From: Pseudomonadota bacterium
GTDB taxonomy: Bacteria; Pseudomonadota; Gammaproteobacteria; Steroidobacterales; Steroidobacteraceae
Length of the DNA: 64,000 nt
Assembly (NCBI GenBank): GCA_021792555.1
Contig: JAJYUL010000016.1
Coordinates: 1,632 to 65,631, forward strand
Direction: 5' to 3'
Shown: piece by piece, positions 1 to 64,000 of the stretch
How positions within the stretch are numbered: position 1 is the first letter of the stretch
Layout: each line of letters starts with the position of its first letter
Made by a program: the position numbers and the translations under genes
Notes under the pieces: model-generated
The model's input: only the letters and a program-made list of their open reading frames with translations
Database searches by the model: none
What the model was told of the DNA's origin: nothing

Positions 1-857
1 AAATCCGCCTTAAGATCCGGATGGCGATCATTGTGGAAGGTGTCACCATGCGCGATCTGGCCATCGATGCCCCGAATGGCGAGATTCATCTTCGCCAGAC
101 GCCAAGTCGTGTAATTCGATTCCTGGCCGTAGATGGAGATATCGGATTTGGCTTTGCCGCCGTTGCCGTTCCCACTGGCATGAGCACGGATGAACTCGAC
201 CGACTGGACGAACATGCCTGAGGAGCCGCAGCAGGGGTCATAGACCCGCCCCCGATAGGGCTCGAGCATCTCGACCAGGACTTTGACCACACAGCGGGGC
301 GTATAGAATTCGCCGCCTTTCTTGCCCTCGGCGCTTGCGAACTGGGACAGAAAGTATTCATAGACGCGCCCGAGCACGTCCTTGGCGCGGCTTGCCTCGT
401 CACCGATCTTGATATTGCTGATCAGATCAATCAGCTGGCCGAGACGCGTCTTATCGAGCGCCGGTCGCGCGTAATCCTTGGGTAGAACGCCCTTCAGGGC
501 CGGGTTGTCGCGCTCGATGCCGGTCATGGCTTCATCGACGATCTGCCCAATGGTGCTCTGGCGCGCCTGGGCTTTCAGGTGCGCCCAACGTGCCTCCGGC
601 GGCACCCAGAAGATGGAAACTGCGCGGTATTCGTCTTGGTCCTCAGGATCAGCCCCGCTCGCCTTCTCCGCTTCCAGCCTCGCGTGCTGCTCCTCGAAGG
701 CGTCCGAGATGTACTTGAGGAAAATCAGCCCCAGGACGACGTGCTTGTACTCGGCGGCGTCCATGCTGCCCCGCAGCGCGTCTGCCATCTGCCAGAGCTG
801 TGCCTCGTAGCCGACGTTGGCGGCCGTGTCGCTCTGCTTGCCTTTGGTCCGTGCCAT
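1..857 (-). CDS. hsdM: Type I restriction-modification methyltransferase subunit HsdM, N-terminal ~285 codons (3' end off window)
   Basis: My own translation of the minus strand from the ATG at 857 gives [56 protein letters not shown]...[36 protein letters not shown]. This contains the HsdM N-terminal motif and SAM motif I. It is absent from the ORF track because there is no stop codon in the window. Confidence 0.85.
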
Positions 858-874
858 TCGCCTTATGCTCTCCT

Positions 875-1141
875 CTATCGTCGGTTGACAGGTAACGGGG
901 GACGGAATGCGCGCTCGATCAATTTGGGCGCATCGCCATCGATGATTCCGGGGTGAGAGACGGTATGGGCATGGCGTAGGCGGGCCACACGGCGGTTCGT
1001 TGACGCCAAGCAGATTCTGGTGAGGTCCCCGAGCATGCGCGAGCCCGCCTTGCCTTCCTTTGCCGGGCGCCACCGCGCGAGCGCACCCGGCCTCATTCTT
1101 AGATTCGCGTCAATGCTAGGTCTTTGTGGCTTTTCTTTCAA
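875..1141 (-). CDS. Small hypothetical ORF directly upstream of hsdM; possibly a ~53-aa HTH (excisionase/AlpA-like) protein if it starts at an internal ATG
   Basis: 88-codon ORF with a TTG start, ending 18 nt before the hsdM ATG. The internal segment [44 protein letters not shown] has HTH-like spacing, but I recognise no firm family match. Confidence 0.25.
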
Positions 1142-1279
1142 TTACTTAGCGCGTTCGCACATTTTGTGCGGGATCAGACTGACGCCGCGATGGGAATCAC
1201 TGAAAGCGCGCTCGAAAATACCGCAATGTGCGACGACGGCCGGAAGGGTCCGTGGCCGTGGTCAACCCGCACTTATCCT

Positions 1280-1885
1280 CTATCCAGCCGCGCGAATGTT
1301 CCCGGGCTGTTGATACTTTCTGAACATCCCCACCACTAGCCCGTAGATTTCCAGGTCATCCTTGGGCCGGATGGGCGCGTAAGCCTTATTACCGGGTTTC
1401 AGGAAGAAGCCGCGGCGATCGTGCGCCAGATACTTCACCGTGAACTCGTTGTCCACGATGGCGACCACCACGTCGCCGGGCTTGGCCGGCGCTCCCCTTT
1501 TCACCACGACCGTATCTCCGGGCATCAACCCCGCCTCGATCATGGAGTCACCCTTTACGGTGAGCAGCACTGTCCGGGAAGGCTGATCAACCAGATACGC
1601 ATCGACATTCAGGCCCTCTACCGGCGCGTCGTTCACGGCATGCGGTATTCCTTGGCGCTGGATATCGGAGACTGGCCGCTCGAAGAACCGATCCCCTGGC
1701 TGCAGGCGCCCGCCGGGAGCGGAGTCCAAGAAACCCGCTTCCTTCATCCGTTTGACGAAGGCCGCCACCGCGGATGTCGAGCGAAGACCCAGAAGGGTCG
1801 CCACGGCTGAATACGACGGCAGCACCCTGTGCTCGGCGTAGTAATCACGAAGCTTCGCCAAGTATTCGGGGTCACGATTGAGCAT
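1280..1885 (-). CDS. LexA-like transcriptional repressor, S24 peptidase family
   Basis: 201 aa. N-terminal winged-HTH segment (LPSYSAVATLLGLRSTSAVAAFVKRMKEAGFL). C-terminal S24 domain with catalytic Ser (VKGDSMIEAGL) and Lys (FTVKYL) motifs in LexA-like order. No canonical Ala-Gly cleavage site seen. Confidence 0.8.
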   Translation of the reverse strand: MLNRDPEYLAKLRDYYAEHRVLPSYSAVATLLGLRSTSAVAAFVKRMKEAGFLDSAPGGRLQPGDRFFERPVSDIQRQGIPHAVNDAPVEGLNVDAYLVDQPSRTVLLTVKGDSMIEAGLMPGDTVVVKRGAPAKPGDVVVAIVDNEFTVKYLAHDRRGFFLKPGNKAYAPIRPKDDLEIYGLVVGMFRKYQQPGNIRAAG

Positions 1886-1913
1886 GGCGGACTATATCTA
1901 CTGGCAGTTTATT

Positions 1914-1943
1914 TTTATACCGCTCGCCGAACACACTTGCCAA
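1914..1943 (-). promoter_or_regulatory. Putative sigma70 promoter of the lexA-like gene
   Basis: Minus strand reads TTGGCA (1943-1938), an 18 nt spacer, then TATAAA (1919-1914), about 28 nt upstream of the ATG at 1885. Confidence 0.4.
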
Positions 1944-1957
1944 TCCGTCGATGCTGC

Positions 1958-1986
1958 TTGACAATAGAATGATCATTCGATATTAT
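1958..1986 (+). promoter_or_regulatory. Near-consensus sigma70 promoter of the tns operon with a palindromic operator in the spacer
   Basis: TTGACA (1958-1963), a 17 nt spacer, then TATTAT (1981-1986). A perfect 12-bp palindrome GAATGATCATTC (1967-1978) sits inside the spacer. A second inverted repeat GATATT-N6-AATATC (1979-1996) overlaps the -10. Confidence 0.55.
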
Positions 1987-2017
1987 ATGCAATATCAGAG
2001 CAGTCATTCTTGCTGTG

Positions 2018-2695
2018 ATGGAAGTGTCGGAGCTCATCACAATCGAGTTCCCAGAGGCGATCCGATCACGAAAGGTGGTGACGCGATCGCGGGCACGACC
2101 GACGGGCAAGTTCCCGTCCTGGAAAATGAGTCGGATGCTCCAATGGGAATCCGTCCCCGAGCTCAACGCAATGCGGCTCCTCGACGCGGATCCCTTCGTG
2201 CGTTTCTTTGCCGAGCAACCCCTGACGCTTCGTTACCGACTGAACGGGGAAAGCCGGATTCATTATCCCGACCTGCTGGTGGAGCGCGATAACGATCCGA
2301 AGGAACTCTGGGAAATCAAGTCGGCAAGGGATGCCGCGCGAGACGAGGTCGCCGCAAGAACCGCCCTGCTCTGTGCCGACTTGCCAGCTTATGGGTACGC
2401 ATACCGAGTGGTCTACGCGGAGGAGGTGTGCCGCCAACCGCGCCTCTCGAACGCCCTCGAAATCCTTAAGTGGGGTCGCGGCCCGATTACAGCCGTAGAA
2501 CGTGAGCGGATCCGCGCGATCCTGAATCGATTGCCCGCCGTGACATGGGGCGCCGCGGTGTCCGGCACCCTGGGACGCAACGGCCGTCACTCACTGTGCC
2601 GCCTCGTCCTCGAAGGCATGCTGGCCTTCGACGTCAACCAAAAGCTCGGTCTCGACACCCGATTCACATTATCCCGCATGAGGTTTGCACCATGA
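2018..2695 (+). CDS. tnsA: TnsA-like transposition endonuclease
   Basis: Restriction-endonuclease-like motif ...HYPDLLVERDNDPKELWEIKS (D...E-x-K). Stop overlaps the tnsB ATG (ATGA at 2692). GTG at 2015 is an alternative start. Confidence 0.85.
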   Translation: MEVSELITIEFPEAIRSRKVVTRSRARPTGKFPSWKMSRMLQWESVPELNAMRLLDADPFVRFFAEQPLTLRYRLNGESRIHYPDLLVERDNDPKELWEIKSARDAARDEVAARTALLCADLPAYGYAYRVVYAEEVCRQPRLSNALEILKWGRGPITAVERERIRAILNRLPAVTWGAAVSGTLGRNGRHSLCRLVLEGMLAFDVNQKLGLDTRFTLSRMRFAP

Positions 2696-4719
2696 GTACT
2701 TCGACGTTTTCCGCGGGGACCCTCGTCGAGATCGACGGCCACCGCCATGTACTTTTACGCAAAATCGACGCGGACCTCTGGCAGCTCGAGGAGGTTCGCA
2801 GCAAACGGATCACCGAGCTCGCCGAGCGCGATTTGCAAAGTGCCTACGTGCAGGGAAAACTCGGATTCTGCGAGGATGACCGCGAAGGTTCGCCTTCGGT
2901 ATCGAAACCCCGCCCCCCGGATTATCCCCCAGAGCAATGGGAGCGGGCGAAGATCCGACGTATGTACGTGCATGCAATCCTCGGCCTGCCCGGAACACGT
3001 CGAGCAATCGCGGCTGTCATTCAAACCACGTGGGACAACCTTCGCCAGCCTGATCGCCCACCCGCAGCCTCCACCGTGCTGGAATGGCGATCTGTGTATC
3101 TCAAAGCCGGCAAGGACATTACAGCCCTGATCGAACGCCACGCAGCAAAAGGGAACAAAAAGCCTCGCTATCCAGCAGAGGTTGAACAGTTCGCAAAGGA
3201 TGCGATAGATGCCCGATACATGACGCTACATCGCGGAACCATTCAAGATGTCGTCGATTATGCCGCGGCCAGTGTATGCCGGGAAAACGCCATGCGTCCG
3301 CAGAAAATGCAACTGCCACTTCCCACACGCCGCCTAGTCAAGCGTCTGATCCAGGAGATTCCGGCGTTTGACCGTTATGCGGCCCGTCATGGACGGATCG
3401 CCGCCGTGAAGGTTTTCCGCTCCGTGCAGGCTCATCGTGTAACGGTCGCCCCGCTCGAGCGGGTCGAGATCGACCACACGCTGCTCGATCTGTTCGTGAT
3501 CGATGATCGGACCGGATTACCCCTTGGGCGGCCCTGGCTGACAGTCTGCATAGATGACCACACCCGATGTGTGCTGGGGGTATATGTCGGCTTTGAGCCC
3601 CCGAGCTACCTGACCGTTGCCCGCTGCCTCAAGACAGCGCTGCTTCCCAAGAGCTGGCTTCCCGAGAAATATCCGTCCATCAAGTGTCAGTGGCTGGCGC
3701 ACGGGGTCATGCGCGAACTTGTCGTCGACAACGGTACCGAATTCCACAGCATCAGCCTGGAGAACGCCTGCTTCACCCTGGGCATCGAGATCCACTATGC
3801 CCCCCGTAAGGTTGCCTGGTTCAAGGGCAAGGTCGAGCGATTCATCGGTACAGCCAATCGCGGGGTGGCCCACGGGACGCCGGGAACGACCTTCGCGAAC
3901 ATTTTCGAAAAGGACGACTACGACCCATCGAAGCATGCCATCGTTCGTCAGTCGACTCTGCTGGAGATCGTCCACAAGTGGATCGTGGACGTGTATCACC
4001 AAAAACCACACCGGGCACTTGGTGTACCGCCTGCGCTCATGTGGACCAGGAGCATCGCGACCGAGGACATTCGGCTTCCTACCGATCCTGAGCGACTGGA
4101 TGCCATCCTAGGCCGGAGCGAAACCCGGATGCTCACCCACAAGGGCATCGAGCTCAATGGTCTCCTCTACAACTCCCCTGAGCTGACGGCACTGCGCCGG
4201 CGGCTCGGAGATCGGTTCGAGGTCGAGGTCCGCGTCGACGCCACCGACATCGGCGCAATCATCGTTCTCCCGCCTGATCGGGGGCCGCTGATTCGAGCAC
4301 ACGCCCTGGCTACCGACTACGCGGGCGGCCTTAGCGAATGGCAACACAAGGTGATTCGGCGCTACGCGGCACGGGAAGCAGGCCGCTCCGATCTCCAGGG
4401 CTGGGTCGAGGCGAAGCGGGAGATCGCCGAGCTGATCGACCGAGAGCTCATGCATCGAAAATCGAAGTCCCGGAAACGCATTGCGCGCTATCAGGGCAAC
4501 GGCTCATCCCGTCCTGCCCCGCCGTCACCACCGCGCCCTGATCTCCCCTCGGCCACAGCGGTCGATCCGGGACCCGCTCTGGCGTCGCCAGCGCATCCGG
4601 AGGCAATTCCGGCGGTCGCGCCGACGAAGGACATCTACCCGCTCACGGAGGGTCCTGTCCGCAAGTACACGGCGATTCTCCGCAAACACACAGGCCCAGA
4701 AGCCGAGGCTCAGGAGTAA
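2692..4719 (+). CDS. tnsB: TnsB-like DDE transposase (Mu/rve integrase superfamily)
   Basis: DDE triad context VEIDHTLLDLFVID / LVVDNGTEFHS / FKGKVERF. The start at ATG 2692 (MSTSTFSAGTLVEIDG) is chosen over the ORF-track start at 2545, which overlaps tnsA. Confidence 0.9.
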   Translation: MSTSTFSAGTLVEIDGHRHVLLRKIDADLWQLEEVRSKRITELAERDLQSAYVQGKLGFCEDDREGSPSVSKPRPPDYPPEQWERAKIRRMYVHAILGLPGTRRAIAAVIQTTWDNLRQPDRPPAASTVLEWRSVYLKAGKDITALIERHAAKGNKKPRYPAEVEQFAKDAIDARYMTLHRGTIQDVVDYAAASVCRENAMRPQKMQLPLPTRRLVKRLIQEIPAFDRYAARHGRIAAVKVFRSVQAHRVTVAPLERVEIDHTLLDLFVIDDRTGLPLGRPWLTVCIDDHTRCVLGVYVGFEPPSYLTVARCLKTALLPKSWLPEKYPSIKCQWLAHGVMRELVVDNGTEFHSISLENACFTLGIEIHYAPRKVAWFKGKVERFIGTANRGVAHGTPGTTFANIFEKDDYDPSKHAIVRQSTLLEIVHKWIVDVYHQKPHRALGVPPALMWTRSIATEDIRLPTDPERLDAILGRSETRMLTHKGIELNGLLYNSPELTALRRRLGDRFEVEVRVDATDIGAIIVLPPDRGPLIRAHALATDYAGGLSEWQHKVIRRYAAREAGRSDLQGWVEAKREIAELIDRELMHRKSKSRKRIARYQGNGSSRPAPPSPPRPDLPSATAVDPGPALASPAHPEAIPAVAPTKDIYPLTEGPVRKYTAILRKHTGPEAEAQE

Positions 4720-4723
4720 TCCA

Positions 4724-5734
4724 ATGGCCATGCCGAGAAACCTCATTGATCGGATCCTGGTCCCCCACGCCGCCTTTCAGGGCGCGCTGCGGCGCATCGG
4801 TCAGTGCTACCGGAACGCAGAAGCACGCGGCAATCCGGCCTGCCTGGCCATCGTCGGGCCCTCGCGAACCGGCAAGACCAGCGTCATGGAGCAGTTCGCA
4901 TCGGGACATCCCATGGTGCGCACCGACGAGGGGCTCGAAGTGCCGATTCTACGGGTGAAGACGCCATCCAAGCCCACCGTCAAATCAATGGCGGAGATCA
5001 TGCTCCGGGAGATGGGCGATCCGCGATTCGACAAGGGGACAGAAAACGCACGCACCGGGCGGCTCATGACGCTGATGCGCAACTGCGGAACCCGCATGGC
5101 CATGATCGATGAGTTCCAGCACTTTTACGACAAAGGCCAGAACAGGGTCATGCACCACGCCGCCGACTGGCTGAAGGTTCTCGTCGATGACACGGGGATC
5201 GGGCTCGTAGTGGCCGGCATTCCCGGTTGCCTCGCGACTATCGAGCAGAACGAACAGCTGCGGGGGCGGTTCCGCACGCCTGTAACCTTCGAGCGGTTCG
5301 ACTGGAGAAGTCCCGAAGACCGCGAAGAGTTTGCCGCTATCCTGAGTGCGTTTTACGATGCGCTCGCTGAGCACGTCGACCTCCCGGACTTCACATCGGC
5401 GGAGATGGCGTTCAGGCTGTACTGCGCGACGGGCGGGCTGATCGGGTATCTCGCCATGCTGCTCAGCCAGGTGGTCTGGGACGCCATTGATGACAAACGG
5501 AAGGCGGTCACCCTCAAGCATCTTCGCGAGGCCTTCGCGCACTCCGTGCGCAGCAGCCACGACTATGGCGATGCTCCGGATCCATTCGGTCCTCGCTTCG
5601 CCACCGAGCCGTCGGAGGAACTGCTCGCCAAAGTGTCTCGGATTGGCGCTGCCGCGCCGGCGGTGAGCGAGGGCCGTCCGTCCCGCCGCAAGGTGTGGCA
5701 TGCGCACGCTCGAGATGTGCTCTCCGCCGCGTGA
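4724..5734 (+). CDS. tnsC: TnsC/TniB-like AAA+ ATPase transposition regulator
   Basis: Walker A IVGPSRTGKTS and Walker B MAMIDEFQH. Starts 4 nt after the tnsB stop. Confidence 0.85.
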   Translation: MAMPRNLIDRILVPHAAFQGALRRIGQCYRNAEARGNPACLAIVGPSRTGKTSVMEQFASGHPMVRTDEGLEVPILRVKTPSKPTVKSMAEIMLREMGDPRFDKGTENARTGRLMTLMRNCGTRMAMIDEFQHFYDKGQNRVMHHAADWLKVLVDDTGIGLVVAGIPGCLATIEQNEQLRGRFRTPVTFERFDWRSPEDREEFAAILSAFYDALAEHVDLPDFTSAEMAFRLYCATGGLIGYLAMLLSQVVWDAIDDKRKAVTLKHLREAFAHSVRSSHDYGDAPDPFGPRFATEPSEELLAKVSRIGAAAPAVSEGRPSRRKVWHAHARDVLSAA

Positions 5735-5743
5735 GCCAGCGCG

Positions 5744-8143
5744 ATGCGCTTGCTGTGCCGCACGCCGCGACCGCACGAGACGGAAAGTCTGTTCGGCTTC
5801 GTCCTGCGCGTGAGTGAGGCCAACGGATACGACACCCCGCGTCACATTTGGAAGGCCGCCGACCTGCCTCGCGGTTCCGACCTCGCTCCCCGGTTCCCCA
5901 CCGAACCGCTTGCCGCCCTCCTGGGACTGAGGAGCGATGCATTACATCCGCTTGCTTACCGCGCCGACCTGAAGAGCCGCGGATCGTTCAAGATCCTGGG
6001 TCAATCCCTCGGAGATGATTTGCGCAGCGAGCCGCTACGGCTGAAGCATCCGGCTTTTTGCCCGCGATGTGTCTCCGAGACGGGATACATCGACGCGTTT
6101 TGGGATCTCTCCGCCGCCGTGGCGTGCCCGATTCATGGATCGACGGTTCTCACCACGTGTCCGGCATGCGGGCATCGGATCGGATGGGAGCGGTCGGGTC
6201 TGCTCACCTGCGGCTGTGGTGGCTCGCTCCGGGACGCGCAGACGCAACGAGCGTCTCCGCCGGTCCTTGACCTCATGACGCTGCTCCAGGCAAGGCTCCA
6301 CGGCACGCACGGCGAGATTGAAAATCCGCGCGGCCTGCCCCACGAGCACTTGGTCTCGATGCCGTTTGGGGCACTGCTCCATCTGATCGCCGTGCTCGGC
6401 GACATCGCGGCCTCGGAGAAGGACAGAGAAGCTCGCCTCCTGCATGCGCCCACTGCACAGCGCTCGTTAGCCACAGCAGCGATGCAGCCACCAAAGTCGT
6501 CCGCTCCGGGGCGTCTGACTGCGCAGATCGCAGCGGCTGTCCAGATCCTGAGCAACTGGCCGCACGGATATCACGACTTTCTACGCACGCTCGGAGAGCG
6601 CGCTCTTGCTTCTGGCTGGAAGACCGTGAGCATGCGCGTACAGTTCGCCGGCATCTACGAGACGCTCTTCGAGAACCGGCCCGCGACGCGCGAGCATTTC
6701 GCGTTCTTGAAGGAGGAATTCATTGCCTTTGGCCTTAGGCACTGGGGCAAGGGCATCATCGATCCGCGGATGCTGCGCGACAAGACCGCGCTGAAGAATG
6801 CGCGGTTCGTGTCGAGATCGGAGCTCGCAAGGCGGCATCGACTCTGGGCGCCAACAGTGCGCAAGATGACCGCGTCAGGGGCACTGGCTGGCATCACGGT
6901 CCCCGTGAAAGGTATCGAGCGCGCGGTCGTCGATGCCGAGAACACGCCCATCCCCGCGCCGATCACAAAGATACTCAATGTCAGGCAAGCCGCGAGGCGG
7001 CTGGGGCTCACTGTTCGCGTGCTGAAGCGCCTCAGGGAGCAGGGAATCTACGATGCAGCCGAGCGGCGTGGATATGCGCACTCGTGGTTCGCGGACGAAG
7101 CAGCAACGTTCCGAGCCCGGCTGCTCGCTCTCGCGCCGGTCTCGTCGGGTCGCAACCGGCCGGGCACCGTCACGCTGAATGAAGTGGTGCGCAGGAGCAC
7201 GCTACCAGTTGAGACGCGTGTTGCGGTGGTGGTTGCGCTTCTGAACCATGCTCTGAAACCCGTGTGTCGGTCCGGCCCGAGTCCCGCCAGCATCCTGCTG
7301 AAGAAGCAGGACGTCGACACATTCATCGACAGCAACCTGAGACCGCTCCTCGGTTCGACCTGCTCCTTCAAGGAGTGCGCCCAGAGGACCGGTCTGTGCT
7401 CGTCCGCAATTGCGGGGGCGGTCAGAGCCGGTCATCTCGTGCAGACGGTAGTGAGGGGCAACAAACGGATCACCGTCGCATCGGTAGAACGATTCCGGAC
7501 CGCGTACCTTCCGCTGGCAGAAGTCGCACGGAAGAAACGTCGGTCGCCGCGCCTGCTGGCCAGGCTGATCCGCAAGAAGCGCCTATCTGTCATGTTCATC
7601 GATCGGGCGAACCACGCCAGTCCACAAGGATTCATCCGCCGCTCGCACGTCTCGACATTGATGGCTGCAGTCGCCGAATATGTCGCTGACCAGGCTGCGC
7701 ATCGTCCGCGGGTCAATAGCCTGGCGGAGCACGAAGATCGGCTACGCGCTTTCTGCGCGCGGAGGATCGAAGGCGGACAAGGTCTGCCGCGCAGGGGCGG
7801 CGTTCCGATCAAGCGGGTCATTGCGTCGGCATGCGGCTTCACCCGTGACCTGTTCTACGACCAGCCCCGTATTCAGCGCGTGCTCGACGAATTTGACCGC
7901 AAGGAGCGCAACATGCATAGGGAACGATGCTTGAGGCCTGCGGAAGTCGTAGCGGACTATCTGGCGAGATTAAAACAGGCGGGATCACCGCTGCCGTGCT
8001 GGCAGGGCCGACCGAACGTTCTTCGGATTGCCGAGGCGTGTGGGATTCGGCGGCATGCGATTCAGGGGGATGCCAAGATCGCGAAGATGCTGAACGAGTT
8101 CATGCGCCGAAGTGATTTCCGTAAGGCAACGCCCCGGCGCTGA
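5744..8143 (+). CDS. tnsD: TniQ/TnsD-like target-selection protein (799 aa)
   Basis: N-terminal TniQ-type region (PRPHETESLFGFVLRVSEANGY). Cys/His cluster CPRCVSETG...CPIHG...CPACGHRIG...CGCG. Several C-terminal HTH-like segments (VRQAARRLGLTVRVLKRLREQGIY; FKECAQRTGLCSSAIAGAVRAGHL; LRIAEACGIRRHAIQ). Confidence 0.8.
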   Translation: MRLLCRTPRPHETESLFGFVLRVSEANGYDTPRHIWKAADLPRGSDLAPRFPTEPLAALLGLRSDALHPLAYRADLKSRGSFKILGQSLGDDLRSEPLRLKHPAFCPRCVSETGYIDAFWDLSAAVACPIHGSTVLTTCPACGHRIGWERSGLLTCGCGGSLRDAQTQRASPPVLDLMTLLQARLHGTHGEIENPRGLPHEHLVSMPFGALLHLIAVLGDIAASEKDREARLLHAPTAQRSLATAAMQPPKSSAPGRLTAQIAAAVQILSNWPHGYHDFLRTLGERALASGWKTVSMRVQFAGIYETLFENRPATREHFAFLKEEFIAFGLRHWGKGIIDPRMLRDKTALKNARFVSRSELARRHRLWAPTVRKMTASGALAGITVPVKGIERAVVDAENTPIPAPITKILNVRQAARRLGLTVRVLKRLREQGIYDAAERRGYAHSWFADEAATFRARLLALAPVSSGRNRPGTVTLNEVVRRSTLPVETRVAVVVALLNHALKPVCRSGPSPASILLKKQDVDTFIDSNLRPLLGSTCSFKECAQRTGLCSSAIAGAVRAGHLVQTVVRGNKRITVASVERFRTAYLPLAEVARKKRRSPRLLARLIRKKRLSVMFIDRANHASPQGFIRRSHVSTLMAAVAEYVADQAAHRPRVNSLAEHEDRLRAFCARRIEGGQGLPRRGGVPIKRVIASACGFTRDLFYDQPRIQRVLDEFDRKERNMHRERCLRPAEVVADYLARLKQAGSPLPCWQGRPNVLRIAEACGIRRHAIQGDAKIAKMLNEFMRRSDFRKATPRR

Positions 8144-8195
8144 AGCCGGGTTGCGCGCGGCGCCCTGACTCAATACCGAACTTTCCAAAGGAAAT

Positions 8196-8217
8196 GCGGC
8201 GAGGATCTCCTCGCCGC
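8196..8217. terminator. Perfect 10-bp-stem GC hairpin between tnsD and the transposon end
   Basis: GCGGCGAGGA-TC-TCCTCGCCGC. No clear U-tract on the plus strand; a weak T-rich run (ATTTCCTTT) follows on the minus strand. Confidence 0.3.
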
Positions 8218-8240
8218 GAATTCACAATCGACCCAGATTG

Positions 8241-8321
8241 GTCCAGCTTTATGAGGTCCGCAGTCCGGCCTTATGGGGTCCAAGTCCAGCTTTTTGAGTC
8301 AACCCACATCATCTGCCCACA
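8241..8321 (+). repeat. Transposon terminal region: three tandem candidate TnsB-binding repeats plus the TGT/ACA terminus
   Basis: GTCCAGCTTTATGAGGTCCGCA (8241-8262), GTCCGGCCTTATGGGGTCCAA (8263-8283), GTCCAGCTTTTTGAGTCAA (8284-8302), then CCCACATCATCTGCCCACA (8303-8321). CCCACA occurs twice, so the exact end could be 8308 or 8321. Confidence 0.6.
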
Positions 8322-8337
8322 ACCAGCCACCAATGCC

Positions 8338-9108
8338 TCAGCCGCACTTCGAATCACCGCAGTTCAGACACGTCATGCACCCGTCCATCATCACGACGGC
8401 GGCGGTGCTGCATTTGGCGCAGAGCTGCGCGCCTTCCGGAAAATCGGACTTGGCAAACGCATCGGTCTGTCGGGCACGGGCCTCGTATTCGGCGCGCTTT
8501 TCATCCACCAGCTTCTGTTGATGCTCGTCGAGCTGCGGCTTGCGCAGCAGTCCGATCGTCTGCAGGTGCCGCTCGATGACGTAGCCGAGTTCGGCAATGA
8601 TCGACGGCATGAACTTCCCGCCCGGCTGCCAGTAGCCGCCGCGCGGATCGAACACGGCCTTGAGCTCATCGACCAGGAAGGTGACGTCGCCGCCCTTGCG
8701 GAACACCGCGGAGATGATGCGGGTCAGCGCGACGATCCACTGGAAATGATCGAGGTTCTTCGAGTTGATGAAGATCTCGAACGGTCGGCGCTGCTCGTAC
8801 TCGGTGCCTTCGTTGAGCACGATGTCGTTGATGGTCACGTACATGGCGTGATCGGAGATCGGCGTCTTGATCTTGTAGGTCGAGCCGATCAGCACCTCCG
8901 GGCGCTCAAGCTTCTCGTGCATCCGGATCACTTGAGCCATATGGCCGTTCTTGTCGCGCACCGTGGTGGTGGTGGGAATGGGCGGCAGATTCGTCGGTGC
9001 CGGCGAACTGGCCGCCTGCGCCACCGCGGCCTTCTCGGCCTGGATTTCCTCAGGCTTCTGCACCTGGTATTTGACGATTTTTCTCTCGATCTTGATGGTC
9101 ATGGTCAT
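8338..9108 (-). CDS. nrdJ: Class II (adenosylcobalamin-dependent) ribonucleotide reductase, small C-terminal polypeptide NrdJb
   Basis: 256 aa. C-terminal Cys cluster CAKCSTAAVVMMDGCMTCLNCGDSKCG. Lies directly downstream of nrdJa, as in the split Pseudomonas-type NrdJa/NrdJb. Confidence 0.85.
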   Translation of the reverse strand: MTMTIKIERKIVKYQVQKPEEIQAEKAAVAQAASSPAPTNLPPIPTTTTVRDKNGHMAQVIRMHEKLERPEVLIGSTYKIKTPISDHAMYVTINDIVLNEGTEYEQRRPFEIFINSKNLDHFQWIVALTRIISAVFRKGGDVTFLVDELKAVFDPRGGYWQPGGKFMPSIIAELGYVIERHLQTIGLLRKPQLDEHQQKLVDEKRAEYEARARQTDAFAKSDFPEGAQLCAKCSTAAVVMMDGCMTCLNCGDSKCG

Positions 9109-9136
9109 CGTCCGGTATGCGCGGGGCTCCTCCGGC

Positions 9137-12100
9137 TCAATACTTGCCGAAATAGCCTTCCTTCAGGCTATCGAAGAGATTGGCGGCCGAATGCAGCTCG
9201 CCCTCGTACTCGATCTCCTCGTCGCCGCGCGCCTCGACGACGGTCCCGTCATCGAGCGTGAATTTGTACACCGTGTTCTTCAGGTCCTGCTCCTTGACCA
9301 GCACGCCCTGGAAGGCCTCCGGGTTGAAGCGGAAGGTCGTGCAGCCCTTCAGGCCCTGCTCGTGGGCGTACAGGTAGATGTCCTTGAACTTCTCGTACGG
9401 GAAGTCCGTCGGCACGTTGGCCGTCTTCGAGATTGAGGAGTCGACCCAGCGCTGGGCAGCCGCCTGCACGTCGACATGCTCCTTCGGCGTGATGTCCTCG
9501 GAGGCGATGAAATAATCCGGCAGCTTCTCGGACTCGGCGGCCGCACCGGGCGTGGCGTGCGGATTGACGAGCTCGCGGTACGCCAGCAGCTCGAAGGAAT
9601 AAACGCCGATCTTCTCCTTGGTCTTGCGCCCCGGCCGGATCACGTTGCGGAAGTAGTGGTGCGCGAACGATGGCTCGATGCCGTTCGAAGCATTGTTGGC
9701 GAGCGAGAGCGAAATGGTTCCGGTCGGCGCGATCGACGTGTGGTGCGTATAGCGTGCGCCCGTTTCGGCCAGTTCCTCGACGAGACGGGGCGCGATCTGC
9801 GCGATCCGCTGCATGTAGCGGCTGTACTTGGCGTGCAGGACGCGTCCCGGCACCTGATCGCCGACCTTCCAGCCGTCGCGGATCATCTCGGGACGCTTGC
9901 GCAGCATGGCGCCCGTCACCGTGAACAGCTCGGTCATGATGGGCGCGGGGCCTTTTTCGCGCGACAGATCGAGCGCCTCCTCCCAGCCGGCGACCGCCAT
10001 TTCGCGCGCGACGTCCTCGGTGAACTTCACCGATTCGGGCGAACCGTACTTGATGCCGAGCAGCGCCAGGGTGCTGCCGAGGCCGAGGAACCCCATGCCG
10101 TGGCGTCGCTTGCGCATGATTTCGTCGCGCTGCCGCTCGAGCGGCAGGCCATTGATCTCGACCACATTGTCGAGCATGCGGGCGAAGACCTTGACGACCT
10201 GGCGGTACTCCTCCCAGTCGAAGCGCGCATGATCCGTGAACGGGTCGCGCACGAATCGCGTCAGATTGACAGAACCCAACAGGCAGCTTCCATACGGTGG
10301 AAGCGGCTGTTCGCCGCACGGATTGGTGGCGCGGATGTTCTCACACCACCAGTTGTTGTTCATCTCATTGACGCGGTCGATGAGAATGAACCCAGGCTCG
10401 GCGAAATCGTAGGTCGACGTCATGATGACGTCCCACATGCGCCGTGCCGGCAGTGTCTTATAGATCTTGCACGCGACCAGCCCGTCCTCGTTGAGGACGT
10501 ACTGGTCGTGCACGGGCCACTCGCGCCAGATGAACTTGGCAGTGTCGTTCAGATCGGGCTTGTCGGCCTCGTATTCCTTGCGCGACAGCGGAAACGCGAG
10601 CTTCCATTCGCCGTTTTGCCGAACCGCCTGCATGAACTCATCGGTGATCAGCAACGACAGATTGAACTGCCGCAGCCGGCCGGCCTCGCGCTTGGCCTTG
10701 ACGAACTCCATGGCATCGGGATGGCCGACGTCGAACGTGCCCATCTGCGCGCCGCGGCGGCCGCCGGCCGAGGAGACGGTGAAACACATCTTGTCGAAGA
10801 TGTCCATGAACGACAGCGGGCCTGAGGTGTAGGCACCCGCGCCCGAGACGTACGCGCCGCGCGGGCGGAGCGTCGAGAACTCGTAGCCGATACCGCAGTT
10901 GTGGATGACCGCGAGCCCGCGGTTACCGGCCAGGTAGTTGTTGTGCCCATCGACCGTGAAGTCGAAGAACGTCTCCGGCAGCGGCAACGCCCGCTCGATT
11001 CGCTCGACCGGCCGCAGGCTCATCGCGAAGCGAATGAGATCGGCGAGCTGCGGGAAGTGTGCAAGCCACTTGTCCAGCCAGACTCGGCTGACGCGGTCGC
11101 GGCGGTGGTGCCCGTGATAGAAACCCAGGCGCCGGCGCTCTTGATCCGACAGCGCGGCGTTTGCGGATTCGAGCGCCTGACGCAGCGCATCGGGCATCGC
11201 GTAGCGGTCATGCTGGCCGGGCGTGGACGCGCAGCGCGCAATGCGCTGGCGCTTGCCCGCATCGGCCATGAACTGCGCGACGCGGCCCAGGAACTGCGAG
11301 TCGGAGATCTTGAGGACTGCGCCGCGGCCTGCCGCTGCGGGGAGGCCGCTTAGAATATGCGCGCGCCTGTCGCAGAGCGTAACCGCGCCGTGAACGCCGA
11401 ATAGGCCGAGGAGCGCCTGAAGCTCGCGCGCAAATGTCTCGCTCTTCGTCGAAATGGACACGCTGCCGCGCTCGGTCGAGACCGTCCCGTCGGTGTCGAT
11501 CAATCCGGCCAGGAACGGCAGGAAGAAGCGCTCCGGTTCCGCCGCCACCCATGCCGGCACGCGCAGCGGCGCGGATCTCCCGCCAGTCTGCCCATCGATG
11601 AGATCGACCGCGCTTGCATCGAAGCGGTCCGCCGTGAGGTCCCACACCGGAGTGCCGTTTGCGGTCCTCGCGGACACCACTTGCGCCCGGCTGTCGGCAA
11701 AGGCGGCAAAGAACGCTGCGTAACGCTCCGCGACCTCGCGCGCGGCTGCGCGAATCTTGAACACGATCCGGCGTCCGGATGCACCGGCCTTGCCATGCCA
11801 TCTCAGGCGCGCGGGCTTGTCCGGGTGTTCCTCTTCGCATGCGCTGCCGTCGCCGAGATGCGCCCCGGCGAACCATGCCTCGAGCGCGCGCTCCGTCTCA
11901 CCCGCCCATTCGTAGCGGTGGTGTACGAGCGCATCCGACTCCCTCACCTCATCGGCCCGCACGTAAACCAGCCGCTCTTCGCGGAACACCAGCACCGGGT
12001 GGCGAATCGAAGTCGTCAGCGAGAGGCCGTTTGACCAGATGCGGATGTTCTCGTGCTGCGGCACATGCGTGGTCATGTGCCGCAGGATCCTGCGCATCTC

Positions 12101-12601
12101 GAAGCGACGCGTCTCGCGATCGTAACTAAGAATGCACTCGTGCTTCTCCTGCACCGCCTGATCGGCGGTAACCAGGCCGCGCTCGGTGCGCACCCAGGTG
12201 CCAGGCGCCACGCACCCGGCCTTCAGCGTCAGGCCTGCCTCGTGGACCTTGCCCAGGATGTTGTCCATCGAGTCCTCGATGGTGCCCGAGACGGTGCAGT
12301 TGATCGTCGAGGTAGCCGGCTTGTGCTCAAGCGCTCCGGCGTTGGAGGTGACGCGGCCGGCCGGAATGGCGCCGCGGCGCAGCGCCCAGAGGAATCGCTC
12401 GTACCAGTGCTCGCGCAGCTCTTCCCGCTCGACGTCCGCCAGCGCGCGCGCAACACGCTTGTACGTGTCGTCCATCGTCTTGTCGATGGGCGTGCCGTCT
12501 TTGGCGGTCAGCCGGTACTTCTTGTCCCAGATGTCGATGGACGCTTCCTGGAACGGAATGGCGTCTACATCCTTTGATTCGATCTTCACGACGGTATTCA
12601 T
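9137..12601 (-). CDS. nrdJ: Class II ribonucleotide reductase large polypeptide NrdJa, intein-containing precursor
   Basis: Start MNTVVKIESKDVDAIPFQEASIDIWDKKY at 12601. Conserved RNR blocks NPCGEQPLPPYGSCLLGSVNL and TSIAPTGTISL. 1154 codons including a 439-codon insert. Confidence 0.9.
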   Translation of the reverse strand: MNTVVKIESKDVDAIPFQEASIDIWDKKYRLTAKDGTPIDKTMDDTYKRVARALADVEREELREHWYERFLWALRRGAIPAGRVTSNAGALEHKPATSTINCTVSGTIEDSMDNILGKVHEAGLTLKAGCVAPGTWVRTERGLVTADQAVQEKHECILSYDRETRRFEMRRILRHMTTHVPQHENIRIWSNGLSLTTSIRHPVLVFREERLVYVRADEVRESDALVHHRYEWAGETERALEAWFAGAHLGDGSACEEEHPDKPARLRWHGKAGASGRRIVFKIRAAAREVAERYAAFFAAFADSRAQVVSARTANGTPVWDLTADRFDASAVDLIDGQTGGRSAPLRVPAWVAAEPERFFLPFLAGLIDTDGTVSTERGSVSISTKSETFARELQALLGLFGVHGAVTLCDRRAHILSGLPAAAGRGAVLKISDSQFLGRVAQFMADAGKRQRIARCASTPGQHDRYAMPDALRQALESANAALSDQERRRLGFYHGHHRRDRVSRVWLDKWLAHFPQLADLIRFAMSLRPVERIERALPLPETFFDFTVDGHNNYLAGNRGLAVIHNCGIGYEFSTLRPRGAYVSGAGAYTSGPLSFMDIFDKMCFTVSSAGGRRGAQMGTFDVGHPDAMEFVKAKREAGRLRQFNLSLLITDEFMQAVRQNGEWKLAFPLSRKEYEADKPDLNDTAKFIWREWPVHDQYVLNEDGLVACKIYKTLPARRMWDVIMTSTYDFAEPGFILIDRVNEMNNNWWCENIRATNPCGEQPLPPYGSCLLGSVNLTRFVRDPFTDHARFDWEEYRQVVKVFARMLDNVVEINGLPLERQRDEIMRKRRHGMGFLGLGSTLALLGIKYGSPESVKFTEDVAREMAVAGWEEALDLSREKGPAPIMTELFTVTGAMLRKRPEMIRDGWKVGDQVPGRVLHAKYSRYMQRIAQIAPRLVEELAETGARYTHHTSIAPTGTISLSLANNASNGIEPSFAHHYFRNVIRPGRKTKEKIGVYSFELLAYRELVNPHATPGAAAESEKLPDYFIASEDITPKEHVDVQAAAQRWVDSSISKTANVPTDFPYEKFKDIYLYAHEQGLKGCTTFRFNPEAFQGVLVKEQDLKNTVYKFTLDDGTVVEARGDEEIEYEGELHSAANLFDSLKEGYFGKY
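10898..12214 (-). mobile_element. Intein with LAGLIDADG homing-endonuclease domain inside nrdJa
   Basis: Junctions GLTLKAG|CVAPGTWV... and ...LAVIHN|CGIGYEFSTLRP. Block B TTSIRHP. Two LAGLIDADG-type motifs, WFAGAHLGDGSA and FLAGLIDTDGTV. Block F/G FFDFTVDGHNNYLAG...VIHN followed by a +1 Cys. Confidence 0.85.
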
Positions 12602-12762
12602 GTGTCCGCGGCGCCCCAAGTGTCTGCACACCGGATCACAGGAGATACGGGCGGCGCGGAACGCGCGGGGCTGCGCGCACCGGATCCGCCGGTACGCCGA
12701 TCCACAGCCTGTATCCCCCTGAGCCTCCCCGAACGCGCGATCTCGCAGCCCCCCGAAGGCGG

Positions 12763-12778
12763 ACACAAGATCTTGTGT
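12763..12778. promoter_or_regulatory. Candidate NrdR box
   Basis: Perfect 16-bp palindrome ACACAAGATCTTGTGT (ACAC-N8-GTGT, as in the NrdR-box consensus), 10 nt downstream of the putative -10. A degenerate partner ACGCGCGATCTCGCAG lies at 12733-12748, about 30 bp centre to centre. Confidence 0.5.
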
Positions 12779-12788
12779 CGGGGTAAAG

Positions 12789-12817
12789 AGCCTAATGAGC
12801 ACCCGCCTTGACGTCAA
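12789..12817 (-). promoter_or_regulatory. Putative sigma70 promoter of nrdJab
   Basis: Minus strand reads TTGACG (12817-12812), a 17 nt spacer, then TAGGCT (12794-12789). Confidence 0.4.
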
Positions 12818-13044
12818 GATTCCATTCGGCCGCAAAGGCGTCGCTCTAAGCCTTCAAAAACAAAGGGTTATGATGAAACCCGCCAATTCGATGCCAGGAA
12901 TTTTTTGCGGAAAGCCGAAAGCAGCACCGCGGTATAACCCCAAGATATTGTATCCCCCGGAATCGCACAGGTTGTGCACACCCTGTCCCCCGAGCCCGCA
13001 GGACGCGCGAATGCTCGGGCCGCAACGGCACGACCCCCGCGCGG

Positions 13045-13072
13045 CTTGAAAATTCCGCCACCGGCCACAGAT
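13045..13072 (+). promoter_or_regulatory. Sigma32 (RpoH)-type heat-shock promoter upstream of hsp20
   Basis: CTTGAAA (13045-13051), a 13 nt spacer, then CCACAGAT (13065-13072). Consensus is CTTGAAA-N13-15-CCCCATNT. Confidence 0.45.
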
Positions 13073-13131
13073 CGGTTTCAACCCGACATACGGTGCCGAC
13101 ACCTGACATCATCATCATTGGAGGTTGGATC

Positions 13132-13569
13132 ATGACTGTTGTTCGCTATCAGCCCTGGACGCTCATCGACACCCTGCAGCGCCAGCTCGATCAGGCCTTC
13201 GCCACGGACAGCGGCGACAGCCCCGCCACGGCGGACGTCTCGTGGATCCCTCAGGTCGACATTTACGAGGAGCCCGGCCGCTACGTGGTCGTCGCCGACG
13301 TTCCGGGAGTCGAGCCGAAGGACATCTGCATCACTGCCGACAAGGGCCTGCTCACCATCCGCGGCGAGAAACATCCGCGCGGGACTGAGGACAGCAACAC
13401 CCGCCAGCGTCTCGAGCGCCGTACCGGGGCGTTCCTGCGCACCTTCACACTGCCGGAGGGAGCCGACGTGGAGGCGATTTCGGCCAAGCAGGCGCACGGC
13501 GTGCTGGAAGTGATCATCCCGAAGCAGCCGCAGCTGCAGCCGCGCACCATCGAGGTGCGCGCGGCCTGA
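13132..13569 (+). CDS. Small heat-shock protein, Hsp20/alpha-crystallin family
   Basis: MTVVRYQPW...IPQVDIYEEPGRYVVVADVPGV...FLRTFTLPEGADVEAISAKQAHGVLEVIIPK. GGAGG lies 8 nt upstream of the ATG. Confidence 0.9.
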   Translation: MTVVRYQPWTLIDTLQRQLDQAFATDSGDSPATADVSWIPQVDIYEEPGRYVVVADVPGVEPKDICITADKGLLTIRGEKHPRGTEDSNTRQRLERRTGAFLRTFTLPEGADVEAISAKQAHGVLEVIIPKQPQLQPRTIEVRAA

Positions 13570-13581
13570 AGCCGGGGATGG

Positions 13582-13615
13582 ACGCCCCGGGGAGCGGCTC
13601 CGTTCCCCGGGGCGT
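13582..13615 (+). terminator. GC-rich hairpin after hsp20
   Basis: ACGCCCCGGGGA-N10-TCCCCGGGGCGT (12-bp stem). No U-tract. Confidence 0.35.
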
Positions 13616-13683
13616 ACAATCGCTTGGGCGACGGGATTTGGGACGCGGATGGCGGTCCGCGGCGCAAACGGGAGACCTCCCTT

Positions 13684-14622
13684 ATGGCAGCGCCGATGAA
13701 CATCTGTGTGCTGGGCGGTACCGGCTTCGTCGGCACCGCGCTCATCAACCGGCTCGCGCAGCAGGGCCATTGGGTGAGCGTACCCACCCGCGATCCGGAG
13801 CTGCATCAGGGGCTGCGGGTTCTGGCCACGGTCCGGCTGATCCGGGCCAACGTGTACGACGCGCGTGTGCTAGACCGCCTGGTCGACGGAGCGGACGCGG
13901 TCGTCAATCTCATCGGAATCCTGAACGAGCACGGTCGCAATACCTTTCAGCACGTCCACGCCGATCTCGCCGCGAAGCTGGTGGCGGCGATGAAGGCAGG
14001 CCGGGTCCGGCGCCTGCTGCACATGAGCGCCCTCGGCGCCGACCCGCATGGGCCGAGCGCTTACCTGCGCAGCAAGGGCGAGGCCGAGGCGCAGGTGCGC
14101 GCCGCCGCGGACCACCTTGATTTCACGATCTTGCGCCCGTCGGTGATATTCGGACCGGGCGATTCGCTCACCAACCGGTTCGCCGGCCTGCTGCACCTGT
14201 CGCACGGCTGGCTGCCGCTCGCCCGGGCTCGTGCCCGGTTCGCCCCGGTCTACGTCGGCGACGTTGCCGACGCCTTCGTGCATGCCCTGCACGAGCGAAA
14301 CACCTTCGGCCAGACTTACGAGCTTTGCGGCCCCGAGGTCATGACGCTCGAGCAGATCGTGCGCACGACGGCGGCATTCGGCGCGCTGCCGTGCCGGATA
14401 CTGCGGCTGCCGGATGCTCTGGGGCGCCTGCAGGGCATCGTCATGGGGTGGATACCGGGCAAGCCCTTCACGCTCGATAACTTCCGCTCCCTGACACGCG
14501 ACAGCATCTGTGCGGAGGATGGCTTTGCGCGCCTGGGACTGCCGCGCCACCGGATGATGGAGATCCTGCCGACCTACCTGACGCCGCAAGCAGCCCCGAA
14601 AGCGATCGCGGCAGCAATCTGA
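13684..14622 (+). CDS. NAD(P)-binding SDR-family protein, NDUFA9/complex I 39 kDa-like
   Basis: Rossmann motif VLGGTGFVGTAL and an atypical-SDR layout. Start MAAPMNICVLGG. Confidence 0.7.
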   Translation: MAAPMNICVLGGTGFVGTALINRLAQQGHWVSVPTRDPELHQGLRVLATVRLIRANVYDARVLDRLVDGADAVVNLIGILNEHGRNTFQHVHADLAAKLVAAMKAGRVRRLLHMSALGADPHGPSAYLRSKGEAEAQVRAAADHLDFTILRPSVIFGPGDSLTNRFAGLLHLSHGWLPLARARARFAPVYVGDVADAFVHALHERNTFGQTYELCGPEVMTLEQIVRTTAAFGALPCRILRLPDALGRLQGIVMGWIPGKPFTLDNFRSLTRDSICAEDGFARLGLPRHRMMEILPTYLTPQAAPKAIAAAI

Positions 14623-14697
14623 CCGGGGGCGGAGCGCTCCAGCCGGCACGATGCCCCGCCGCGGCGCTCAGGGGGCTGTCAGGGCCGGCGCCCCGCC

Positions 14698-15912
14698 TCA
14701 GCGCAGCGCCTCAATCGCCTCCAGCCGTCTGGCCCGGATCCGCTCGCCGATGGCCGGCCCCGCCAGGCCTTCGCGCTCTTCGCGCGTCAGCGCGACAGCC
14801 GCGGCCGCCGCGCGGGCGCGCCGCAGATAATCCCCCTGGGGGTAAGGCCGTGCCTCGAGCCCCGCGCGGCCACGCGCGTCCGCCTCGCAAGCCCGCAGCA
14901 GCTCATCGAATCGATCCGGTCGGCGCATGGCGTCCGTCGCCTCGATGAGTTTCAGCACAGTGGCTGCCCGCATTTGCTCGGCGCGGTGCACCTGGGCATG
15001 AAACCGCGCCGTCAGCACCGCAAGCTCCCGGTACGCATTGGGAGCCTTCAGGCGCGCACACAACGTCTCGATCAGCGGGACGCCCTCCTCCTCGTGGCCA
15101 TGGTGGCTCGGCCAGCGATCGGGCGCGGTGAGCGCCTTGCCCAGATCGTGCGTGAGCACCGCAAAGCGCACGGGGGTCGAGAAGCCGGCATCGGCCGCCC
15201 AGCGCAGCGCCAGCATGACGTGCGCGCCGGTGTCGATTTCCGGGTGCCACTTGGCCGGTTGCGGCACGCCGTAGAGCGCAGCCACTTCCGGAAAGATCAC
15301 CGCCAGCGCGCCGCACGCGCGCAGCGTCTCGAAGAACACCTCCGGCCGGCTCTCCCCGAGCGCGCGCTCGGTCTCCTGCCAGACCCGCTCCGGCACCAGG
15401 GCGCCGAGTTCGCCGGACTCGCTCATGCGGCGCATCAGCGCCAGGGTCTGCTCGGCCACGCGAAATCCCAGCGCCGCATAACGGGCCGCGAACCGCGCGA
15501 CGCGCAGCACCCGCACCGGGTCCTCGACGAAGGCCTCGGACACATGCCGCAGCAGCCGCGCCTCGAGGTCCCGCCGCCCCCCGTAGGGGTCGATGATCTC
15601 GCCGGCGGCGTTCTCGGCCATGGCGTTGATGGTCAGATCCCTCCGGCGCAGGTCCTGCTCCAGCGTCACCGCGGGGGAAAATTCGGTGGCGAATCCCCGA
15701 TAGCCCGGCGCCACCTTGCGCTCCAGACGCGCCAGCGCGTATTCCTCACGGGTTTTGGGGTGCAGGAACACCGGGAATTCCCGGCCGACGGGGAGGTAGC
15801 CCTGACGCTCGAGGTCCTCCGGGCGGGCGCCCACCACCACCCAGTCGCGCTCGGTCACCGTCCGACCGAGCAACCGGTCCCGCACCGCGCCGCCGACTAG
15901 GTAGACTTCCAT
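14698..15912 (-). CDS. cca: CCA-adding tRNA nucleotidyltransferase with HD domain
   Basis: [16 protein letters not shown]...[10 protein letters not shown]...HD-domain LTHDLGK. The ORF-track start at 16983 is an artefactual extension. Confidence 0.9.
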
Positions 15913-15918
15913 GCACAC

Positions 15919-17025
15919 ATGGTAACCGACCCGAGCGGCCGTTCCCTGCGCGATTGGCGCATCCTCACTGCGCGGGCCGTCCGGCGGACGGCGCGCCTGG
16001 CCGGCGTCGCACTGACGCTGGCGGCGCTCGGCGGCTGCGCCAGCACGCTGTACCTGATGCAGGCGGCGGTTGGCGAATGGCACGTCATCCACGCGCGCCG
16101 ACCCATCGTGGATGTGATCGACAACCCGGACACGCCGCAGAGGCTGGTGCGCGAGCTCGGCGAGGTGCGCGAAGCACGCCGCTTCGCCTCGCAGCAGCTC
16201 GATCTGCCGAACAACGACAGTTACCGAACCTACGTGAACATCGGCCGCCGGTACGTCGTGTGGAACGTGGTCGCCGCGCCGGAATTCTCCGTCAAGCCCA
16301 AACAGTGGTGCTTTCCGATCGCCGGTTGCGTGGCCTATCGCGGCTATTTTCACAAGCGCAGCGCGGAGGCGTTCGCCGCGCACCTGAAGCGGCGCGGCTA
16401 CGATGTGCTCATCGAGGGCGTGCCGGCCTACTCGACGCTCGGGCGGCTGCCCGATCCGATCATGAGCAGCATGATGCGCTACGGGAGCGATGAGCTCGCG
16501 GCCATGATCTTCCATGAACTCGCGCACCAGCTTCTCTACGTGCCCAACGACTCGCGCTTCGACGAGGCGTTTGCGATGACCGTGGAGAATGACGGCCTGA
16601 AACGCTGGCTCCGCTATCGCCACGAGCCGGGGCGCATCGCCGAGTTCGAACGGCTCGATACCGCCGACCGCGCCTTCGCTGCGCTCCTGCGCGGCACGCG
16701 CGAGCGTCTCGCCCGGCTGTACTCCTCGAAGATCCCGAGCGCGCGCATGCTGCGGCGCAAGAAGGCGGTCTTCGCGCGGCTGGCCCGGCAGATCCGCGCC
16801 CTCGAACGGCGCCTGCACGTGCGCGCGCCCGTATATAACCGGTGGATCCGCGAGGGACTGAACAACGCCGATCTCGTCTCGGTCGGCACCTACTACGACT
16901 GTCTGCCGGGGTTCGAGCGGCTGTTGAAACGCGAGCAGGGCAATCTGCCGCGCTTCTACGCCGCGGCGCGCCGGCTGGCGCACGAGCCCCGGGCCGAGCG
17001 GGACCGCAAGCTCTGCCGGTCCTGA
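15919..17025 (+). CDS. Predicted aminopeptidase lipoprotein (DUF2265-like, HExxH)
   Basis: Lipobox LAALGGC and metalloprotease motif FHELAHQ. Confidence 0.7.
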
Positions 17026-17119
17026 GGCAGGTTCGCGGGCGCTGAGCGCACAGTGCGCCTGACGAACATCGGCTCGGCAACCCGCGCCGTTTGCGAGGAT
17101 TGCCGAACCGAACCGTCAT

Positions 17120-17150
17120 GGCCGTGCCGCGCGTGCCGCGCGGCACGGCC
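17120..17150. terminator. 14-bp-stem hairpin between convergent genes
   Basis: GGCCGTGCCGCGCG-TGC-CGCGCGGCACGGCC. No U-tract. Confidence 0.35.
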
Positions 17151-17161
17151 ACCCGAGACGC

Positions 17162-18790
17162 TCAGCGTTGATCCGAATCAGCCTTGACCATCACGAGCAC
17201 GGGGCGCGAGGCAATGCCGCTCGCCACGACTTGCAGCTTGCTCAGACCCGGCTCCTGACCGGCGGGCACTGCGAAGTGCGTCCAGGTGATGCGATCCGAG
17301 GCAACCGCCACCTTGAAATCGTAGGTGCGGCTGTAGAAGACATCCCCGGTCCTCAGATTCGTGATCCGCACGAGCGGGAAGTTCGTGTTGGTCTGCACGT
17401 CATCCCCGTAGGCCGCGCCCTGCGACATGCCGCTCAGGCGGATGCCGGCGAGTGAGTAGGAGCGGCCGGGCGCGAGCACGAGCGGGGTGAACACCACAAC
17501 CGGTCTCCAGTCCGGCTTGGGCTTGCCCGCGGGCGTGTAGATCTCGATGTCGTTCGAGAAGTCGGTGAGCAGGATCTGTCCCGTGGGCAACACGAGCATG
17601 TTGCCGAAGAACGAGGAATCAACCGGCGCGTTCGGCGTTCCCGGCACGGTGCTCAGCTGATAACCGTTCCATTGGAAGAACGTCGCCGGCGTGCCGCCGA
17701 ATCCCGGGCTCGCCATGATCAGCACGTCGCCATTGGGCTCGAGTGCCGCCGGGCCATCGGCCACGTCGTTGCCGCCCGGGAATACCGGCCCGGCACGCCA
17801 CGTTCCGCGACGGCTGTTGTAGATGGCGGTATTGCCCGCGCCGCAGGAGTTCGCGCCGCTGTAGAACACCGTTCCGTTCGGCCGCAGCACGCCCGGCCCG
17901 AGCTCGAAAGAGGCGACATTCTCCCCGCCGCAGGCCGCAGCGGAATCCCACAGCTGCACGCGGGTGCTGCCCGCGCTCGACCAGGTGCCGTCCCAGGGGT
18001 TGTAGAGCTCGGAGTTGGTCCCGTTCGGGATGTAGGTGAACGGCGGGATGGGAACGTAGGCATCGACAGTGAGGACTTTGCCGTTCGGCAACAGGGTCCA
18101 GCCTTCCTCGTCATTCGGGTCGAACTTGCCCGTTCCGGTCGACGTCCAGGTCAGCGTCCGGGGATTCAGCAGCGCCTGCTGGTCCGTGCAGCAGTTGGCC
18201 TGCATGTAGGTGCCATCGGGCAGCACGACGCTCTGCGCATCGCCGATGGTCGTCCAGCCGCTCGGCGGGGCGATGGACTTCCAGGTGTTGGTCATGGGGT
18301 TGTAGATGGCCCCGAGATTGGTCCACACCGGATTGCATGCGGCCGGAGAGAAGGTGCATAGATACTCGCCACCCTCGATGACCATGCGCCCGTCGGGCAG
18401 CACCTCAGTGGAGTGGTACAGCGGGTTGTACGGCGCGTTGGCGATCTGCGTCCACGTGCCCTTGACGTAGCTGCCGTGCCGATTCGGAGTGAGCCGGTAC
18501 CAGTCGTTGAAGCCCGCATCCTGCACGAGCACCGTGCCGTCGGGCAGCAGAACCGGATTGGCGATGCCGTCGAACAGATTGAGCTGATGGGCGAGCGGCG
18601 TCCAGGTGCCGACCGCGCCGCCCGCACCTGAGCTGCCGGACTGCCGATGCGCCACCCCCTGCGGATGGCCGACCGGGTGCGGCAGCGGCCTGAGGCTGCG
18701 CGCCTGCGCGAGCGCGGGCACGAGCAAGACGGCGGCGAGTGCGAGTGCGGACCACCATCCGCGGGCAAAGCCTGTGGTATTCCTATACAT
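17162..18790 (-). CDS. Secreted kelch/galactose-oxidase-like beta-propeller protein
   Basis: Signal peptide MYRNTTGFARGWWSALALAAVLLVPALAQA. Repeated LPDG/LPNG/LPTG ...W motifs and a C-terminal Ig-like segment. Confidence 0.7.
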   Translation of the reverse strand: MYRNTTGFARGWWSALALAAVLLVPALAQARSLRPLPHPVGHPQGVAHRQSGSSGAGGAVGTWTPLAHQLNLFDGIANPVLLPDGTVLVQDAGFNDWYRLTPNRHGSYVKGTWTQIANAPYNPLYHSTEVLPDGRMVIEGGEYLCTFSPAACNPVWTNLGAIYNPMTNTWKSIAPPSGWTTIGDAQSVVLPDGTYMQANCCTDQQALLNPRTLTWTSTGTGKFDPNDEEGWTLLPNGKVLTVDAYVPIPPFTYIPNGTNSELYNPWDGTWSSAGSTRVQLWDSAAACGGENVASFELGPGVLRPNGTVFYSGANSCGAGNTAIYNSRRGTWRAGPVFPGGNDVADGPAALEPNGDVLIMASPGFGGTPATFFQWNGYQLSTVPGTPNAPVDSSFFGNMLVLPTGQILLTDFSNDIEIYTPAGKPKPDWRPVVVFTPLVLAPGRSYSLAGIRLSGMSQGAAYGDDVQTNTNFPLVRITNLRTGDVFYSRTYDFKVAVASDRITWTHFAVPAGQEPGLSKLQVVASGIASRPVLVMVKADSDQR

Positions 18791-19018
18791 GCGACCTCCA
18801 GCGTGACGTATTTTTGTTGGGATGACGCCGCGGACGCGCCACGCAAAGGGATGCGCACCCGAGCTCACGGGGTCAAACAGAAACGGGAAAGGGTCGGTTC
18901 GTTACTCTTCTTCGTTCCTGTCGCTTTTATGAGCCGCGGCAGTGAAGAAGTCAAGGCTCACGGCCCCCGCCAGATCGGTACCGCGGCGATGGCGTGCGGC
19001 GCGGGACCGATGTCCGGC

Positions 19019-20173
19019 CTACAGTGATCCGCGCAGATCCTGCAGCGCGAAGCCGACAAGCGGCTCATCGAAATCGCGGGTGAGCGCCATGACCTTGAAT
19101 GCTTCGCCCATTTCCCCGGGCAGCAGCAGCCGGCGCGCCTCGCCCGCCCGGCGCGCGTGCTCCACCACATCGTGCGCCTCGGCGACGTAGCGCTCGATGC
19201 CCGTGCCCAACAGAAACGCCGCCTGAGTCGCAAAGCCCGCCACGTCGAGCCCGCTCTGCACCGCCGCTTCGGCCACGCGCGTGAAGTCGACCCAGGCCGT
19301 GATGTCCTGCACGCCGAGGTTGATGTAGGGGTCATCGTGCACGCGGTGTTTGAAGTGACAGCGCAGCGTTCCGCTGAGGCGCTGCGGGTGATAATAGTGG
19401 GCGCGCGGCAGGCCGTAATCGCAGAACAGAGCGACCCCGCGCCGCAGACAGTCCGCGACGCCCCCGAGCCACGGCGCAACGCGCAGGCACAGTTCCGAGA
19501 CGTACCCGTCGGCAAGGGGCTGCGGCAGCTGAGCGCTCAGGCGCGCCCACTCCTGCGCCAACGCCTCGTCCGCCGGCGCGGGGCGCTCCACCAGGCGCTC
19601 CCCTTCGAGCGCGACGCCCAGCTCACGGATCGCGCCGCGCTCAAGCACGAAGCGCCGGCAGGGCAATGCATCGAGCACCTCGTTCGCCACGATCACCCCC
19701 TCGAACGGCCGCTCCGGCAGGCGCTCGAGCCAAACCACGCGGTCGGCCAGCACTGCGGGCAGCGCGCTGATGCGCCGGCGCTGCCGGTCCGCGAGGTCGG
19801 CGCTCACCTCGAGAATCCCATAGCGCTCCGGCAGCCGCCGGCGCGCGGCGAGCTCGCTCAGAACCGCTGCGGCCATGCGCCCGGTGCCGGCGCCGAGCTC
19901 GAGGATCTCCCCGCCGTGCTCGAGCACCTGAGCGCACTGCGCAGCCACGCAGCGACTGAACAGGTCGGACATCTCCGGTGCAGTGGTGAAATCCCCGGCC
20001 GCGCCGATTTTCACGCTGCCGGCGCTGTAGTAGCCAAGTCCCGGCTCGTACAGCGCCAGCGCCATGAACCGCTCGAATGACAGCCAGCCGCCGGCGGCGC
20101 GTACCTCGGCGGCGATCAGCTCGGCGAGCGCGCGTGAATGCGCCGCTTCTTCCGCGGACAGCGGCGGCGTCAT
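19019..20173 (-). CDS. SAM-dependent methyltransferase, MidA/NDUFAF7 (DUF185) family
   Basis: FERFMALALYEPGLGYY...DFTTAPE...ILELGAGTGRMA. Alternative start at 20194. Confidence 0.75.
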   Translation of the reverse strand: MTPPLSAEEAAHSRALAELIAAEVRAAGGWLSFERFMALALYEPGLGYYSAGSVKIGAAGDFTTAPEMSDLFSRCVAAQCAQVLEHGGEILELGAGTGRMAAAVLSELAARRRLPERYGILEVSADLADRQRRRISALPAVLADRVVWLERLPERPFEGVIVANEVLDALPCRRFVLERGAIRELGVALEGERLVERPAPADEALAQEWARLSAQLPQPLADGYVSELCLRVAPWLGGVADCLRRGVALFCDYGLPRAHYYHPQRLSGTLRCHFKHRVHDDPYINLGVQDITAWVDFTRVAEAAVQSGLDVAGFATQAAFLLGTGIERYVAEAHDVVEHARRAGEARRLLLPGEMGEAFKVMALTRDFDEPLVGFALQDLRGSL

Positions 20174-20205
20174 AATGGGGCTTGAATCCCTCATCGATCT
20201 ACCGC

Positions 20206-20985
20206 ATGGCCATGACACAGCCCAACGACGATGACCGCGCGGGCGCTCCGCTCGCCGGCAAGGCCGCCCTCGTGACCGGGGGCGCACGCCGCCTCGGGGC
20301 GGTCATCGCGCGCACGCTGCACGCCGCCGGCGCGCAGATCGTGCTGCACTACCGCAGCTCGGCCGACGCGGCCGAGTCTCTGGCGAAGGAGCTGAACGGG
20401 CGCCGCGCGCACTCCGCGGCGCTCGCCGCCGCCGATCTGCTCGATCCGCACTCGCCCGCGGCGCTCGCCGCCGCCGCCGTTGCGGCCTTCGGGCGGCTCG
20501 ACATCCTGGTGAACAATGCCTCCACGTTCTATCCGACACCGATGGGTCGCATTGATGAGCGCGTGTGGAGCGATCTCATCGGCACCAATCTGAAGGCGCC
20601 GCTGTTCCTCGCGCAGGCCGCGAGCGGGGCGCTGCGCGCGAGCGGCGGACTGATCCTGAATCTCGTGGACATTCACGGCATGCGGCCGCTGCGCCACCAC
20701 CCCGTCTACAGCGTGGCGAAGGCCGGCCTGATCATGCTCACCAAGTCGCTGGCCCGCGAGCTCGGCCCCGAAGTGCGGGTCAACGCCATCGCCCCGGGAC
20801 CGGTGATGTGGCCCGAGAAGGGTGTGGATGAGGCTCTGCGCCAGCGCATCATCGATCGCACCGCCCTGAAGCGCGGCGGCTCGCCCGAGGACATCGCCCG
20901 CGCGGTGCTGTTCTTCGCCTGCGACGCACCGTTCGTCACCGGCCAGGTCCTCGCGGTGGACGGCGGGCGCAGCATCGGCTGGTAG
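20206..20985 (+). CDS. Pteridine reductase / FolM-like short-chain dehydrogenase
   Basis: ALVTGGARRLG...NNAS...YSVAKAGL motifs. Adjacent to folK-folB. Confidence 0.75.
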   Translation: MAMTQPNDDDRAGAPLAGKAALVTGGARRLGAVIARTLHAAGAQIVLHYRSSADAAESLAKELNGRRAHSAALAAADLLDPHSPAALAAAAVAAFGRLDILVNNASTFYPTPMGRIDERVWSDLIGTNLKAPLFLAQAASGALRASGGLILNLVDIHGMRPLRHHPVYSVAKAGLIMLTKSLARELGPEVRVNAIAPGPVMWPEKGVDEALRQRIIDRTALKRGGSPEDIARAVLFFACDAPFVTGQVLAVDGGRSIGW

Positions 20986-20990
20986 AGCGC

Positions 20991-21494
20991 TCAAGCCTGC
21001 GGCCCCGCTTCGCCGGCGGCCACGCGGATCAGCGGGTGCGCGGCCTGATCGAAGCGCCGCCAGAGCTCGGCGATGGTCAGCCCTGCGGTGGGATGAGGCA
21101 GTCCGGGCGCCAGATCGGCGAGCGGCCCGAGCATATAGGCGCGCTTGAGCAGGTCCGGACGCGGCAGGCGCAGGGTTGGGCTATCCATCACCCGATCGCC
21201 ATAAAGAAGGATGTCCAGGTCCATCGTGCGCGGCGCCCAGCGCGGCGCCGCGCGCGTGCGCCCGCACAACCCCTCGATCGCCTGCAGTTGGGCGATCACC
21301 GCCTCGAGCGGCAGATCGGTGCAGAACCCGGCCACGAAGTTGATGAAGTCATCGCCCTCGAAGCCGACCGCGCGGTTGCGATACCAGGGCGAGAAGCGCG
21401 CGCCCGGGAACGCCCTCGCCAGCTCGCGCGCGGCGAGCGCGAGGTGCTTCTCGGGCTCGACGTTGCTGCCGGCGGCGACGTAGACCTCGGGCAT
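20991..21494 (-). CDS. folK: 2-amino-4-hydroxy-6-hydroxymethyldihydropteridine diphosphokinase
   Basis: VYVAAGSN...PRTMDLDILLYGD...LRLPRPDLLKRAYML. Confidence 0.9.
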   Translation of the reverse strand: MPEVYVAAGSNVEPEKHLALAARELARAFPGARFSPWYRNRAVGFEGDDFINFVAGFCTDLPLEAVIAQLQAIEGLCGRTRAAPRWAPRTMDLDILLYGDRVMDSPTLRLPRPDLLKRAYMLGPLADLAPGLPHPTAGLTIAELWRRFDQAAHPLIRVAAGEAGPQA

Positions 21495-21503
21495 CGCTGT
21501 GCT

Positions 21504-21896
21504 TCAGCGCGAGGCGGCCAGATCTGCGCGGCGGCGCTCGATCACGACGCCGACGTCGCGCGAGTTGCGGATGGCGCCGGGCTTGTTGAGCGACAGGCGC
21601 ACCCACTCGAGCCCGAACTCCTCGAGCAGCAGCAGGGCCAGGCGCTGCGCCAGGGTCTCCACGAGCTTGAACTCGGAGCCCTCGATGAACGCGAGCACCC
21701 GTTTGGCCACCCGTTTGTAATCGACGGTGTCGGCGACTTCATCGCTGGCTGCCGCCCGCGCGCAGTCGACGGGCAGCTCCAGATCGACCACCACGGTCTG
21801 CTTGACGCGCCGTTCCCAGTCTATGAATCCGATGATGCACTCGGCGGTAAGGCCGCGCAGAAAAATCCGGTCGCCGGAAAGCGCCGTGCTGGTCAT
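21504..21896 (-). CDS. folB: Dihydroneopterin aldolase
   Basis: 130 aa: DRIFLRGLTAECIIGFIDWER...TVDYKRVAKRV. The ORF-track 393-aa version is an upstream extension. Confidence 0.85.
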   Translation of the reverse strand: MTSTALSGDRIFLRGLTAECIIGFIDWERRVKQTVVVDLELPVDCARAAASDEVADTVDYKRVAKRVLAFIEGSEFKLVETLAQRLALLLLEEFGLEWVRLSLNKPGAIRNSRDVGVVIERRRADLAASR

Positions 21897-21922
21897 GTGT
21901 GCTCTGTCCCCTTGCGGTCCCG

Positions 21923-22987
21923 TCACATCCGGCGCGCCGACCCGCTCGGCCGCTCGCCGGGAGCGCCCTCGCCACCGACCGGCGCAAGCGATTCGAGCGG
22001 CCACTGGGCGCGCGCCGTGATGGCCAGCCCCTGCCGCTCGCCGGCGCGTAGCCGGTGCAGACCGGCCATCGCAATCATCGCGGCGTTGTCGGTGCAGAAT
22101 TCGATGCGCGGATAGTACACGCGCGCGCCGTGGCGGGCCGCCGCGCTTGCCAGCGCTGCGCGCAGCGGCAGATTCGCGCTCACGCCGCCGGAGACGACCA
22201 GCGCCTGAAGACCGGTCTGCTCGAGCGCCCGCTCGGCCTTGACGGTCAGGGTCTCGACGATCGCCTCCTGCACCGCGCGGGCGACATCCGCCTTCAGCCG
22301 GATGTCGAGATCGCGCCCGCGCAGGGCGTGCAGCACCGCGGTCTTCAGGCCGGAGAAGCTGAACTCGAGCCCCGGCCGGTCGAGCATGGGCCGCGGAAAG
22401 TGGAACGCCCCTGCGGTGCCGGCCGCCGCCAGCCGCGAGAGCTCCGGACCCCCCGGATAGGGCAGCCCGAGGAGCTTGGCGGTCTTGTCGAACGCCTCCC
22501 CGGCCGCATCGTCGCGCGTATCCCCCAGGATGCGGTAGCGGCCGATGCCGCTCACCTCGATCAGCTGCGTGTGGCCGCCGGAGACCAGCAAGGCCACGTG
22601 CGGAAACGGCGGCGGGTCGGGCTCGAGCAGCGGGGCGAGCAGGTGCCCCTCGAGGTGGTGCACGCCGACGGCCGGCAGGCCCCACGCATAGGCGAGGCTG
22701 CGCGCCAGCGCCGCGCCGGTGAGCAGCGCGCCGATCAGCCCGGGACCGGCCGTGTAGGCGACGCCGGCCAGATCTTCAGGGCCGCTGCCGGCAGCCGTGA
22801 GGGCCCGGCGCACCAGGGGCAGCAGCTTGCGAACGTGGTCGCGGGAGGCCAGCTCCGGCACCACCCCCCCGTAGGCCCGATGCAGCGCGATCTGGCTGTA
22901 CAGCTCATGCGCGAGCAGCCCGCCGGCCTCGTCCAGGACCGCCGCGGCGCTCTCGTCGCAGGAGGACTCGATGGCCAGAATCCGCAT
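21923..22987 (-). CDS. tsaD: tRNA N6-adenosine threonylcarbamoyltransferase
   Basis: [17 protein letters not shown]...[10 protein letters not shown]...VSGGHTQL...GGVSAN. Confidence 0.9.
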
Positions 22988-23117
22988 TTTTTGCCTTTGC
23001 CTTCCGCCTCTACTAGAATTGCCGGCCCATTTGACCCGGCTCTGTGAGTCCGCCGCAGCGTGCCGACCGGCGCGCGGGGCGAACCGGGGGTCGGCCCCTA
23101 CTGCCTCAGAGGTTTCG

Positions 23118-23327
23118 ATGCCGAGCGTCCGTATCCGCGAGAACGAGTATTTTGATGCCGCCTTGCGGCGTTTCAAACGCGCCTGTGAGAAGGCCGGCAT
23201 CCTCACCGAGCTGCGCCGGCGCGAATTCTACGAGAAGCCGACCCAGGAGCGGAAACGCAAGAAGGCCGCGGCCATCAAGCGGCACATGAAGCGCGTCTCC
23301 CGCGAGGGCATGCGGCCCGCGCGCTGA
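23118..23327 (+). CDS. rpsU: 30S ribosomal protein S21
   Basis: [49 protein letters not shown]. Confidence 0.95.
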
Positions 23328-23338
23328 GGTCCCTTGGC

Positions 23339-23794
23339 ATGACGCTCAAGGAACGCATCACCGAGGACATGAAGAGCGCGATGCGCGCGGGCGAGAAGGA
23401 GCGTCTCGCCACGATCCGCATGGCACTCGCGGCCATCAAGCAGCGCGAGGTCGACGAGCGGGTGACGCTCGATGACGGCCAGGTGCTCGGCGTCCTCGAG
23501 AAGATGATCAAGCAGCGCAAGGAGGCGATTGCGCAGTTCCAGAGCGGCGGGCGCGCCGACCTCGTGGCCAAGGAGAGCGCCGAGATCGGTGTGCTCGAGG
23601 CGTATCTGCCGGCGCAGATGAGCGCCGCCGAGATCGACACGCTGATCACTCAGGCCATCGCCTCGAGCGGCGCCGCGTCGGCCAAGGACATGGGCAAAGT
23701 CATGGCCGTCATCAAATCCCAGGCCCAGGGCCGCGCCGACATGAGCGCCGTCAGCGCCCGCGTACGCGAGCGACTCGGCCGGCTGCAGGGGTAG
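23339..23794 (+). CDS. yqeY: GatB/YqeY domain-containing protein
   Basis: MTLKERITEDMKSAMRAGEKERLATIRMALAAIKQREVDERV. Confidence 0.85.
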   Translation: MTLKERITEDMKSAMRAGEKERLATIRMALAAIKQREVDERVTLDDGQVLGVLEKMIKQRKEAIAQFQSGGRADLVAKESAEIGVLEAYLPAQMSAAEIDTLITQAIASSGAASAKDMGKVMAVIKSQAQGRADMSAVSARVRERLGRLQG

Positions 23795-23851
23795 TCGACC
23801 TCTATCATTCCCCAGAGCTTCATCGACGAGCTGATCGCCCGCACGGACATC

Positions 23852-25597
23852 GTGGAGGTGGTCGGCTCGCGCGTGCAGCTGACCAAGGCGGGCCGGGAAT
23901 ACAAGGCTTGCTGTCCGTTCCACACCGAAAAGACCGCCTCGTTCTGGGTCAGCCCCGAGAAGCAGTTCTACCACTGCTTCGGCTGCGGCGCGCACGGCAC
24001 GGCGCTGCGCTTCCTCATGGAATACGACCACATGAGCTTTCCGGAGGCGGTCGAGGAGCTCGCCGGGCGGCTCGGGCTGCCCGTGCCCCACGAGGGCGGA
24101 GGCGGTGCCGCGGGCGCGGACACCCAGAATGCGCCCCTGTACGAGTTGCTGGGGCGCGTGGCGCGCTTCTACGCCGAGGCGCTCGCCCACGATGCCCGCG
24201 CCGGCCAATATGTCGCACGCCGCGGGCTCAACGCCGAGACCGTGCAGCGCTTCGCGCTCGGCTACGCGCCCGACGCGTGGAATGCGGTGCTCAGCCGCTT
24301 CGGGACCCGCGAGGCCGACCGCAAGGCGCTGGCGGCAACCGGACTGATCATCGAGCGCACCGCCGCGCGCGCCGAGGGCCACTACGACCGGTTCCGCGAC
24401 CGGATCATGTTTCCGATCCGGGACAGCCGCGGGCGCACCATCGCCTTCGGAGGCCGGGTGATCGACCGGGGCGAGCCCAAGTACTTGAATTCCCCGGAAA
24501 CAGCCTTATTTCACAAAGGCCACGAGCTGTACGGGCTTTACGAGTCCCGCATCGCCGGCGGCAGCCTCAAGCGCCTGGTGGTCGTGGAGGGCTACATGGA
24601 TGTGGTCCGCCTGCATCAGGCGGGCATTACCTATGCGGTGGCGACGTTGGGCACCGCGACCACGCCCGAGCACCTCAAGCGCGTCTTCCGGCTGGTGCGC
24701 GAGGTGGTGTTCGCGTTCGACGGCGACCGGGCCGGACGCAGCGCGGCGTGGCGTGCGCTGCAGCATGCCTTGCCGGAAGCGCGCGAGGGCCGGGAGATCC
24801 GCTTTCTGTTCCTGCCGGAAGGGCAGGATCCGGACAGTCTGGTCGGCGCGGAGGGCCGGGAAGCGTTCGAGCGGCGGCTCGATGCCGCGCTGCCGCTTTC
24901 GGAGTACCTCGTCCGGGAGTTGTCCGGACAGGCGGATATCACGCACGCTGACGGGCGGGCGCGTTTCGCGGAAGCGGCCCGTCCGCTGATCGCCAAGGTC
25001 CCCGCCGGGGTATACCGGGAACTGCTGATCGGCCGAGTGGCCGAAGTGGTGGGCCTGCCGGCGAGCCGTCTGGACGCGCTCTGGCAGGAGGGGACCGTCG
25101 CCGCGGCCCCCGCCGGGCCGCCGGCGCCGGCGCCTGCCCGCGCGCAGCACAGCGCCGGGCGCGGCAGCCTCGTCCGCCAGGCGATCGCGCGGCTCGTGCG
25201 CTTCCCGGCGATCGCAGGCACCGTGACCGCTGCCGAGCGGGCCGGCCTCGAGGGCTGCGCGGAGCCCGGCGCGGATCTGCTGCGCGCCCTGCTCGATGAT
25301 TTGCGCGAGCGGCCGTTACAGATATCCGCCCAGCTCATCGAGCGCTGGCGCGACCGCCCCGGCGGTGAGCACCTGGGCCGCCTGCTGGAGCGCGAGGAAG
25401 TGCTGGATGATGCGGCCGCCGCCGCGGTGGAACTGCGCGCGGCGCTGGAGAAGCTGGCCGACCTGGGGGCCGAGCAGCGCCTGCGGGCGCTCGAGGCGAA
25501 GAGCCGGACCAGCCGGCTGGATGATCAGGAACTTAAAGAATTTCAGGTACTTATGTCGAGGAAAACGATTCGAGACGACAAGCCGGGGCCGCGGTGA
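23852..25597 (+). CDS. dnaG: DNA primase; the coordinates use the first canonical (GTG) start, but conserved N-terminal residues are encoded upstream from about 23804
   Basis: Zinc-finger region CCPFHTEKTASFWVSPEKQFYHCFGCGAHG and TOPRIM segment VVVEGYMDVV. The in-frame upstream segment IIPQSFIDELIARTDI matches primase N-termini. Confidence 0.85.
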   Translation: MEVVGSRVQLTKAGREYKACCPFHTEKTASFWVSPEKQFYHCFGCGAHGTALRFLMEYDHMSFPEAVEELAGRLGLPVPHEGGGGAAGADTQNAPLYELLGRVARFYAEALAHDARAGQYVARRGLNAETVQRFALGYAPDAWNAVLSRFGTREADRKALAATGLIIERTAARAEGHYDRFRDRIMFPIRDSRGRTIAFGGRVIDRGEPKYLNSPETALFHKGHELYGLYESRIAGGSLKRLVVVEGYMDVVRLHQAGITYAVATLGTATTPEHLKRVFRLVREVVFAFDGDRAGRSAAWRALQHALPEAREGREIRFLFLPEGQDPDSLVGAEGREAFERRLDAALPLSEYLVRELSGQADITHADGRARFAEAARPLIAKVPAGVYRELLIGRVAEVVGLPASRLDALWQEGTVAAAPAGPPAPAPARAQHSAGRGSLVRQAIARLVRFPAIAGTVTAAERAGLEGCAEPGADLLRALLDDLRERPLQISAQLIERWRDRPGGEHLGRLLEREEVLDDAAAAAVELRAALEKLADLGAEQRLRALEAKSRTSRLDDQELKEFQVLMSRKTIRDDKPGPR

Positions 25598-25713
25598 ACT
25601 TGTGATCACCGGGAGAGCCTCATACACTAGGTGAATTTATTTTGGCGCCCCTTGAGTCCGCCCGCCCCCGTAAGCACATCGGGTGAGGGCCCCGCCAATT
25701 CCATTGAGATTCA

Positions 25714-27789
<2,076 letters not shown>

Positions 27790-27794
27790 GCGCC

Positions 27795-27821
27795 CGGGGG
27801 GCGGCGGGCCGCCCCCCCGGA
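27795..27821 (+). terminator. Imperfect GC hairpin just after the rpoD stop
   Basis: CCGGGGGGCGG-N4-CCGCCCCCCCGG with one bulge. No U-tract. Confidence 0.3.
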
Positions 27822-27871
27822 CCTACCCTCCCGGACAGGCGCGGTCCGCGCTCCTGCGGTCCGCTCGTGCT

Positions 27872-28744
27872 TCAGCTGCCGGCCGAGAGCTTGTCCTGGG
27901 TCCGGGTGTCGAAGTCCCGCGCATCGTGCCGCTCGTGCAGCTGGCTCGAGGGCTCTCCACTCACCCGGTTCACCATGCGCCCGCGCCGCACGGCCGGCCG
28001 CTCGAGAAGCTTGTCGGCCCAGCGCTGCACGTTGCGGTACTCGTGTACGCTCAGAAACTGCGCCGCGCCGTACAGCCAGCCTTTCGCGAGCCCCCCATAC
28101 CACGGGAAGATCGCCATGTCGGCGACGGTGTACTCGGGGCCGGCGACGTACTCGCTCTCGGCGAGGCGGCGCTCGAGCACATCCATCTGGCGCTTCACCT
28201 CCATCGCGAAGCGGTCGATGGCGTATTCGATCTTGCTCGGCGCGTACGCGTAGAAGTGGCCGAAGCCGCCGCCGAGGTACGGCGCGCTGCCCACCTGCCA
28301 GAACAGCCACGAGAGGCACTCGGCGCGCGCCCGGGCTTCCTTCGGCAGGAAGGCGCCGAATTTCTCGGCCAGATAGACCAGGATCGAGCCGGACTCGAAC
28401 ACCCGCACGGGCGGTGCGACGCTGCGGTCGAGCAGCGCCGGGATCTTGGAGTTGGGGTTCACCGCGACGAAGCCGCTGCCGAACTGCTCGCCGTCGGCGA
28501 TGCGCACGAGCCAGGCATCGTACTCGGCGCCGGAATGCCCGAGCGCGAGCAGCTCCTCGAGCATGATGGTGACTTTGACGCCGTTCGGCGTGCCGAGCGA
28601 GTACAGCTGCAGCGGATGGCGGCCGACCGGCAGCGCCTTCTCGTGCGTCGGCCCGGCGATCGGGCGGTTGATGCTCGCGAACTGTCCGCCGCTCGGCTTG
28701 TTCCAGGTCCACACCTCCGGCGGCACGTATTCGTTCTCACTCAT
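27872..28744 (-). CDS. yghU: Nu-class glutathione S-transferase, YghU-like
   Basis: [64 protein letters not shown]. Confidence 0.85.
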
Positions 28745-28886
28745 TGCGAACCTCCAGGATTGCGCCCACCGGACCCGGCGGCAGTGCCGGCCAGGCGGAA
28801 CGATCGCGGCCATCGGGCGCCGCGGCAGTGCGGGCCACTCGCTTGCGGCGCACGGCGGCGGCCGGAAGTTCAGCCCGCCTCGGGGC

Positions 28887-29171
28887 CTAGATGCCGAGTT
28901 TTCCGAGCGCGTCGGTGAGCTGGCGCAGCAGCTCGGCCAAGGCGGGGTGGTCGGCCTCGAAGCGCACCGCCAGTGCCTCCAGGCGCGGCGCATGGCCGCT
29001 CACCGCGCCGCCCTCGCTCGGCCCCTGCCCGAGCGCGCGCCCGATGTCCTGCACCAGCGCGCCCAGCAGCTTGCGCGATTCCTCATCGATCGAGCCGGTC
29101 CGGCTGAGCCGCTCGTGCACCTTGGCGAGCAGCTCGCGCAGGCTCTCTTCGCTCATGCGCCCTTGATTCAT
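28887..29171 (-). CDS. DUF4404-like small protein
   Basis: 94 aa: MNQGRMSEESLRELLAKVHERLSRTGSIDEESRKLLGALVQDI...HPALAELLRQLTDALGKLGI. Confidence 0.6.
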   Translation of the reverse strand: MNQGRMSEESLRELLAKVHERLSRTGSIDEESRKLLGALVQDIGRALGQGPSEGGAVSGHAPRLEALAVRFEADHPALAELLRQLTDALGKLGI

Positions 29172-29291
29172 CGACCGCTCCGTTGTTTCTCCGGCACCGA
29201 TTCTAGCCGAGATCCTCGTGGCGCAAGTGGACTGCGTCGCCGCGACCCGGTAGAACAATCGCCTCACGAAGGTCGCCGGTGCAGAACAGTC

Positions 29292-29747
29292 ATGGACAAA
29301 ATCGACCGTGAGATCGTGCGCGCGCTCGAGCAGGACGCCCGCCTGTCGTTCGCCGACCTCGGGCAGAAGGTGGGTCTGTCCAAGACCCCCTGCTGGCAGC
29401 GCGTGCGGGCGCTGGAGCGGCAGGGGCTGATCCGCGGCTACCGGGCGGAACTCGATGCCGAGCGGCTCGGGCTGAAGGTCCACGCCTTCGTCTACGTGAG
29501 CATCGATTCGGCGCGCTACGCGGACTTCGAGGCCGCCGCCGCGGGGCACCCCGCGGTGCTGCAGTGCTACACGACCGCCGGACAGGCCGACTATCTGATG
29601 CACGTGCTGGTCAGCGAGATCGCCGAGCTCGATGAGCTGCTGCGCATGCAAATCAGCCGCATGCCCGGGGTGCAGCACGTCGAGACGACGGTGTGCATGA
29701 AGACCATCAAGGCACGCGCCCCCGTCAGTGGCTGCCTGCGCGCGTGA
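29292..29747 (+). CDS. Lrp/AsnC-family transcriptional regulator
   Basis: MDKIDREIVRALEQDARLSFADLGQKVGLSKTPCWQRVRALERQGLIRGY. Confidence 0.9.
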   Translation: MDKIDREIVRALEQDARLSFADLGQKVGLSKTPCWQRVRALERQGLIRGYRAELDAERLGLKVHAFVYVSIDSARYADFEAAAAGHPAVLQCYTTAGQADYLMHVLVSEIAELDELLRMQISRMPGVQHVETTVCMKTIKARAPVSGCLRA

Positions 29748-29800
29748 GGCCCGGGTCCGTGCGCCGCAGCCTCGGGCCGCGGTAGAATGGCCGTTCGCGT

Positions 29801-29873
29801 GGGCCTGTAGCACAGCGGTTAGTGCAGGGGACTCATAATCCCTTGGTCGTAGGTTCGAATCCTACCGGGCCCA
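29801..29873 (+). tRNA. tRNA with CAT anticodon, most likely tRNA-Ile2 (lysidine-modified) rather than elongator Met
   Basis: Hand-folded cloverleaf: acceptor GGGCCTG/CGGGCCC, D stem GCAC/GTGC, anticodon stem GGGGA/TCCCT, loop CTCATAA, T arm GTAGG-TTCGAAT-CCTAC. The C4-G69, C5-G68 and G27-U43 pairs resemble E. coli tRNA-Ile2 determinants. CCA is not encoded. Confidence 0.85.
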
Positions 29874-29935
29874 GAGTGCGCCGGCGGCCGGCGCACCGTG
29901 CGCTGCAACCGGAGTGGCTCGAGGGACTATGCGTC

Positions 29936-30444
29936 ATGGCGGCCTACGTCGCGTTGCTTCGCGCAGTCAATGTCGGTGGCAACTCACTGCCGATGGCGGC
30001 CTTGCTCGCACTGTGCCGCTCCGCCGGGTTTGCGCAAGTCCGCACCGACATCGCCTCCGGCAACGCGCTGTTCACGACCCCGCTTCAGGCGCGCAAGGTC
30101 AAACAGACGCTCGAGAGCCGGCTCGCCGAGCATCTGGGCAAGCCAATCGACGTGCACGTGCGCACTGCCGCGGAACTGGCCGCAGTACTCTCGGGGAATC
30201 CCTTCCCGCATGCCCCGCCGAGCCGTAGGTGGCGGTATTTCTGGACAGACCTCCCCCGGCCGACGCGCTCGCGACCGTGCGCGGCCGACGGCGCGAGACG
30301 CTGGCACTCGGCACGTGCGAGATCTATGTGGTATATGCGGACGGCATTCCCGCCTCAAAGCTCGTCATCCCAGCGGCCAGAACGGGCACGGCACGCAACA
30401 TGAACACCGTAGCCGGGCTCGCGGCGCTTGGCGATGCACTGTAG
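29936..30444 (+). pseudogene. DUF1697 family gene interrupted by a frameshift near 30227
   Basis: Frame 1 gives MAAYVALLRAVNVGGNSLPMAALLALCRSAGFAQVRTDIASGNALF...NPFPHAPPSR, then junk. The family-typical C-terminus VAVFLDRPPP...EIYVVYADGIPASKL...TARNMNTV continues in the +2 frame (ORF 30229-30444). Confidence 0.7.
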
Positions 30445-30462
30445 GCCGGTCTGGGAGGCACC

Positions 30463-30882
30463 ATGGCGGGCAAGACAGTCGAGCAATGGCTGAACGAGTA
30501 CTCGCTCTCGCATCAGCACCCGCTCAATCGCGCGCTGCACACCGTGTGCGTGCCGGCCATTCTCTTTGCCATCGTCGCGCTGCTGTGGAACCTGCGGCTC
30601 GGCGGGGTGCGCGCGGCCTACGTGCTGATGGTTCTGGTCGCTCCGTTTTACCTGCGGCTCGGCGCCAAGGCGCTCGCCGTGATGGCCGCGCAGCTGGGGC
30701 TCTGTGTGCTCCTTCTCTATTTCTGGCCGCGCGCCCTGCCGCTGTGGCCCGCGGCCGTCGCGTTATTCGTCGTGGCCTGGATCGGACAGTTCATCGGGCA
30801 CGCCATCGAGGGGCGGCGTCCGAAATTCTTTCAGGACCTCACGTTTCTGCTCATCGGCCCGCTGTGGGTCGTGTTGAAGTGA
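30463..30882 (+). CDS. DUF962 (Mpo1-like) membrane protein
   Basis: HQHPLNRALHTVCVPAI...GQFIGHAIEGRRPKFFQDL. Confidence 0.65.
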   Translation: MAGKTVEQWLNEYSLSHQHPLNRALHTVCVPAILFAIVALLWNLRLGGVRAAYVLMVLVAPFYLRLGAKALAVMAAQLGLCVLLLYFWPRALPLWPAAVALFVVAWIGQFIGHAIEGRRPKFFQDLTFLLIGPLWVVLK

Positions 30883-30931
30883 TTATCATACCGGCAAGGC
30901 ACAGGCTGACGGATCGGCCGGAGGACTCAGC

Positions 30932-31480
30932 ATGGCAGGGCAGACCGATCATCCGCTCGACGGCGGCTGCGACTGCGGCCGCATCCGCTATCGCCTGACG
31001 ACGCGCCCGCTGTTCGTGCACTGCTGCCATTGCCGCTGGTGCCAGCGCGAGAGCGGCGCGGCGTTCGCGCTCAATGCGCTCATCGAGACCGAGCGGGTGG
31101 TCCACCTGCGCGAGGAGCCCGAGATCGTCGACACCCCCTCGCTCAGCGGCGAGGGGCAGCGGATCGCGCGCTGCCCGCAATGCCGCATCGCGCTGTGGAG
31201 CCATTACGCCGGCGCCGGGCCGATCCTGCGCTTCGTGCGGGTCGGCACGCTCGACACCCCCGACCTGCTCCCGCCGGACATCCACATCTTCACGGCCTCG
31301 AAGCAGCCGTGGGTCATCCTGCCCCCGGACACCCCCGCGGTGCCGGAGTACTACGACGCGGCGGCGTATTGGCCCCCCGAGAGCCTGGAGCGCCGTCAGG
31401 CCTTTCTTGCGCAGCTGCGCGCCTACCGGGCGGCCCGCCGGTCCCCGCCTTCCCGCAGCGCCCCGGTCGGCCAGTCCTAG
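30932..31480 (+). CDS. GFA (glutathione-dependent formaldehyde-activating / CENP-V-like) family protein
   Basis: Cys pattern CDCGRIRY...CHCRWCQRESG...CPQC. Confidence 0.75.
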   Translation: MAGQTDHPLDGGCDCGRIRYRLTTRPLFVHCCHCRWCQRESGAAFALNALIETERVVHLREEPEIVDTPSLSGEGQRIARCPQCRIALWSHYAGAGPILRFVRVGTLDTPDLLPPDIHIFTASKQPWVILPPDTPAVPEYYDAAAYWPPESLERRQAFLAQLRAYRAARRSPPSRSAPVGQS

Positions 31481-31578
31481 GCGCCCGGCTGACTCAGCCG
31501 TAGGCTGAGCGGGGATGCCGGACTGCCCTGCAACTTTCCGGCCCGAGCGGTGTTCTTGTCTCAAACGATGATCTACCC

Positions 31579-32163
31579 GTGCAATTGGCAAGCTCAAGGC
31601 CCGATTCTCGAGAGTTCGCTGCGTTCATGCGCGCCTATCAGGACATGGTTTTCTCCACGGCAGTGCGGCTGACCGCAAGCCCCGCGCAAGCCGAGGACAT
31701 CAGCCAGGATGTGTTCCTGAAGGCCTACGAGAATTTCGACCGGCTGCGCGAGAGCCCGACCGCCGGCGGCTGGCTGAAGACCGTCGCCACGAACCTCACG
31801 CTGAACCACCTGACCCGCCACCGCAAGCGCTGGCGGCTGTTCTCGGAGGTGTTCACCGACGAGTCGCGCGAGGAGGACATCGAGGACGCGACCGCCACTC
31901 TGGAGGGGGCGCTGCACCAGCTCGATGAACAGCAGCGCCATGCGCTCCTGGAGCGTGCGCTGCGCGAGCTGCCCGAGCACCAGCGCGTGCCGCTCGTCCT
32001 GTTTCACTTCGAGGAAATGTCCTACCAGGACATCGCCGGGCGTCTCGGCCACTCGCTGGCCAAGATCAAGACCGACATCCTGCGCGGACGCCTTGCCATG
32101 GCCAAGTCGCTCGCCGCGAGCGGACTGGGGCCGACCGATGACCGGAGCTGTGCGCCATCATGA
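31579..32163 (+). CDS. ECF-type RNA polymerase sigma factor
   Basis: Region 2 DISQDVFLKAYENFDRL...WLKTVATNLTLNHLTRHRK and region 4 VPLVLFHFEEMSYQDIAGRLGHSLAKIKTDILRGR. GTG start. Confidence 0.85.
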   Translation: MQLASSRPDSREFAAFMRAYQDMVFSTAVRLTASPAQAEDISQDVFLKAYENFDRLRESPTAGGWLKTVATNLTLNHLTRHRKRWRLFSEVFTDESREEDIEDATATLEGALHQLDEQQRHALLERALRELPEHQRVPLVLFHFEEMSYQDIAGRLGHSLAKIKTDILRGRLAMAKSLAASGLGPTDDRSCAPS

Positions 32164-32648
32164 ATTCCCGTAACCCTCTTCACGAACAGCAGCTGGAGCG
32201 CCTGACGCACCAGGCACTGCGCCAGCTCCCCCCCTGCCACGCGCCGGCCTCGCTGGAGGCGCGCGTGCTGCGCGAGATCGAACTGCGCGCGGCCGCGCAG
32301 CAGCGCGGCATCGGCATCGCCCGCTGGCCGGCGGCCGCGCGCGCGCTGCTCATCGCGGCCTGTGCGCTGTGCGTGCCGCTGGTGTGGATGCTCGTGGCGC
32401 GGCTGCGGGGACACATGTCGCAGGTGCTGGCTGACTCCGGCGTGGCGCACGTGGTCCAGGGCGTGAGCAGCACCAGCCACACGTTCCTCAGCCTCGGGAA
32501 CCTCGCCGCGCGCCTGGCGCACCTGATTCCGCAAGATTGGCTGTTGGGCGGGCTGTTCATTGTCGGCGCGGTGTATGCGGTATTGATCGCGCTCGGCTAT
32601 CTCCTGCTCTCCTCCACCCTGCCGCATTCCAAGGCCCACTCCGCATGA
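32160..32648 (+). CDS. Putative membrane anti-sigma factor
   Basis: ATGA overlap with the sigma gene. Predicted TM segments (ALLIAACALCVPLVWMLV; LLGGLFIVGAVYAVLIALGYLLL). No zinc HxxxCxxC motif. Confidence 0.5.
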   Translation: MNSRNPLHEQQLERLTHQALRQLPPCHAPASLEARVLREIELRAAAQQRGIGIARWPAAARALLIAACALCVPLVWMLVARLRGHMSQVLADSGVAHVVQGVSSTSHTFLSLGNLAARLAHLIPQDWLLGGLFIVGAVYAVLIALGYLLLSSTLPHSKAHSA

Positions 32649-34363
32649 ACAAGCTTACTCGTTGGTTTTTGGCCGCCGCAGTGCTCGCCGGACTGAGCAG
32701 CTGCGCCGCGCCCGCCCAGGCCGGACAGGCCGTGGTGAGCACCTCCGGAGGCGGTGCCACCGTGACGGCGAGTTCCTCCCACGGCACCACCGACGTGCAG
32801 ATCGGCCCAAGCGGCATCAACGTCACCAATGGCTCGAGCCACCTGCGCATCGGCGGCACGGGCAGCGGGATCATCAGCCGATCCCGATCCGTGATCGTGA
32901 TCCACGCGCATCACTCCTGCCCGCACGGCCAGGAAATCGTCGCCATCGGCCACACGGCAAGGCTTGCCGCCGGCAAGAGCGCCTGCGACGTCGTGTCCAT
33001 CTTCGGGAACAGCATAGTCGACGGCGACGTGTCGGATTCGGCCGTGGCGATCATGGGCGACCTGCACGTCACCGGCAGCGTCGGCAACAGCACGGTCAGC
33101 ATCTTCGGCGACTCCGATATCAACGGCCCCGTCGCGGGCAACGCCGTGTCCCTGTTCGGCGACCTGAAGCTCGGACCGAAGGCGCTGATCCAGGGCCAGG
33201 CCGTGTCCATGTTCGGCTCGGAGCATCGTGATCCGGCCGCCGTGGTCCAGGGCGGCACGGTCAACCTGATGTCGGGCATCTTCCACGGCGCGCACGGCCT
33301 GAAGGCCTGGGCGGCGCACTGCCTGATCCTCGGCCGGCTGCTCGCGCCGCGGCTGGACATCGGCTGGGCATGGGGCGTCGCGCTCGGGATCCTGGTGTTC
33401 TACGCGCTGCTCGCCCTGTTGTTCCACGAAGGCGTGCAGCGCTGCATCCAGACGCTCGATGAGCATCCGGGCGCCTCGATTCTGGCCGCGCTCGCCACGG
33501 TGCTGCTGACGCCGATTCTGATGCTGGCCCTCGTGGTCACCCTCGTCGGCATCTTCGCCATTCCGCTGCTCTGGCTGGCGCTGCTCGGCGCCGCGGTCTT
33601 CGGCCGCGTGGTCGCGCTCGGCTGGCTGGGCAGCCGCATCCTGCGCGGCATGCGCAGCGGCGTGACCCATCCGGCGCTGTACGTGCTGCTCGGCGGCGCG
33701 GTGGCGCTGGCGCTGTACATGGTTCCGGTGGTGGGCTTCATCGTTTACGCGCTGATCGGCCTGCTCGGCTTCGGCGCGGTGCTCTACAGCCTGCTGCTCG
33801 CCATGCGCGCGGCGCGCGGCGGAACGCCGCCCGGGGCGGCCGCCGGCGGCTTCACCGCACCGGGCGAGCCGGGCGCGGCCGCGGGCCCCGACGCGGCGGC
33901 CGCCTCGGCAGGCGACATGACCGGGACGGCAGGGCCGGCGGGCGCCGCCCCGGCGGCGCCCGAGGCGCCCGTGGATTTCACTACGCTGCCGCGTGCGGGC
34001 TTCTGGATCCGCATGCTCGCGCTGCTGATCGATGTGGTGTTGGTCGCCTTCGCGCTCAGCATGATCGAGCATCACGGCACCGACGGCATGCTGCTGGTGC
34101 TGGCCGCATACGGGGCCATCATGTGGAAGCTGCGCGGCACGACCGTCGGCGGGATCATCTGTCATCTGCGGGTCGTGCGCATCGACGGCCAGCCGATCAA
34201 CTGGGAGACCGCCATCCTGCGCGCGCTCGGCTGCTTCCTGTCGCTGGTGGCCGCCGGACTCGGATTCTTCTGGATTGCGTTCGATCGGGAACGGCAGGGG
34301 TGGCACGACAAGATCGCCGGCACCGTCGTGGTGCTGGTGCCCAAGGCTAGGGGGTTGGTCTGA
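32645..34363 (+). CDS. Multidomain membrane protein: signal peptide, bactofilin-like beta-helical repeats, polytopic region, Pro/Ala linker, C-terminal RDD domain
   Basis: MNKLTRWFLAAAVLAGLSSCAAPAQA. About 19-aa repeats VSIFGNSIVDGDV / VAIMGDLHVTGSV / VSIFGDSDINGPV / VSLFGDLKLGP / VSMFGS. C-terminal RAGFWIRMLALLIDVV...WHDKIAGTVVV is typical of RDD. Confidence 0.75.
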   Translation: MNKLTRWFLAAAVLAGLSSCAAPAQAGQAVVSTSGGGATVTASSSHGTTDVQIGPSGINVTNGSSHLRIGGTGSGIISRSRSVIVIHAHHSCPHGQEIVAIGHTARLAAGKSACDVVSIFGNSIVDGDVSDSAVAIMGDLHVTGSVGNSTVSIFGDSDINGPVAGNAVSLFGDLKLGPKALIQGQAVSMFGSEHRDPAAVVQGGTVNLMSGIFHGAHGLKAWAAHCLILGRLLAPRLDIGWAWGVALGILVFYALLALLFHEGVQRCIQTLDEHPGASILAALATVLLTPILMLALVVTLVGIFAIPLLWLALLGAAVFGRVVALGWLGSRILRGMRSGVTHPALYVLLGGAVALALYMVPVVGFIVYALIGLLGFGAVLYSLLLAMRAARGGTPPGAAAGGFTAPGEPGAAAGPDAAAASAGDMTGTAGPAGAAPAAPEAPVDFTTLPRAGFWIRMLALLIDVVLVAFALSMIEHHGTDGMLLVLAAYGAIMWKLRGTTVGGIICHLRVVRIDGQPINWETAILRALGCFLSLVAAGLGFFWIAFDRERQGWHDKIAGTVVVLVPKARGLV

Positions 34364-34364
34364 C

Positions 34365-35630
34365 ATGAACGCTTCGTTCGAGCAAGAGACAGGAGCCATG
34401 CTCGCGTCGCCGGCAGCGGCGACGGCATCCACGGAGTCGACCGAATCGGCCACGTGGGCCGGCCGGGAAGCCGCGGCGCCGGACAGCGACGTCACGGTGC
34501 CGACGCGGCGCGGCGCGCTGCGCAGGCGCTGGCTGGTCGCGGGCGCCGTGGGGCTCGCGCTGTTGGCAGGCATCGCAGTATGGCGGCACGTGATGGACAA
34601 ACCGGCCGCACGGGTGCCGCTCGCCGATCAGCCCAACGTGCCGCTCGTGAGCACGCTGGTCCCGGGCGTGCAGCCGGTCAACACGCAGATCATGGTAACC
34701 GGCACCATTGCCGCCCGCCACGACCTGCCGATCGGCGACGGCGGACAGGCGGGGCGCATCGTCAGGGTCTACGTGCAGGTGGGCGATTGGGTCAGACGCG
34801 GCCAGATCCTCGCGCAGCTCGATGACTCGGTGCTCAAGCCTCAGGTCGCCCAGCTTGCCGCCTCCCTCGCCAAGGCGCACGCGCAGGCGACGCTGTCCGC
34901 CGCGGAGTACCGGCGGGCGCTCGCCATCGGTCCGGCCGGCGGGCTGTCACAGCAGAACATCGAGCAGACGCAGGCGACGGCCGCGATGGATGCGGCCAAC
35001 GTGCGCATGGTCGCGGCGCAATTGCAGCAGAAGCGGGCTCAACTGGCCCTGACACGCATCGTCGCTCCGGTCTCCGGCATCGTCCTGACGCGCAGCGCCG
35101 AGGTCGGCCAAGTCGCCAGCCCCGGCGGTCCGGCCTTGTTCACGCTCGAGGACGCCGGCCGGGTCGAGCTGCAGGGTCAGGTGCCCGAGCAGGACCTGGC
35201 TTCGCTCAAAGTCGGCCAGCCCGCCGAGGTCTACCTGATCGGCTATCCGCAGCCGTTCACGGGCCACATCTGGCTGCTCGGGGCGACCATCAGCACCCAG
35301 ACGCGCCTCGGCCAGGTCCGCATCGCGCTCGATCCGAACCCCGCGCTGCGCCCCGGCGCCTTCGCGCGCGCGGTGATCATCGAAAGCCACGCCGAGCGGC
35401 CCGTGGTGCCGCAAACCGCCGTGCTGACCAATTCGGCCGGATCATACGTCTTCATCGTCAACCACAAGAACATTGCCGTGCAACGGCGGGTGCAGCTCGG
35501 CGGGGTCATCGCCTCGGGCGTCGTCATCGCCGGGGGGTTGACCGGACGGGAGCGCGTAGTGACCCTCGCGGGCGGGTTCCTGCAGAACGGCGAAGCCGTG
35601 CGGGTCGCCGCGGCGAGGGCGCGCACATGA
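34365..35630 (+). CDS. RND efflux periplasmic adaptor (membrane fusion protein)
   Basis: HlyD_D23-like: GRIVRVYVQVGDWVRRGQILAQLDD...IVAPVSGIVLTRSAEVGQ. Confidence 0.85.
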   Translation: MNASFEQETGAMLASPAAATASTESTESATWAGREAAAPDSDVTVPTRRGALRRRWLVAGAVGLALLAGIAVWRHVMDKPAARVPLADQPNVPLVSTLVPGVQPVNTQIMVTGTIAARHDLPIGDGGQAGRIVRVYVQVGDWVRRGQILAQLDDSVLKPQVAQLAASLAKAHAQATLSAAEYRRALAIGPAGGLSQQNIEQTQATAAMDAANVRMVAAQLQQKRAQLALTRIVAPVSGIVLTRSAEVGQVASPGGPALFTLEDAGRVELQGQVPEQDLASLKVGQPAEVYLIGYPQPFTGHIWLLGATISTQTRLGQVRIALDPNPALRPGAFARAVIIESHAERPVVPQTAVLTNSAGSYVFIVNHKNIAVQRRVQLGGVIASGVVIAGGLTGRERVVTLAGGFLQNGEAVRVAAARART

Positions 35631-38600
35631 GACGCCTGTCGGCCTGGGCCATTCGCCACCCGCTGCCCCCGCTCGTACTGTTCGTGGTGCTGCTGTTCGT
35701 CGGCGTCACGGCCTTCATGCGGCTGCCGGTGACACACAACCCCCATATCTCCTATCCCATCGTGTCGGTGGTGGTGGCCGAGCCGGGCGCGGCGCCGGAG
35801 GAAGTGCAGATTCAGATCGTGCGCCGGATCGAGGCGGCGGTGGCCGGCATCGGCAACATCCACCGCATCGTCTCCGATGCCTACGAGGGGGGCGAGGAGA
35901 CCGACATCGAATTCCAGATCGGCACTCCGATCGATCGCGCCGTGACCGAAGTGCGCGATGCAGTGACCCAGGTCCAGCCCGACCTGCCGAGCGACATCCT
36001 GCCGCCGGTGGTGCAGCGGGTCAAAGTCGGCAACGGCGGGCCGATCGTCTATTACGCGGTCAGCTCGACGAACATGAGCGACCGGGCGATATCCTGGTTC
36101 ATCGACAACACCGTCACCAAGACGCTGCTCAGAGTTCCAGGGGTGGCCCAGGTCTCCCGCTACGGCGGCGTGAGCCGTGAGATCCGCGTCGAGCTCGATC
36201 CGGCGCGCATGCAAGCCCTCGGCATCACCGCCTCGCAGGTCAACCAGCAGCTGGCCAACCTCAACATCGATCTGCCCGGCGGCCGGGCCGATCTCGGGGA
36301 CGGCGAGCAGACCATCCGCGTGCTCGGCAACGCGCACACCGCCTGGCAACTGGCGCAGACGCAGATCGCGCTCCCCGGCGGCCGCTTCGCGAAGCTCGGC
36401 AGCATCGCCACCGTGCGCGATGGCGCCGCGGAGGTGCGCAGCCTCGAGCTGTACAACGGGCGCCCGGCCATCTCCTTCGGGGTGGAGCGCGCTCCGGACA
36501 CCTCCGACGTCTCGGTGCTGCACGGCGTGCAGCACGCTCTGGCGAAGATCCGCAAGGAATACCCCAACGTCGACATCAATCGCACGTTCACCACGGTCAC
36601 CTACACCGAGCATGAGTACCATTCGGCGCTCGAGGCGCTGATCGAGGGCTCGATCCTCTCGGTGCTGGTGGTTTGGCTCTTCCTGCGCGATACGCGCGCG
36701 ACGCTGATCGCGGCGCTGGCGATCCCGCTGTCTGCGATCCCGACGTTCGCGTTCATGGAGCTGATGGGCTTCACGCTCAATACGATCAGCTTGCTCGCCC
36801 TGTCGATGGTCTCGGGCGTGCTCGTCGACGATGCCATCGTGGAAATCGAGAACATCGTGCGCCATAAGCGCATGGGCAAGAGCGCCTTCCAGGCGGCGCT
36901 CGATGCGGCCGATCAGATCGCCCTCGCGGTGGTCGCCACCTCGTGCACCATCATCGCGGTGTTCGTGCCGGTGAGCTTCATGAGCGGCATCATAGGCCAG
37001 TACTTCAGGCAGTTCGGCCTGACGGTCGCCGCCGCCGTATTCTTCTCGCTGCTGGTCGCCCGCATGCTGACGCCGGTCATCGCCGCCTACACCCTCAAGT
37101 CCGCGCCGGAGCCGGAGCCGGAGCATCGTGACGGACCGGTCATGGCGTGGTACCTGCGAGTCCTCAATTGGTGCGTGCACCATCGCTGGAAGACCATCGG
37201 GCTCGGCGTGCTGTTCTTTGCGGTCTCCCTGCTCGGCCTAGCGATGTTGCCGAAGACGTTCATCGAGCAGTCCGATTCCAGCTCCGCATCGCTCTCCATC
37301 GAGCTGCCGCCCGGCGTACAGCTCGCCGATACCGAGCGGGTGGCCAACGCTGCCTACCGCATCCTCGCCCGGCAGAAGGACGTGACGGCCATCGACGAGT
37401 CGGTCGGCGGCAACGGCAGCGTGCGCGGCGCGAATCTCTTCATCACTCTGGTGCCTCCGAGCGAGCGCAAGCTGACCCAGGAGCAGTGGCAGAACCGCAT
37501 GCTCGCCAAGCTGCGTTCGATCCCCAACGCGCAGATGTATTTCCAGAACTTCAACGGCGACAGCAATGGCCACGACATCACCATCGATTTGACCGGGGAC
37601 AACCTGAAGCTGCTCGAGCACACGGCCCGCAGGGTCCTGGCGCGTATGACGCTGCTGCCCAGTCTGCGCGACGTCAGCTCTGCGGACGACCTGCCGCGCC
37701 CGGAGATCCGCATCCGTCCGCGCTTCGACCTCGCCGCCGAGCTCGGCGTCACCGTCGCCGACATCAGTCAGACCATCCGCATCGCCACGATCGGCGATCT
37801 GCTGCAGAACGACGCGAAATTCACCCTGCCGGACCGGCAGGTGCCGATCCTGGTGAATCTGAAGCGTTCGGCGCGCAGCAATTTGACGACGCTGGAGAAC
37901 CTGCCCGTGCCGACCACCAGCGGCGGCACTGTGCCGCTGAAGTCGGTCGCCGCCTTCAGCTTCGGCGAGGGCCCGACGCAGATCCACAGCCGCGATCAGC
38001 GCCTGCGCATCGCAATCAATGCCGATCTGAGGAGCGGCGTGCAGCTCGGCGAGGCGATGAAGCAGATCCACGGGCTGGCGCTGCTGAAGCACCTGCCACC
38101 CGGGGTGCACCTGGCCGACACCGGCAATGCGCGCCTGATGTCGGAATTGTTCAGCGACTTCCTGGTCGCGATGGGCACGGGCATCCTGATGGTGTTCGCG
38201 GTGCTGGTGCTGTTGTTCGCACGGGTTCTGCAGCCGATCACGATTCTCTCGGCATTGCCGCTGTCGATCGGGGGAGCCGTGGCGGCGCTCTACGCCACCG
38301 ACAACCCGCTGTCCCTCGGTGTCATGATCGGCTTTCTGATGCTGATGGGCATCGTGGCCAAGAACTCGATCCTGCTGGTCGACTTCGCCATCGAGGAGAT
38401 GCGCGCCGGCAAGGATCGCTTGACCGCGCTGCTCGAGGCCGGCCACAAGCGCGCGCGGCCCATCGTCATGACGACCATCGCCATGGTGGCCGGCATGCTG
38501 CCGGTGGCGCTCGCGACCAGCGACACGTTCCGCTCGCCGATGGCGATCGCGGTGATCGGCGGTCTGATCGCCTCCACCGCGCTGACGCTCGTGGTCGTGC

Positions 38601-38722
38601 CGGCCGGCTTCACCCTCGTCGATGACATCGAGCGCTGGGTCGGACCGAAGATCGCGCGGGTCGTGATCGCCGAACCGCACGGTCCGGCGGTCGCGCCCAC
38701 GCAGGCCCGACAGCCCGGATGA
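35627..38722 (+). CDS. RND efflux transporter permease (AcrB/HAE1-like)
   Basis: 1031 aa with the typical 12-TM/large-loop layout. AIRHPLPPLVLFVVLLFVG...LSMVSGVLVDDAIVEIENI... Confidence 0.9.
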   Translation: MRRLSAWAIRHPLPPLVLFVVLLFVGVTAFMRLPVTHNPHISYPIVSVVVAEPGAAPEEVQIQIVRRIEAAVAGIGNIHRIVSDAYEGGEETDIEFQIGTPIDRAVTEVRDAVTQVQPDLPSDILPPVVQRVKVGNGGPIVYYAVSSTNMSDRAISWFIDNTVTKTLLRVPGVAQVSRYGGVSREIRVELDPARMQALGITASQVNQQLANLNIDLPGGRADLGDGEQTIRVLGNAHTAWQLAQTQIALPGGRFAKLGSIATVRDGAAEVRSLELYNGRPAISFGVERAPDTSDVSVLHGVQHALAKIRKEYPNVDINRTFTTVTYTEHEYHSALEALIEGSILSVLVVWLFLRDTRATLIAALAIPLSAIPTFAFMELMGFTLNTISLLALSMVSGVLVDDAIVEIENIVRHKRMGKSAFQAALDAADQIALAVVATSCTIIAVFVPVSFMSGIIGQYFRQFGLTVAAAVFFSLLVARMLTPVIAAYTLKSAPEPEPEHRDGPVMAWYLRVLNWCVHHRWKTIGLGVLFFAVSLLGLAMLPKTFIEQSDSSSASLSIELPPGVQLADTERVANAAYRILARQKDVTAIDESVGGNGSVRGANLFITLVPPSERKLTQEQWQNRMLAKLRSIPNAQMYFQNFNGDSNGHDITIDLTGDNLKLLEHTARRVLARMTLLPSLRDVSSADDLPRPEIRIRPRFDLAAELGVTVADISQTIRIATIGDLLQNDAKFTLPDRQVPILVNLKRSARSNLTTLENLPVPTTSGGTVPLKSVAAFSFGEGPTQIHSRDQRLRIAINADLRSGVQLGEAMKQIHGLALLKHLPPGVHLADTGNARLMSELFSDFLVAMGTGILMVFAVLVLLFARVLQPITILSALPLSIGGAVAALYATDNPLSLGVMIGFLMLMGIVAKNSILLVDFAIEEMRAGKDRLTALLEAGHKRARPIVMTTIAMVAGMLPVALATSDTFRSPMAIAVIGGLIASTALTLVVVPAGFTLVDDIERWVGPKIARVVIAEPHGPAVAPTQARQPG

Positions 38723-38748
38723 TCGTGCCGCAAGCGGAGGTTGCGAAC

Positions 38749-39303
38749 ATGAAGCGTAGATTGCCTGTGGGGATCCTGGTCGCGGGCGCTCTTGCGCTCG
38801 GCGCGCTCGCCGCCTGCACATCGCACCTCAACGGCAGCGGCCATGGCACGCTCGCGATCGCGGGGCACGAAGTGCGCATCACGGTGCCCGGTGCTCCGAA
38901 GGCCTATGTGCAAAGCGGCGGCGGCCTGGTGATCGGCGGGCGGATGGTGCCGCTGACCCCGGCCGAGCAGACTCACGCGCGCCTCTATTACCAGTACGCG
39001 CGCGGGATCGTCGCGGCCGGCGAAGCTACCGGAGAGGCGGGCGGTAAGCTCGGCGCTGCCGTCGTCGGCTCGCTGTTCTCGGCGCTCTGGCACGACAACT
39101 CGGCCATCGTCAATCGCACGGCGCAGGCGGGTGCGGCGAAAGTCCGGGCGCACGTTCAAACCCTGTGCGCACAGCTGGCGGGGCTCGAGACCGAGCAGAA
39201 CGCGCTCGCCGCGGCGCTGCCGGCGTTCGCCCGCTATCGGGTGATTCGCCAGAGCGACGTGGCCCAATGCATCAAGGGCGCCGAACGGCACGCCGCCCGC
39301 TAG
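38749..39303 (+). CDS. Lipoprotein of unknown function
   Basis: MKRRLPVGILVAGALALGALAAC lipobox. GGAGG lies 8 nt upstream. An alternative ATGA-overlap start is at 38719. Confidence 0.6.
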   Translation: MKRRLPVGILVAGALALGALAACTSHLNGSGHGTLAIAGHEVRITVPGAPKAYVQSGGGLVIGGRMVPLTPAEQTHARLYYQYARGIVAAGEATGEAGGKLGAAVVGSLFSALWHDNSAIVNRTAQAGAAKVRAHVQTLCAQLAGLETEQNALAAALPAFARYRVIRQSDVAQCIKGAERHAAR

Positions 39304-39321
39304 AGCTAGCGCGGCCATGGG

Positions 39322-42300
39322 TCACGCGCGCAGCCCGAAATGCGCGAAGCGCTCGGCGATGAGCGGCGAGTCGATTTCGGCGATGCGGATGTCCCGCTTC
39401 GCCCGCCGAGTCTCGCCCAGGCGCCGCTCGCAGATCCCGCGCCCGTAGAGCGCCCAGCCCACTGCCGGGTCCAGGCGCAGCGCCCCGTCATAGGCGCGGA
39501 TCGCGGCCCGGTAACGCCCCAGGCGCAGCAGGGCCAGTCCCTCGGCGTTCAGCGGCGCGCCGGCGTAGGGTGTCCGCTTCAGCGCCTCGGTGCACTCCGC
39601 CAGCGCCCGGTGCAGCGCGACGCCGGCGCTCGCCTCAATCCAGCACAGCCCGGCGAGTTCCGGTGCCGAGCGGGCCGCAGCGCGAGCCGCGGCGAAATCG
39701 CGCCGCGCGAGCACCCGTTCCCCCATTTTGCTGTAGACGATGCCGCGCTGAGCCAGGATGCCCAATCGGTACGGGCGCCGCCAGGCCGCAACCGGAATGC
39801 TCTGCTTAAGCAGCGCATCGAGCGTGCGCAGCGCGCGGTGGTAGTGCCGGGTTGCGGCCTCGAGTTTGGCCTGATCCAGCCGCGCTGCGGTGGAGTGGGG
39901 ATCGAGTCTGAGCGCTTCCTCGATGTCGGCGCGCCGTGCGGCGAGGTCACGCCACGAGCGATACTGCACGCGCATCGTGTAAGCCGTGCTCGAGCGCGAA
40001 TGCAGCCGCACGCCCTCGTGCAGCAGCACCCGGGCACGCGCCGGTGCGCCGAACGCCGCCTCGATCCTGCCCGCCATGAAGTAGGCGACCGGGCTGTCCG
40101 GCAGCGCTTTGATAAGCCGTGTGGCCTGACGCAGCGCCGCGGCGCGCTCCCGCGCACGCGCCAGAATCGCCGCGCGCACCCAATACAATTGCGGCAGCAG
40201 CAGTCCCGGCGGGGTGGCGCGGATCTGCCGGCGCGCATCCGCCGCGGCGCGGCGGTAATCGCCACGGCGCAGATAAGCCTGGCAGCGGAACTGCAGCGCC
40301 ATGAGCATTCTCGGATCGCGCCTCAGCGCCTGCGAGAGCCGCTTGATCGCCGTGCCCGTCCGGCCGGCATCGAATGCCAGGATACCCTGCGCGAGGGGCA
40401 CCAGATCATCGTGCGGATTGCGCGCGAGCGCCGCGGCGAGATCGCGCCCCGCGCGCGCGCTTGCTCCCTCCTCGATGTAGGCGAGCGCCCGATCGGCCAG
40501 CAGATCGCTGTGCGCGCCATAGAGCTTGATCGCGCGGTCGATGTCTGCGATGGCAGACTGCGGATCGTAGCGCCGCACCATCGCGTTGGCCGCGCGGGTG
40601 ACGCGCAGCATGGCGGCCCGCTTCACCGCGGCGCGGCTGGTCGGCAGACCGGCCGGGGCTCGCACGTACAGGTTCGAGGCGGACAGACGGCGCAGAATGC
40701 GCTGATCCGCCGCCGCCTGCTTCGCGGGGAATTCGCGCGCGACGCCCCGCCGGATCGCCACCGCCGTGAACACGCCGTCGCGAATGCGCGCGCGGCGCTC
40801 GTAGTGCACGCCGGCGACCGTGCGGTCTATATCGTCACCAACGACAGTGAAGCCCTTGCCTCCCTGAGGCAGGCGGATGGTCTCGCTGTCGCGCGTGTAG
40901 TAGGGGTAGGCGACCGCATACGGCGCGCCGCGGTTCGGGCCGGGCGGACGGGAGAAATCCGCCGGGTAGCCGACCGCCAGACCGTCCGTCAGGTAGTCGT
41001 GGTCGCGCCATTGGAGCCGGGCGGTTCCATCCATGATGAAGCGCTCCACGCGCGCCTTGCGGTCGTAGTGGGCCGAGACGGAGCGGATGTGCACGAAATC
41101 GTAGCGCCTGCTCCAGTAGCGGCGCAGGCCTTCATCGAGCTGATCCGGGGTGAGGTTCGCCAGGCGCTGCGCGAAGAACAGAGCCGCATCGCCCCGCATG
41201 CTGGTCTCGACGTGGAAGGGAGCGGGCTTCAGGAGCCCCGCGCTGGCGTCGATCGTGATGCGCGTGTCGAGGAGCGGATGCTTCGGCGGCGGCGGCACCA
41301 TGGGCAGCAGATGCGCCCCGTGCGCGATCAGCGGCAGGCCCCAGTGATAGTACGGCGTGCGCAGCTGCGCCAGGCTGCGGTCGCCGAGCCGTGTGCCGTC
41401 CATCCAGTACGTCCGCCCATCGATCACCGCGCGGACCAGCACGTGGTCGAACAGCTGGATCATGGGCAGCCGGCCGGCCAGCGCATCACCGCCCGCCACG
41501 CTCACCGCCACCGGCTCGGCGTCGATGCCGAGCGCGTGCAGCAGTGCGAGCAGCAGCACGGTCTTGGCCTTGCAGTCGCCGAAGCGCCGCGACCAGGTGA
41601 GATCGGCCGCCGCCGGCATCAGCCCGCCGTCGTTGAAATCGAGGAACAGATAGCGCACCTGATTCTCGACCAGGCGCAGTGCGAGTGCGGCCTGCCGCCG
41701 GGGGTCGGAGCTCTCGGCGCGGATGCGCGCCACTTGCGCGAGCAGCGGGGAGTGTGGGCCGAGCCTCGCCGCCGCGCGGTACAGCGGCGCGAAGCGCCGC
41801 GCGAGCTGCGCCCAGGATCGCAAGGCGGTGAAGTCCAGGCGCCGCGCAACCAGAAAGCGCAGCGGCGCGAAGCGCGGCTGCAGCACCGGTTGCACGTTGC
41901 GCATGGTGAGGCTGATCCCGATGTCCCCGCCGGCGCGGATCCGGTGCACGCCCGTGAGCCCCTGGCCCGCCTGCCAGCGGATCGGCAGCGAGGGGCTCCA
42001 CAGCGCGCGCATGTGCAGCAGCGACACCGGCAGCGCCGGAGGAACCTGGATTTCGGCCGAAGGGGTCCCGGCGAGCAGCGGCTCGCGGCGCTCGAGCGTA
42101 TAGGACACGACCACGATGTCGCCGACGCGCAGATCGGGCGGCTGCAGAATGGCCGTCAGGGTGTCATCGAGCGTGGCGGCCTCGAGGTTGGTTTCACGCT
42201 TGGCGATGGTGAACTTGCGCCCCCCGCCGAGCAGGTTGATGATCTTGCCGGCACGGATCAGCTCGATCTTGTGCACGATCATCACGTCGGTGTCGGGATC

Positions 42301-42570
42301 CCACATCAGCGTGATCGTGCCGAGCGCGGAAAGTCCCGCCGGGGTCTGGATGCGTATGGCGTTCTCGACGTAGTACTTGACCACGTCGGCGGTGAGCTCG
42401 ATCTGCCGGTCGGCGAGCAGGAACTTCACGGCCGCCCGGCCGCTCTTGCCGGCCGCCGGCACGTGCTGCGGGTGCACCCAGGAGCCGGGCGGAGCGAAGC
42501 GCAGATGGTTCGCAGCGAACGCGACGTGAAACGCGCACAGCGCAAGCAATCCCACGGCGATGCGGCGCAT
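39322..42570 (-). CDS. Secreted DUF3857 / transglutaminase-like / TPR-repeat protein (1082 aa)
   Basis: Signal peptide MRRIAVGLLALCAFHVAFA. N-terminal DUF3857-like region. Transglutaminase-core Cys context RRFGDCKAKTVLLLALLHALGI. The C-terminal ~450 aa are TPR-like. Confidence 0.8.
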   Translation of the reverse strand: MRRIAVGLLALCAFHVAFAANHLRFAPPGSWVHPQHVPAAGKSGRAAVKFLLADRQIELTADVVKYYVENAIRIQTPAGLSALGTITLMWDPDTDVMIVHKIELIRAGKIINLLGGGRKFTIAKRETNLEAATLDDTLTAILQPPDLRVGDIVVVSYTLERREPLLAGTPSAEIQVPPALPVSLLHMRALWSPSLPIRWQAGQGLTGVHRIRAGGDIGISLTMRNVQPVLQPRFAPLRFLVARRLDFTALRSWAQLARRFAPLYRAAARLGPHSPLLAQVARIRAESSDPRRQAALALRLVENQVRYLFLDFNDGGLMPAAADLTWSRRFGDCKAKTVLLLALLHALGIDAEPVAVSVAGGDALAGRLPMIQLFDHVLVRAVIDGRTYWMDGTRLGDRSLAQLRTPYYHWGLPLIAHGAHLLPMVPPPPKHPLLDTRITIDASAGLLKPAPFHVETSMRGDAALFFAQRLANLTPDQLDEGLRRYWSRRYDFVHIRSVSAHYDRKARVERFIMDGTARLQWRDHDYLTDGLAVGYPADFSRPPGPNRGAPYAVAYPYYTRDSETIRLPQGGKGFTVVGDDIDRTVAGVHYERRARIRDGVFTAVAIRRGVAREFPAKQAAADQRILRRLSASNLYVRAPAGLPTSRAAVKRAAMLRVTRAANAMVRRYDPQSAIADIDRAIKLYGAHSDLLADRALAYIEEGASARAGRDLAAALARNPHDDLVPLAQGILAFDAGRTGTAIKRLSQALRRDPRMLMALQFRCQAYLRRGDYRRAAADARRQIRATPPGLLLPQLYWVRAAILARARERAAALRQATRLIKALPDSPVAYFMAGRIEAAFGAPARARVLLHEGVRLHSRSSTAYTMRVQYRSWRDLAARRADIEEALRLDPHSTAARLDQAKLEAATRHYHRALRTLDALLKQSIPVAAWRRPYRLGILAQRGIVYSKMGERVLARRDFAAARAAARSAPELAGLCWIEASAGVALHRALAECTEALKRTPYAGAPLNAEGLALLRLGRYRAAIRAYDGALRLDPAVGWALYGRGICERRLGETRRAKRDIRIAEIDSPLIAERFAHFGLRA

Positions 42571-42702
42571 CGGCACAGTGCCCCCTTCGTGATGGTGCCG
42601 GTCGGGCGGTGTGCGGCGGCTGGGTGCGCCGCCGCAGCGCGGTCCGGCTGTGTAGCGCAGGCATCTTAGCATCCGCGCGCACCACCGCCGGCAGTGTGCG
42701 CG

Positions 42703-43092
42703 TCAACGAAGGTCAGGCAGCAGGAACGCATCGCGCGCCGCGCGGCTGGCGAGCCGCCGCGGGCTGTACCAGCGGGCCAGCGCGCCCGGATCGAGCAAAT
42801 CCGGGTTCACCGCCGCGAAGGATGCGAAATCCGGATACGCGCGCGCCGCGAGCCGCTCGGCGATGAGCGAGAGGAACGCCACGGTGACGGTCTGGTGAAA
42901 CTTCTCCGGCCGGCCGGCCCGCCCGCACAGGCGGCGCAGAGCGCGCGAGTAGCGCACCGCGCCGTCGAGGAATTCGTAACGGCGCAGCATTTCGAAGCCG
43001 ATGCGCACGTGCTCGCGGTGCGTCAGCGCCGCCGGGTCGAGCCGCCCGCGCTCGAAGCGCTCGAGATCCGGGCACCGCTCAGTGCTGCTCAT
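42703..43092 (-). CDS. Hypothetical helical protein (129 aa), coupled to the upstream RHH gene
   Basis: 14-nt overlap with the preceding gene (ATGAGCAGCACTGA). No family recognised. Confidence 0.5.
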   Translation of the reverse strand: MSSTERCPDLERFERGRLDPAALTHREHVRIGFEMLRRYEFLDGAVRYSRALRRLCGRAGRPEKFHQTVTVAFLSLIAERLAARAYPDFASFAAVNPDLLDPGALARWYSPRRLASRAARDAFLLPDLR

Positions 43093-43333
43093 CGGACTCG
43101 CGCAGGGTGTGGGCATCGGCGGCGCTGAGCTCGAGTCCGTAGATCCGCTTCAGCGCCCTGATCTTGCGCAGCGTCTCGGCGGAAAACGGCGCCCTGCCCT
43201 CGAAGGCGTGCAGCACCATCCCTTCGAGCAGATCACCCAGCGAGAGGTCGAGGTCGGCGGCCAGGGCTTTCAGCACCTTCAGCACCCGAGTCTCCATGCG
43301 CACCCCGGTCTGCACCCGCGTCACGGTCTTCAT
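43079..43333 (-). CDS. Small ribbon-helix-helix-like DNA-binding protein
   Basis: MKTVTRVQTGVRMETRVLKVLKALAADLDLSLGDLLEGMVLHAF fits a beta-alpha-alpha pattern. Alternative start at 43357. Confidence 0.5.
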   Translation of the reverse strand: MKTVTRVQTGVRMETRVLKVLKALAADLDLSLGDLLEGMVLHAFEGRAPFSAETLRKIRALKRIYGLELSAADAHTLRESDEQH

Positions 43334-43340
43334 GCAGCTA

Positions 43341-43364
43341 TGGTACCAAAGTACCATGGTACCA
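43341..43364. promoter_or_regulatory. Overlapping palindromes built on three GGTACC/GTACC units; candidate operator
   Basis: TGGTACCAAAGTACCATGGTACCA. GTACCATGGTAC (43351-43362) is a perfect 12-bp palindrome, and TGGTACCA occurs twice. Confidence 0.45.
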
Positions 43365-43528
43365 GCCAGGCGCGCGAGCGTCGCGCCGCACCAACGGTCC
43401 GCCCGGTAGAATGCGCGCTGGCATTCAATCGCGAGCTTGAACGTGACCAGCAAGCGCGGCAGCGGGGAACCCCCGGGGGCGCCGACAGGTCAATCCGGCT
43501 CTCGGGAACACTCTGGAGGCAATCCGCC

Positions 43529-44554
43529 ATGACCGGCACCGGCCCGCTCGTCCAATCCGCTCCTCCCGCGAACGCCGCCCGGCCGGGCGGCGCCGCGCAG
43601 GCCGCCTTCGCCCGGCTGCGGGATTATCTGCGCAGCCAGATCCTCGGCCAGGAGACACTGGTCGAGCGGCTGCTGGTGGCGCTGCTCTCGGACGGGCACC
43701 TGCTGGTGGAGGGCCCGCCGGGGCTGGCCAAGACCCGCGCCATCAAAGCGTTGGCGCACGCGGTGGAGGCGGATTTCCAGCGCGTGCAGTTCACGCCCGA
43801 TCTGCTGCCGGCGGATCTGACCGGCTCGGATATCTACCGCCCCGAGGAAGGCACGTTCCGCTTCCAGCGCGGCCCGCTGTTCCACAATCTGATCCTGGCG
43901 GACGAGATCAACCGCGCGCCGGCCAAGGTGCAATCGGCGCTGCTTGAGGCCATGGCCGAGCGGCAGATCAGCGTCGGGGCGGCGAGCTACCCGCTGCCGC
44001 CGCTCTTCCTGGTCATGGCGACCCAGAATCCCATCGAGCAGGAGGGCACCTACCCTCTGCCCGAGGCGCAGCTCGACCGCTTCATGCTGCACACCCGCAT
44101 CGACTATCCGGACCGCGCCACGACGCTGAAGGTGATGGCGCTGGCGCGCAGCGAGGCGATCAGCCAGCGCGAGCTTGCGCCGCCGGCGCAGCGCATGACC
44201 CAGGAGCTCGTCTTCAGCGCGCGCCGCGAGATCCTCGCGCTCACCCTGTCGGACCCCGTGGCCGAATACATCGCCGCGCTGGTCGATGCCACGCGCCGCC
44301 CCGAGCCGTACAGCGCGCAGCTGCGCCAGTGGCTGCGTTGGGGCGCGAGCCCGCGCGCGGCGATCGCCATCGAGCGCGGCGCGCGCGCCCTCGCCTGGCT
44401 CGACGGGCGGGACTTCGTCAGCCCCGAGGACGTGCAGGCGATCGCCCCCGATGCGCTGCGCCACCGGCTGCTCGTGGACTACACCGCTCAGGCGCAGGGC
44501 GTGAGTGCCGAGAGCTGCATCAACGAGCTGCTGAGCCGCGTGCCGGCCCCATGA
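43529..44554 (+). CDS. moxR: MoxR-family AAA+ ATPase
   Basis: Walker A EGPPGLAKT and Walker B LILADEINRAPAKVQSALLEAM. Confidence 0.9.
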   Translation: MTGTGPLVQSAPPANAARPGGAAQAAFARLRDYLRSQILGQETLVERLLVALLSDGHLLVEGPPGLAKTRAIKALAHAVEADFQRVQFTPDLLPADLTGSDIYRPEEGTFRFQRGPLFHNLILADEINRAPAKVQSALLEAMAERQISVGAASYPLPPLFLVMATQNPIEQEGTYPLPEAQLDRFMLHTRIDYPDRATTLKVMALARSEAISQRELAPPAQRMTQELVFSARREILALTLSDPVAEYIAALVDATRRPEPYSAQLRQWLRWGASPRAAIAIERGARALAWLDGRDFVSPEDVQAIAPDALRHRLLVDYTAQAQGVSAESCINELLSRVPAP

Positions 44555-44558
44555 GACG

Positions 44559-45461
44559 ATGATCATCCCGACGCTCGAGGAACTGCTGGCGCTGCGCGGC
44601 GCCGCGCACGGCCTGTCGCTCCAGGGCCGCAAGCGCGCGCGCGCCGCGCTGATCGGTGCGCACGCGAGCGCACAGCGCGGCCGCGGCCTGGAATTCCAGG
44701 AGGTGCGGCCCTACACCCCGGGCGATGACCCGCGCAACATCGACTGGCGGGTGACGGCGAGGCGCGGCCGGGCGCACACCAAGCTCTATCATGAAGAGCG
44801 TGAACGCCCGGTGTGGCTGCTGGTCGATCTGCAGCCGGGGTGCTTCTTCGGCAGCCGCCGGCAGCTGAAGTCCGCGCTCATCGTGCGCGCCGCGGCGCTG
44901 CTCGCCTGGATCGCCGCACTCGACGGCGATCGGGTCGGCGCGGTGATCGCGAGCAGCCCCGCCACGGTGCGTATCCTGCCCGCGCAATCCCGCCTGCGCG
45001 GCGTGTTGCCGCTGCTCGATGCGCTGCTCGCCGCGCAGCCGACCGCACCGGCCGAGCCGGCCCCGCAGGCTCTGAGCGCCGCGCTGCGCGCCGCGGCGCA
45101 GCTGATCCGCCCGGGCAGCCAGATCCTGGCGCTGAGCGATTTCGCCGCCCTGGCCGCGCAGGACGACAGTGCGTGGCTGCCGATCGCGCGGCACACCGAC
45201 ATCCGCCTGTATTGGGCCACCGATCCGCTCGAGGCGCAGGGGCTGCCGGCGGGGCGCTACCGGGCCGGCCTACCCGGCCGCGTCACGGTGCTCGACGGAG
45301 AGCGCGCCCGCGCCGCCTGGCGCAGCGCGTGGCAGGAGCGCGAGCGGCACCTGACCCAATTGTCCCAACGGCTTGCGGCCCCGGTGGTGCGCCTGGATAC
45401 CTCCGTGTCGGTCGAATCGGTGCTGCGCCCGGCGCTGCTCGGGGGATCTTCGGCGGCATGA
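44559..45461 (+). CDS. DUF58 domain protein (MoxR-associated)
   Basis: GLEFQEVRPYTPGDDPRNIDWRVTARRGRAHTKLYHEERE. Confidence 0.85.
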   Translation: MIIPTLEELLALRGAAHGLSLQGRKRARAALIGAHASAQRGRGLEFQEVRPYTPGDDPRNIDWRVTARRGRAHTKLYHEERERPVWLLVDLQPGCFFGSRRQLKSALIVRAAALLAWIAALDGDRVGAVIASSPATVRILPAQSRLRGVLPLLDALLAAQPTAPAEPAPQALSAALRAAAQLIRPGSQILALSDFAALAAQDDSAWLPIARHTDIRLYWATDPLEAQGLPAGRYRAGLPGRVTVLDGERARAAWRSAWQERERHLTQLSQRLAAPVVRLDTSVSVESVLRPALLGGSSAA

Positions 45462-45934
45462 GCCCCGACTGGCTGACACAACTCGCCCCTGCGCACGCGC
45501 CGCCGCCGCCTTCGGCGTGGCCGCCGGCGCCGGGCTGGTGGATGCTCGCAGCGCTGCTGCTCGCGCTGCTCGCCGGCGCGCTGTGGCGGTGGCGCGATCC
45601 GCGGCGCCGCCGCGTGCGCGCCGCCCTGCGCGAGCTGCGCCGGATCCGTGCCGCCAATCCCGACCCGCAGACCAGCGCGCGCGCCATCGAGAGCCTGTTG
45701 CGCCGCTACGCCATGGCGGTGTTCGGCCGTGAGCGCGTCGCACGTCTCACCGGCGAGGCGTGGCTCGCATTTCTCGGCGCCGAGGGCGCCGGGCAGCTCG
45801 CCGGCGAGTACGGCCGGGGCCTGCTCAACGCGGCCTTCGGCGCACACGCGCAGGATCAGCGCGCCGAATGGCTGGCCGGCGCCGACGGTTTCGTGCGCCG
45901 TGCCGGGCGCAAAACCCAGCCGGAGCGCGCCTGA
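45458..45934 (+). CDS. DUF4381-like membrane protein
   Basis: ATGA overlap with the preceding gene. PPAPGWWMLAALLLALLAGALWRW. Confidence 0.65.
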   Translation: MSPDWLTQLAPAHAPPPPSAWPPAPGWWMLAALLLALLAGALWRWRDPRRRRVRAALRELRRIRAANPDPQTSARAIESLLRRYAMAVFGRERVARLTGEAWLAFLGAEGAGQLAGEYGRGLLNAAFGAHAQDQRAEWLAGADGFVRRAGRKTQPERA

Positions 45935-46899
45935 TGTTCCATTTTGCGTGGCCGTGGATGGTCCTGCTCGCGCCGCTGCCCTGGGTCCTGCGACGCGTGC
46001 TGCCTGCCACCGAGCCGCGCGGCGCGGCGCTGTTCGTGCCGATGGCGGCGGACGTGAGCGCAGCGGGCGCCGGCGCGCCGCGCACCTCGCGCGCCGACGG
46101 CGCGCTGTTCTCGGCCGCGTGGCTGCTGCTGATCCTCGCGGCGATGCGGCCGCAGTGGCTGGGCGCGCCCGTCCCGGTGCACACCGAGGGCCGGCAGATC
46201 ATTCTGGCGATAGACTGCTCCGGCTCCATGGCCACCGAGGACATGGGCGGCGGGCAGAGCCGGCTGCAGGTGGTGCAACAGGTCGCCGGGCGTTTCGTCA
46301 GCGGCCGGCACGGCGATCAGGTCGGGCTGATTCTGTTCGGAACCCGCCCATACCTGCAGGCGCCGCTGACGAGCGACCTCGGCACGGTGCATCGCTTCCT
46401 CGATGAGGCGGTGGTGGGCGTGGCCGGCCCGCAGACCGCCATCGGGGATGCCATCGGGCTGGCGATCAAGACTCTGCGGCAGGACAACCGTGGAGCGCGC
46501 ACGCGCCGCCAGCCGCTGATGATTCTGCTCACCGACGGCGGCAACAATGCCGGCGTCATGCCGCCGCTCGAGGCGGCGCGCCTCGCCGCCGAGACCGGCC
46601 TGCGCATCGACACCATCGGGGTCGGCGCGGCCGTGCATCAGACGTTCTTCGGCGTCAGCGGCAACACCGATCTGGATCAGCAGCTGCTGAAGAAGATCGC
46701 CAAGATCACCGGCGGACGCTACTTTCGCGCCACCGACCGGGGCGCGCTGCGCGCGGTCTACCGTCAGATCGACCGCCTCGAGCCGGTGGCCGGCGATCGG
46801 CGCTGGCTGCGTCCGAGCACGGAGTGGTTCGCCCTGCCGCTCTCCCTGGCGCTGCTGCTCAGCCTCCCAGCGGCGTGGCGCATGACGGAGCGGGCGTAG
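45934..46899 (+). CDS. batA: VWA-domain protein BatA
   Basis: MIDAS motif LAIDCSGSM. TM segments at both ends. Confidence 0.85.
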   Translation: MFHFAWPWMVLLAPLPWVLRRVLPATEPRGAALFVPMAADVSAAGAGAPRTSRADGALFSAAWLLLILAAMRPQWLGAPVPVHTEGRQIILAIDCSGSMATEDMGGGQSRLQVVQQVAGRFVSGRHGDQVGLILFGTRPYLQAPLTSDLGTVHRFLDEAVVGVAGPQTAIGDAIGLAIKTLRQDNRGARTRRQPLMILLTDGGNNAGVMPPLEAARLAAETGLRIDTIGVGAAVHQTFFGVSGNTDLDQQLLKKIAKITGGRYFRATDRGALRAVYRQIDRLEPVAGDRRWLRPSTEWFALPLSLALLLSLPAAWRMTERA

Positions 46900-46903
46900 T
46901 CGC

Positions 46904-47893
46904 ATGCTGCACGGCTTTCACTTCCTGCACCCGCTGGTCCTGCTTGCGCTGCTGCCGCTGTGGGCGCTCACGATCTGGCTCGCCCGGCGCCGCGCACGCG
47001 ACGGCGCCTGGCCGCGCCTGGTGGACGCGGAGCTGTTACCGCTGCTGCGCTTCGGCGCCGGCGGACGCGGCCGCTCGCCCTGGCCGCTGATCGGCGCGAT
47101 CTGGACGCTCGCGGTGGTGGCGCTCGCCGGCCCGAGCTGGCAGCGGCAGGTCACGGCCGCCTACCGGCTGCCGGCCGCCTGGGTGATCGCGCTGCAACTC
47201 TCCCCGTCCATGGAGGCAAGCGATCTTCCTCCAAGCCGGATCGCCAGAGCGCGCTTCGCGGTCGATGACCTGTTGTCGGCCGCGCACGATGCGCGAGTGG
47301 GACTGGTGGCGTTCGCCGGCGAGGCCTACACGGTCGCACCGCTCACTACGGATGTCGCGACCGTGCGCAATCTCAGCCGGGCGCTCTCGCCGCACCTGAT
47401 GCCCGAGCACGGCGCGCGGCTCGCCCCGGCGCTCAGCACCGCCGCGCGGCTGCTGAAATCCTGGCCCGGCCGTGATCGGCAGATCATCGTGCTGATGGAC
47501 GGGGTGCACGATCCGGCGCGCGCCATGCAAGCGGCCGCAAGGCTGCGCCGGGCAGGCATCACCGTGAATATCGTCGGCGTCGGCACCACCGCCGGCGCGC
47601 CGGCGCCGGACGGCGGCGGCGGCTTCCGGCGCGGACCTGGCGGCCAGGTCTTGATGACGCGGCTGCATCCCGGAACGCTGCGCCGCATCGCCGCGGCCGG
47701 CGGAGGCGAGTTCGTCATGTTGAATCGGCTGCCGAGCCTGATCAGCGAGCTGCATGCCACCGGGCTGGTGAGCCTCGGCAGCGCGCGTGCCACGCCGCGC
47801 GTGCGTCTGTCGAGCTGGCTGAACGACGGCATCTGGCTGCTGCCGCTGATCGTGCTCCTTGCGGCGCTCGCGGCCCGGCGGGGATGGGTGTGA
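46904..47893 (+). CDS. batB: VWA-domain protein BatB
   Basis: VIALQLSPSM...VLMDGV, an N-terminal TM pair and a C-terminal TM. Confidence 0.8.
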   Translation: MLHGFHFLHPLVLLALLPLWALTIWLARRRARDGAWPRLVDAELLPLLRFGAGGRGRSPWPLIGAIWTLAVVALAGPSWQRQVTAAYRLPAAWVIALQLSPSMEASDLPPSRIARARFAVDDLLSAAHDARVGLVAFAGEAYTVAPLTTDVATVRNLSRALSPHLMPEHGARLAPALSTAARLLKSWPGRDRQIIVLMDGVHDPARAMQAAARLRRAGITVNIVGVGTTAGAPAPDGGGGFRRGPGGQVLMTRLHPGTLRRIAAAGGGEFVMLNRLPSLISELHATGLVSLGSARATPRVRLSSWLNDGIWLLPLIVLLAALAARRGWV

Positions 47894-48894
47894 GCGCGCG
47901 CGCCGCAGCGCTGGTGGCCCTCGGCTGTCTGGTGAGCGCGCCGGCGTTCGCCGGCGTCTGGGCGAATCTCTGGCGCACGCCCGATCAGCAGGGCGAGGCG
48001 CTGCTCGCGGCCGGCCGCCCGGCGCAGGCGGCGGCGCGCTTCACCAGTGCGCGCCGCAAGGCGTACGCGGATCTGGAGGCAGGCGACTACGCCCCGGCGG
48101 CGCGCCTGCTCGCGCCGTACAAGGACCCGACCTCCGAGTACAACCGCGGCAATGCGCTGGCGCACCTCGGACACCTGCACGCCGCGCTCGCCGCTTATGA
48201 CGCGGCGCTGAAGCAGGCGCCGCATGACCGGGACATCCGCCACAACCGCGACCTGATCAAACGCATGCTCGCGCACCGGCCGCCCCCGCAGTCAGCGCCC
48301 AAGCAAGGCTCCAAGGGCCGGCCTGCGCAAACCGGCGGCTCCAGCGGCAAGTCCGGACAACACTCCGGCCAGAGCGGGCAGAGCGGCTCACCACCGCACG
48401 GGGCGCAGGGCCGTGCGGGACACGGGCACGGCGCGGGCCGCGCTCGCAAGTCCGGGGGGAAGTCGGGACAGCAGACAGGACACAGCGGCAAGACGGCCGC
48501 GCATGCCGGCGGACAGCGAGCGGGACAAGGCGTCCACCCGAGGCGCACCGGCGCACAGTCGGCCGCGCGAAGCGCCGCGCCGGCGGGAACTTCGGGCGCC
48601 GGCTCGCACGCGCGCAGCCCCGGGCAGGCGCGCCGCGACGCCGCACTCGCCGCCGCGCTCGCCCGGCAGCAAGGCAAGGGCCCCCGCGGCAGCGCCCGGC
48701 GTGATGCGCGCCGGGCGGCCCGCAGCCTCCTGCCGGAGTACGGCGGGCAACGGAGGCAGCCGCCGAAGCCGATGAGCGAGAGGAAATTGGCGCTCGATCA
48801 GTGGCTGCGGCAGATTCCGAACGACCCGGCCGGCCTGCTGCGGCGCAAATTCCTGATCGAATACATGCTGCGGCATCCGGGGGCAAACCGATGA
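47884..48894 (+). CDS. batC: TPR-containing BatC-like protein with a long Gly/Ser/Gln/Lys-rich low-complexity region
   Basis: Signal peptide, TPR segment YNRGNALAHLGHLHAALAAYDAALKQAP, and conserved tail LDQWLRQIPNDPAGLLRRKF. Confidence 0.75.
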   Translation: MGVSARAAALVALGCLVSAPAFAGVWANLWRTPDQQGEALLAAGRPAQAAARFTSARRKAYADLEAGDYAPAARLLAPYKDPTSEYNRGNALAHLGHLHAALAAYDAALKQAPHDRDIRHNRDLIKRMLAHRPPPQSAPKQGSKGRPAQTGGSSGKSGQHSGQSGQSGSPPHGAQGRAGHGHGAGRARKSGGKSGQQTGHSGKTAAHAGGQRAGQGVHPRRTGAQSAARSAAPAGTSGAGSHARSPGQARRDAALAAALARQQGKGPRGSARRDARRAARSLLPEYGGQRRQPPKPMSERKLALDQWLRQIPNDPAGLLRRKFLIEYMLRHPGANR

Positions 48895-50645
48895 AGGCGC
48901 GTGTCGCGGCAGTCTGGCTGGCGCTGTGTCTGTGCGTCGCGGCAGCGCCGGCGCGCGCGGCGGTCACCGCGGCGCTCAGCGACACGCAGATCGTCTCCGG
49001 CACCACGGTGCAGCTCACTCTGACCTACGACGGCCTGACCACGAGCGATCCCGATGTGGCGCCGCTGCGCGCGGACTTTGACATCCTCGGGAGCAGCACG
49101 AGCACGAGCGTGCAGATCGGGACCGGCGGCAGCTCCGAGAGCACTCAGGTGGTGCTGACGCTGGCGCCGAAGCGCACCGGCCGGCTGACGATTCCGCCGA
49201 TTTCCTGGGACGGAGAGCGCAGCCCGCCGCTGACGCTGACGGTCACGGGGGCGGGTTCCGCCTCGGCCACCGCGTCCGGCGCGCGCACGCCCGCGAAGGT
49301 ATTCATCGTCAGCCGCGTCACGCCTGCCCGCCCGTACGTGCAGCAGCAGACGCGGCTGACCGTGCAGATCTACACGGCGGAGCAGCTCTACCACGGCACA
49401 TTGCAGTTCTCCGGTAATGGCGCCGTGCTCGTCAGGCACGTCGGCGCCGACCAGTATGGCAATGCGGTGCGCAACGGTCAGACCTATCAGGTCATTACGC
49501 GGCGCTACGTGCTGTTCCCGCAACGCAGCGGGCGGATCACGCTGACGGGACCGGTGCTCGCCGGCGAGGTGGCCGACCGGCAGAGCAGCTCACCGTGGGG
49601 GGGCAATCCGTTCGGCGGGTTTTTCGGCGGGCTGATGCAGACGCTGCGCCCGATCGAGCTGCATGGCGATCCGGTCGTGCTCACCGTGCGCCCTCGGCCG
49701 TCCGGCGCGGCCAGCGGCCACTGGCTGCCGGCCCGCAAGGTCACGCTCACCGCGCACTGGAGCCCGCGGACGCTGACGGCTCAGGCCGGCGACCCGCTCA
49801 CCGTCACACTCGACCTGCAGGCCGCGGGACTCACCGCCGCCCAGCTGCCCGACCTCGCGCACCGGCTCGCACCGCCGGCTGGCGTGAGCGCGTATCCGGA
49901 TCAGGCCAAGCTCGCCAACACGACGCAGGGTGGGGGCGTGCTCGGCAGCCGCGACCAGACCATCGCGTTCATCGCGAACCGCCCCGGTCGCTACCGCCTG
50001 CCGGCCATCACGCTGCACTGGTGGGACACGCGCACCAATCAGCCGCGCGTGGCGAGCCTGCCGGCGCAGAACCTGAACATCGTGCCCGCGCCCGGGGTGG
50101 CCGCGGCCCCGCCCGCAGCCGCCCAGGCGACTCCTCCGGCGCCGGCCTCGCCGGCACCGCGCGCCGCGCCCGTTCCTGCCCGCGTTCCGCCGCAGGCTGT
50201 GAAGACCAGCCTCACGCCCTGGCACTGGCTGACCGTGGCGATGGGAGCGCTGTGGGTCGCGACCGTGGGCATCTGGCTCGCATCGCGCCGCCGCCGGCCT
50301 CGTCCCGCCGCCCCGCCGGCGCCGAAGCGGCCCGCGCGCCCCGACGCCTCGGCCGAACGGACGGCATTCCGTGCCGCGTGCGAGCGCAACGATGCGCCGG
50401 CAGCCCGCCGCCACCTGTTGGGTTGGATGGCGGCCGCCTGGGACGTTCCCGCAACCAGCCTCCAGCCGCTCGCGGCGGCGAGCCGCGATCCGCAGCTCAG
50501 CACCGCGCTGCGCGAGCTGGAGCGCGCCTGCTACGGCGGCGCCGGCTGGCAGGGCGCGCCGCTCGCCCAGGCGCTGCGTGAGCTGCCCGCACGAGCAGGC
50601 GCGGCCGCCTCGGGCGGCGGCACGCTGCCGCCGCTGTACCCGTAG
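48891..50645 (+). CDS. batD: BatD-like oxygen-tolerance protein
   Basis: Signal peptide MKARVAAVWLALCLCVAAAPARA, BatD-type repeated Ig-like regions, and a single C-terminal TM. Confidence 0.75.
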   Translation: MKARVAAVWLALCLCVAAAPARAAVTAALSDTQIVSGTTVQLTLTYDGLTTSDPDVAPLRADFDILGSSTSTSVQIGTGGSSESTQVVLTLAPKRTGRLTIPPISWDGERSPPLTLTVTGAGSASATASGARTPAKVFIVSRVTPARPYVQQQTRLTVQIYTAEQLYHGTLQFSGNGAVLVRHVGADQYGNAVRNGQTYQVITRRYVLFPQRSGRITLTGPVLAGEVADRQSSSPWGGNPFGGFFGGLMQTLRPIELHGDPVVLTVRPRPSGAASGHWLPARKVTLTAHWSPRTLTAQAGDPLTVTLDLQAAGLTAAQLPDLAHRLAPPAGVSAYPDQAKLANTTQGGGVLGSRDQTIAFIANRPGRYRLPAITLHWWDTRTNQPRVASLPAQNLNIVPAPGVAAAPPAAAQATPPAPASPAPRAAPVPARVPPQAVKTSLTPWHWLTVAMGALWVATVGIWLASRRRRPRPAAPPAPKRPARPDASAERTAFRAACERNDAPAARRHLLGWMAAAWDVPATSLQPLAAASRDPQLSTALRELERACYGGAGWQGAPLAQALRELPARAGAAASGGGTLPPLYP

Positions 50646-50651
50646 CGACGC

Positions 50652-51305
50652 TCAGGCGACGCCGTAGCGCTGCCGGTAGGCTTTGAGCGCGGCAAGCTGC
50701 TCGGCGGTGATGACGGAAGCGCCGGGCCGGGACAGAGCTTCGATCAGGTCCGCCAGCGTCAGCACACTCAGGCACTTCAAGCCGTGCTCGCGTTCGATCT
50801 CCTGGGTCGCGCTCAACTCGCCGCGGCCGCGCTCTTGCCGGTCGAGCGCGAACACGCAGCCCACGGGCTGCGCGCCCGCGGCGCGGATCAGCTCGAGCGA
50901 CTCGCGCACCGCCGTGCCGGCGGTCACCACGTCGTCGATGACGAGCACCCGGCCGGCAAGCGGCGCGCCGATGAGGCTGCCGCCCTCGCCGTGAGCCTTG
51001 GCCTCCTTGCGGTTGAACGCGTACGGCACGTTGCGTCCGTGGTGATCGAACAGCGCGGCGGCGGTGCTCGCGGCGAGCGCGATACCCTTGTACGCCGGCC
51101 CGAACAGCATGTCGAAGCCGAGCCCCGAGGCGCTGATCGCGGCCGCGTAGCAGCGGCCGAGCACGGCGATGGCCTCACCGTCGCTGAACAGACCCGCGTT
51201 GAAGAAGTACGGGCTTTCGCGGCCGGATTTGAGCGTGAACTGCCCGAAGCGCAGCGCCCGGCGCGCGAGCGCCAATTCGATGAATTTGAGCTGATGGTCC
51301 TGCAT
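50652..51305 (-). CDS. pyrE: Orotate phosphoribosyltransferase
   Basis: [19 protein letters not shown]...[13 protein letters not shown]. Confidence 0.9.
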
Positions 51306-51316
51306 AGCGACTATCA

Positions 51317-52804
51317 TTGTCCGATGCCCAGCCCCGACGTCAACCGTCCGGCGCATCCGGATCGCGAATCTTGAATTCTGCGCCCACAGCCCCGAGCGAC
51401 ATCGGGGTGCTCGCCCGGTGGTGGCGGTCGCTCGCGGTGTACCGGCAGCCGAGCGTCGTGGCCATGCTGTTCCTCGGCTTCTCGAGCGGGCTGCCTTTCC
51501 TGCTCGTGTACTCGACGCTGTCGGTCTGGCTGCGCCAGCTGGGCATTGAGCGCTCGACCATCGGCATGCTCTCCTGGGTCGGCTTCGCCTATTCGTTCGA
51601 GTTCGTCTTCTCTCCGCTCGTCGACCGGCTCGAGCTGCCCGTGCTGCACCGCCTCCTCGGCCGGCGCCGCTCGTGGATGCTGCTCGCGCAGATCGGCGTG
51701 GCGCTCGGGCTGCTGCGCCTCGCCACGGTCAGCCCGGCGGCGGGGGTCGGCTCCGTCGCGCTCGCGACGCTGTTCGTGGCGTGCTGCTCGGCCACGCAGG
51801 ACGTCGCGATGAACGGCTGGCGCATCGAGTCCGTTCCCGCCGAGCTGCAAGGGGCGATGGTGGCGACCTATTCGACCGGCTACCGGATCGCGATGATCGC
51901 CGGCAGCGCGGGTGCGATCGGACTGGCCGCCGGGTTCGGTTGGCATCTGAGCTACGGCGCCATGGCGGCGCTGATGGCCGTCGGCATCGTCACCACGCTG
52001 TTGGTGGCAGAGCCCGAAGCGTCCGTCACCCGCGCCGAGCTGCAGCGCGAGACGCGGGTCATCGATTGGCTCGAGCGGCGCGCTCACTGGCCCGCCACGC
52101 TGAAGAAGGCCGGCGAGTGGTTCATCGGCGCGGTCATCTGTCCGCTGACGGAATTCTTCGGCCGCTACGGAACGCGCTTCGCGCTCGTGTGCCTCGCCTT
52201 CATCGGGCTGTATCAGGTCACCGAGTTCACGATGGGCTCGATGACCAATCCTTTCTACATCGATCATCACTACACGCTGGAGCAGATCGCGGTGGTGGTG
52301 AAATTCAGCGGGTTCACGGTGGGCATCGCCGGGGTGTTCCTCGCCGGCATGCTGGTCGCCCGGTTCGGGCTCGCCCGCTCGCTCGCGGCCGGCATCTTCC
52401 TCGCCATCCTCTCGAACCTGAGTTACGCGCTGCTGGCCACCACCCACACGGCAACACTCCTCGGGCTCGGCTTCACCAATGGGCTCGACAACCTGGCGCT
52501 GTCCGTCCAAGGCGTCGCGTTGATCGCGTTTCTCTCCAGCCTCACCAGTGCGAAGTACACCGCCACCCAGTACGCGCTGTTCGCGTCGTTTTACGCGCTG
52601 CCGGGGAAGATTCTCGAAGGCACCTCGGGATTCATGGTCCAGCGTATCGGCTATCCGCACTTCTTCCTGTACACCGCCAGCCTGAGCATTCCAGGGGTGC
52701 TGCTGCTGGGGTGGCTGTGGCACAGGATTCCGCGGGGCGGGCCCGCGCCCGCGGCCGCACTCGCGGCCGGCCAGACCGAGCGCATCGATGCCGGCCCCGG
52801 CTGA
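51317..52804 (+). CDS. ampG: AmpG-family MFS muropeptide permease (start uncertain, TTG)
   Basis: [54 protein letters not shown]. Confidence 0.8.
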
Positions 52805-53180
52805 GATCGATCTCGAGCGCGTGATCTGCAGTCTGGCGGATCTCGAGGAGAACGGCGCGCGCGCATTCCGCATCGGCGCCGGCGACTGGCCGCTGCGCGG
52901 CTTCGTGGTGCGTTGCGGCGCCGAGGTCCGCGGCTACGTCAATCACTGCCCGCACGCAGGCCATCCGCTCGATCTGAGGCCGCACCGGTTCCTGACGCCC
53001 GATCGGGCACTCATCGTGTGCGCATCGCATGGAGCGCTGTTCGAGAAGGCGACCGGTCACTGCATCGCCGGCCCGTGCGCGGGCCAGTCCCTCACGCCCA
53101 TCGCCCTGACGATCGCCGGTGATCTGGTGCTGCTCGCGCCCGAAGTCGACGTTGCGGCGCTCGCCGCGGCGACGCCCTGA
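52788..53180 (+). CDS. Rieske [2Fe-2S] domain protein
   Basis: CPHAGHPL ... CASHGALF. Confidence 0.8.
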   Translation: MPAPAEIDLERVICSLADLEENGARAFRIGAGDWPLRGFVVRCGAEVRGYVNHCPHAGHPLDLRPHRFLTPDRALIVCASHGALFEKATGHCIAGPCAGQSLTPIALTIAGDLVLLAPEVDVAALAAATP

Positions 53181-53495
53181 TCATTCGAACAGGTCGAGAC
53201 CCTCGAGGGTGCCGGCGCGTGGCGTCGTATCCTCGCTCAGCGGCTCCCCGCCGCGGATCTCCTCGTCCTCCGCGTCGACATCGACCGAGCCGCTCCAGTC
53301 CTCGGGCGGCTCCGCGGCCTCGAGCGTCCCCTCGTCCCACTGCGCCTCCCAGTCCTCCCGGTCCATCTCCTCGACCGTGCCGTCGAAATATTGGATGTCG
53401 ATGGTCGCGTCGTCGTCATCGACCGCGACGACTTCGAACAGCTCCCCGCCGCTCAAGCGATACCAGTCACCGATTCTCGGTTGTGGAGCGACCAT
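53181..53495 (-). CDS. Small highly acidic hypothetical protein
   Basis: 104 aa, D/E-rich, with GC-skewed third positions. No function recognised. Confidence 0.5.
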   Translation of the reverse strand: MVAPQPRIGDWYRLSGGELFEVVAVDDDDATIDIQYFDGTVEEMDREDWEAQWDEGTLEAAEPPEDWSGSVDVDAEDEEIRGGEPLSEDTTPRAGTLEGLDLFE

Positions 53496-53678
53496 GACCA
53501 GACCTCCCCGGGCGCGCCGTCCCCCGGCGCTGCGCAGTTCCGGCCCCGTGGGCGGACCGCTCGGTGCGCCCGGCCGGCCGCGAAGCTGCTATCCTGCGGC
53601 CGCCGAGCGAGGGACGCTGCTCATGTTGCGCCTCGCCCGCCCCCCTTTCAAGAACGGGAAAACCGCAGTCCACCGCCC

Positions 53679-54317
53679 ATGCTCGAGGAGTCGCTGAAGT
53701 TCTTCGTGGTGTTCTTTGCGGTGGTCGAGCCCATCTCGCTGCTGCCGATCTTCAGCGGCCTGACCCAGGGCGCCACCCGCGAATACCGCCATCGGATGGC
53801 GATCAAGGCGACGGTGGTCGCCGCCCTGATCCTGGCCTTCTTCGCGCTCGTCGGCGCGCCGTTCCTCGCCCTGATGGGCATCAGCCTCGGGGCGTTCCGC
53901 ATCTTCGGCGGCGTGCTGCTGTTCCTCCTGGCGCTGGAGATGGTCTTCGCGCGCGAATCGGGCAGCCGGACCACGAGCGACGAGCAGGCCGAGAGCCAGC
54001 GCCGCGCGGATATCTCCGTGGTGCCGCTCGCCTTCCCGTTCATCTCCGGGCCCGGAGCGCTTGCCACCGTGCTGCTGTGGTTCGGACCGGTGCACCTGTT
54101 CGATCACCCGCTGGTCTTTCTCAGCCTGTTCCTGGCGGTGCTGGTGGTGCTGTCGATCTCGCTGGTGATCATGTGGCTCGCCGAGCCGCTGATGAACATC
54201 ATCGGGGTGACGGGCGTGAACGTGGCCGGCCGCCTCTTCGGCGTGGTCCTCGGCGCTCTGGCCGTGCAGTTCGTGGTCGATGGGCTGCGTACCGTGTTCA
54301 AGTTGCACGGCGCGTGA
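53679..54317 (+). CDS. MarC-family (UPF0056) integral membrane protein
   Basis: FFVVFFAVVEPISLLPIF...VVPLAFPFISGPGALATVLL. Confidence 0.8.
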   Translation: MLEESLKFFVVFFAVVEPISLLPIFSGLTQGATREYRHRMAIKATVVAALILAFFALVGAPFLALMGISLGAFRIFGGVLLFLLALEMVFARESGSRTTSDEQAESQRRADISVVPLAFPFISGPGALATVLLWFGPVHLFDHPLVFLSLFLAVLVVLSISLVIMWLAEPLMNIIGVTGVNVAGRLFGVVLGALAVQFVVDGLRTVFKLHGA

Positions 54318-54335
54318 ACCGCGGCCCGCGGGGCC

Positions 54336-55019
54336 TCAGAGGCGCTCGAACGCCAGGTCCCACACCGGATGCCCGAGCCGCTCCCCGCGCCGCTCGAAGC
54401 GGGTCGCGGCGCGCTCGGCCGGTCGCGGCACGAAGGCTCCCTGCGGCGAGAGATTGCGCAGCCGCGTCTCGGCATTGAGCGTGGCGAGCATCTCCTCGGC
54501 ATAGGCCGACCAGTCGGTCGCCAGATGCACGATCCCGCCGGACTTCAGCCGCCCGGCGAGCAGGCTGACGAAGGCCGGCTGGATCAGGCGCCGCTTGTGA
54601 TGGCGCTTCTTCGGCCAGGGGTCGGGGAACAGCACCAGAATCTCATCGAGACAGTCCGCGGGCAGGTGACGCTCGAGCACCTCGACCGCATCGAGGCAGA
54701 TCACCCGCACGTTGGTGAGCCCCCGCTCCTCAGCCCCGAGCAGTACCCTTCCCACCCCGGGGCGGTGCACCTCGATGCCGAGAAAATCGCGTTCGGGATG
54801 CGCCTCGGCGAGCGCCAGAAGATTCTCGCCGTTACCGAAGCCAATCTCGGCGGTGCGCGGCGCGGTGCGGCCGAACAGGGCGTCAAGATCCAGCGTCCCG
54901 TGCGGATCGACGCCGTATTTCGGCCACAGCGTGGCGAGCGCGCGCTCCTGCGCAGGCGTGATCCGCCCGGCGCGTGTCACGAAGGAGCGGACGGCGCGGG
55001 GGTGTGCGCTCTCGTTCAC
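54336..55019 (-). CDS. trmB: tRNA (guanine-N7)-methyltransferase (GTG start, uncertain)
   Basis: EIGFGNGENLL...FLGIEVH...LFPDPWPKKRHHKRR. Confidence 0.85.
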   Translation of the reverse strand: MNESAHPRAVRSFVTRAGRITPAQERALATLWPKYGVDPHGTLDLDALFGRTAPRTAEIGFGNGENLLALAEAHPERDFLGIEVHRPGVGRVLLGAEERGLTNVRVICLDAVEVLERHLPADCLDEILVLFPDPWPKKRHHKRRLIQPAFVSLLAGRLKSGGIVHLATDWSAYAEEMLATLNAETRLRNLSPQGAFVPRPAERAATRFERRGERLGHPVWDLAFERL

Positions 55020-55030
55020 CCGCGGCGCCG

Positions 55031-55360
55031 CTATCTGACGGTGGGCAGGCCGAGGGCCTTCCACGCCACGATGCCGCCGGCCATGTGCGCGGCCGGCTGG
55101 CCCGCCGCCTTGCGCAGGCGTGCCGCGGTCAGCGAACGTCCGCCGGCGGCGCAATGAAACACAACCGCACGCGCCCCGTCCGCCGGCAGGTGCGCCGCAT
55201 CGAACGTCGAGAGCGGATACAGCAGCGCGCCCGGAATTCGCTCGGCTGCGTACTCGTCCGGCTCGCGCACGTCGATCAACAGGATCCGGCCCTCTTCGAG
55301 CAGGCTCTGCACGTCCTGGGGTACATACTCGATGACCCCGTCTGTGGTGACTCGGTTCAT
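55031..55360 (-). CDS. Rhodanese-like sulfurtransferase domain protein
   Basis: LLIDVREPDEYAAERIPGA...VFHCAAGGRS. Confidence 0.8.
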   Translation of the reverse strand: MNRVTTDGVIEYVPQDVQSLLEEGRILLIDVREPDEYAAERIPGALLYPLSTFDAAHLPADGARAVVFHCAAGGRSLTAARLRKAAGQPAAHMAGGIVAWKALGLPTVR

Positions 55361-55370
55361 GGCCGCGATT

Positions 55371-56756
55371 CTAGCCGGTCCGCGCGCCCGGGTCTCGGCC
55401 GGCGAGCGCCGGCAGGCGCTCGCGCACCAGGGCCTCGGCGAGCGCGTAGTCGATGCTGCCGTCCGCGCCGCGCGCACGATCGAGCTGCTCGAGAATCGAC
55501 GCCTGCGTCTCGCCGCGCCGCAGCGCTTCGAGGTAGGAGATCTCGGGATGGAACATCACCATCGAGTAGCGCGGGATGAACTGTTGCGGGAAGTGCCGCT
55601 CGAGCTCGAACGCCAGCTGCTTCAGCCGCAGGAATTTCGGATCGCGCACCCGCGCGCGCATCTCCAGGTAGTTCTCCAGCGCCATGCGCGCGATCGCCTC
55701 GCTGTTCGGGCGGCGCCGCCGCTCGAACTCCTCATAGAGCGCCGCCCACTGCCCGCCCCGCTCGAGCAGCTCATCGAGCACGGCGCAGTCCTCGAATCCG
55801 GCGTTCATGCCCTGCCCATGAAACGGCACGATGGCGTGCGCGGCGTCGCCGAGCAGCAGCACCCGTCCGCCAAGGTGCCAGCCGCGCGCATGCACGGTGG
55901 CCAGCTGCCCCTGCGGGTTGCGGCGGAAATCCTCGCACAGCGCGTCATGATGCGCGGCGAGGTCGGGAAACTGCTCGGCAAAGAACCGGCGCAGCGCCGC
56001 CTCGTCGGCGAGCTGCGCAAAGCCCGCCTCACCCGCACGCGGCAGGAACAGAGTCAGGGTGAACGTGCCAGCGGGGTTCGGAAGCGCGATCAGCATAAAG
56101 CCGCCGCGCGGCCAGATATGCAGCGCCGCGGGGTCGAGCGCGTGTGCGCCGCCCGCGCCCGCCGGCAGGGTCATCTCCTTGTAGTCATGGGCGAGCGGCT
56201 CGATGCGCACCTCGCAGACCCCCGCCTCGGCCAGGCTCTCGCGCAGCGGCGAGCCCGCTCCGTCGGCCGCAATCACCGTCTCGCAATCGAGCTCGAACTG
56301 CCGGCCCGAGCGCTCCTCGCGGCAGCGCGCGGTGTGTGATATCGGATCAAGTCCCAGACACCGCTGACCGAAGCGCAGCGTCACACCGGCGCGCTCGGCA
56401 GCGCCGATGAGCACCCGGTTGAGCGCGGCGCGCCCGACTGAATAGTTGATTTCCTCCGGCCGCTGTCCGTAGCGCTGCAACGCGGGCCGGCCGGTCAGCT
56501 CGTGCACCATGCGGCCGCGCATCGGCAGCAGCAGCGGCGCGACCTCTGCGAACACACCCGCCCGTTCGAGCGGGCGCATGCCGCGCGCCGACAGCGCGAG
56601 GTTGATGGAGCGACCGGCTTCAGCCGGTCCCTCGCGGGGATCGGTCCGCCGCTCGAACAGTGTGACCGCAAAGCCCCGCCGCGCGAGCAGCAGAGCGAGC
56701 AGCGGACCGGTCAGTCCGGCGCCGACCACCGCGACGCGCCGGCCCGCGCCGCTCAT
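55371..56756 (-). CDS. kmo: Kynurenine 3-monooxygenase (FAD-dependent)
   Basis: VAVVGAGLTGPLLALLLARRG...LLGDAAHAIVPFHGQGMNAGFED. Confidence 0.8.
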   Translation of the reverse strand: MSGAGRRVAVVGAGLTGPLLALLLARRGFAVTLFERRTDPREGPAEAGRSINLALSARGMRPLERAGVFAEVAPLLLPMRGRMVHELTGRPALQRYGQRPEEINYSVGRAALNRVLIGAAERAGVTLRFGQRCLGLDPISHTARCREERSGRQFELDCETVIAADGAGSPLRESLAEAGVCEVRIEPLAHDYKEMTLPAGAGGAHALDPAALHIWPRGGFMLIALPNPAGTFTLTLFLPRAGEAGFAQLADEAALRRFFAEQFPDLAAHHDALCEDFRRNPQGQLATVHARGWHLGGRVLLLGDAAHAIVPFHGQGMNAGFEDCAVLDELLERGGQWAALYEEFERRRRPNSEAIARMALENYLEMRARVRDPKFLRLKQLAFELERHFPQQFIPRYSMVMFHPEISYLEALRRGETQASILEQLDRARGADGSIDYALAEALVRERLPALAGRDPGARTG

Positions 56757-58021
56757 GCCGAACGCAGCGCCTCTTCGAGGCGCGTCACGAACGTGAAGAC
56801 ATCCGCGTACGTGTTGTAAAGGGGGGCGGGCGCGGCGCGGATTATGTTCGGCTCTCGCCAGTCGCAGATCGCCCCGTGGGCTGCGAGCCACTGGAAGACC
56901 CGATGCGCTCGTTGAGCATCGGCACCGATGCGCAGCGACAGCTGTGCGCCGCGCGCGGCCGGCTCCCGTGGTGTGATGATGTGCGCTTCAGGCACACGCG
57001 CCCGCAGCAGCTGCTCGAAGGCCGCGGTGAGCGCGACCGATTTCTCGCGCAGCTGCTGCACGCCCGCCTCGCGAAACAGGCCCAACGAAGTCACGAGCGG
57101 CGCGGCAGCCAGCACCGACTGATTGCTGAGCTGAAACCCAGCCGCGCCATGCGCCGCGCGAAACGCTTGCGGCATCTGGAAACGCGTAGCGAGCTCGTGT
57201 CCCCACCAGCCTGCGAGCCGCGGCCGCTCGGACCGAAAGTGCCGATGGTGTACGAATGCGCCGGCGGTGGCGCCGGGTCCCGCATTGAGATACTTGTAGC
57301 TGCACCAGACGGCGAAGTCGGCAGCCGTATCGCGCAGAGGGAGCGGCATGTTGCCGACAGAATGCGCAAGATCGAAGCCGGCCAGCGCACCCGCGTCGTG
57401 CGCCGCGCGCGCGATGCGGGGCAGGTCGAACGCCTGACCGGTCAGATACTGCACGCCCGGCCACAGCACCAGCGCAATCTCCTCGCCGCGCCGCGCGAGC
57501 AGGTCCTCGAGATCCTGCTCGCGTACGCAGTCCTCGCCCGCCCGCGGGGCGAGCTCGATCAGCGCCTCGCCCGGCTCCAGTCCGTGCCACTGCAGGTGCG
57601 TCGTCACGGCATACCGGTCGGACGGGAACGCGCCCGCCTCGATCAGGATGCAGCGGCGGAGTCCCGCGGGCCGGTAGAAGCTGGCCAACATCAGCTGCAG
57701 ATTGACGCTGAGGGAGTTCATAACCGCCACTTCGTCGGCGCGGCAGCCGAGCAGCTCCGCGGTCGGGGCGGCAAGCGCATCGTGATAGGTGATCCAGGGC
57801 CGGTGCCCGTGCTCGTGTGCCAACACCGCCCGTTGCGCCCAGTCATCGAGCACCTGATCGACTTGCGCGCGCGCCGCGCGCGGCATCAGCCCCAGGGAAT
57901 GTCCGCACAGATAAACGGCCGGCTCGCCGCCCGCCGCACGGGGCACGGCGAAATGCGCGCGCAGTGCACGCAGCGGATCGGCCGCGTCACGCTCGATCGC
58001 GTGCTGCAGCGTAAGGAGCAT
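56753..58021 (-). CDS. kynU: Kynureninase (PLP-dependent)
   Basis: VYLCGHSLGLMP...FAVWCSYKYLNAGPG... Confidence 0.85.
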   Translation of the reverse strand: MLLTLQHAIERDAADPLRALRAHFAVPRAAGGEPAVYLCGHSLGLMPRAARAQVDQVLDDWAQRAVLAHEHGHRPWITYHDALAAPTAELLGCRADEVAVMNSLSVNLQLMLASFYRPAGLRRCILIEAGAFPSDRYAVTTHLQWHGLEPGEALIELAPRAGEDCVREQDLEDLLARRGEEIALVLWPGVQYLTGQAFDLPRIARAAHDAGALAGFDLAHSVGNMPLPLRDTAADFAVWCSYKYLNAGPGATAGAFVHHRHFRSERPRLAGWWGHELATRFQMPQAFRAAHGAAGFQLSNQSVLAAAPLVTSLGLFREAGVQQLREKSVALTAAFEQLLRARVPEAHIITPREPAARGAQLSLRIGADAQRAHRVFQWLAAHGAICDWREPNIIRAAPAPLYNTYADVFTFVTRLEEALRSA

Positions 58022-59661
58022 CAGGCGATCGCTTCGCCCACGCGCTCGCGGTCGCGCCCGTGCGAGGTGGGGCCGCGCTTGAGCAGCAGCAGCAGCGGCG
58101 AGATCACGATCACGAACAGCATCAGCGCATGAAACACGTCATCGAACGACATCATCAGCACCTGCCGCTGCATGAGCGAGTAGATCTCTCCGATCGCCAT
58201 GTGTGCCGCCTCGGCGGGTGACGCGCCGCGGGTCACGAACGCCTGCGTGAGCTTGTGCACCGTGTGCACATAGACCGGATTGAGCGGCTGCAGTCCACTG
58301 ACCAGGCGCGCCTGATGAAACTGCTCGCGCCGGGCGAGCAGCGCCTGCACCATGGAGATGCCGATGCTGCCGCCGAGGTTGCGCGCCACGGCGATCATGG
58401 CCGCGGCATTGCCGGTGCGGTCCGGCGGCACGCCGACATAAGCGGCGCTCATCAGCGGCACGAACAGCAACGGGATAGCCCCGGACTGCCAGGCGCGGGT
58501 GTAGGCGATGTGATCGAACGTCACCGTCACCGCGAAGCGGGACATCATCCATAGCGATACCGCAATGACCGCGAATGCCACGAGCATCAGCACGCGCGGC
58601 TGGAATTTCCCGGTCAATACGCCGGCCAATGGCATGGTCACCATCGTGATCATGCCGCCGAGGGTGAGCGCGAGCCCCGCCTGCGAGGCGGTATAACCGA
58701 GGATCTGCTGGGTCAGCTGCGGCACGAACTGGGTCGTGCCGAAGAGGATCACCCCGATCACCATGATGATCAAAGTGCCCACGGCGAAGTTGCGATGGCG
58801 GAACAGCCGCATCTCGAGCAGCGGCTCGCGCGCGAACAGCTCCCATACCACGAAGCTGATGATGCTGACGGCGGAGATGATCGCCGCGGCGCGGATCAGC
58901 GGGTCGGCGAACCAGTCGTCCTGCACACCGCGGTCGGTCATCACTTCGAGGAAACCCAGCCCGAGCGCGATGAGCGCCGCGCCGGTGAAGTCGAAGCGAA
59001 TGCCGCGCTTCCAGCGCTCGCGCCGCTCGTTGACCAGCAGCGGCGGTTCGTCGACGAATCCCTCGACCAGAGTCAGCGACAGCAATCCGATCGGCACGTT
59101 GATGAAGAAGATCCAATGCCAAGTGAACTGATCGGTGATGTAGCCGCCGACCAGCGGTCCCAGCATCGGCGCGAGGATGACGGTGAACCCATATACCGCC
59201 ATCGCCTTGCCGCGCGAGGCGGGCGGAAAGGTATCGATCAGCATGGCCTGCGTCACCGGCGCGAGTCCCCCGCCGCCGATACCCTGGGCGATGCGCGCCA
59301 CGATCAGGATGGTGAGCGAGGGGGCCAGGCCGCACGACAGCGAGGCGATCGTGAACAGCGCGACACTGAACATGTAATAGCGCTTGCGGCCGAACACCCC
59401 GGACAGCCAGCTGCTCATCGGAACGATGACGGCGTTGGCGATCAGGTAGCTGGTGAGCACCCAGGTCGCCTGGTCATAGCTCGCGGCAAGGGAGCCGGCG
59501 ATGTGCTGCAGCGACACGTTGGCGATGGCGGTGTCGAGCACCTCCATGAACGCCGAGATGGAGATGATGCTGGCGATCAGCCAGGGACTGTGCCGCCCGG
59601 CCGCCGATCGGGCCGGCGTCCACACGTGCGCGGCATTGCCCCGTGGGCCGGGCTCGGCCAT
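58021..59661 (-). CDS. emrB: MFS drug efflux transporter, EmrB/QacA (DHA2, 14-TM) family
   Basis: FMEVLDTAIANVSLQHIAGSL...GRKRYYMFSVALFTIASLSCGLAPS. Confidence 0.85.
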   Translation of the reverse strand: MAEPGPRGNAAHVWTPARSAAGRHSPWLIASIISISAFMEVLDTAIANVSLQHIAGSLAASYDQATWVLTSYLIANAVIVPMSSWLSGVFGRKRYYMFSVALFTIASLSCGLAPSLTILIVARIAQGIGGGGLAPVTQAMLIDTFPPASRGKAMAVYGFTVILAPMLGPLVGGYITDQFTWHWIFFINVPIGLLSLTLVEGFVDEPPLLVNERRERWKRGIRFDFTGAALIALGLGFLEVMTDRGVQDDWFADPLIRAAAIISAVSIISFVVWELFAREPLLEMRLFRHRNFAVGTLIIMVIGVILFGTTQFVPQLTQQILGYTASQAGLALTLGGMITMVTMPLAGVLTGKFQPRVLMLVAFAVIAVSLWMMSRFAVTVTFDHIAYTRAWQSGAIPLLFVPLMSAAYVGVPPDRTGNAAAMIAVARNLGGSIGISMVQALLARREQFHQARLVSGLQPLNPVYVHTVHKLTQAFVTRGASPAEAAHMAIGEIYSLMQRQVLMMSFDDVFHALMLFVIVISPLLLLLKRGPTSHGRDRERVGEAIA

Positions 59662-59662
59662 G

Positions 59663-60829
59663 TCACCCGATCCTGATCTTCGGCTCGACCGACATGCCCG
59701 GACCGAGCACACACCCCTGCGGCAACGCATCGAAATCGATCCGCACCGGCACGCGCTGCACGACCTTGACGTAATTGCCCGTGGCGTTCTGCGGGGGCAG
59801 CAGATCGAACGCTTCGCCCGAGCCACGCTGGATCGATGTGACGTGGCCGCGCGCATTGGCGTTCGGGCAGGCATCGATGCTGATGCTCACCTTCTGCCCG
59901 GGGTGGATGAGGTCGAGTTCGGTTTCCTTGAAGTTGGCCGTCACCCACAGCTTCAGCGGCACCAGCGCCATCAACTCCTGTCCTGGCGTGACGTAGTTGC
60001 CGACTGCCACGGATTTCTTGGTGACATGCCCGTCCTGTGCGGCCGTCACGGTCGTGTAGCTGAGATTCAGCCGCGCCCCCTGCACCTGCGCGCGGGCGCT
60101 CGCCACCCGCGCGGCGGCGCCGGACAGCGCTGCCCGGGCCGCTGCGATCTGTGCCTTCGCGCCGACGACGCGCTGGCGCGCTGCGCGCGCCTCGGCATCG
60201 GCGCTGCGTGCGGCCGTGACCACCTGGTCCATCTGAGTCCGCGCCACCGCCTTGGCGTTGCGCTTGTGCAGAAACCGGTAGCGCGCCAGATCGGCCCGAG
60301 CGTTGGCCGCTTGTGCTGCGGCGCTGGTGTACGCCGCCAGTGCCTGCTGCAGCGCCGCGCGGGCGACGGCGACGTTGGCGCGCGCTTCGCCGAGTCCGGT
60401 CCTCGCCAGCCGCTCGGCTGCAAGCGCCTGCTGCAATTCGACCCGGTAGGGCGTCGGGTCGATCTTGACTAGGACCTCGCCGGCCTTGACCTGCTCATTG
60501 TCGGTCACCGGCACGGCAATCACCTGGCCGGGCACGCGCGGGGAAACCGCGACGATGCGCGTATCGATGAACGCATCGTCCGTGCTGACGAAATGGCTCT
60601 CGTACCACCAGGCGAACAGCCCCACGACGACGATCACCACCAGCAGCGCGCCGGCGGCAACGGTGAGCACCATGCGGCTGCGCTGGCGGCGCTCTGGCTG
60701 GGGGGTTGCAGTCGGGCCGTCCCCGCGGACCTGCGCCGCGGGCGCGGCTTGCGCAGAAGACGGGGCGGGATCTTCGGGCCGCATATCGCGGCCGGTGGAG
60801 GGGGTCGTCGAATCCATGGCGTGGCGCAT
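59663..60829 (-). CDS. emrA: HlyD/EmrA-family membrane fusion protein
   Basis: VSTDDAFIDTRIVAVSPRVPGQVIAVPVTDNEQVKAGEVLVKID...coiled coil...NATGNYVKVVQRVPVRI. Alternative start at 60817. Confidence 0.85.
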   Translation of the reverse strand: MRHAMDSTTPSTGRDMRPEDPAPSSAQAAPAAQVRGDGPTATPQPERRQRSRMVLTVAAGALLVVIVVVGLFAWWYESHFVSTDDAFIDTRIVAVSPRVPGQVIAVPVTDNEQVKAGEVLVKIDPTPYRVELQQALAAERLARTGLGEARANVAVARAALQQALAAYTSAAAQAANARADLARYRFLHKRNAKAVARTQMDQVVTAARSADAEARAARQRVVGAKAQIAAARAALSGAAARVASARAQVQGARLNLSYTTVTAAQDGHVTKKSVAVGNYVTPGQELMALVPLKLWVTANFKETELDLIHPGQKVSISIDACPNANARGHVTSIQRGSGEAFDLLPPQNATGNYVKVVQRVPVRIDFDALPQGCVLGPGMSVEPKIRIG

Positions 60830-60907
60830 ATCTTACGTTCAGCGCGGTCCGATTGCGCGGCTTGTCGAGCGCTGACCCTGATCCCATGGCTTTGCAGGAC
60901 AGAGTAC

Positions 60908-60936
60908 TTGACGGAAACGAATCCAATCCGTAGAGT
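60908..60936 (+). promoter_or_regulatory. Putative sigma70 promoter of the membrane protein / wHTH / uppS-like operon
   Basis: TTGACG, a 17 nt spacer, then TAGAGT. Confidence 0.4.
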
Positions 60937-60970
60937 GCAAAGTCCATCCGTCTGCGGCCGGAATCCCCCG

Positions 60971-61585
60971 ATGCGATCAAATACGCCGGTGGCCATGGAC
61001 AGCCACGCGCTCGGAACGCTGAACTATATTCGCGCCTCGATTGAGGCAGCCGGGGCCTTCGCTGTGCCCGGCACCGCCGGCATCGCCATGGGAATCGTCG
61101 GCTTGGCGGCCATGGGGCTGGCCACCGTGCCGGCGCTCGCGCCGCATTGGCTGCCGATCTGGCTGATTGCGAGCGTGCTCGGCGCCGGGCTCGGCGTCGT
61201 ACTGATCGCCCGGCACCGATCCGGCGCCGGACTGCCGCTGTACCGGGGACCCGCGCGGCGCTTCGTGCTCTGTCTCGGCCCTGCGCTGCTCGCCGGCGCG
61301 GTGCTCACCGCCGTGCTCTACCAGGCCGGCGAGACTCGCCTGATCCCCGGCACCTGGCTGCTGCTGTACGGCAGTGCGGTGCTCTCGGCGACACTGCTCA
61401 CCGCACCGGTGATGATGCGCCTGATTGGCACCATGGGCGCCCTGTTCGTGCTGCTCGGCGCGGTGGCGTACACGTTGCCGCCGGGCTGGCACAACCTGGT
61501 GCTGGGCAGCGGCTTCGGTCTGCTGCATCTGGTGTTCGGGCTGCTGATCGGACGGCTCAACGGGCGAGCGGAGTCTGCGGCATGA
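60971..61585 (+). CDS. Hypothetical polytopic membrane protein
   Basis: 204 aa with about 6 hydrophobic segments. ATGA overlap with the next gene. Confidence 0.6.
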   Translation: MRSNTPVAMDSHALGTLNYIRASIEAAGAFAVPGTAGIAMGIVGLAAMGLATVPALAPHWLPIWLIASVLGAGLGVVLIARHRSGAGLPLYRGPARRFVLCLGPALLAGAVLTAVLYQAGETRLIPGTWLLLYGSAVLSATLLTAPVMMRLIGTMGALFVLLGAVAYTLPPGWHNLVLGSGFGLLHLVFGLLIGRLNGRAESAA

Positions 61586-61959
61586 AGCCCAGTGCCCGCC
61601 GCAGCGAGGCGCCGATGCGCACTCCCACACCGGAGAAGGCCCCGGCGCGGGCGGCGAGTCCCGCGGACTCGCAGTTCGACCGGCTGGTCTACGAACGGGT
61701 ACGGCTCGGCATCATGAGCGCCCTGGCGGTCAACGAGCCGCTCACCTTCAACGAACTGAAGGCCCTGTTCGATGTCAGCGACGGCAATCTGAGCGCGCAT
61801 GCCCGCAAGCTGGAGGAAGCCGGCTACATCGAATGTGCCAAGTCGTTCGCGGGCCGGCGACCGAAATCCGAGTACCGCCTCACGCCCGCAGGCCGGCAGG
61901 CGCTGTACCGTTACCTCGATCACATCGAGGCAGTCATCAAAGCCACGAGACGCTCATGA
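61582..61959 (+). CDS. Winged-helix transcriptional regulator (ArsR/PadR-like wHTH)
   Basis: FDRLVYERVRLGIMSALAVNEPLTFNELKALFDVSDGNLSAHARKLEEAGYIE...YRLTPAGR. Confidence 0.7.
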   Translation: MKPSARRSEAPMRTPTPEKAPARAASPADSQFDRLVYERVRLGIMSALAVNEPLTFNELKALFDVSDGNLSAHARKLEEAGYIECAKSFAGRRPKSEYRLTPAGRQALYRYLDHIEAVIKATRRS

Positions 61960-62663
61960 GCGCTGCGGGGAATTTTCATGTCGCCATCATCATGGATGGC
62001 AACGGCCGCTGGGCCCAGCGGCGCGGCATGCCGCGCAGCGCCGGGCACGTGCAGGGCGCGAAAATGGTCCGGCGGGTGGTCGAGGCAAGCGCGCGGGCGG
62101 GCATCCGCACCCTGACGCTGTATGCGTTTTCGGCGGACAACTGGGGCCGGCCGAGTCCGGAGGTCGATTCGCTCCTGCGCCTGCTGCAGTGCTATCTGGC
62201 CAGTGAAACCCGCCGCTGCCTGCGTAATTCGGTGCGCATCAACGTCATCGGCCGCCGCGACCGGCTGCCGGCGAGCCTGGTACGGGCGATCGAGCACAGC
62301 GAACGGCTGACGGCGCACTGCACGCGCATGCGGCTGCGCATCGCGGTCGACTATTCATCGAAACACAGCATTCTCGAGGCGGCACGACGCGCCTCGGCCA
62401 GCGGACTGTCGGCGCAGAGCTTCGAGTCGTTGCTCGCCGAGGTGGATCATTCCGCCGTGGAATCCGGGCCGGTGGACCTGCTGATCCGCACCGGCGGTGA
62501 ACAGCGCCTGTCGGATTTCCTGCTGTGGGATTGCGCCTACGCGGAACTCTATTTCACCGACGTGCTGTGGCCGGATTTCGGGGAGGCCGGGCTGCACGCG
62601 GCGCTCGAGGATTTTGCTGGACGGCAGCGCCGTTTCGGCAAAGTGCTCGCCGAGACGGCCTAA
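61956..62663 (+). CDS. uppS: cis-prenyltransferase, undecaprenyl-diphosphate synthase family
   Basis: HVAIIMDGNGRWA...LTLYAFSADNWGRP...IRTGGEQRLSDFLLWDCAYAELYF. Confidence 0.8.
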   Translation: MSAAGNFHVAIIMDGNGRWAQRRGMPRSAGHVQGAKMVRRVVEASARAGIRTLTLYAFSADNWGRPSPEVDSLLRLLQCYLASETRRCLRNSVRINVIGRRDRLPASLVRAIEHSERLTAHCTRMRLRIAVDYSSKHSILEAARRASASGLSAQSFESLLAEVDHSAVESGPVDLLIRTGGEQRLSDFLLWDCAYAELYFTDVLWPDFGEAGLHAALEDFAGRQRRFGKVLAETA

Positions 62664-62669
62664 ATCGGC

Positions 62670-63287
62670 CTAGACGGCCGCAAAGTCGCGGGCTGCGGCC
62701 GTCCACTCCGGAGCAACCGCAAGCGCCTCGGGCACCTCTTCGGGCCGCTCGACCATCTGCCACATCGCAAGATGCCGATCGTCCATGAAACGCTCACGCA
62801 CCGCCGCGTCCAGCATTGCGCGCAGCGGCTCGAAGTAGCCGCGCGTGTTCACCAGCACGATCGGACCGAGAAACAGCCCAAGACGCTTCAGCGTCAGCGC
62901 CTCGAGCAGTTCCTCCAGGGTCCCGCTGCCGCCGGGCAGCGCGATCGCCGCCCGCGCGCCAGTCAGCATCAGGTGCTTGCGGGTGCGCATGTCCTCGACG
63001 AGCTTCAGCTCAGTCAGCCCGCGGTGGCCCCACTCCAGATCCGCCATGAAGCGCGGCAGAATGCCCACCACACGCCCCCCGCGCGCGAGCGCCCCATCGG
63101 CCAGGGCACCCATGGACCCCACTGCTCCGCCTCCGTACACGATCGCAATGCCCTGATCGGCCAGCACCTCGCCCAAGCGGAACGCCGCTCGCCGGTATTC
63201 CGGATCAGCGCTGCGGCTCGAGGCGCAATAAACGCACACCGTCCGATCGAAAGCGCGCTCCGAGGTGACGCTCACGGACTTCGCCAC
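62670..63287 (-). CDS. LOG-family (TIGR00730) nucleotide phosphoribohydrolase
   Basis: VCVYCASS...IVYGGGAVGSMG...ALPGGSGTLEEL. Confidence 0.85.
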   Translation of the reverse strand: MAKSVSVTSERAFDRTVCVYCASSRSADPEYRRAAFRLGEVLADQGIAIVYGGGAVGSMGALADGALARGGRVVGILPRFMADLEWGHRGLTELKLVEDMRTRKHLMLTGARAAIALPGGSGTLEELLEALTLKRLGLFLGPIVLVNTRGYFEPLRAMLDAAVRERFMDDRHLAMWQMVERPEEVPEALAVAPEWTAAARDFAAV

Positions 63288-63439
63288 CTGTGCTGTTTAC
63301 AAGAGGTCACGTGCATGCGCGCTCCGGAGGCATGGTGAGGCATCTTCCGCAACATGAGCGCGCCGGGCAAGTGCGTTTTGGGCTCCGAGACGGACGATTG
63401 CCATGAGCCCCATCCATTCCGTAATATCACCCGCCCCGC

Positions 63440-63495
63440 GCCGGTGTAGTTCAATGATAGAACCTCAGCATCCCACGCTGATGAGGTGGGTTCTT
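63440..63495 (+). pseudogene. Truncated tRNA-Gly(CCC)-like fragment (5' two-thirds only)
   Basis: GCCGGTGTAGTTCAATGATAGAAC...CAGCATCCCACGCTG...GTGGGTTC parallels the intact tRNA-Gly 43 nt downstream. It diverges in the T loop, and there is no complementary acceptor 3' strand. Confidence 0.55.
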
Positions 63496-63538
63496 ATTGC
63501 AGCGTACCCCGGATGCGCATTAGGATCCGCACACCATG

Positions 63539-63612
63539 CGGGTGTAGTTCAATGGTAGAACTGCAGCTTCCCAAGCTGCTAACGTGGGTTCGATTCCCAT
63601 CACCCGCTCCAC
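63539..63612 (+). tRNA. tRNA-Gly (anticodon CCC), CCA encoded
   Basis: Hand-folded cloverleaf: acceptor GCGGGTG/CACCCGC, D arm GTTC-AATGGTA-GAAC, anticodon stem GCAGC/GCTGC, loop TTCCCAA, T arm GTGGG-TTCGATT-CCCAT, then TCCA. Confidence 0.9.
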
Positions 63613-64000
63613 TCCCAGGCGACGCCAGGCAAGCTGCGGCAACAGCAGCGACGGCAAATAGCTGATCGCTTGGGAAAATTCGTGGGATCTGGACGGCGAG
63701 CCCGCCCGCGGTCATTGCCCGTGCTTGCCTCTCGTGGCCCCGGCATTCGCACGTAGCGTCGCACTTGGGCTTCACCTCAATTTCCAAGTGCGAACCAGAG
63801 ACAACGAGGCGAGTGCCTCAGTTCGTGATCAACCGATTACTCGTCACTGAACCAGAACTTCCGCAGTCGGCCACAAGCTGCCGGTGAGCCCACCGAATTG
63901 AGGGCCTCATTGCAGTCATTCGCAGACTTGAGGCATGATCCGCTGTGGGAGGATCAATGCGCAAGAGGCGAGATACATGAAAATCTACAAGCTGCTAGTG

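Follow-up and report, generated by a model that had tools for sequence, protein, structure and literature searches.

A Tn7-like transposon with an extended TniQ/TnsD selector, probably targeted to the 3′ end of a class II ribonucleotide reductase gene

A Tn7-like operon convergent with nrdJb

We analysed a 64,000-nucleotide stretch of DNA (hereafter, the window) whose left part carries a four-gene transposition operon that converges on a gene for ribonucleotide reductase (RNR; Table 1). A sequence-only reading of the same DNA had described a tightly coupled tnsA–tnsB–tnsC–tniQ/tnsD operon, and the coordinates, Pfam domains, catalytic residues and Walker motifs all agreed with it: tnsA and tnsB overlap in an ATGA, followed by gaps of 4 nt between tnsB and tnsC and 9 nt between tnsC and tniQ/tnsD. 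The E...PD...ExK residues of TnsA line up with those of PseTnsA in an alignment to the solved structure. TnsB matched the Protein Data Bank entries for PseCAST TnsAB (1.4e-72), Tn6677 TnsB (5e-65) and Tn7 TnsB (2e-11) with its DDE residues aligned, and an alignment of TnsC to VchTnsC (2.8e-27) brought both Walker motifs, A and B (GKT and DE), into register. By gene content the element falls within the Tn7 family, combining a TnsA endonuclease and a TnsB DDE transposase with a TnsC/TniB AAA+ regulator and a TniQ/TnsD selector.

The selector proved to be a 799-aa TniQ-family protein, as proposed, by Pfam, by profile (TniQ chains at 4e-13) and by fold, its N-terminal half matching type I-F3 TniQ in Foldseek (3e-7). 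An AlphaFold2 model (AF2; pLDDT 84) places a TniQ core at approximately residues 1–400, then winged-helix modules arranged in a chain, and a pair of helical repeats at the C terminus. As modelled, a type I-F3-like TniQ core is joined to a winged-helix extension of approximately 400 aa, and this extended TniQ is presumably itself the DNA-binding component. We found 368 relatives of the C-terminal half, whose modules are conserved family-wide; a scan of a plasmid collection returned remote TniQ matches only.

The RNR gene behind the operon has the identity and convergent orientation originally assigned to it, with its stop codon at 8338–8340. Its TSCPD-domain product aligns to positions 587–759 of the monolithic B12-dependent RNR, that is, to the C-terminal part, which justifies the name nrdJb. 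In the other direction the element runs leftward through a LexA-like gene and hsdM and past position 1. The full hsdM, seen in locus L001, encodes HsdM_N and N6_Mtase domains and is followed by hsdS, DUF3644, hsdR, Metallophos and HATPase_c_3 genes, so designated by gene or domain; the cargo is a type I restriction–modification system together with other defence-type genes. The gene and Pfam tables of the window, and of 10 kb of flanking DNA in the members of its clade, listed no cas8/5, cas7, cas6 or CRISPR array beside tniQ, and no tnsE was seen in the visible element. GC content supports a foreign origin less strongly than first claimed: the element is indeed lower in GC, with 0.616 for positions 1–8308 (0.55–0.67 in 500-bp windows) against 0.695 for positions 13000–64000, rather than 53–55% against 70%. 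With high probability, positions 1–8308 form the right-hand portion of a cut-and-paste transposon of Tn7-like type that exceeds 17 kb in total.

Table 1 Features of the transposon and its attachment-site gene in the window
Feature	Position	Strand	Description and basis
hsdM, 5′ part	1..856	−	Type I restriction–modification methylase; cargo; runs past left window edge; translation
LexA-like S24 peptidase/repressor gene	1280..1885	−	Divergent from tnsA; Pfam Peptidase_S24 and LexA_DNA_bind
Candidate tnsA promoter	1958..1986	+	TTGACA-17-TATTAT; promoter scan, 11/12 matches; region conserved across clade; predicted function
Palindrome GAATGATCATTC	1967–1978		Candidate operator between the two promoter hexamers
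tnsA	2015..2695	+	Endonuclease subunit; Pfam PF08722 Tn7_TnsA-like_N, 32 bits, above cut-off; NCBIfam TnsA-like
tnsB	2692..4719	+	DDE transposase; Pfam Mu-transpos_C/rve; PDB matches
tnsC	4724..5734	+	AAA+ regulator, TniB family; Pfam TniB PF05621, 1.4e-28
tniQ/tnsD	5744..8143	+	Target selector, 799 aa; Pfam TniQ PF06527, 3.3e-15; HTH_17
Terminator inside element end	8186..8217	−	Hairpin and T-run facing nrdJb read-through; terminator scan, 9 pairs, 8 of them G-C
R-type transposon end	8241..8308	−	Three packed TnsB-site repeats and 8-bp tip; junction alignments
TnsB-site repeats	8241–8258, 8263–8280, 8284–8300		Three in tandem, 21–22 bp spacing
8-bp tip AACCCACA	8301–8308		
Host spacer	8309..8337	.	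29 nt; TCATC at 8309–8313 is the predicted copy of a 5-bp duplication
3′ end of nrdJb	8338..8385	−	Last 48 nt, encoding DGCMTCLNCGDSKCG and the stop; proposed TnsD recognition sequence, putative binding
nrdJb	8338..9108	−	TSCPD-domain C-terminal subunit of split class II RNR; Pfam TSCPD; attachment-site gene
nrdJa	9137..12835	−	Class II RNR large subunit with LAGLIDADG intein; Pfam Ribonuc_red_lgC 4.5e-120, Intein_splicing, LAGLIDADG_3

The transposon ends 29 nt behind nrdJb

Three tandem repeats occupy positions 8241–8301, against 0.16 copies expected by chance for the repeat motif as originally given. Comparison with 14 other junctions placed the terminus at 8308, where TGTGGGTT is followed by the first repeat in Tn7 geometry, and the junction alignments assigned TGTGGGCAGATGA at 8309–8321 to the host spacer. 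This moves the boundary from the earlier estimate of 8321. With the terminus at 8308, the nrdJb stop codon is 29 nt away rather than 16 bp and the tnsD stop 165 bp rather than 178 bp, and the predicted duplication copy becomes TCATC instead of ACCAG (8322–8326). We considered whether the spacer could belong to the element and ruled this out, as a single end type occurs behind different spacers and different elements occur behind a single spacer. Equivalents of the window hairpin occur in L004, L022, L023, L031, L033 and L038, again within the R-type end. Among relatives, the type of end repeat tracks the N-terminal 240 aa of TnsB and not the remainder of the protein.

A repeat-motif search of the window and L001 for a second end gave nothing, and the far end was absent from all retrieved DNA of the window clade. 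Every contig or locus stops inside cargo, so the inverted terminus and duplication of the window copy lie out of reach. Walking towards them with the HsdR N terminus of L023 in a homolog search yielded partial, non-identical proteins only; with that of L054, a metagenome scan did not return the source contig, and 0 of 80 loci carried tns or nrdJ. A scan of viral contigs for the far end likewise found nothing. We expect the far-end tip of the window copy to be of the inverted TGTGGGTTGAC type with dispersed repeats.

Related elements recur at a fixed distance from nrdJ

Junctions from approximately 15 combinations of host and element place a TGTGGG tip, backed by two to three packed 21-bp repeats, 29–34 nt past the stop codon of nrdJ or nrdJb, with the R-type end proximal in all. 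The distance is 29 nt in the window, L003, L005, L054 and L022, 30 in L004 and L038, 31 in L023 and L011, 32 in L033/L036/L055 and L044, and 34 in L031; L027 is an outlier, its tip merely 14 nt from the stop. Elements adjacent to nrdJ comprise the window clade (L003, L005, L022, L023–29, L054 and L055) and distant relatives in canonical orientation (L004, L011 and L033), with TnsD identities from 32 to 100% and hosts extending from Steroidobacteraceae-like Gammaproteobacteria, whose nrdJ is split, to Mitsuaria, whose nrdJ is monolithic. The prediction that homologs of this TniQ/TnsD would neighbour nrdJ 3′ ends thus held wherever the packed-repeat end and the outer flank were both visible. The spacers themselves are host-specific and often unrelated between hosts, and they differ between hosts carrying the same end type.

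For most of the distant relatives (L006–L010, L013–L021, L138, L139 and L142), the R-type end lies beyond the retrieved DNA, and nrdJ targeting across the whole family is therefore an extrapolation. Contigs of the distant TnsD relatives P0031, P0047, P0022 and P0027 showed no R-type end beside a recognizable flank, and in L140 a degenerate end adjoins a GNAT gene, not nrdJ. On inspection, a reverse-site cluster in L011 (21489–21557) and a forward cluster in L138 (5533–5599) were not ends.

In the window clade the operon is inverted, with the tns genes reading towards the R-type end. Alternatively, the nrdJb-proximal end could functionally be a left end, the internal layout being normal and the whole element inserted opposite to Tn7, L004 and L033. 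The gene beside this end is tnsD, not tnsA, and in L004, L007 and L009 the end directly past tnsD is the left, dispersed-site end, as such an arrangement would predict. Yet the three packed sites at 21–22 bp and the internal terminator hairpin match the tnsA-proximal, nrdJ-abutting ends of L004, L011 and L033; the spacing from the stop codon equals that of those same ends; and the restriction–modification cargo is directed relative to the end as in L140. We therefore treat the proximal end as R-type and regard the left-end assignment as improbable.

Polymorphism at the nrdJ site argues for targeted insertion

The proposed comparison of related genomes revealed a site that is polymorphic within one host species, in which four different occupants lie behind an identical 32-nt spacer; elsewhere, L005 and L054 have a common spacer and different end types. 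Might a single ancient insertion behind nrdJb instead have been inherited vertically and diversified in place, without site-specific targeting? Most cases were indeed found in metagenome bins that are Steroidobacteraceae-like, related to one another and identical in gene order around nrdJ. However, presence and absence vary, the four occupants are unrelated even though the nrdJb allele as well as the spacer is identical, the operon is found in both orientations at the site, a betaproteobacterium provides an independent case, and element phylogeny does not follow the host spacer (L005 versus L054; L023 versus L027). Vertical inheritance is accordingly very hard to credit.

Both ends are visible in the relatives L004 and L031. 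In L004, which has one packed and one dispersed end, the flanking 5-mers differ (ATGTT versus GTCCA) and show no matching duplication. A decayed 890-bp mini-element in L031, L032 and L034, by contrast, has a perfect 5-bp duplication, TTTGT, at the nrdJ attachment site. End-like sequences lacking tns genes, named beforehand as evidence against targeting, do occur in L031, L038 and L044; they do not refute it, because they are separate fossil or mini elements with other repeat types and not the window's sequence. Searching for a truly empty site via three nrdJb alleles, we found that every examined flank holds an element or a fossil end.

That ubiquity favours a further alternative, in which the nrdJb flank is an old graveyard of Tn7-like ends and elements arrive by homologous recombination, through nrdJb, which is conserved, and common end or cargo sequence, or by TnsB-site homing to relics, with TnsD not reading nrdJ coding sequence. 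Of the 8 spacer families, 5 have a spacer that looks like a degenerate terminal unit. Moreover, between the window and the 93%-identical L038, homology breaks approximately 5 nt before the nrdJb stop, and the two differ in the spacer and in the final two codons (KCG-stop in the window, KCM-stop in L038), as expected from a recombinational swap. Against this, in the window, L022 and L004 the spacer is unlike an end, yet the tip lies at 29–30 nt; the L031 duplication records real transposition at this position; the same spacing recurs in Mitsuaria, whose nrdJ is only approximately 38% identical; and the sole sequence common to all sites is the nrdJ 3′ coding end. Across 10 hosts, 29 of the 48 terminal nucleotides of nrdJb never vary, and the changes that do occur fall at wobble positions. 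We consider exchange among relics improbable as a general explanation, although the window copy itself may have arrived by recombination.

The recurrent position in relatives thus supports the original proposal of a Tn7-like insertion at a TnsD-directed attachment site behind a class II RNR gene, and we hold it to be very likely that the element is targeted by TniQ/TnsD to the nrdJ 3′ end. Direct observation covers the gene set, one end, the precise recurrent position and, in a relative, the 5-bp duplication. TnsD binding and the order of assembly we infer by analogy with Tn7 at glmS: the 799-aa TniQ/TnsD would bind the conserved last 40–50 bp of the class II RNR gene (nrdJb where split, the 3′ end of nrdJ where monolithic) and recruit TnsC, after which TnsA/TnsB would insert the element approximately 25–34 bp past the stop codon, its R-type end, with the packed repeats, facing the gene. 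Conservation of the target and of the C-terminal DNA-binding modules of TnsD lends indirect support to the proposed binding. Such an insertion would leave nrdJ intact and supply it with a replacement terminator.

Relationship to known elements

In Tn7, insertion at attTn7 relies on TnsD recognizing the 3′ coding end of glmS. The nrdJ elements share with Tn7 a heteromeric transposase of TnsA and TnsB, together with TnsC and a selector of the TniQ family; termini of the form TGT...ACA, in which an 8-bp tip precedes TnsB sites of approximately 20 bp; a 5-bp duplication (in a relative); and insertion at a fixed 25–34 bp past a conserved essential gene, which stays intact and faces the packed-site end. 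They differ in their target (nrdJ rather than glmS), in the inversion of the tns operon relative to the R-type end and in the absence of a visible tnsE. The TnsB and TnsC proteins of Tn7 are no more than distant relatives of those described here (TnsB, E 2e-11), and the selector barely matches a Tn7-type TnsD (8v32: E 0.34 by sequence, 1e-3 by fold).

[quoted passage not shown] Unlike type I-F3 elements, the nrdJ element shows no cas genes or CRISPR array in the visible 17 kb, carries the winged-helix extension of approximately 400 aa on TniQ and uses another attachment gene.

Tn7-like elements are known to target other RNR genes, namely nrdB in Acinetobacter (PMC11014353) and nrdD in bacteria and archaea (bioRxiv 10.1101/2025.07.27.667033). 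As here, insertion is downstream of an RNR gene, and remnants become fixed: at A. baumannii nrdB these are reported to be remnants of ancestral insertions (PMC11014353), and at nrdJ they are solo R-type ends. Neither PMC11014353 nor bioRxiv 10.1101/2025.07.27.667033 mentions class II nrdJ, and a literature search combining nrdJ with Tn7, TniQ or attachment sites found no paper naming it as a Tn7 attachment site. Because many related elements occupy the same spot, we conclude that the nrdJ 3′ end is a previously undescribed landing site of the Tn7 family, nrdB and nrdD being already known.

The gene for class II, B12-dependent RNR thereby joins a short list of conserved genes that serve Tn7-family transposons as safe landing sites; with nrdB and nrdD already reported, the family would exploit every one of the three RNR classes. 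The element also offers a new natural pair of DNA site and protein selector, the latter a winged-helix array attached to a TniQ core of I-F3 type. The pair could be examined for programmable or orthogonal insertion at specific sites. In Steroidobacteraceae-like soil bacteria, the nrdJb flank is a polymorphic defence-island hotspot in which fossil ends now provide the gene's terminator.

A LexA-like gene divergent from tnsA

Two features of the element are unusual: the tns operon points at the R-type end, and a LexA-like gene is divergent from tnsA. The product of this gene aligns over its full length with NCBIfam lexA (93.6 bits, below cut-off); the Ser/Lys dyad aligns and the Ala–Gly cleavage site does not. 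We propose that the LexA-like repressor might control the tns promoter. A bolder version, which we put forward as possible although on balance unlikely, would make the clade a DNA-damage-responsive Tn7-like transposon: the repressor would sit on the promoter palindrome and be inactivated in the SOS response, and the rewired control would include the inverted operon, which reads outwards across the R-type end in the direction of nrdJb. If so, the stress that makes a cell need more RNR would also activate transposition to the nrdJ site. The LexA-like gene is present in every element of the window clade and is 81–95% conserved in L003 and L055.

A Tn7-like family with a probable new attachment gene, nrdJ

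We place the element in the window in a Tn7-like family whose attachment gene, nrdJ, is new, and which varies in having an apparently inverted tns module and a LexA-like regulator. ORF listing and Pfam scans upheld the close-packed tnsA-tnsB-tnsC-tniQ/tnsD operon, with its ATGA overlap, that an earlier sequence-only reading had described. Among solved structures, TnsB matched PseCAST TnsAB (1.4e-72) and Tn6677 TnsB (5e-65) with its DDE residues aligned, whereas Tn7 TnsB was a much weaker match (2e-11); TnsC matched VchTnsC (2.8e-27) with aligned Walker motifs. The convergent neighbour is nrdJb, as had been proposed: the alignment of its TSCPD-domain product covers the last 170 residues of monolithic B12-dependent ribonucleotide reductase (RNR), so the name is fair.

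Features of the element and its neighbours (window positions)
Feature	Position	Strand	Basis or content
hsdM, start	from ~856, off the left edge	-	Translation
LexA-like S24 gene	1280-1885	-	Pfam
Predicted tnsA promoter	1958-1986	+	Near-consensus TTGACA-17-TATTAT
Perfect palindrome	1967-1978		GAATGATCATTC, within the predicted promoter
tnsA	2015-2695	+	PF08722 (Pfam scan); E/PD/ExK residues align with PseTnsA
tnsB	2692-4719	+	Mu-transpos_C, weak rve; ATGA overlap with tnsA
tnsC	4724-5734	+	TniB (Pfam)
tniQ/tnsD (TniQ family)	5744-8143	+	799 aa, Pfam
Three end repeats	8241-8301		Spaced 21-22 bp
Element tip	8301-8308		Terminal 8 bp
Host spacer	8309-8337		Between tip and nrdJb stop
Part of spacer	8309-8321		TGTGGGCAGATGA, host-variable
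Predicted duplicated pentamer	8309-8313		
nrdJb	8338-9108	-, convergent with tns operon	TSCPD domain (Pfam)
nrdJa, intein-containing	9137-12835	-	Class II RNR large subunit (Pfam)

Junction comparison redefines the element end

To place the terminus, 14 further junctions taken from relatives were oriented with the nrdJb stop as reference. In 14/14 of these, element sequence opens with TGTGGG (or a near variant) plus two bases and then the first repeat, the same geometry as in Tn7, where an 8-bp tip precedes the TnsB site. TGTGGGCAGATGA thus belongs to the spacer, and the element ends 165 bp past the stop of tnsD, with 29 nt between it and the stop of nrdJb, rather than at 8321, 178 bp and 16 bp from the respective genes, as first read. 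The target duplication, originally proposed as ACCAG at 8322-8326, is accordingly expected at the new boundary. The GC contrast with the host is real, but at 0.616 within the element versus 0.695 in the host part it is smaller than the 53-55% versus 70% first sampled.

The clade with TnsD 63-100% identical to the window's (the window clade) has two end-repeat types, ...GCTGGAC and ...TGATAC. TnsB residues 1-240 are 77-92% identical within a repeat type and 62-71% between types; the remainder of TnsB is not split in this way (L022 and L003 share 71% over the N-terminal part but 91% beyond it). Because repeat type tracks only this N-terminal region, sequence comparison identifies the repeats as the putative cognate sites of the adjacent transposase.

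Diverse elements occupy a fixed position behind nrdJ

A TnsD protein search returned 53 relatives, and loci were then obtained for many. All window-clade members (L003, L005, L022, L023-L030, L054 and L055) share one layout, LexA-like gene, tnsABCD, end, and convergent nrdJb and nrdJa. The canonical layout (nrdJ, end, regulator, tnsABCD) also adjoins nrdJ in L004 (TnsD 39% identical), L033, L035, L037 and L011, the last from Mitsuaria, whose monolithic nrdJ has an identity of only ~38%. The anticipated association of TniQ/TnsD homologs with nrdJ 3' ends was borne out in these relatives. For most relatives with TnsD below 40% identity the end with packed TnsB sites (R-type) lies outside the fetched DNA. 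In L140, a degenerate end adjoins a GNAT gene.

The distance from nrdJ stop to tip is 29 nt in five cases, 30 in two, 31 in two, 32 in three (four loci, three with a common host spacer) and 34 in one, with an outlier of 14 nt (L027). Eight spacer families can be told apart, unrelated or weakly related to one another, and they go with the host rather than with the element: a common spacer precedes different end types in L005 and L054, and the window, L023 and L054 have one end type and different spacers. Within a single host species, recognised by its identical NrdJb protein and 32-nt spacer, four different occupants start at one and the same point: L031 is a decayed mini-element, L033 a canonical element with tnsABC-tniQ, L036 a degenerate end with MarR and DUF2231 genes behind it, and L055 a window-clade element. 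The 890-bp L031 mini-element (8806-9695) has an R-type end, the tip of a dispersed-site (L-type) end and a perfect 5-bp duplication, TTTGT; L004, with both ends present, has no target duplication. The sole sequence common to all sites is the nrdJ 3' coding end, where 29/48 of the last positions are invariant across ten split-nrdJ hosts and the variable ones are wobble positions. This pattern is the one expected of TnsD-type targeting at the nrdJ 3' end, in line with the attachment site originally proposed. No pristine empty site was found among the nrdJb flanks examined.

L027 encodes the same TnsD protein as L023, yet at its junction (12562-12600) the spacer is only 14 nt long and is identical to the opening 14 nt of the L023/L038-type spacer, reflecting either a 17-nt deletion or an off-register insertion. 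At the nrdJb-proximal junction of L022 (12400-12620), most of the 29-nt spacer is made up of the final 10 nt of nrdJb, repeated twice more with slight divergence (GTGCGGCTGA / GCGCGGCTGA / GTGCGGCTAG).

Surveys and reviews list glmS, tRNA genes, comM, yhiN, parE, guaC, yciA, rsmJ and ffs as attachment genes. A Peters-lab paper and a preprint extend this list with nrdB (PMC11014353) and nrdD (bioRxiv 10.1101/2025.07.27.667033), and remark on repeated targeting of RNR genes. In the papers covered by our search (supplementary tables and subscription journals lay outside it), no passage connects nrdJ with Tn7-like elements, TniQ or attachment sites, in agreement with the first reading.

Fossil ends and the arrival of the window copy

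Flanks of nrdJb that lack tns genes, from three related host lineages, hold homologous fossil R-type ends of ~200 bp (L038 9796-10000; L044 6806-7000; L031, within the mini-element), each with 2-3 packed repeats and a hairpin/T-run terminator. The fossil end appears to act as the nrdJb terminator, and these ends resemble the fixed remnants reported downstream of nrdB in A. baumannii (PMC11014353). Spacers of 5/8 families themselves look like a degenerate Tn7-type tip joined to a single TnsB site (shuffle p 0.002-0.03), beginning 1-3 nt after the nrdJ stop (for example L031 8772-8805, and the L005, L011 and L044 junctions); the window spacer has no such resemblance in the shuffle comparison. 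Repeated TnsD-directed insertion would not be expected to leave a fossil end nearer the gene than the newer insertions. Between the window and L038 (93% identical), homology is lost ~5 nt before the nrdJb stop. The window copy may therefore owe its place to recombination with a site that was already occupied, and not to transposition in its own lineage.

Two further loci show rearranged ends. In L010 (18830-18900), an L-type end lies directly against forward TnsB-type sites of another, decayed R-type end, an arrangement that would indicate tandem accumulation of elements. The 3-kb contig L012 (480-2971) runs from a dispersed-site end through an ATPase gene straight into a tnsD N-terminus (87% identity with that of the window), tnsABC being absent from the interval; a deletion derivative or a chimeric assembly is the probable explanation.

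Probably inverted tns module, regulator and selector

In Tn7, Tn6677 and the relatives L004, L033 and L140, tnsA adjoins the packed-site end, whereas in the window clade the operon reads toward it. With three sites in unbroken succession and, inside it, a hairpin/T-run terminator facing nrdJb, the window end looks R-type; the tnsA-proximal ends of L004, L031, L033 and L038 are like it, and the ends just past tnsD in L004, L006, L007, L009 and L010 have dispersed sites. Relative to the R-type end, the hsdM-hsdS-DUF3644-hsdR cargo points the same way as it does in L140. The simplest reading of this gene order is that only the tns module would have been inverted within the window clade.

A LexA-like S24 gene is divergent from tnsA in every clade member, in the place where canonical relatives carry a small DUF6471 gene, and the predicted tnsA promoter region is kept across the clade. 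The catalytic Ser/Lys of the protein align with E. coli LexA; the same alignment revealed no canonical Ala-Gly cleavage site.

In an AlphaFold model of TnsD made from 31 homologs (pLDDT 84), the N-terminal half matches whole I-F3 TniQ structures (Foldseek 3e-7), followed by winged-helix/Xis-like modules in series (residues ~358-632) and two helical repeats (660-790). In the PDB, sequence profiles detect the TniQ core alone. For the C-terminal 400 residues, 368 relatives were found (E <= 1e-3, 50%-identity representatives), nearly all of them 700-800-aa proteins matching at the same position, and many C-terminal columns are invariant in the 31-member alignment. This modelled architecture, with a predicted DNA-binding role, fits the modular picture of TnsD proteins as a TniQ core plus DNA-binding extension (PMC10293859).

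Extent, cargo and the nrdJa intein

The window's source contig, NCBI DAHVQM010000032.1, stops within hsdS. An ENA contig with an identical element (L001) adds 10 kb of cargo, comprising hsdM, hsdS, DUF3644, hsdR, a metallophosphatase and a HATPase_c_3 protein; no far end occurs within the window or this extension, so the element exceeds 17 kb. By Pfam labels, cargo of related elements is mostly defence-type (L022, L023 and L054, each 1-5200; L142, 12500-15500), including type I restriction-modification, Kiwa (KwaA/KwaB), DUF4411 with Peptidase_M78, Fic/RhuM and a BubE/ThiF/Multi_ubiq set with BrxR. The nrdJa intein carries a LAGLIDADG homing endonuclease, and the attachment gene's operon thus bears a second, independent mobile element; in close relatives nrdJa is either intein-free at 711-715 aa (L022, L023, L031 and L044) or intein-containing (L038 and L054).

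Follow-up and report, generated by a model that had tools for sequence, protein, structure and literature searches.

In a clade of Tn7-like transposons that insert downstream of nrdJb, a LexA-family repressor has probably become fixed as a core gene, and there it would silence the tns operon through two predicted operators, O1 and O2, and would do so with little or no inducibility by RecA*, giving control of the zygotic-induction type. The evidence comes from a stretch of 64,000 nucleotides (the window, hereafter) and from related elements and proteins, and it consists of the architecture of the repressor, the anatomy and conservation of the promoter and operators that face tnsA, the linkage of the repressor gene to tnsA, and the decay of the site at which LexA proteins cleave themselves. 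The features of the locus are collected in Table 1.

Table 1. Coordinates in the window of the repressor gene, the tns promoter region, the transposon genes, and their flanks.
Feature	Position	Strand	Basis
hsdM, first cargo gene, type I restriction-modification methylase; runs off the window start	1..855	-	gene calls
lexA-like repressor gene, 201 aa, wHTH + S24	1280..1885	-	ORF; Pfam; profile; structure match
S24 peptidase/dimerisation domain, aa 79-185	1331..1651	-	Pfam, profile, alignments
Degenerate scissile site Gln78-Gly79	1649..1654	-	alignments, loop conservation statistics
LexA-type winged HTH, aa 1-65	1691..1885	-	AlphaFold2 secondary structure
Conserved block 5′ of the lexA-like gene	1891..1928	-	conserved in related intergenic regions
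tns operon promoter, -35 TTGACA (1958-1963), -10 TATTAT (1981-1986)	1958..1986	+	promoter scan
Predicted operator O1, GAATGATCATTC, perfect 12-bp palindrome	1967..1978	.	motif, conserved position
Predicted operator O2, GAGCAGTCATTC	1998..2009	.	rank against degenerate operator consensus in relatives
tnsA-like endonuclease gene	2018..2695	+	Pfam Tn7_TnsA-like_N 1.8e-7; NCBIfam TnsA_like_Actin
tnsB-like gene	2692-4719	+	Pfam Mu-transpos_C/rve
tniB/tnsC-like gene	4724-5734	+	Pfam TniB/AAA_22
tniQ/tnsD-like gene	5744-8143	+	Pfam TniQ
GC-rich hairpin 3′ of tniQ, GCGGCGAGG...CCTCGCCGC	8196..8217	+	sequence; conserved in relatives
Transposon end, three direct repeats + terminal CAACCCACA	8241..8308	+	repeats; relatives
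nrdJb, TSCPD subunit of class II ribonucleotide reductase, flanking target	8338..9108	-	Pfam TSCPD

The repressor has the full architecture of LexA

The 201-aa protein encoded next to tnsA is a full-length LexA-architecture protein, as a preliminary description of the locus had proposed from its winged helix-turn-helix (wHTH), its S24 domain, and the serine and lysine found in GDSM and VKYL motifs. Pfam identifies Peptidase_S24 (PF00717; 2e-23) and scores LexA_DNA_bind (PF01726) at 18.7 bits, below the cut-off of 23.7, while residues 6-197 of E. coli LexA (1JHF) align from end to end with residues 3-189 of the repressor family profile (E 1.7e-18). The top Foldseek matches of an AlphaFold2 model (pLDDT 76) are likewise full-length LexA structures (3K2Z, 3JSO, and 1JHH). 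In this model the wHTH is built from three helices (residues 5-19, 25-32, and 37-49) and a two-strand wing (53-55 and 61-63), with RSTSAVAAFVKRMK as the putative recognition helix. In the S24 domain, Ser114 of GDSM (1544-1546) aligns with LexA Ser119, and Lys151 of VKYL (1433-1435) aligns with LexA Lys156. The protein has 3230 homologues.

Compared with canonical E. coli LexA (TIGR00498; 1JHF, 3JSO), the window repressor shares the wHTH and S24 domains, the Ser-Lys dyad, a presumed dimeric organization, and a palindrome overlapping a promoter as its predicted operator. It differs in that identity is 29%, the score of 93.6 bits does not pass the cut-off of 110.95 for the NCBIfam LexA equivalog TIGR00498, the box is another one, and the scissile Ala-Gly or Cys-Gly is absent. 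Nor does it control a chromosomal SOS regulon: its gene belongs to the core of a transposon, and the sole exact operator in the 64 kb of the window lies in the tnsA promoter.

The element is Tn7-like and is inserted beside nrdJb

Genes for a TnsA-like endonuclease, a DDE TnsB, a TnsC/TniB ATPase, and a TniQ/TnsD protein overlap or are tightly spaced, and thus form one operon. The GC-rich hairpin that follows is likely the operon terminator. Beyond it, the transposon end contains three repeats with the core GTCCRGCYTTWTGRG (starting at 8241, 8263, and 8284) and a terminal CAACCCACA at 8300-8308, the reverse complement of which is TGTGGGTTG; read from outside, the end has a terminal TGTGGG. A scan of the window and of the related locus L001 finds the end repeats at this site alone. 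The same layout is common to five relatives, in each of which the nrdJb 3′ end flanks the element, and similarity between the elements stops right after CCCACA and returns within the 3′ coding part of the TSCPD gene. The nrdJb stop codon lies 29 bp from the transposon end, and nrdJb itself is outside the element. On this one end, a terminal TGT, repeats, and insertion downstream of a conserved gene are all found, as in other Tn7-like elements; no second end turned up in either the window or the additional 10 kb of L001 cargo. Judged from its conserved linkage to tnsA and from the position of the one end found, the lexA-like gene appears to lie inside the element. On its other side, separated from it by 424 bp, is the cargo, for which gene calls in L001 and L002 give HsdM_N + N6_Mtase followed by hsdS, DUF3644, and hsdR.

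The element resembles Tn7 in its TnsA/TnsB heteromeric transposase, TnsC-like ATPase, and TniQ/TnsD selector, in its insertion just downstream of a conserved gene, and in its terminal TGT with multiple end repeats. In Tn7, the tnsAB promoter is inside Tn7R and is autoregulated by TnsB. In contrast, the tns operon of the window element runs toward the att-proximal end from an internal promoter far from the end repeats, a dedicated repressor is predicted at this promoter, and the att gene is nrdJb instead of glmS. Repeats in the lexA-tnsA intergenic region were considered as TnsB sites or as a transposon end in the manner of Tn7R and were rejected, with the end-repeat motif present solely at 8241-8298. 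No long inverted repeat links 1886-2014 to elsewhere in the window, and no structured RNA was detected by Rfam in 1-13000.

Two predicted operators lie in the promoter facing tnsA

The repressor gene is divergent from tnsA, as first described, across 129 bp if tnsA starts at the alternative GTG at 2015, or 132 bp if it starts at the ATG at 2018 used in public gene calls. Facing tnsA is a promoter with a 17-nt spacer and 11 of 12 matches to the sigma-70 consensus, and O1 fills this spacer, so that the promoter with an embedded perfect palindrome reported in the preliminary description is present as stated. Shuffling the 129-bp intergenic region yields a perfect 12-bp palindrome in 3.3% of cases, and the O1 palindrome by itself is therefore only suggestive. 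The exact motif GAATGNNCATTC occurs once in 64 kb, at O1. Across seven distinct related elements (TnsA 73-100% identical, with differing cargo), every intergenic region contains the arrangement TTGnnn, 3 nt, a 12-bp operator, 2 nt, and TAnnnT facing tnsA, with this promoter-operator cassette placed 25-37 nt ahead of the tnsA start codon.

O2 lies 31 bp downstream of O1 and just 5′ of the tnsA start; relative to the predicted transcription start near 1993, it spans roughly +5 to +16. When each intergenic position was scored against a degenerate operator consensus, the 12-mer at O1+31 ranked first to third of 111-144 positions in all seven distinct regions. The TCATTC half-site of the preliminary description is real, being the right half of this conserved O2, although it is located at 2004-2009 rather than 2005-2010. 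A further inverted repeat, GATATT-N6-AATATC, had also been pointed out; it is present (GATATT 1979-1984, AATATC 1991-1996), but it is not conserved in relatives, was rejected as a second operator on that ground, and probably reflects incidental AT-richness around the -10. The conserved block that precedes the lexA-like gene contains the minus-strand candidate -10 elements TATAGT (1896-1891) and TATAAA (1919-1914), and GGCGAGCGGTATAAAAATAAA and CTATAGT(C/T)CG are kept in related intergenic regions; our guess is that this block is the promoter of the lexA-like gene, and no operator overlapping it is evident in the window.

The type of operator matches the family of the protein. Among the best genome-collection matches, the nearest chromosomal relatives (45-61% identity over the full length) come from Gallionella, Sideroxydans, Sulfuricella, Methylobacillus, and Thiobacillaceae. 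For about 30 chromosomal homologues, the gene's own promoter contains GAACGwwCGTTC in the -35/-10 spacer, often with a second copy; their neighbourhoods are of the SOS type, for example lexA-umuD-umuC, and also include exonuclease genes. This family box, GAACGnnCGTTC, is the operator in the promoters of the chromosomal members' own genes, and O1 is a symmetric variant of it at the same place in the promoter. Half-sites co-vary with the recognition helix, in the pairs RSKSS-GAACG, KSKNA-GTACG, and RSTSA-GAATG. A GAAC-N4-GTTC-type box was reportedly described by Sanchez-Alberola et al. in 2015 (J Bacteriol 197:2622) for non-canonical betaproteobacterial LexA of the Sideroxydans/Gallionella type. 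By its sequence, the window repressor belongs to this non-canonical betaproteobacterial LexA clade, with which it shares domain architecture and a 12-bp GAAC-N4-GTTC-type palindrome between -35 and -10. The betaproteobacterial proteins, however, are chromosomal SOS repressors that autoregulate, are found with umuDC or exonuclease genes, and keep Ala-Gly, whereas the window repressor is transposon-borne, its half-site is GAATG, its cassette is oriented toward tnsA, and the scissile bond is lost.

The repressor is a fixed neighbour of tnsA in close relatives

An S24 gene is divergent from tnsA in every TnsA relative of at least 73% identity with a readable context (window/L001, L178, L190-193, L094, L083, L177, and L174), which answers the call of the preliminary description for a survey of related tns elements. 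The cargo beyond the repressor varies and comprises type I restriction-modification genes in two arrangements, unknown genes together with cpYpsA, or a toxin-antitoxin pair. Because the repressor keeps its place beside tnsA while the cargo changes, it appears to belong to the transposon and not to flanking DNA or to a swappable cargo module, contrary to a possibility that the preliminary description had allowed for. Among 80 tnsA loci from JGI metagenomes, the repressor is present only in the close relative L094, and those 46-59% identical are without it. Tns genes are found beside none of 80 genome-collection homologues of the repressor, and sequenced plasmids contain no close relative, the best match being 39.6% identical.

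As a side observation, some of the 46-59% identical tnsA loci have other small divergent regulators, namely MerR_1, DUF6471, and a weak PadR/MarR-like match, a list that comes from a crude nearest-ORF choice in GC-rich flanks and is illustrative rather than a census.

The self-cleavage site has decayed

The preliminary description saw no obvious canonical Ala-Gly, and the alignments agree: the counterpart of LexA Ala84-Gly85 is Gln78-Gly79. In the sister clade (103 sequences), the scissile position is Ala in 100% and Gly in 99%, with Ala-Gly in 102 of 103. Among the 22 members of the clade that contains the window protein, by comparison, scissile Ala falls to 27% and Gly to 73%, with the variants QG, PG, HG, EG, DG, VG, AA, EE, DS, and TP, and the cleavage loop has a pairwise identity of 37% against 78-86% for the remaining protein. 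One locus, L189, keeps Ala-Gly and is collinear with tnsA-linked elements bearing Ala-Ala, which points to a loss of Ala-Gly that is recent and recurrent; the site thus seems to have decayed repeatedly within the clade. Three members of the clade (P0003, P0004, and P0043) have Arg in place of the Lys. P0007 and P0015 are relatives with a natural Ala-Gly. In the AlphaFold2 model, cleavage loop residues 71-97 have a pLDDT below 50, and docking of the loop in the active site is not readable.

Characterised S24 autoproteases all use Ala-Gly or Cys-Gly. In LexA, Ala84 and Gly85 are the sites of Ind- mutations, and both positions were reportedly intolerant to substitution in a saturation mutagenesis. 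The sequence of the window repressor argues against efficient RecA*-stimulated autoproteolysis, and with its Ala-Gly changed to Gln-Gly the protein is probably non-inducible or poorly inducible by RecA*, although a degree of self-cleavage, at Gln-Gly or elsewhere, may occur.

Weighing of other explanations

The suggestion of the preliminary description that the repressor is a RecA/SOS-responsive self-cleaving protein is doubtful in this light. In its fullest form, this reading holds that transposition is SOS-inducible, with RecA*-stimulated cleavage at Gln78-Gly79 or elsewhere in the linker, so that DNA damage derepresses tnsABCQ. It draws on the good conservation of Ser114, Lys151, and the S24 core, on the retention of Gly79, and on ancestors and a sister clade with canonical Ala-Gly in SOS contexts. 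At least one locus that probably belongs to the Tn7-linked lineage, L189, retains Ala-Gly, and inducibility may persist in some elements. Yet the tnsA-linked members have Gln, Pro, His, Glu, Asp, or Val at P1, or Ala at P1′, the loop is the least conserved stretch of the repressor, and three clade members lack the catalytic Lys; together with the cleavage specificity of characterised S24 autoproteases and the reported intolerance of LexA Ala84 and Gly85 to substitution, these observations make SOS induction unlikely for the window element. Less likely again is that the lexA-like gene is functionally cargo, the first gene or regulator of the downstream defence or restriction-modification module, whose proximity to tnsA is incidental and whose promoter-operator is autoregulatory only or functionless. 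The same protein family does head co-directional cargo operons in IS1595, Tn3, and KfrA contexts: homologues 65-73% identical, beside IS1595 or Tn3 transposases, lead operons with gaps of 17-100 bp that encode DUF5131 + GMT-wHTH, or methylase + helicase + TIR, and in the Tn3 context the promoter-operator is directed at the lexA-like gene itself. In the IS1595 context of L091, however, the cassette is directed at the transposase gene, and the Tn7-like clade retains the lexA-tnsA intergenic geometry while its cargo changes, with directional -35 and -10 elements toward tnsA in 7/7. The distance of the repressor gene to hsdM also speaks against this reading, and a weak operator-like site at 905-916, about 50 bp upstream of hsdM, has 14 equally good sites in 64 kb and so is not significant. 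An additional role of the repressor in cargo control is possible.

That a host factor reads the operator, be it host LexA, another palindrome-binding regulator, or Dam methylation at a central GATC, is a remote prospect. Promoters sensitive to Dam methylation are found in IS10 and IS50, and the centre of O1 in the window is GATC; in relatives the centre is GAAC, GCTC, or GAAT, and Dam control was rejected on this lack of conservation. Boxes read by host LexA are known on mobile elements, for example in integron integrase promoters. The host appears to be a high-GC gammaproteobacterium (Steroidobacteraceae-like), the canonical LexA box of which, CTGT-N8-ACAG, is nevertheless different, and the operator type matches the element's own protein family and co-varies with its recognition helix. 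The reading to which we give least credence treats palindrome and promoter as chance features of an AT-rich intergenic region with no regulatory role. The shuffling frequency given above is what it has in its favour, but position, spacing, and motif are conserved in seven diverged elements, a second site stands at a fixed 31 bp, and about 30 chromosomal homologues have an equal -35/operator/-10 architecture; this comparative conservation makes chance very unlikely.

A model for repression of the tns operon

The repressor is most likely, as the conservation of its operators and the decay of its cleavage site suggest, a repressor that acts constitutively on the tns operon and is inducible poorly or not at all. 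One dimer would bind O1 in the -35/-10 spacer of the only strong promoter before tnsA, and a second would bind O2, three helical turns downstream, over the transcript start. Together they would block the access of RNA polymerase and silence the entire tnsABCQ operon. The cassette probably descends from the promoter through which non-canonical LexA genes of the GAAC-N4-GTTC type regulate themselves in Betaproteobacteria, and in the window element it faces away from the repressor gene and toward tnsA. With the scissile site lost, the repressor would not be cleaved, or only poorly, under RecA*. Expression of tns would instead follow zygotic induction, occurring briefly on entry into a repressor-free cell and being silenced once the repressor builds up.

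Dedicated repressors of this kind are known in Tn7-like CRISPR-associated transposons (CASTs), namely the Xre-family RtaC/RtbC of type I-F3 and the MerR-type CvkR of type V-K, which hold the transposition machinery off and permit a burst on entering a new host. Like them, the window repressor is encoded by the element next to the transposition genes, with predicted binding sites in their promoter, and the logic is the same as that proposed here. They differ in belonging to the Xre and MerR families, which are unrelated to LexA/S24, and in residing on CAST elements, so the analogy is functional only. The preliminary description regarded control of this type as untypical of Tn7-family elements, a view that holds for the protein family but not for dedicated repression as such; literature text searches returned no LexA/S24 regulator in Tn7-like elements. 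Lambda CI and SetR of SXT are S24 repressors that are also encoded by mobile elements and gate mobility genes. Their N-domains are Xre-type HTH domains, and their functional Ala-Gly is cleaved on RecA* stimulation, whereas the window repressor has a LexA-type N-domain and a degenerate cleavage site.

Implications for Tn7-like transposons and the LexA family

A broader and more tentative idea, which we regard as possible rather than probable, is that the LexA-type repressor with its promoter-operator is a portable cassette derived from an SOS repressor and captured by unrelated transposons (in Tn7-like, IS1595-family, and Tn3-family neighbourhoods), gating transposase, cargo, or both. In the Tn7-like lineage this would have been accompanied either by repeated loss of RecA-inducible cleavage or by non-canonical Gln-Gly cleavage. 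The former, if true, would be a case of a damage sensor turning into a constitutive repressor of transposition, and the latter, if true, would make the element the first Tn7-like transposon to be SOS-inducible and reveal a new cleavage specificity for S24 proteins.

Tn7-like elements are intensively studied, both for genome engineering and for the defence and resistance genes that they carry, and the natural switch for their transposition genes has been worked out in only a few CRISPR-associated lineages. The present locus is a clean and testable case, with one repressor, two predicted operators 31 bp apart, and one promoter, and its regulator is a LexA-family protein recruited from a host SOS system. 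Orthogonality is expected between this repressor with its GAATG-type operator and the LexA systems of common hosts, which use CTGT-N8-ACAG, and the pair could serve as a compact part for synthetic control. Relatives 77-97% identical form a natural series of scissile sites (Ala-Gly, Gln-Gly, Pro-Gly, His-Gly, Glu-Gly, Asp-Gly, or Ala-Ala), which could show how S24 autoproteolysis vanishes once a damage sensor becomes a plain repressor.

Locus layout

Features of the tns locus, including candidate regulatory sites and the transposon end
Feature	Position	Strand	Detail
hsdM (type I restriction-modification methylase), 3′ part	window start to 855	-	
Operator-like 12-mer	905-916		GAATGCGCGCTC; ~50 bp upstream of hsdM start
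Gap, hsdM to lexA-like gene			424 bp
lexA-like ORF	1280-1885	-	201 aa
Conserved upstream block	1891-1928		GGCGAGCGGTATAAAAATAAA ... CTATAGTyCG-ATG
Spacer, lexA-like gene to tnsA			AT-rich; 129 bp (GTG 2015) or 132 bp (ATG 2018)
TTGACA (-35)	1958-1963		17-nt spacer to TATTAT
Operator O1	1967-1978		perfect palindrome GAATGATCATTC
GATATT and AATATC	1979-1984 and 1991-1996		
TATTAT (-10)	1981-1986		
Operator O2	1998-2009		GAGCAGTCATTC
tnsA-like	2018-2695, or start GTG 2015	+	
tnsB-like	2692-4719	+	
tniB/tnsC-like	4724-5734	+	
tniQ/tnsD-like	5744-8143	+	799 aa
GC-rich hairpin after tniQ	8196-8217		
Three direct end repeats	starts 8241, 8263, 8284		core GTCCRGCYTTWTGRG
Terminal sequence	8300-8308		CAACCCACA; TGTGGG read from outside
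nrdJa	9137-12835		

The spacer between the lexA-like gene and tnsA is 42% GC, against ~60% for the element and up to ~70% for host DNA beyond 13 kb. Most 1-kb segments of the first 13 kb have ~58-65% GC, with 68% at 11-12 kb, and those of 13001-64000 have ~65-76%; the lower-GC stretch takes in the transposon plus the nrdJab genes. One protein of the nrdJb cluster comes from a MAG named as Steroidobacteraceae, which, with this profile, makes a high-GC gammaproteobacterium the probable host. The nrdJa gene, the large part of a class II ribonucleotide reductase, carries an intein whose homing-endonuclease domain is of the LAGLIDADG type (Pfam, public gene call).

Predicted promoter and paired operators

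The promoter and repeat motifs listed in the preliminary description were all located in the sequence, with the TCATTC half-site alone shifted by one base: it is real, being the right half of O2, but occupies 2004-2009 rather than 2005-2010. The TTGACA/TATTAT promoter scores 11/12 in a consensus scan and is the top promoter-like site within 1100-2800. The exact O1 motif is found once in 64 kb. Alignment of seven distinct tnsA-linked intergenic regions reveals a common layout of TTGnnn, 3 nt, a 12-mer starting GAATG, 2 nt and TAnnnT, which points to tnsA in all seven and ends 25-37 nt ahead of the start codon. The left half-site of O1 is invariant, and the right half is CATTC, CACTC, CGCTC or TGTTC. 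The GATATT-N6-AATATC inverted repeat, also described at first, is present in the window but is not conserved among the seven. A second operator-like 12-mer, O2 in the window, lies 31 bp downstream of O1 in every region, at exact spacing, and ranks first to third among the 111-144 positions of each. As 31 bp corresponds to three helical turns, two dimers would occupy one face of the DNA, the one at O1 over the promoter spacer and the one at O2 over the first transcript nucleotides. The 12-mer upstream of hsdM does not stand out statistically, with 14 sites of equal quality in 64 kb, but through it the repressor may exert some control over cargo.

A LexA homologue and its half-site

The LexA architecture first proposed for the protein was borne out by profile, AlphaFold2 and Foldseek comparisons alike. 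It matches Pfam Peptidase_S24 (2e-23), with a LexA_DNA_bind match slightly under the cut-off, and a profile from 30 family members aligns residues 3-189 with E. coli LexA 6-197 (E 1.7e-18); Ser114 and Lys151 are aligned with LexA Ser119 and Lys156. In the AlphaFold2 model (mean pLDDT 76), a disordered linker joins three helices with a two-strand wing to a C-domain rich in beta structure, and the model's best Foldseek matches are full-length LexA crystal structures. Detectable homologues number 3230, and the nearest ones from a species-level genome collection are betaproteobacterial chromosomal genes of 45-61% identity (Gallionella, Sideroxydans, Sulfuricella, Methylobacillus, Thiobacillaceae, Usitatibacter and others), with no tns genes near them in that collection; sequenced plasmids hold no close relatives. 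We take these chromosomal genes to be the non-canonical LexA clade reportedly described with a GAAC-N4-GTTC-type box. In several of them umuD-umuC or an exonuclease gene comes next. A second S24 gene directly follows the non-canonical lexA in loci L003, L005, L021, L022, L025-L027 and L030; the third gene was checked in L021 alone, where an impB/umuC-family polymerase gene gives the order lexA-umuD-umuC (9986-12352). These arrangements support the view that the ancestral family acted in the SOS response.

Upstream of the chromosomal relatives, the cassette reads TTGACA-n3-GAACGwwCGTTC-n2-TAnnnT, often with a second copy of the box 23-24 bp on and with the ATG a few bases (~7 nt) past the -10. 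Across the family the half-site varies together with the putative recognition helix, where RSKSS... pairs with GAACG, KSKNA... with GTACG, and RSTSA..., the helix of the window clade, with GAATG. Of the in-silico evidence, this co-variation argues most strongly for each protein reading its adjoining palindrome. The cassette drives lexA itself in the chromosomal genes and is turned to drive tnsA in the Tn7-like clade. The tnsA-linked elements have a separate conserved block upstream of the repressor gene, which carries two candidate -10 elements and in the window is overlapped by no operator; from this we infer the repressor gene's own promoter, which could produce a leaderless or short-leader mRNA like that of the chromosomal genes, and we see no evidence of autoregulation in this element.

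Decay of the cleavage site

The scissile Ala84-Gly85 of LexA aligns to Gln78-Gly79, in agreement with the earlier impression that a canonical Ala-Gly site is missing. When the 120 best homologues and the tnsA-linked proteins are compared here, two groups separate. In the larger (103 sequences), the scissile Ala is present in 100% and the Gly in 99%, with 66% mean identity in the loop. In the window's group (22 sequences), whose members are more closely related among themselves, the N-domain is 86% and the S24 core 78% identical but the loop only 37%, with Ala retained in 27% and Gly in 73% (dipeptides QG, PG, HG, EG, DG, VG, AA, EE, DS, TP and LE). The catalytic Ser is kept throughout, and Lys is replaced by Arg in P0003, P0004 and P0043 of this group and P0077 of the larger one. 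One locus, L189, keeps Ala-Gly, yet its DNA aligns collinearly, 84-85% identical, to that of tnsA-linked Ala-Ala elements, so the loss is recent and has occurred repeatedly. The characterised S24 autoproteases all use Ala-Gly or Cys-Gly. Non-inducible LexA mutants map to exactly the scissile Ala and Gly. On both counts, efficient RecA*-stimulated cleavage of the window protein is unlikely. SOS induction could instead proceed through cleavage at a non-canonical bond, as the Ser-Lys dyad and Gly79 remain, but with Gln78-Gly79 in place of Ala-Gly, in a loop hypervariable within the group, this route is doubtful. Of the original proposal, control of the transposition operon by the repressor is well supported; self-cleavage triggered by SOS is doubtful.

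Transposon end and attachment site

Because the tnsA start adjoins the right end in Tn7, the intergenic repeats were first considered as TnsB sites, a reading rejected since the sole end-like structure sits after tniQ. The element ends at 8308. The nrdJb stop codon lies 29 bp away; this gene encodes the TSCPD subunit of a class II ribonucleotide reductase of the split type. The same end layout is seen in five relatives (L174, L177, L178, L190, L191), which are inserted at the equivalent place, their sequences parting right after CCCACA, where the 3′ end of the nrdJb gene comes next in each. From this shared layout and flank, the element is a Tn7-like one that inserts ~30 bp downstream of nrdJb, the gene that provides the attachment site in this lineage; the literature found names nrdB and nrdD as Tn7-family attachment genes, and nrdJ is not among them. 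No second end was found in the window or in an extra 10 kb of the identical public contig (L001). In contrast to Tn7, the tns operon is transcribed towards this end, placing its promoter internally, between core genes and cargo, with the lexA-like gene on the cargo side.

Two lines of evidence place the lexA-like gene in the element, the position of the one end and conserved linkage. Whether related elements carry the same repressor, as the preliminary description asked, depends on distance: an S24 gene is divergent from tnsA in every element with TnsA at least 73% identical and readable context (window/L001, L178, L190-193, L094, L083, L177, L174), but the LexA-like gene is absent from more distant tnsABCQ relatives (46-59% TnsA identity). 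In some distant relatives (49-52% identical) the divergent gene upstream of tnsA is a different small one, namely MerR_1 in L126, DUF6471 in L106, a weak PadR/MarR-like match in L142 and, in L157, a gene resembling that of L142 by eye. These suggest that the position is a slot for regulators, taken by one family or another.

Repressor homologues 65-73% identical also occur in other mobile settings. They are divergent from IS1595-family transposase genes (L091, L180-L186), immediately after a Tn3-family transposase gene (L187/L188), or after kfrA in an integrase-bearing element (L086-L090), and are closely followed by DUF5131 and GMT-wHTH genes or by methylase, helicase and TIR genes. The L091 cassette, TTGCAT-ATA-GAACAATCACTC-GA-TATAAT, faces the IS1595 transposase gene, and that of L187 faces the lexA-like gene with co-directional DUF5131/GMT-wHTH genes. 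Repressor and promoter-operator look like a portable module common to unrelated transposons.

Proposed control of transposition

We consider it likely that the window protein represses the tns promoter. That the gene is instead a cargo regulator, incidentally near tnsA, is improbable, as the lexA-tnsA arrangement stays in all close relatives while the cargo beyond it changes (hsdMSR in two arrangements, unknown genes with cpYpsA, or a toxin-antitoxin pair). More improbable still is that a host factor or Dam methylation governs the promoter: the central GATC of O1 is not conserved across the seven regions, and the half-site co-varies with the recognition helix of the element's own protein family. 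Least credible is a chance palindrome and promoter; a palindrome this good does arise in 3.3% of shuffles of the region, but the geometry and the second site at 31 bp are kept in 7/7, and it is these comparative data, not the palindrome alone, that make the predicted operator convincing.

In the favoured mechanism, a dimeric LexA-family repressor, expressed from its own promoter, would occupy O1 and O2 and silence the tnsABCQ operon. An SOS signal would probably be unable to inactivate it; granted the repressor role, we lean slightly towards a protein that is not SOS-inducible. Derepression would then occur mainly on arrival of the element in a repressor-free cell, the zygotic induction described for type I-F3 CASTs with their Xre-family regulators; type V-K CASTs offer an analogue in CvkR, a regulator of MerR type. 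Text searches of the literature turned up no Tn7-like element reported to have a LexA/S24 regulator. Tn7-like elements that encode a repressor of their own transposition genes are a known kind, and what is new here is recruitment from the LexA family. The circuit is neat and testable and its evolutionary turn unusual, though it embodies no new principle.
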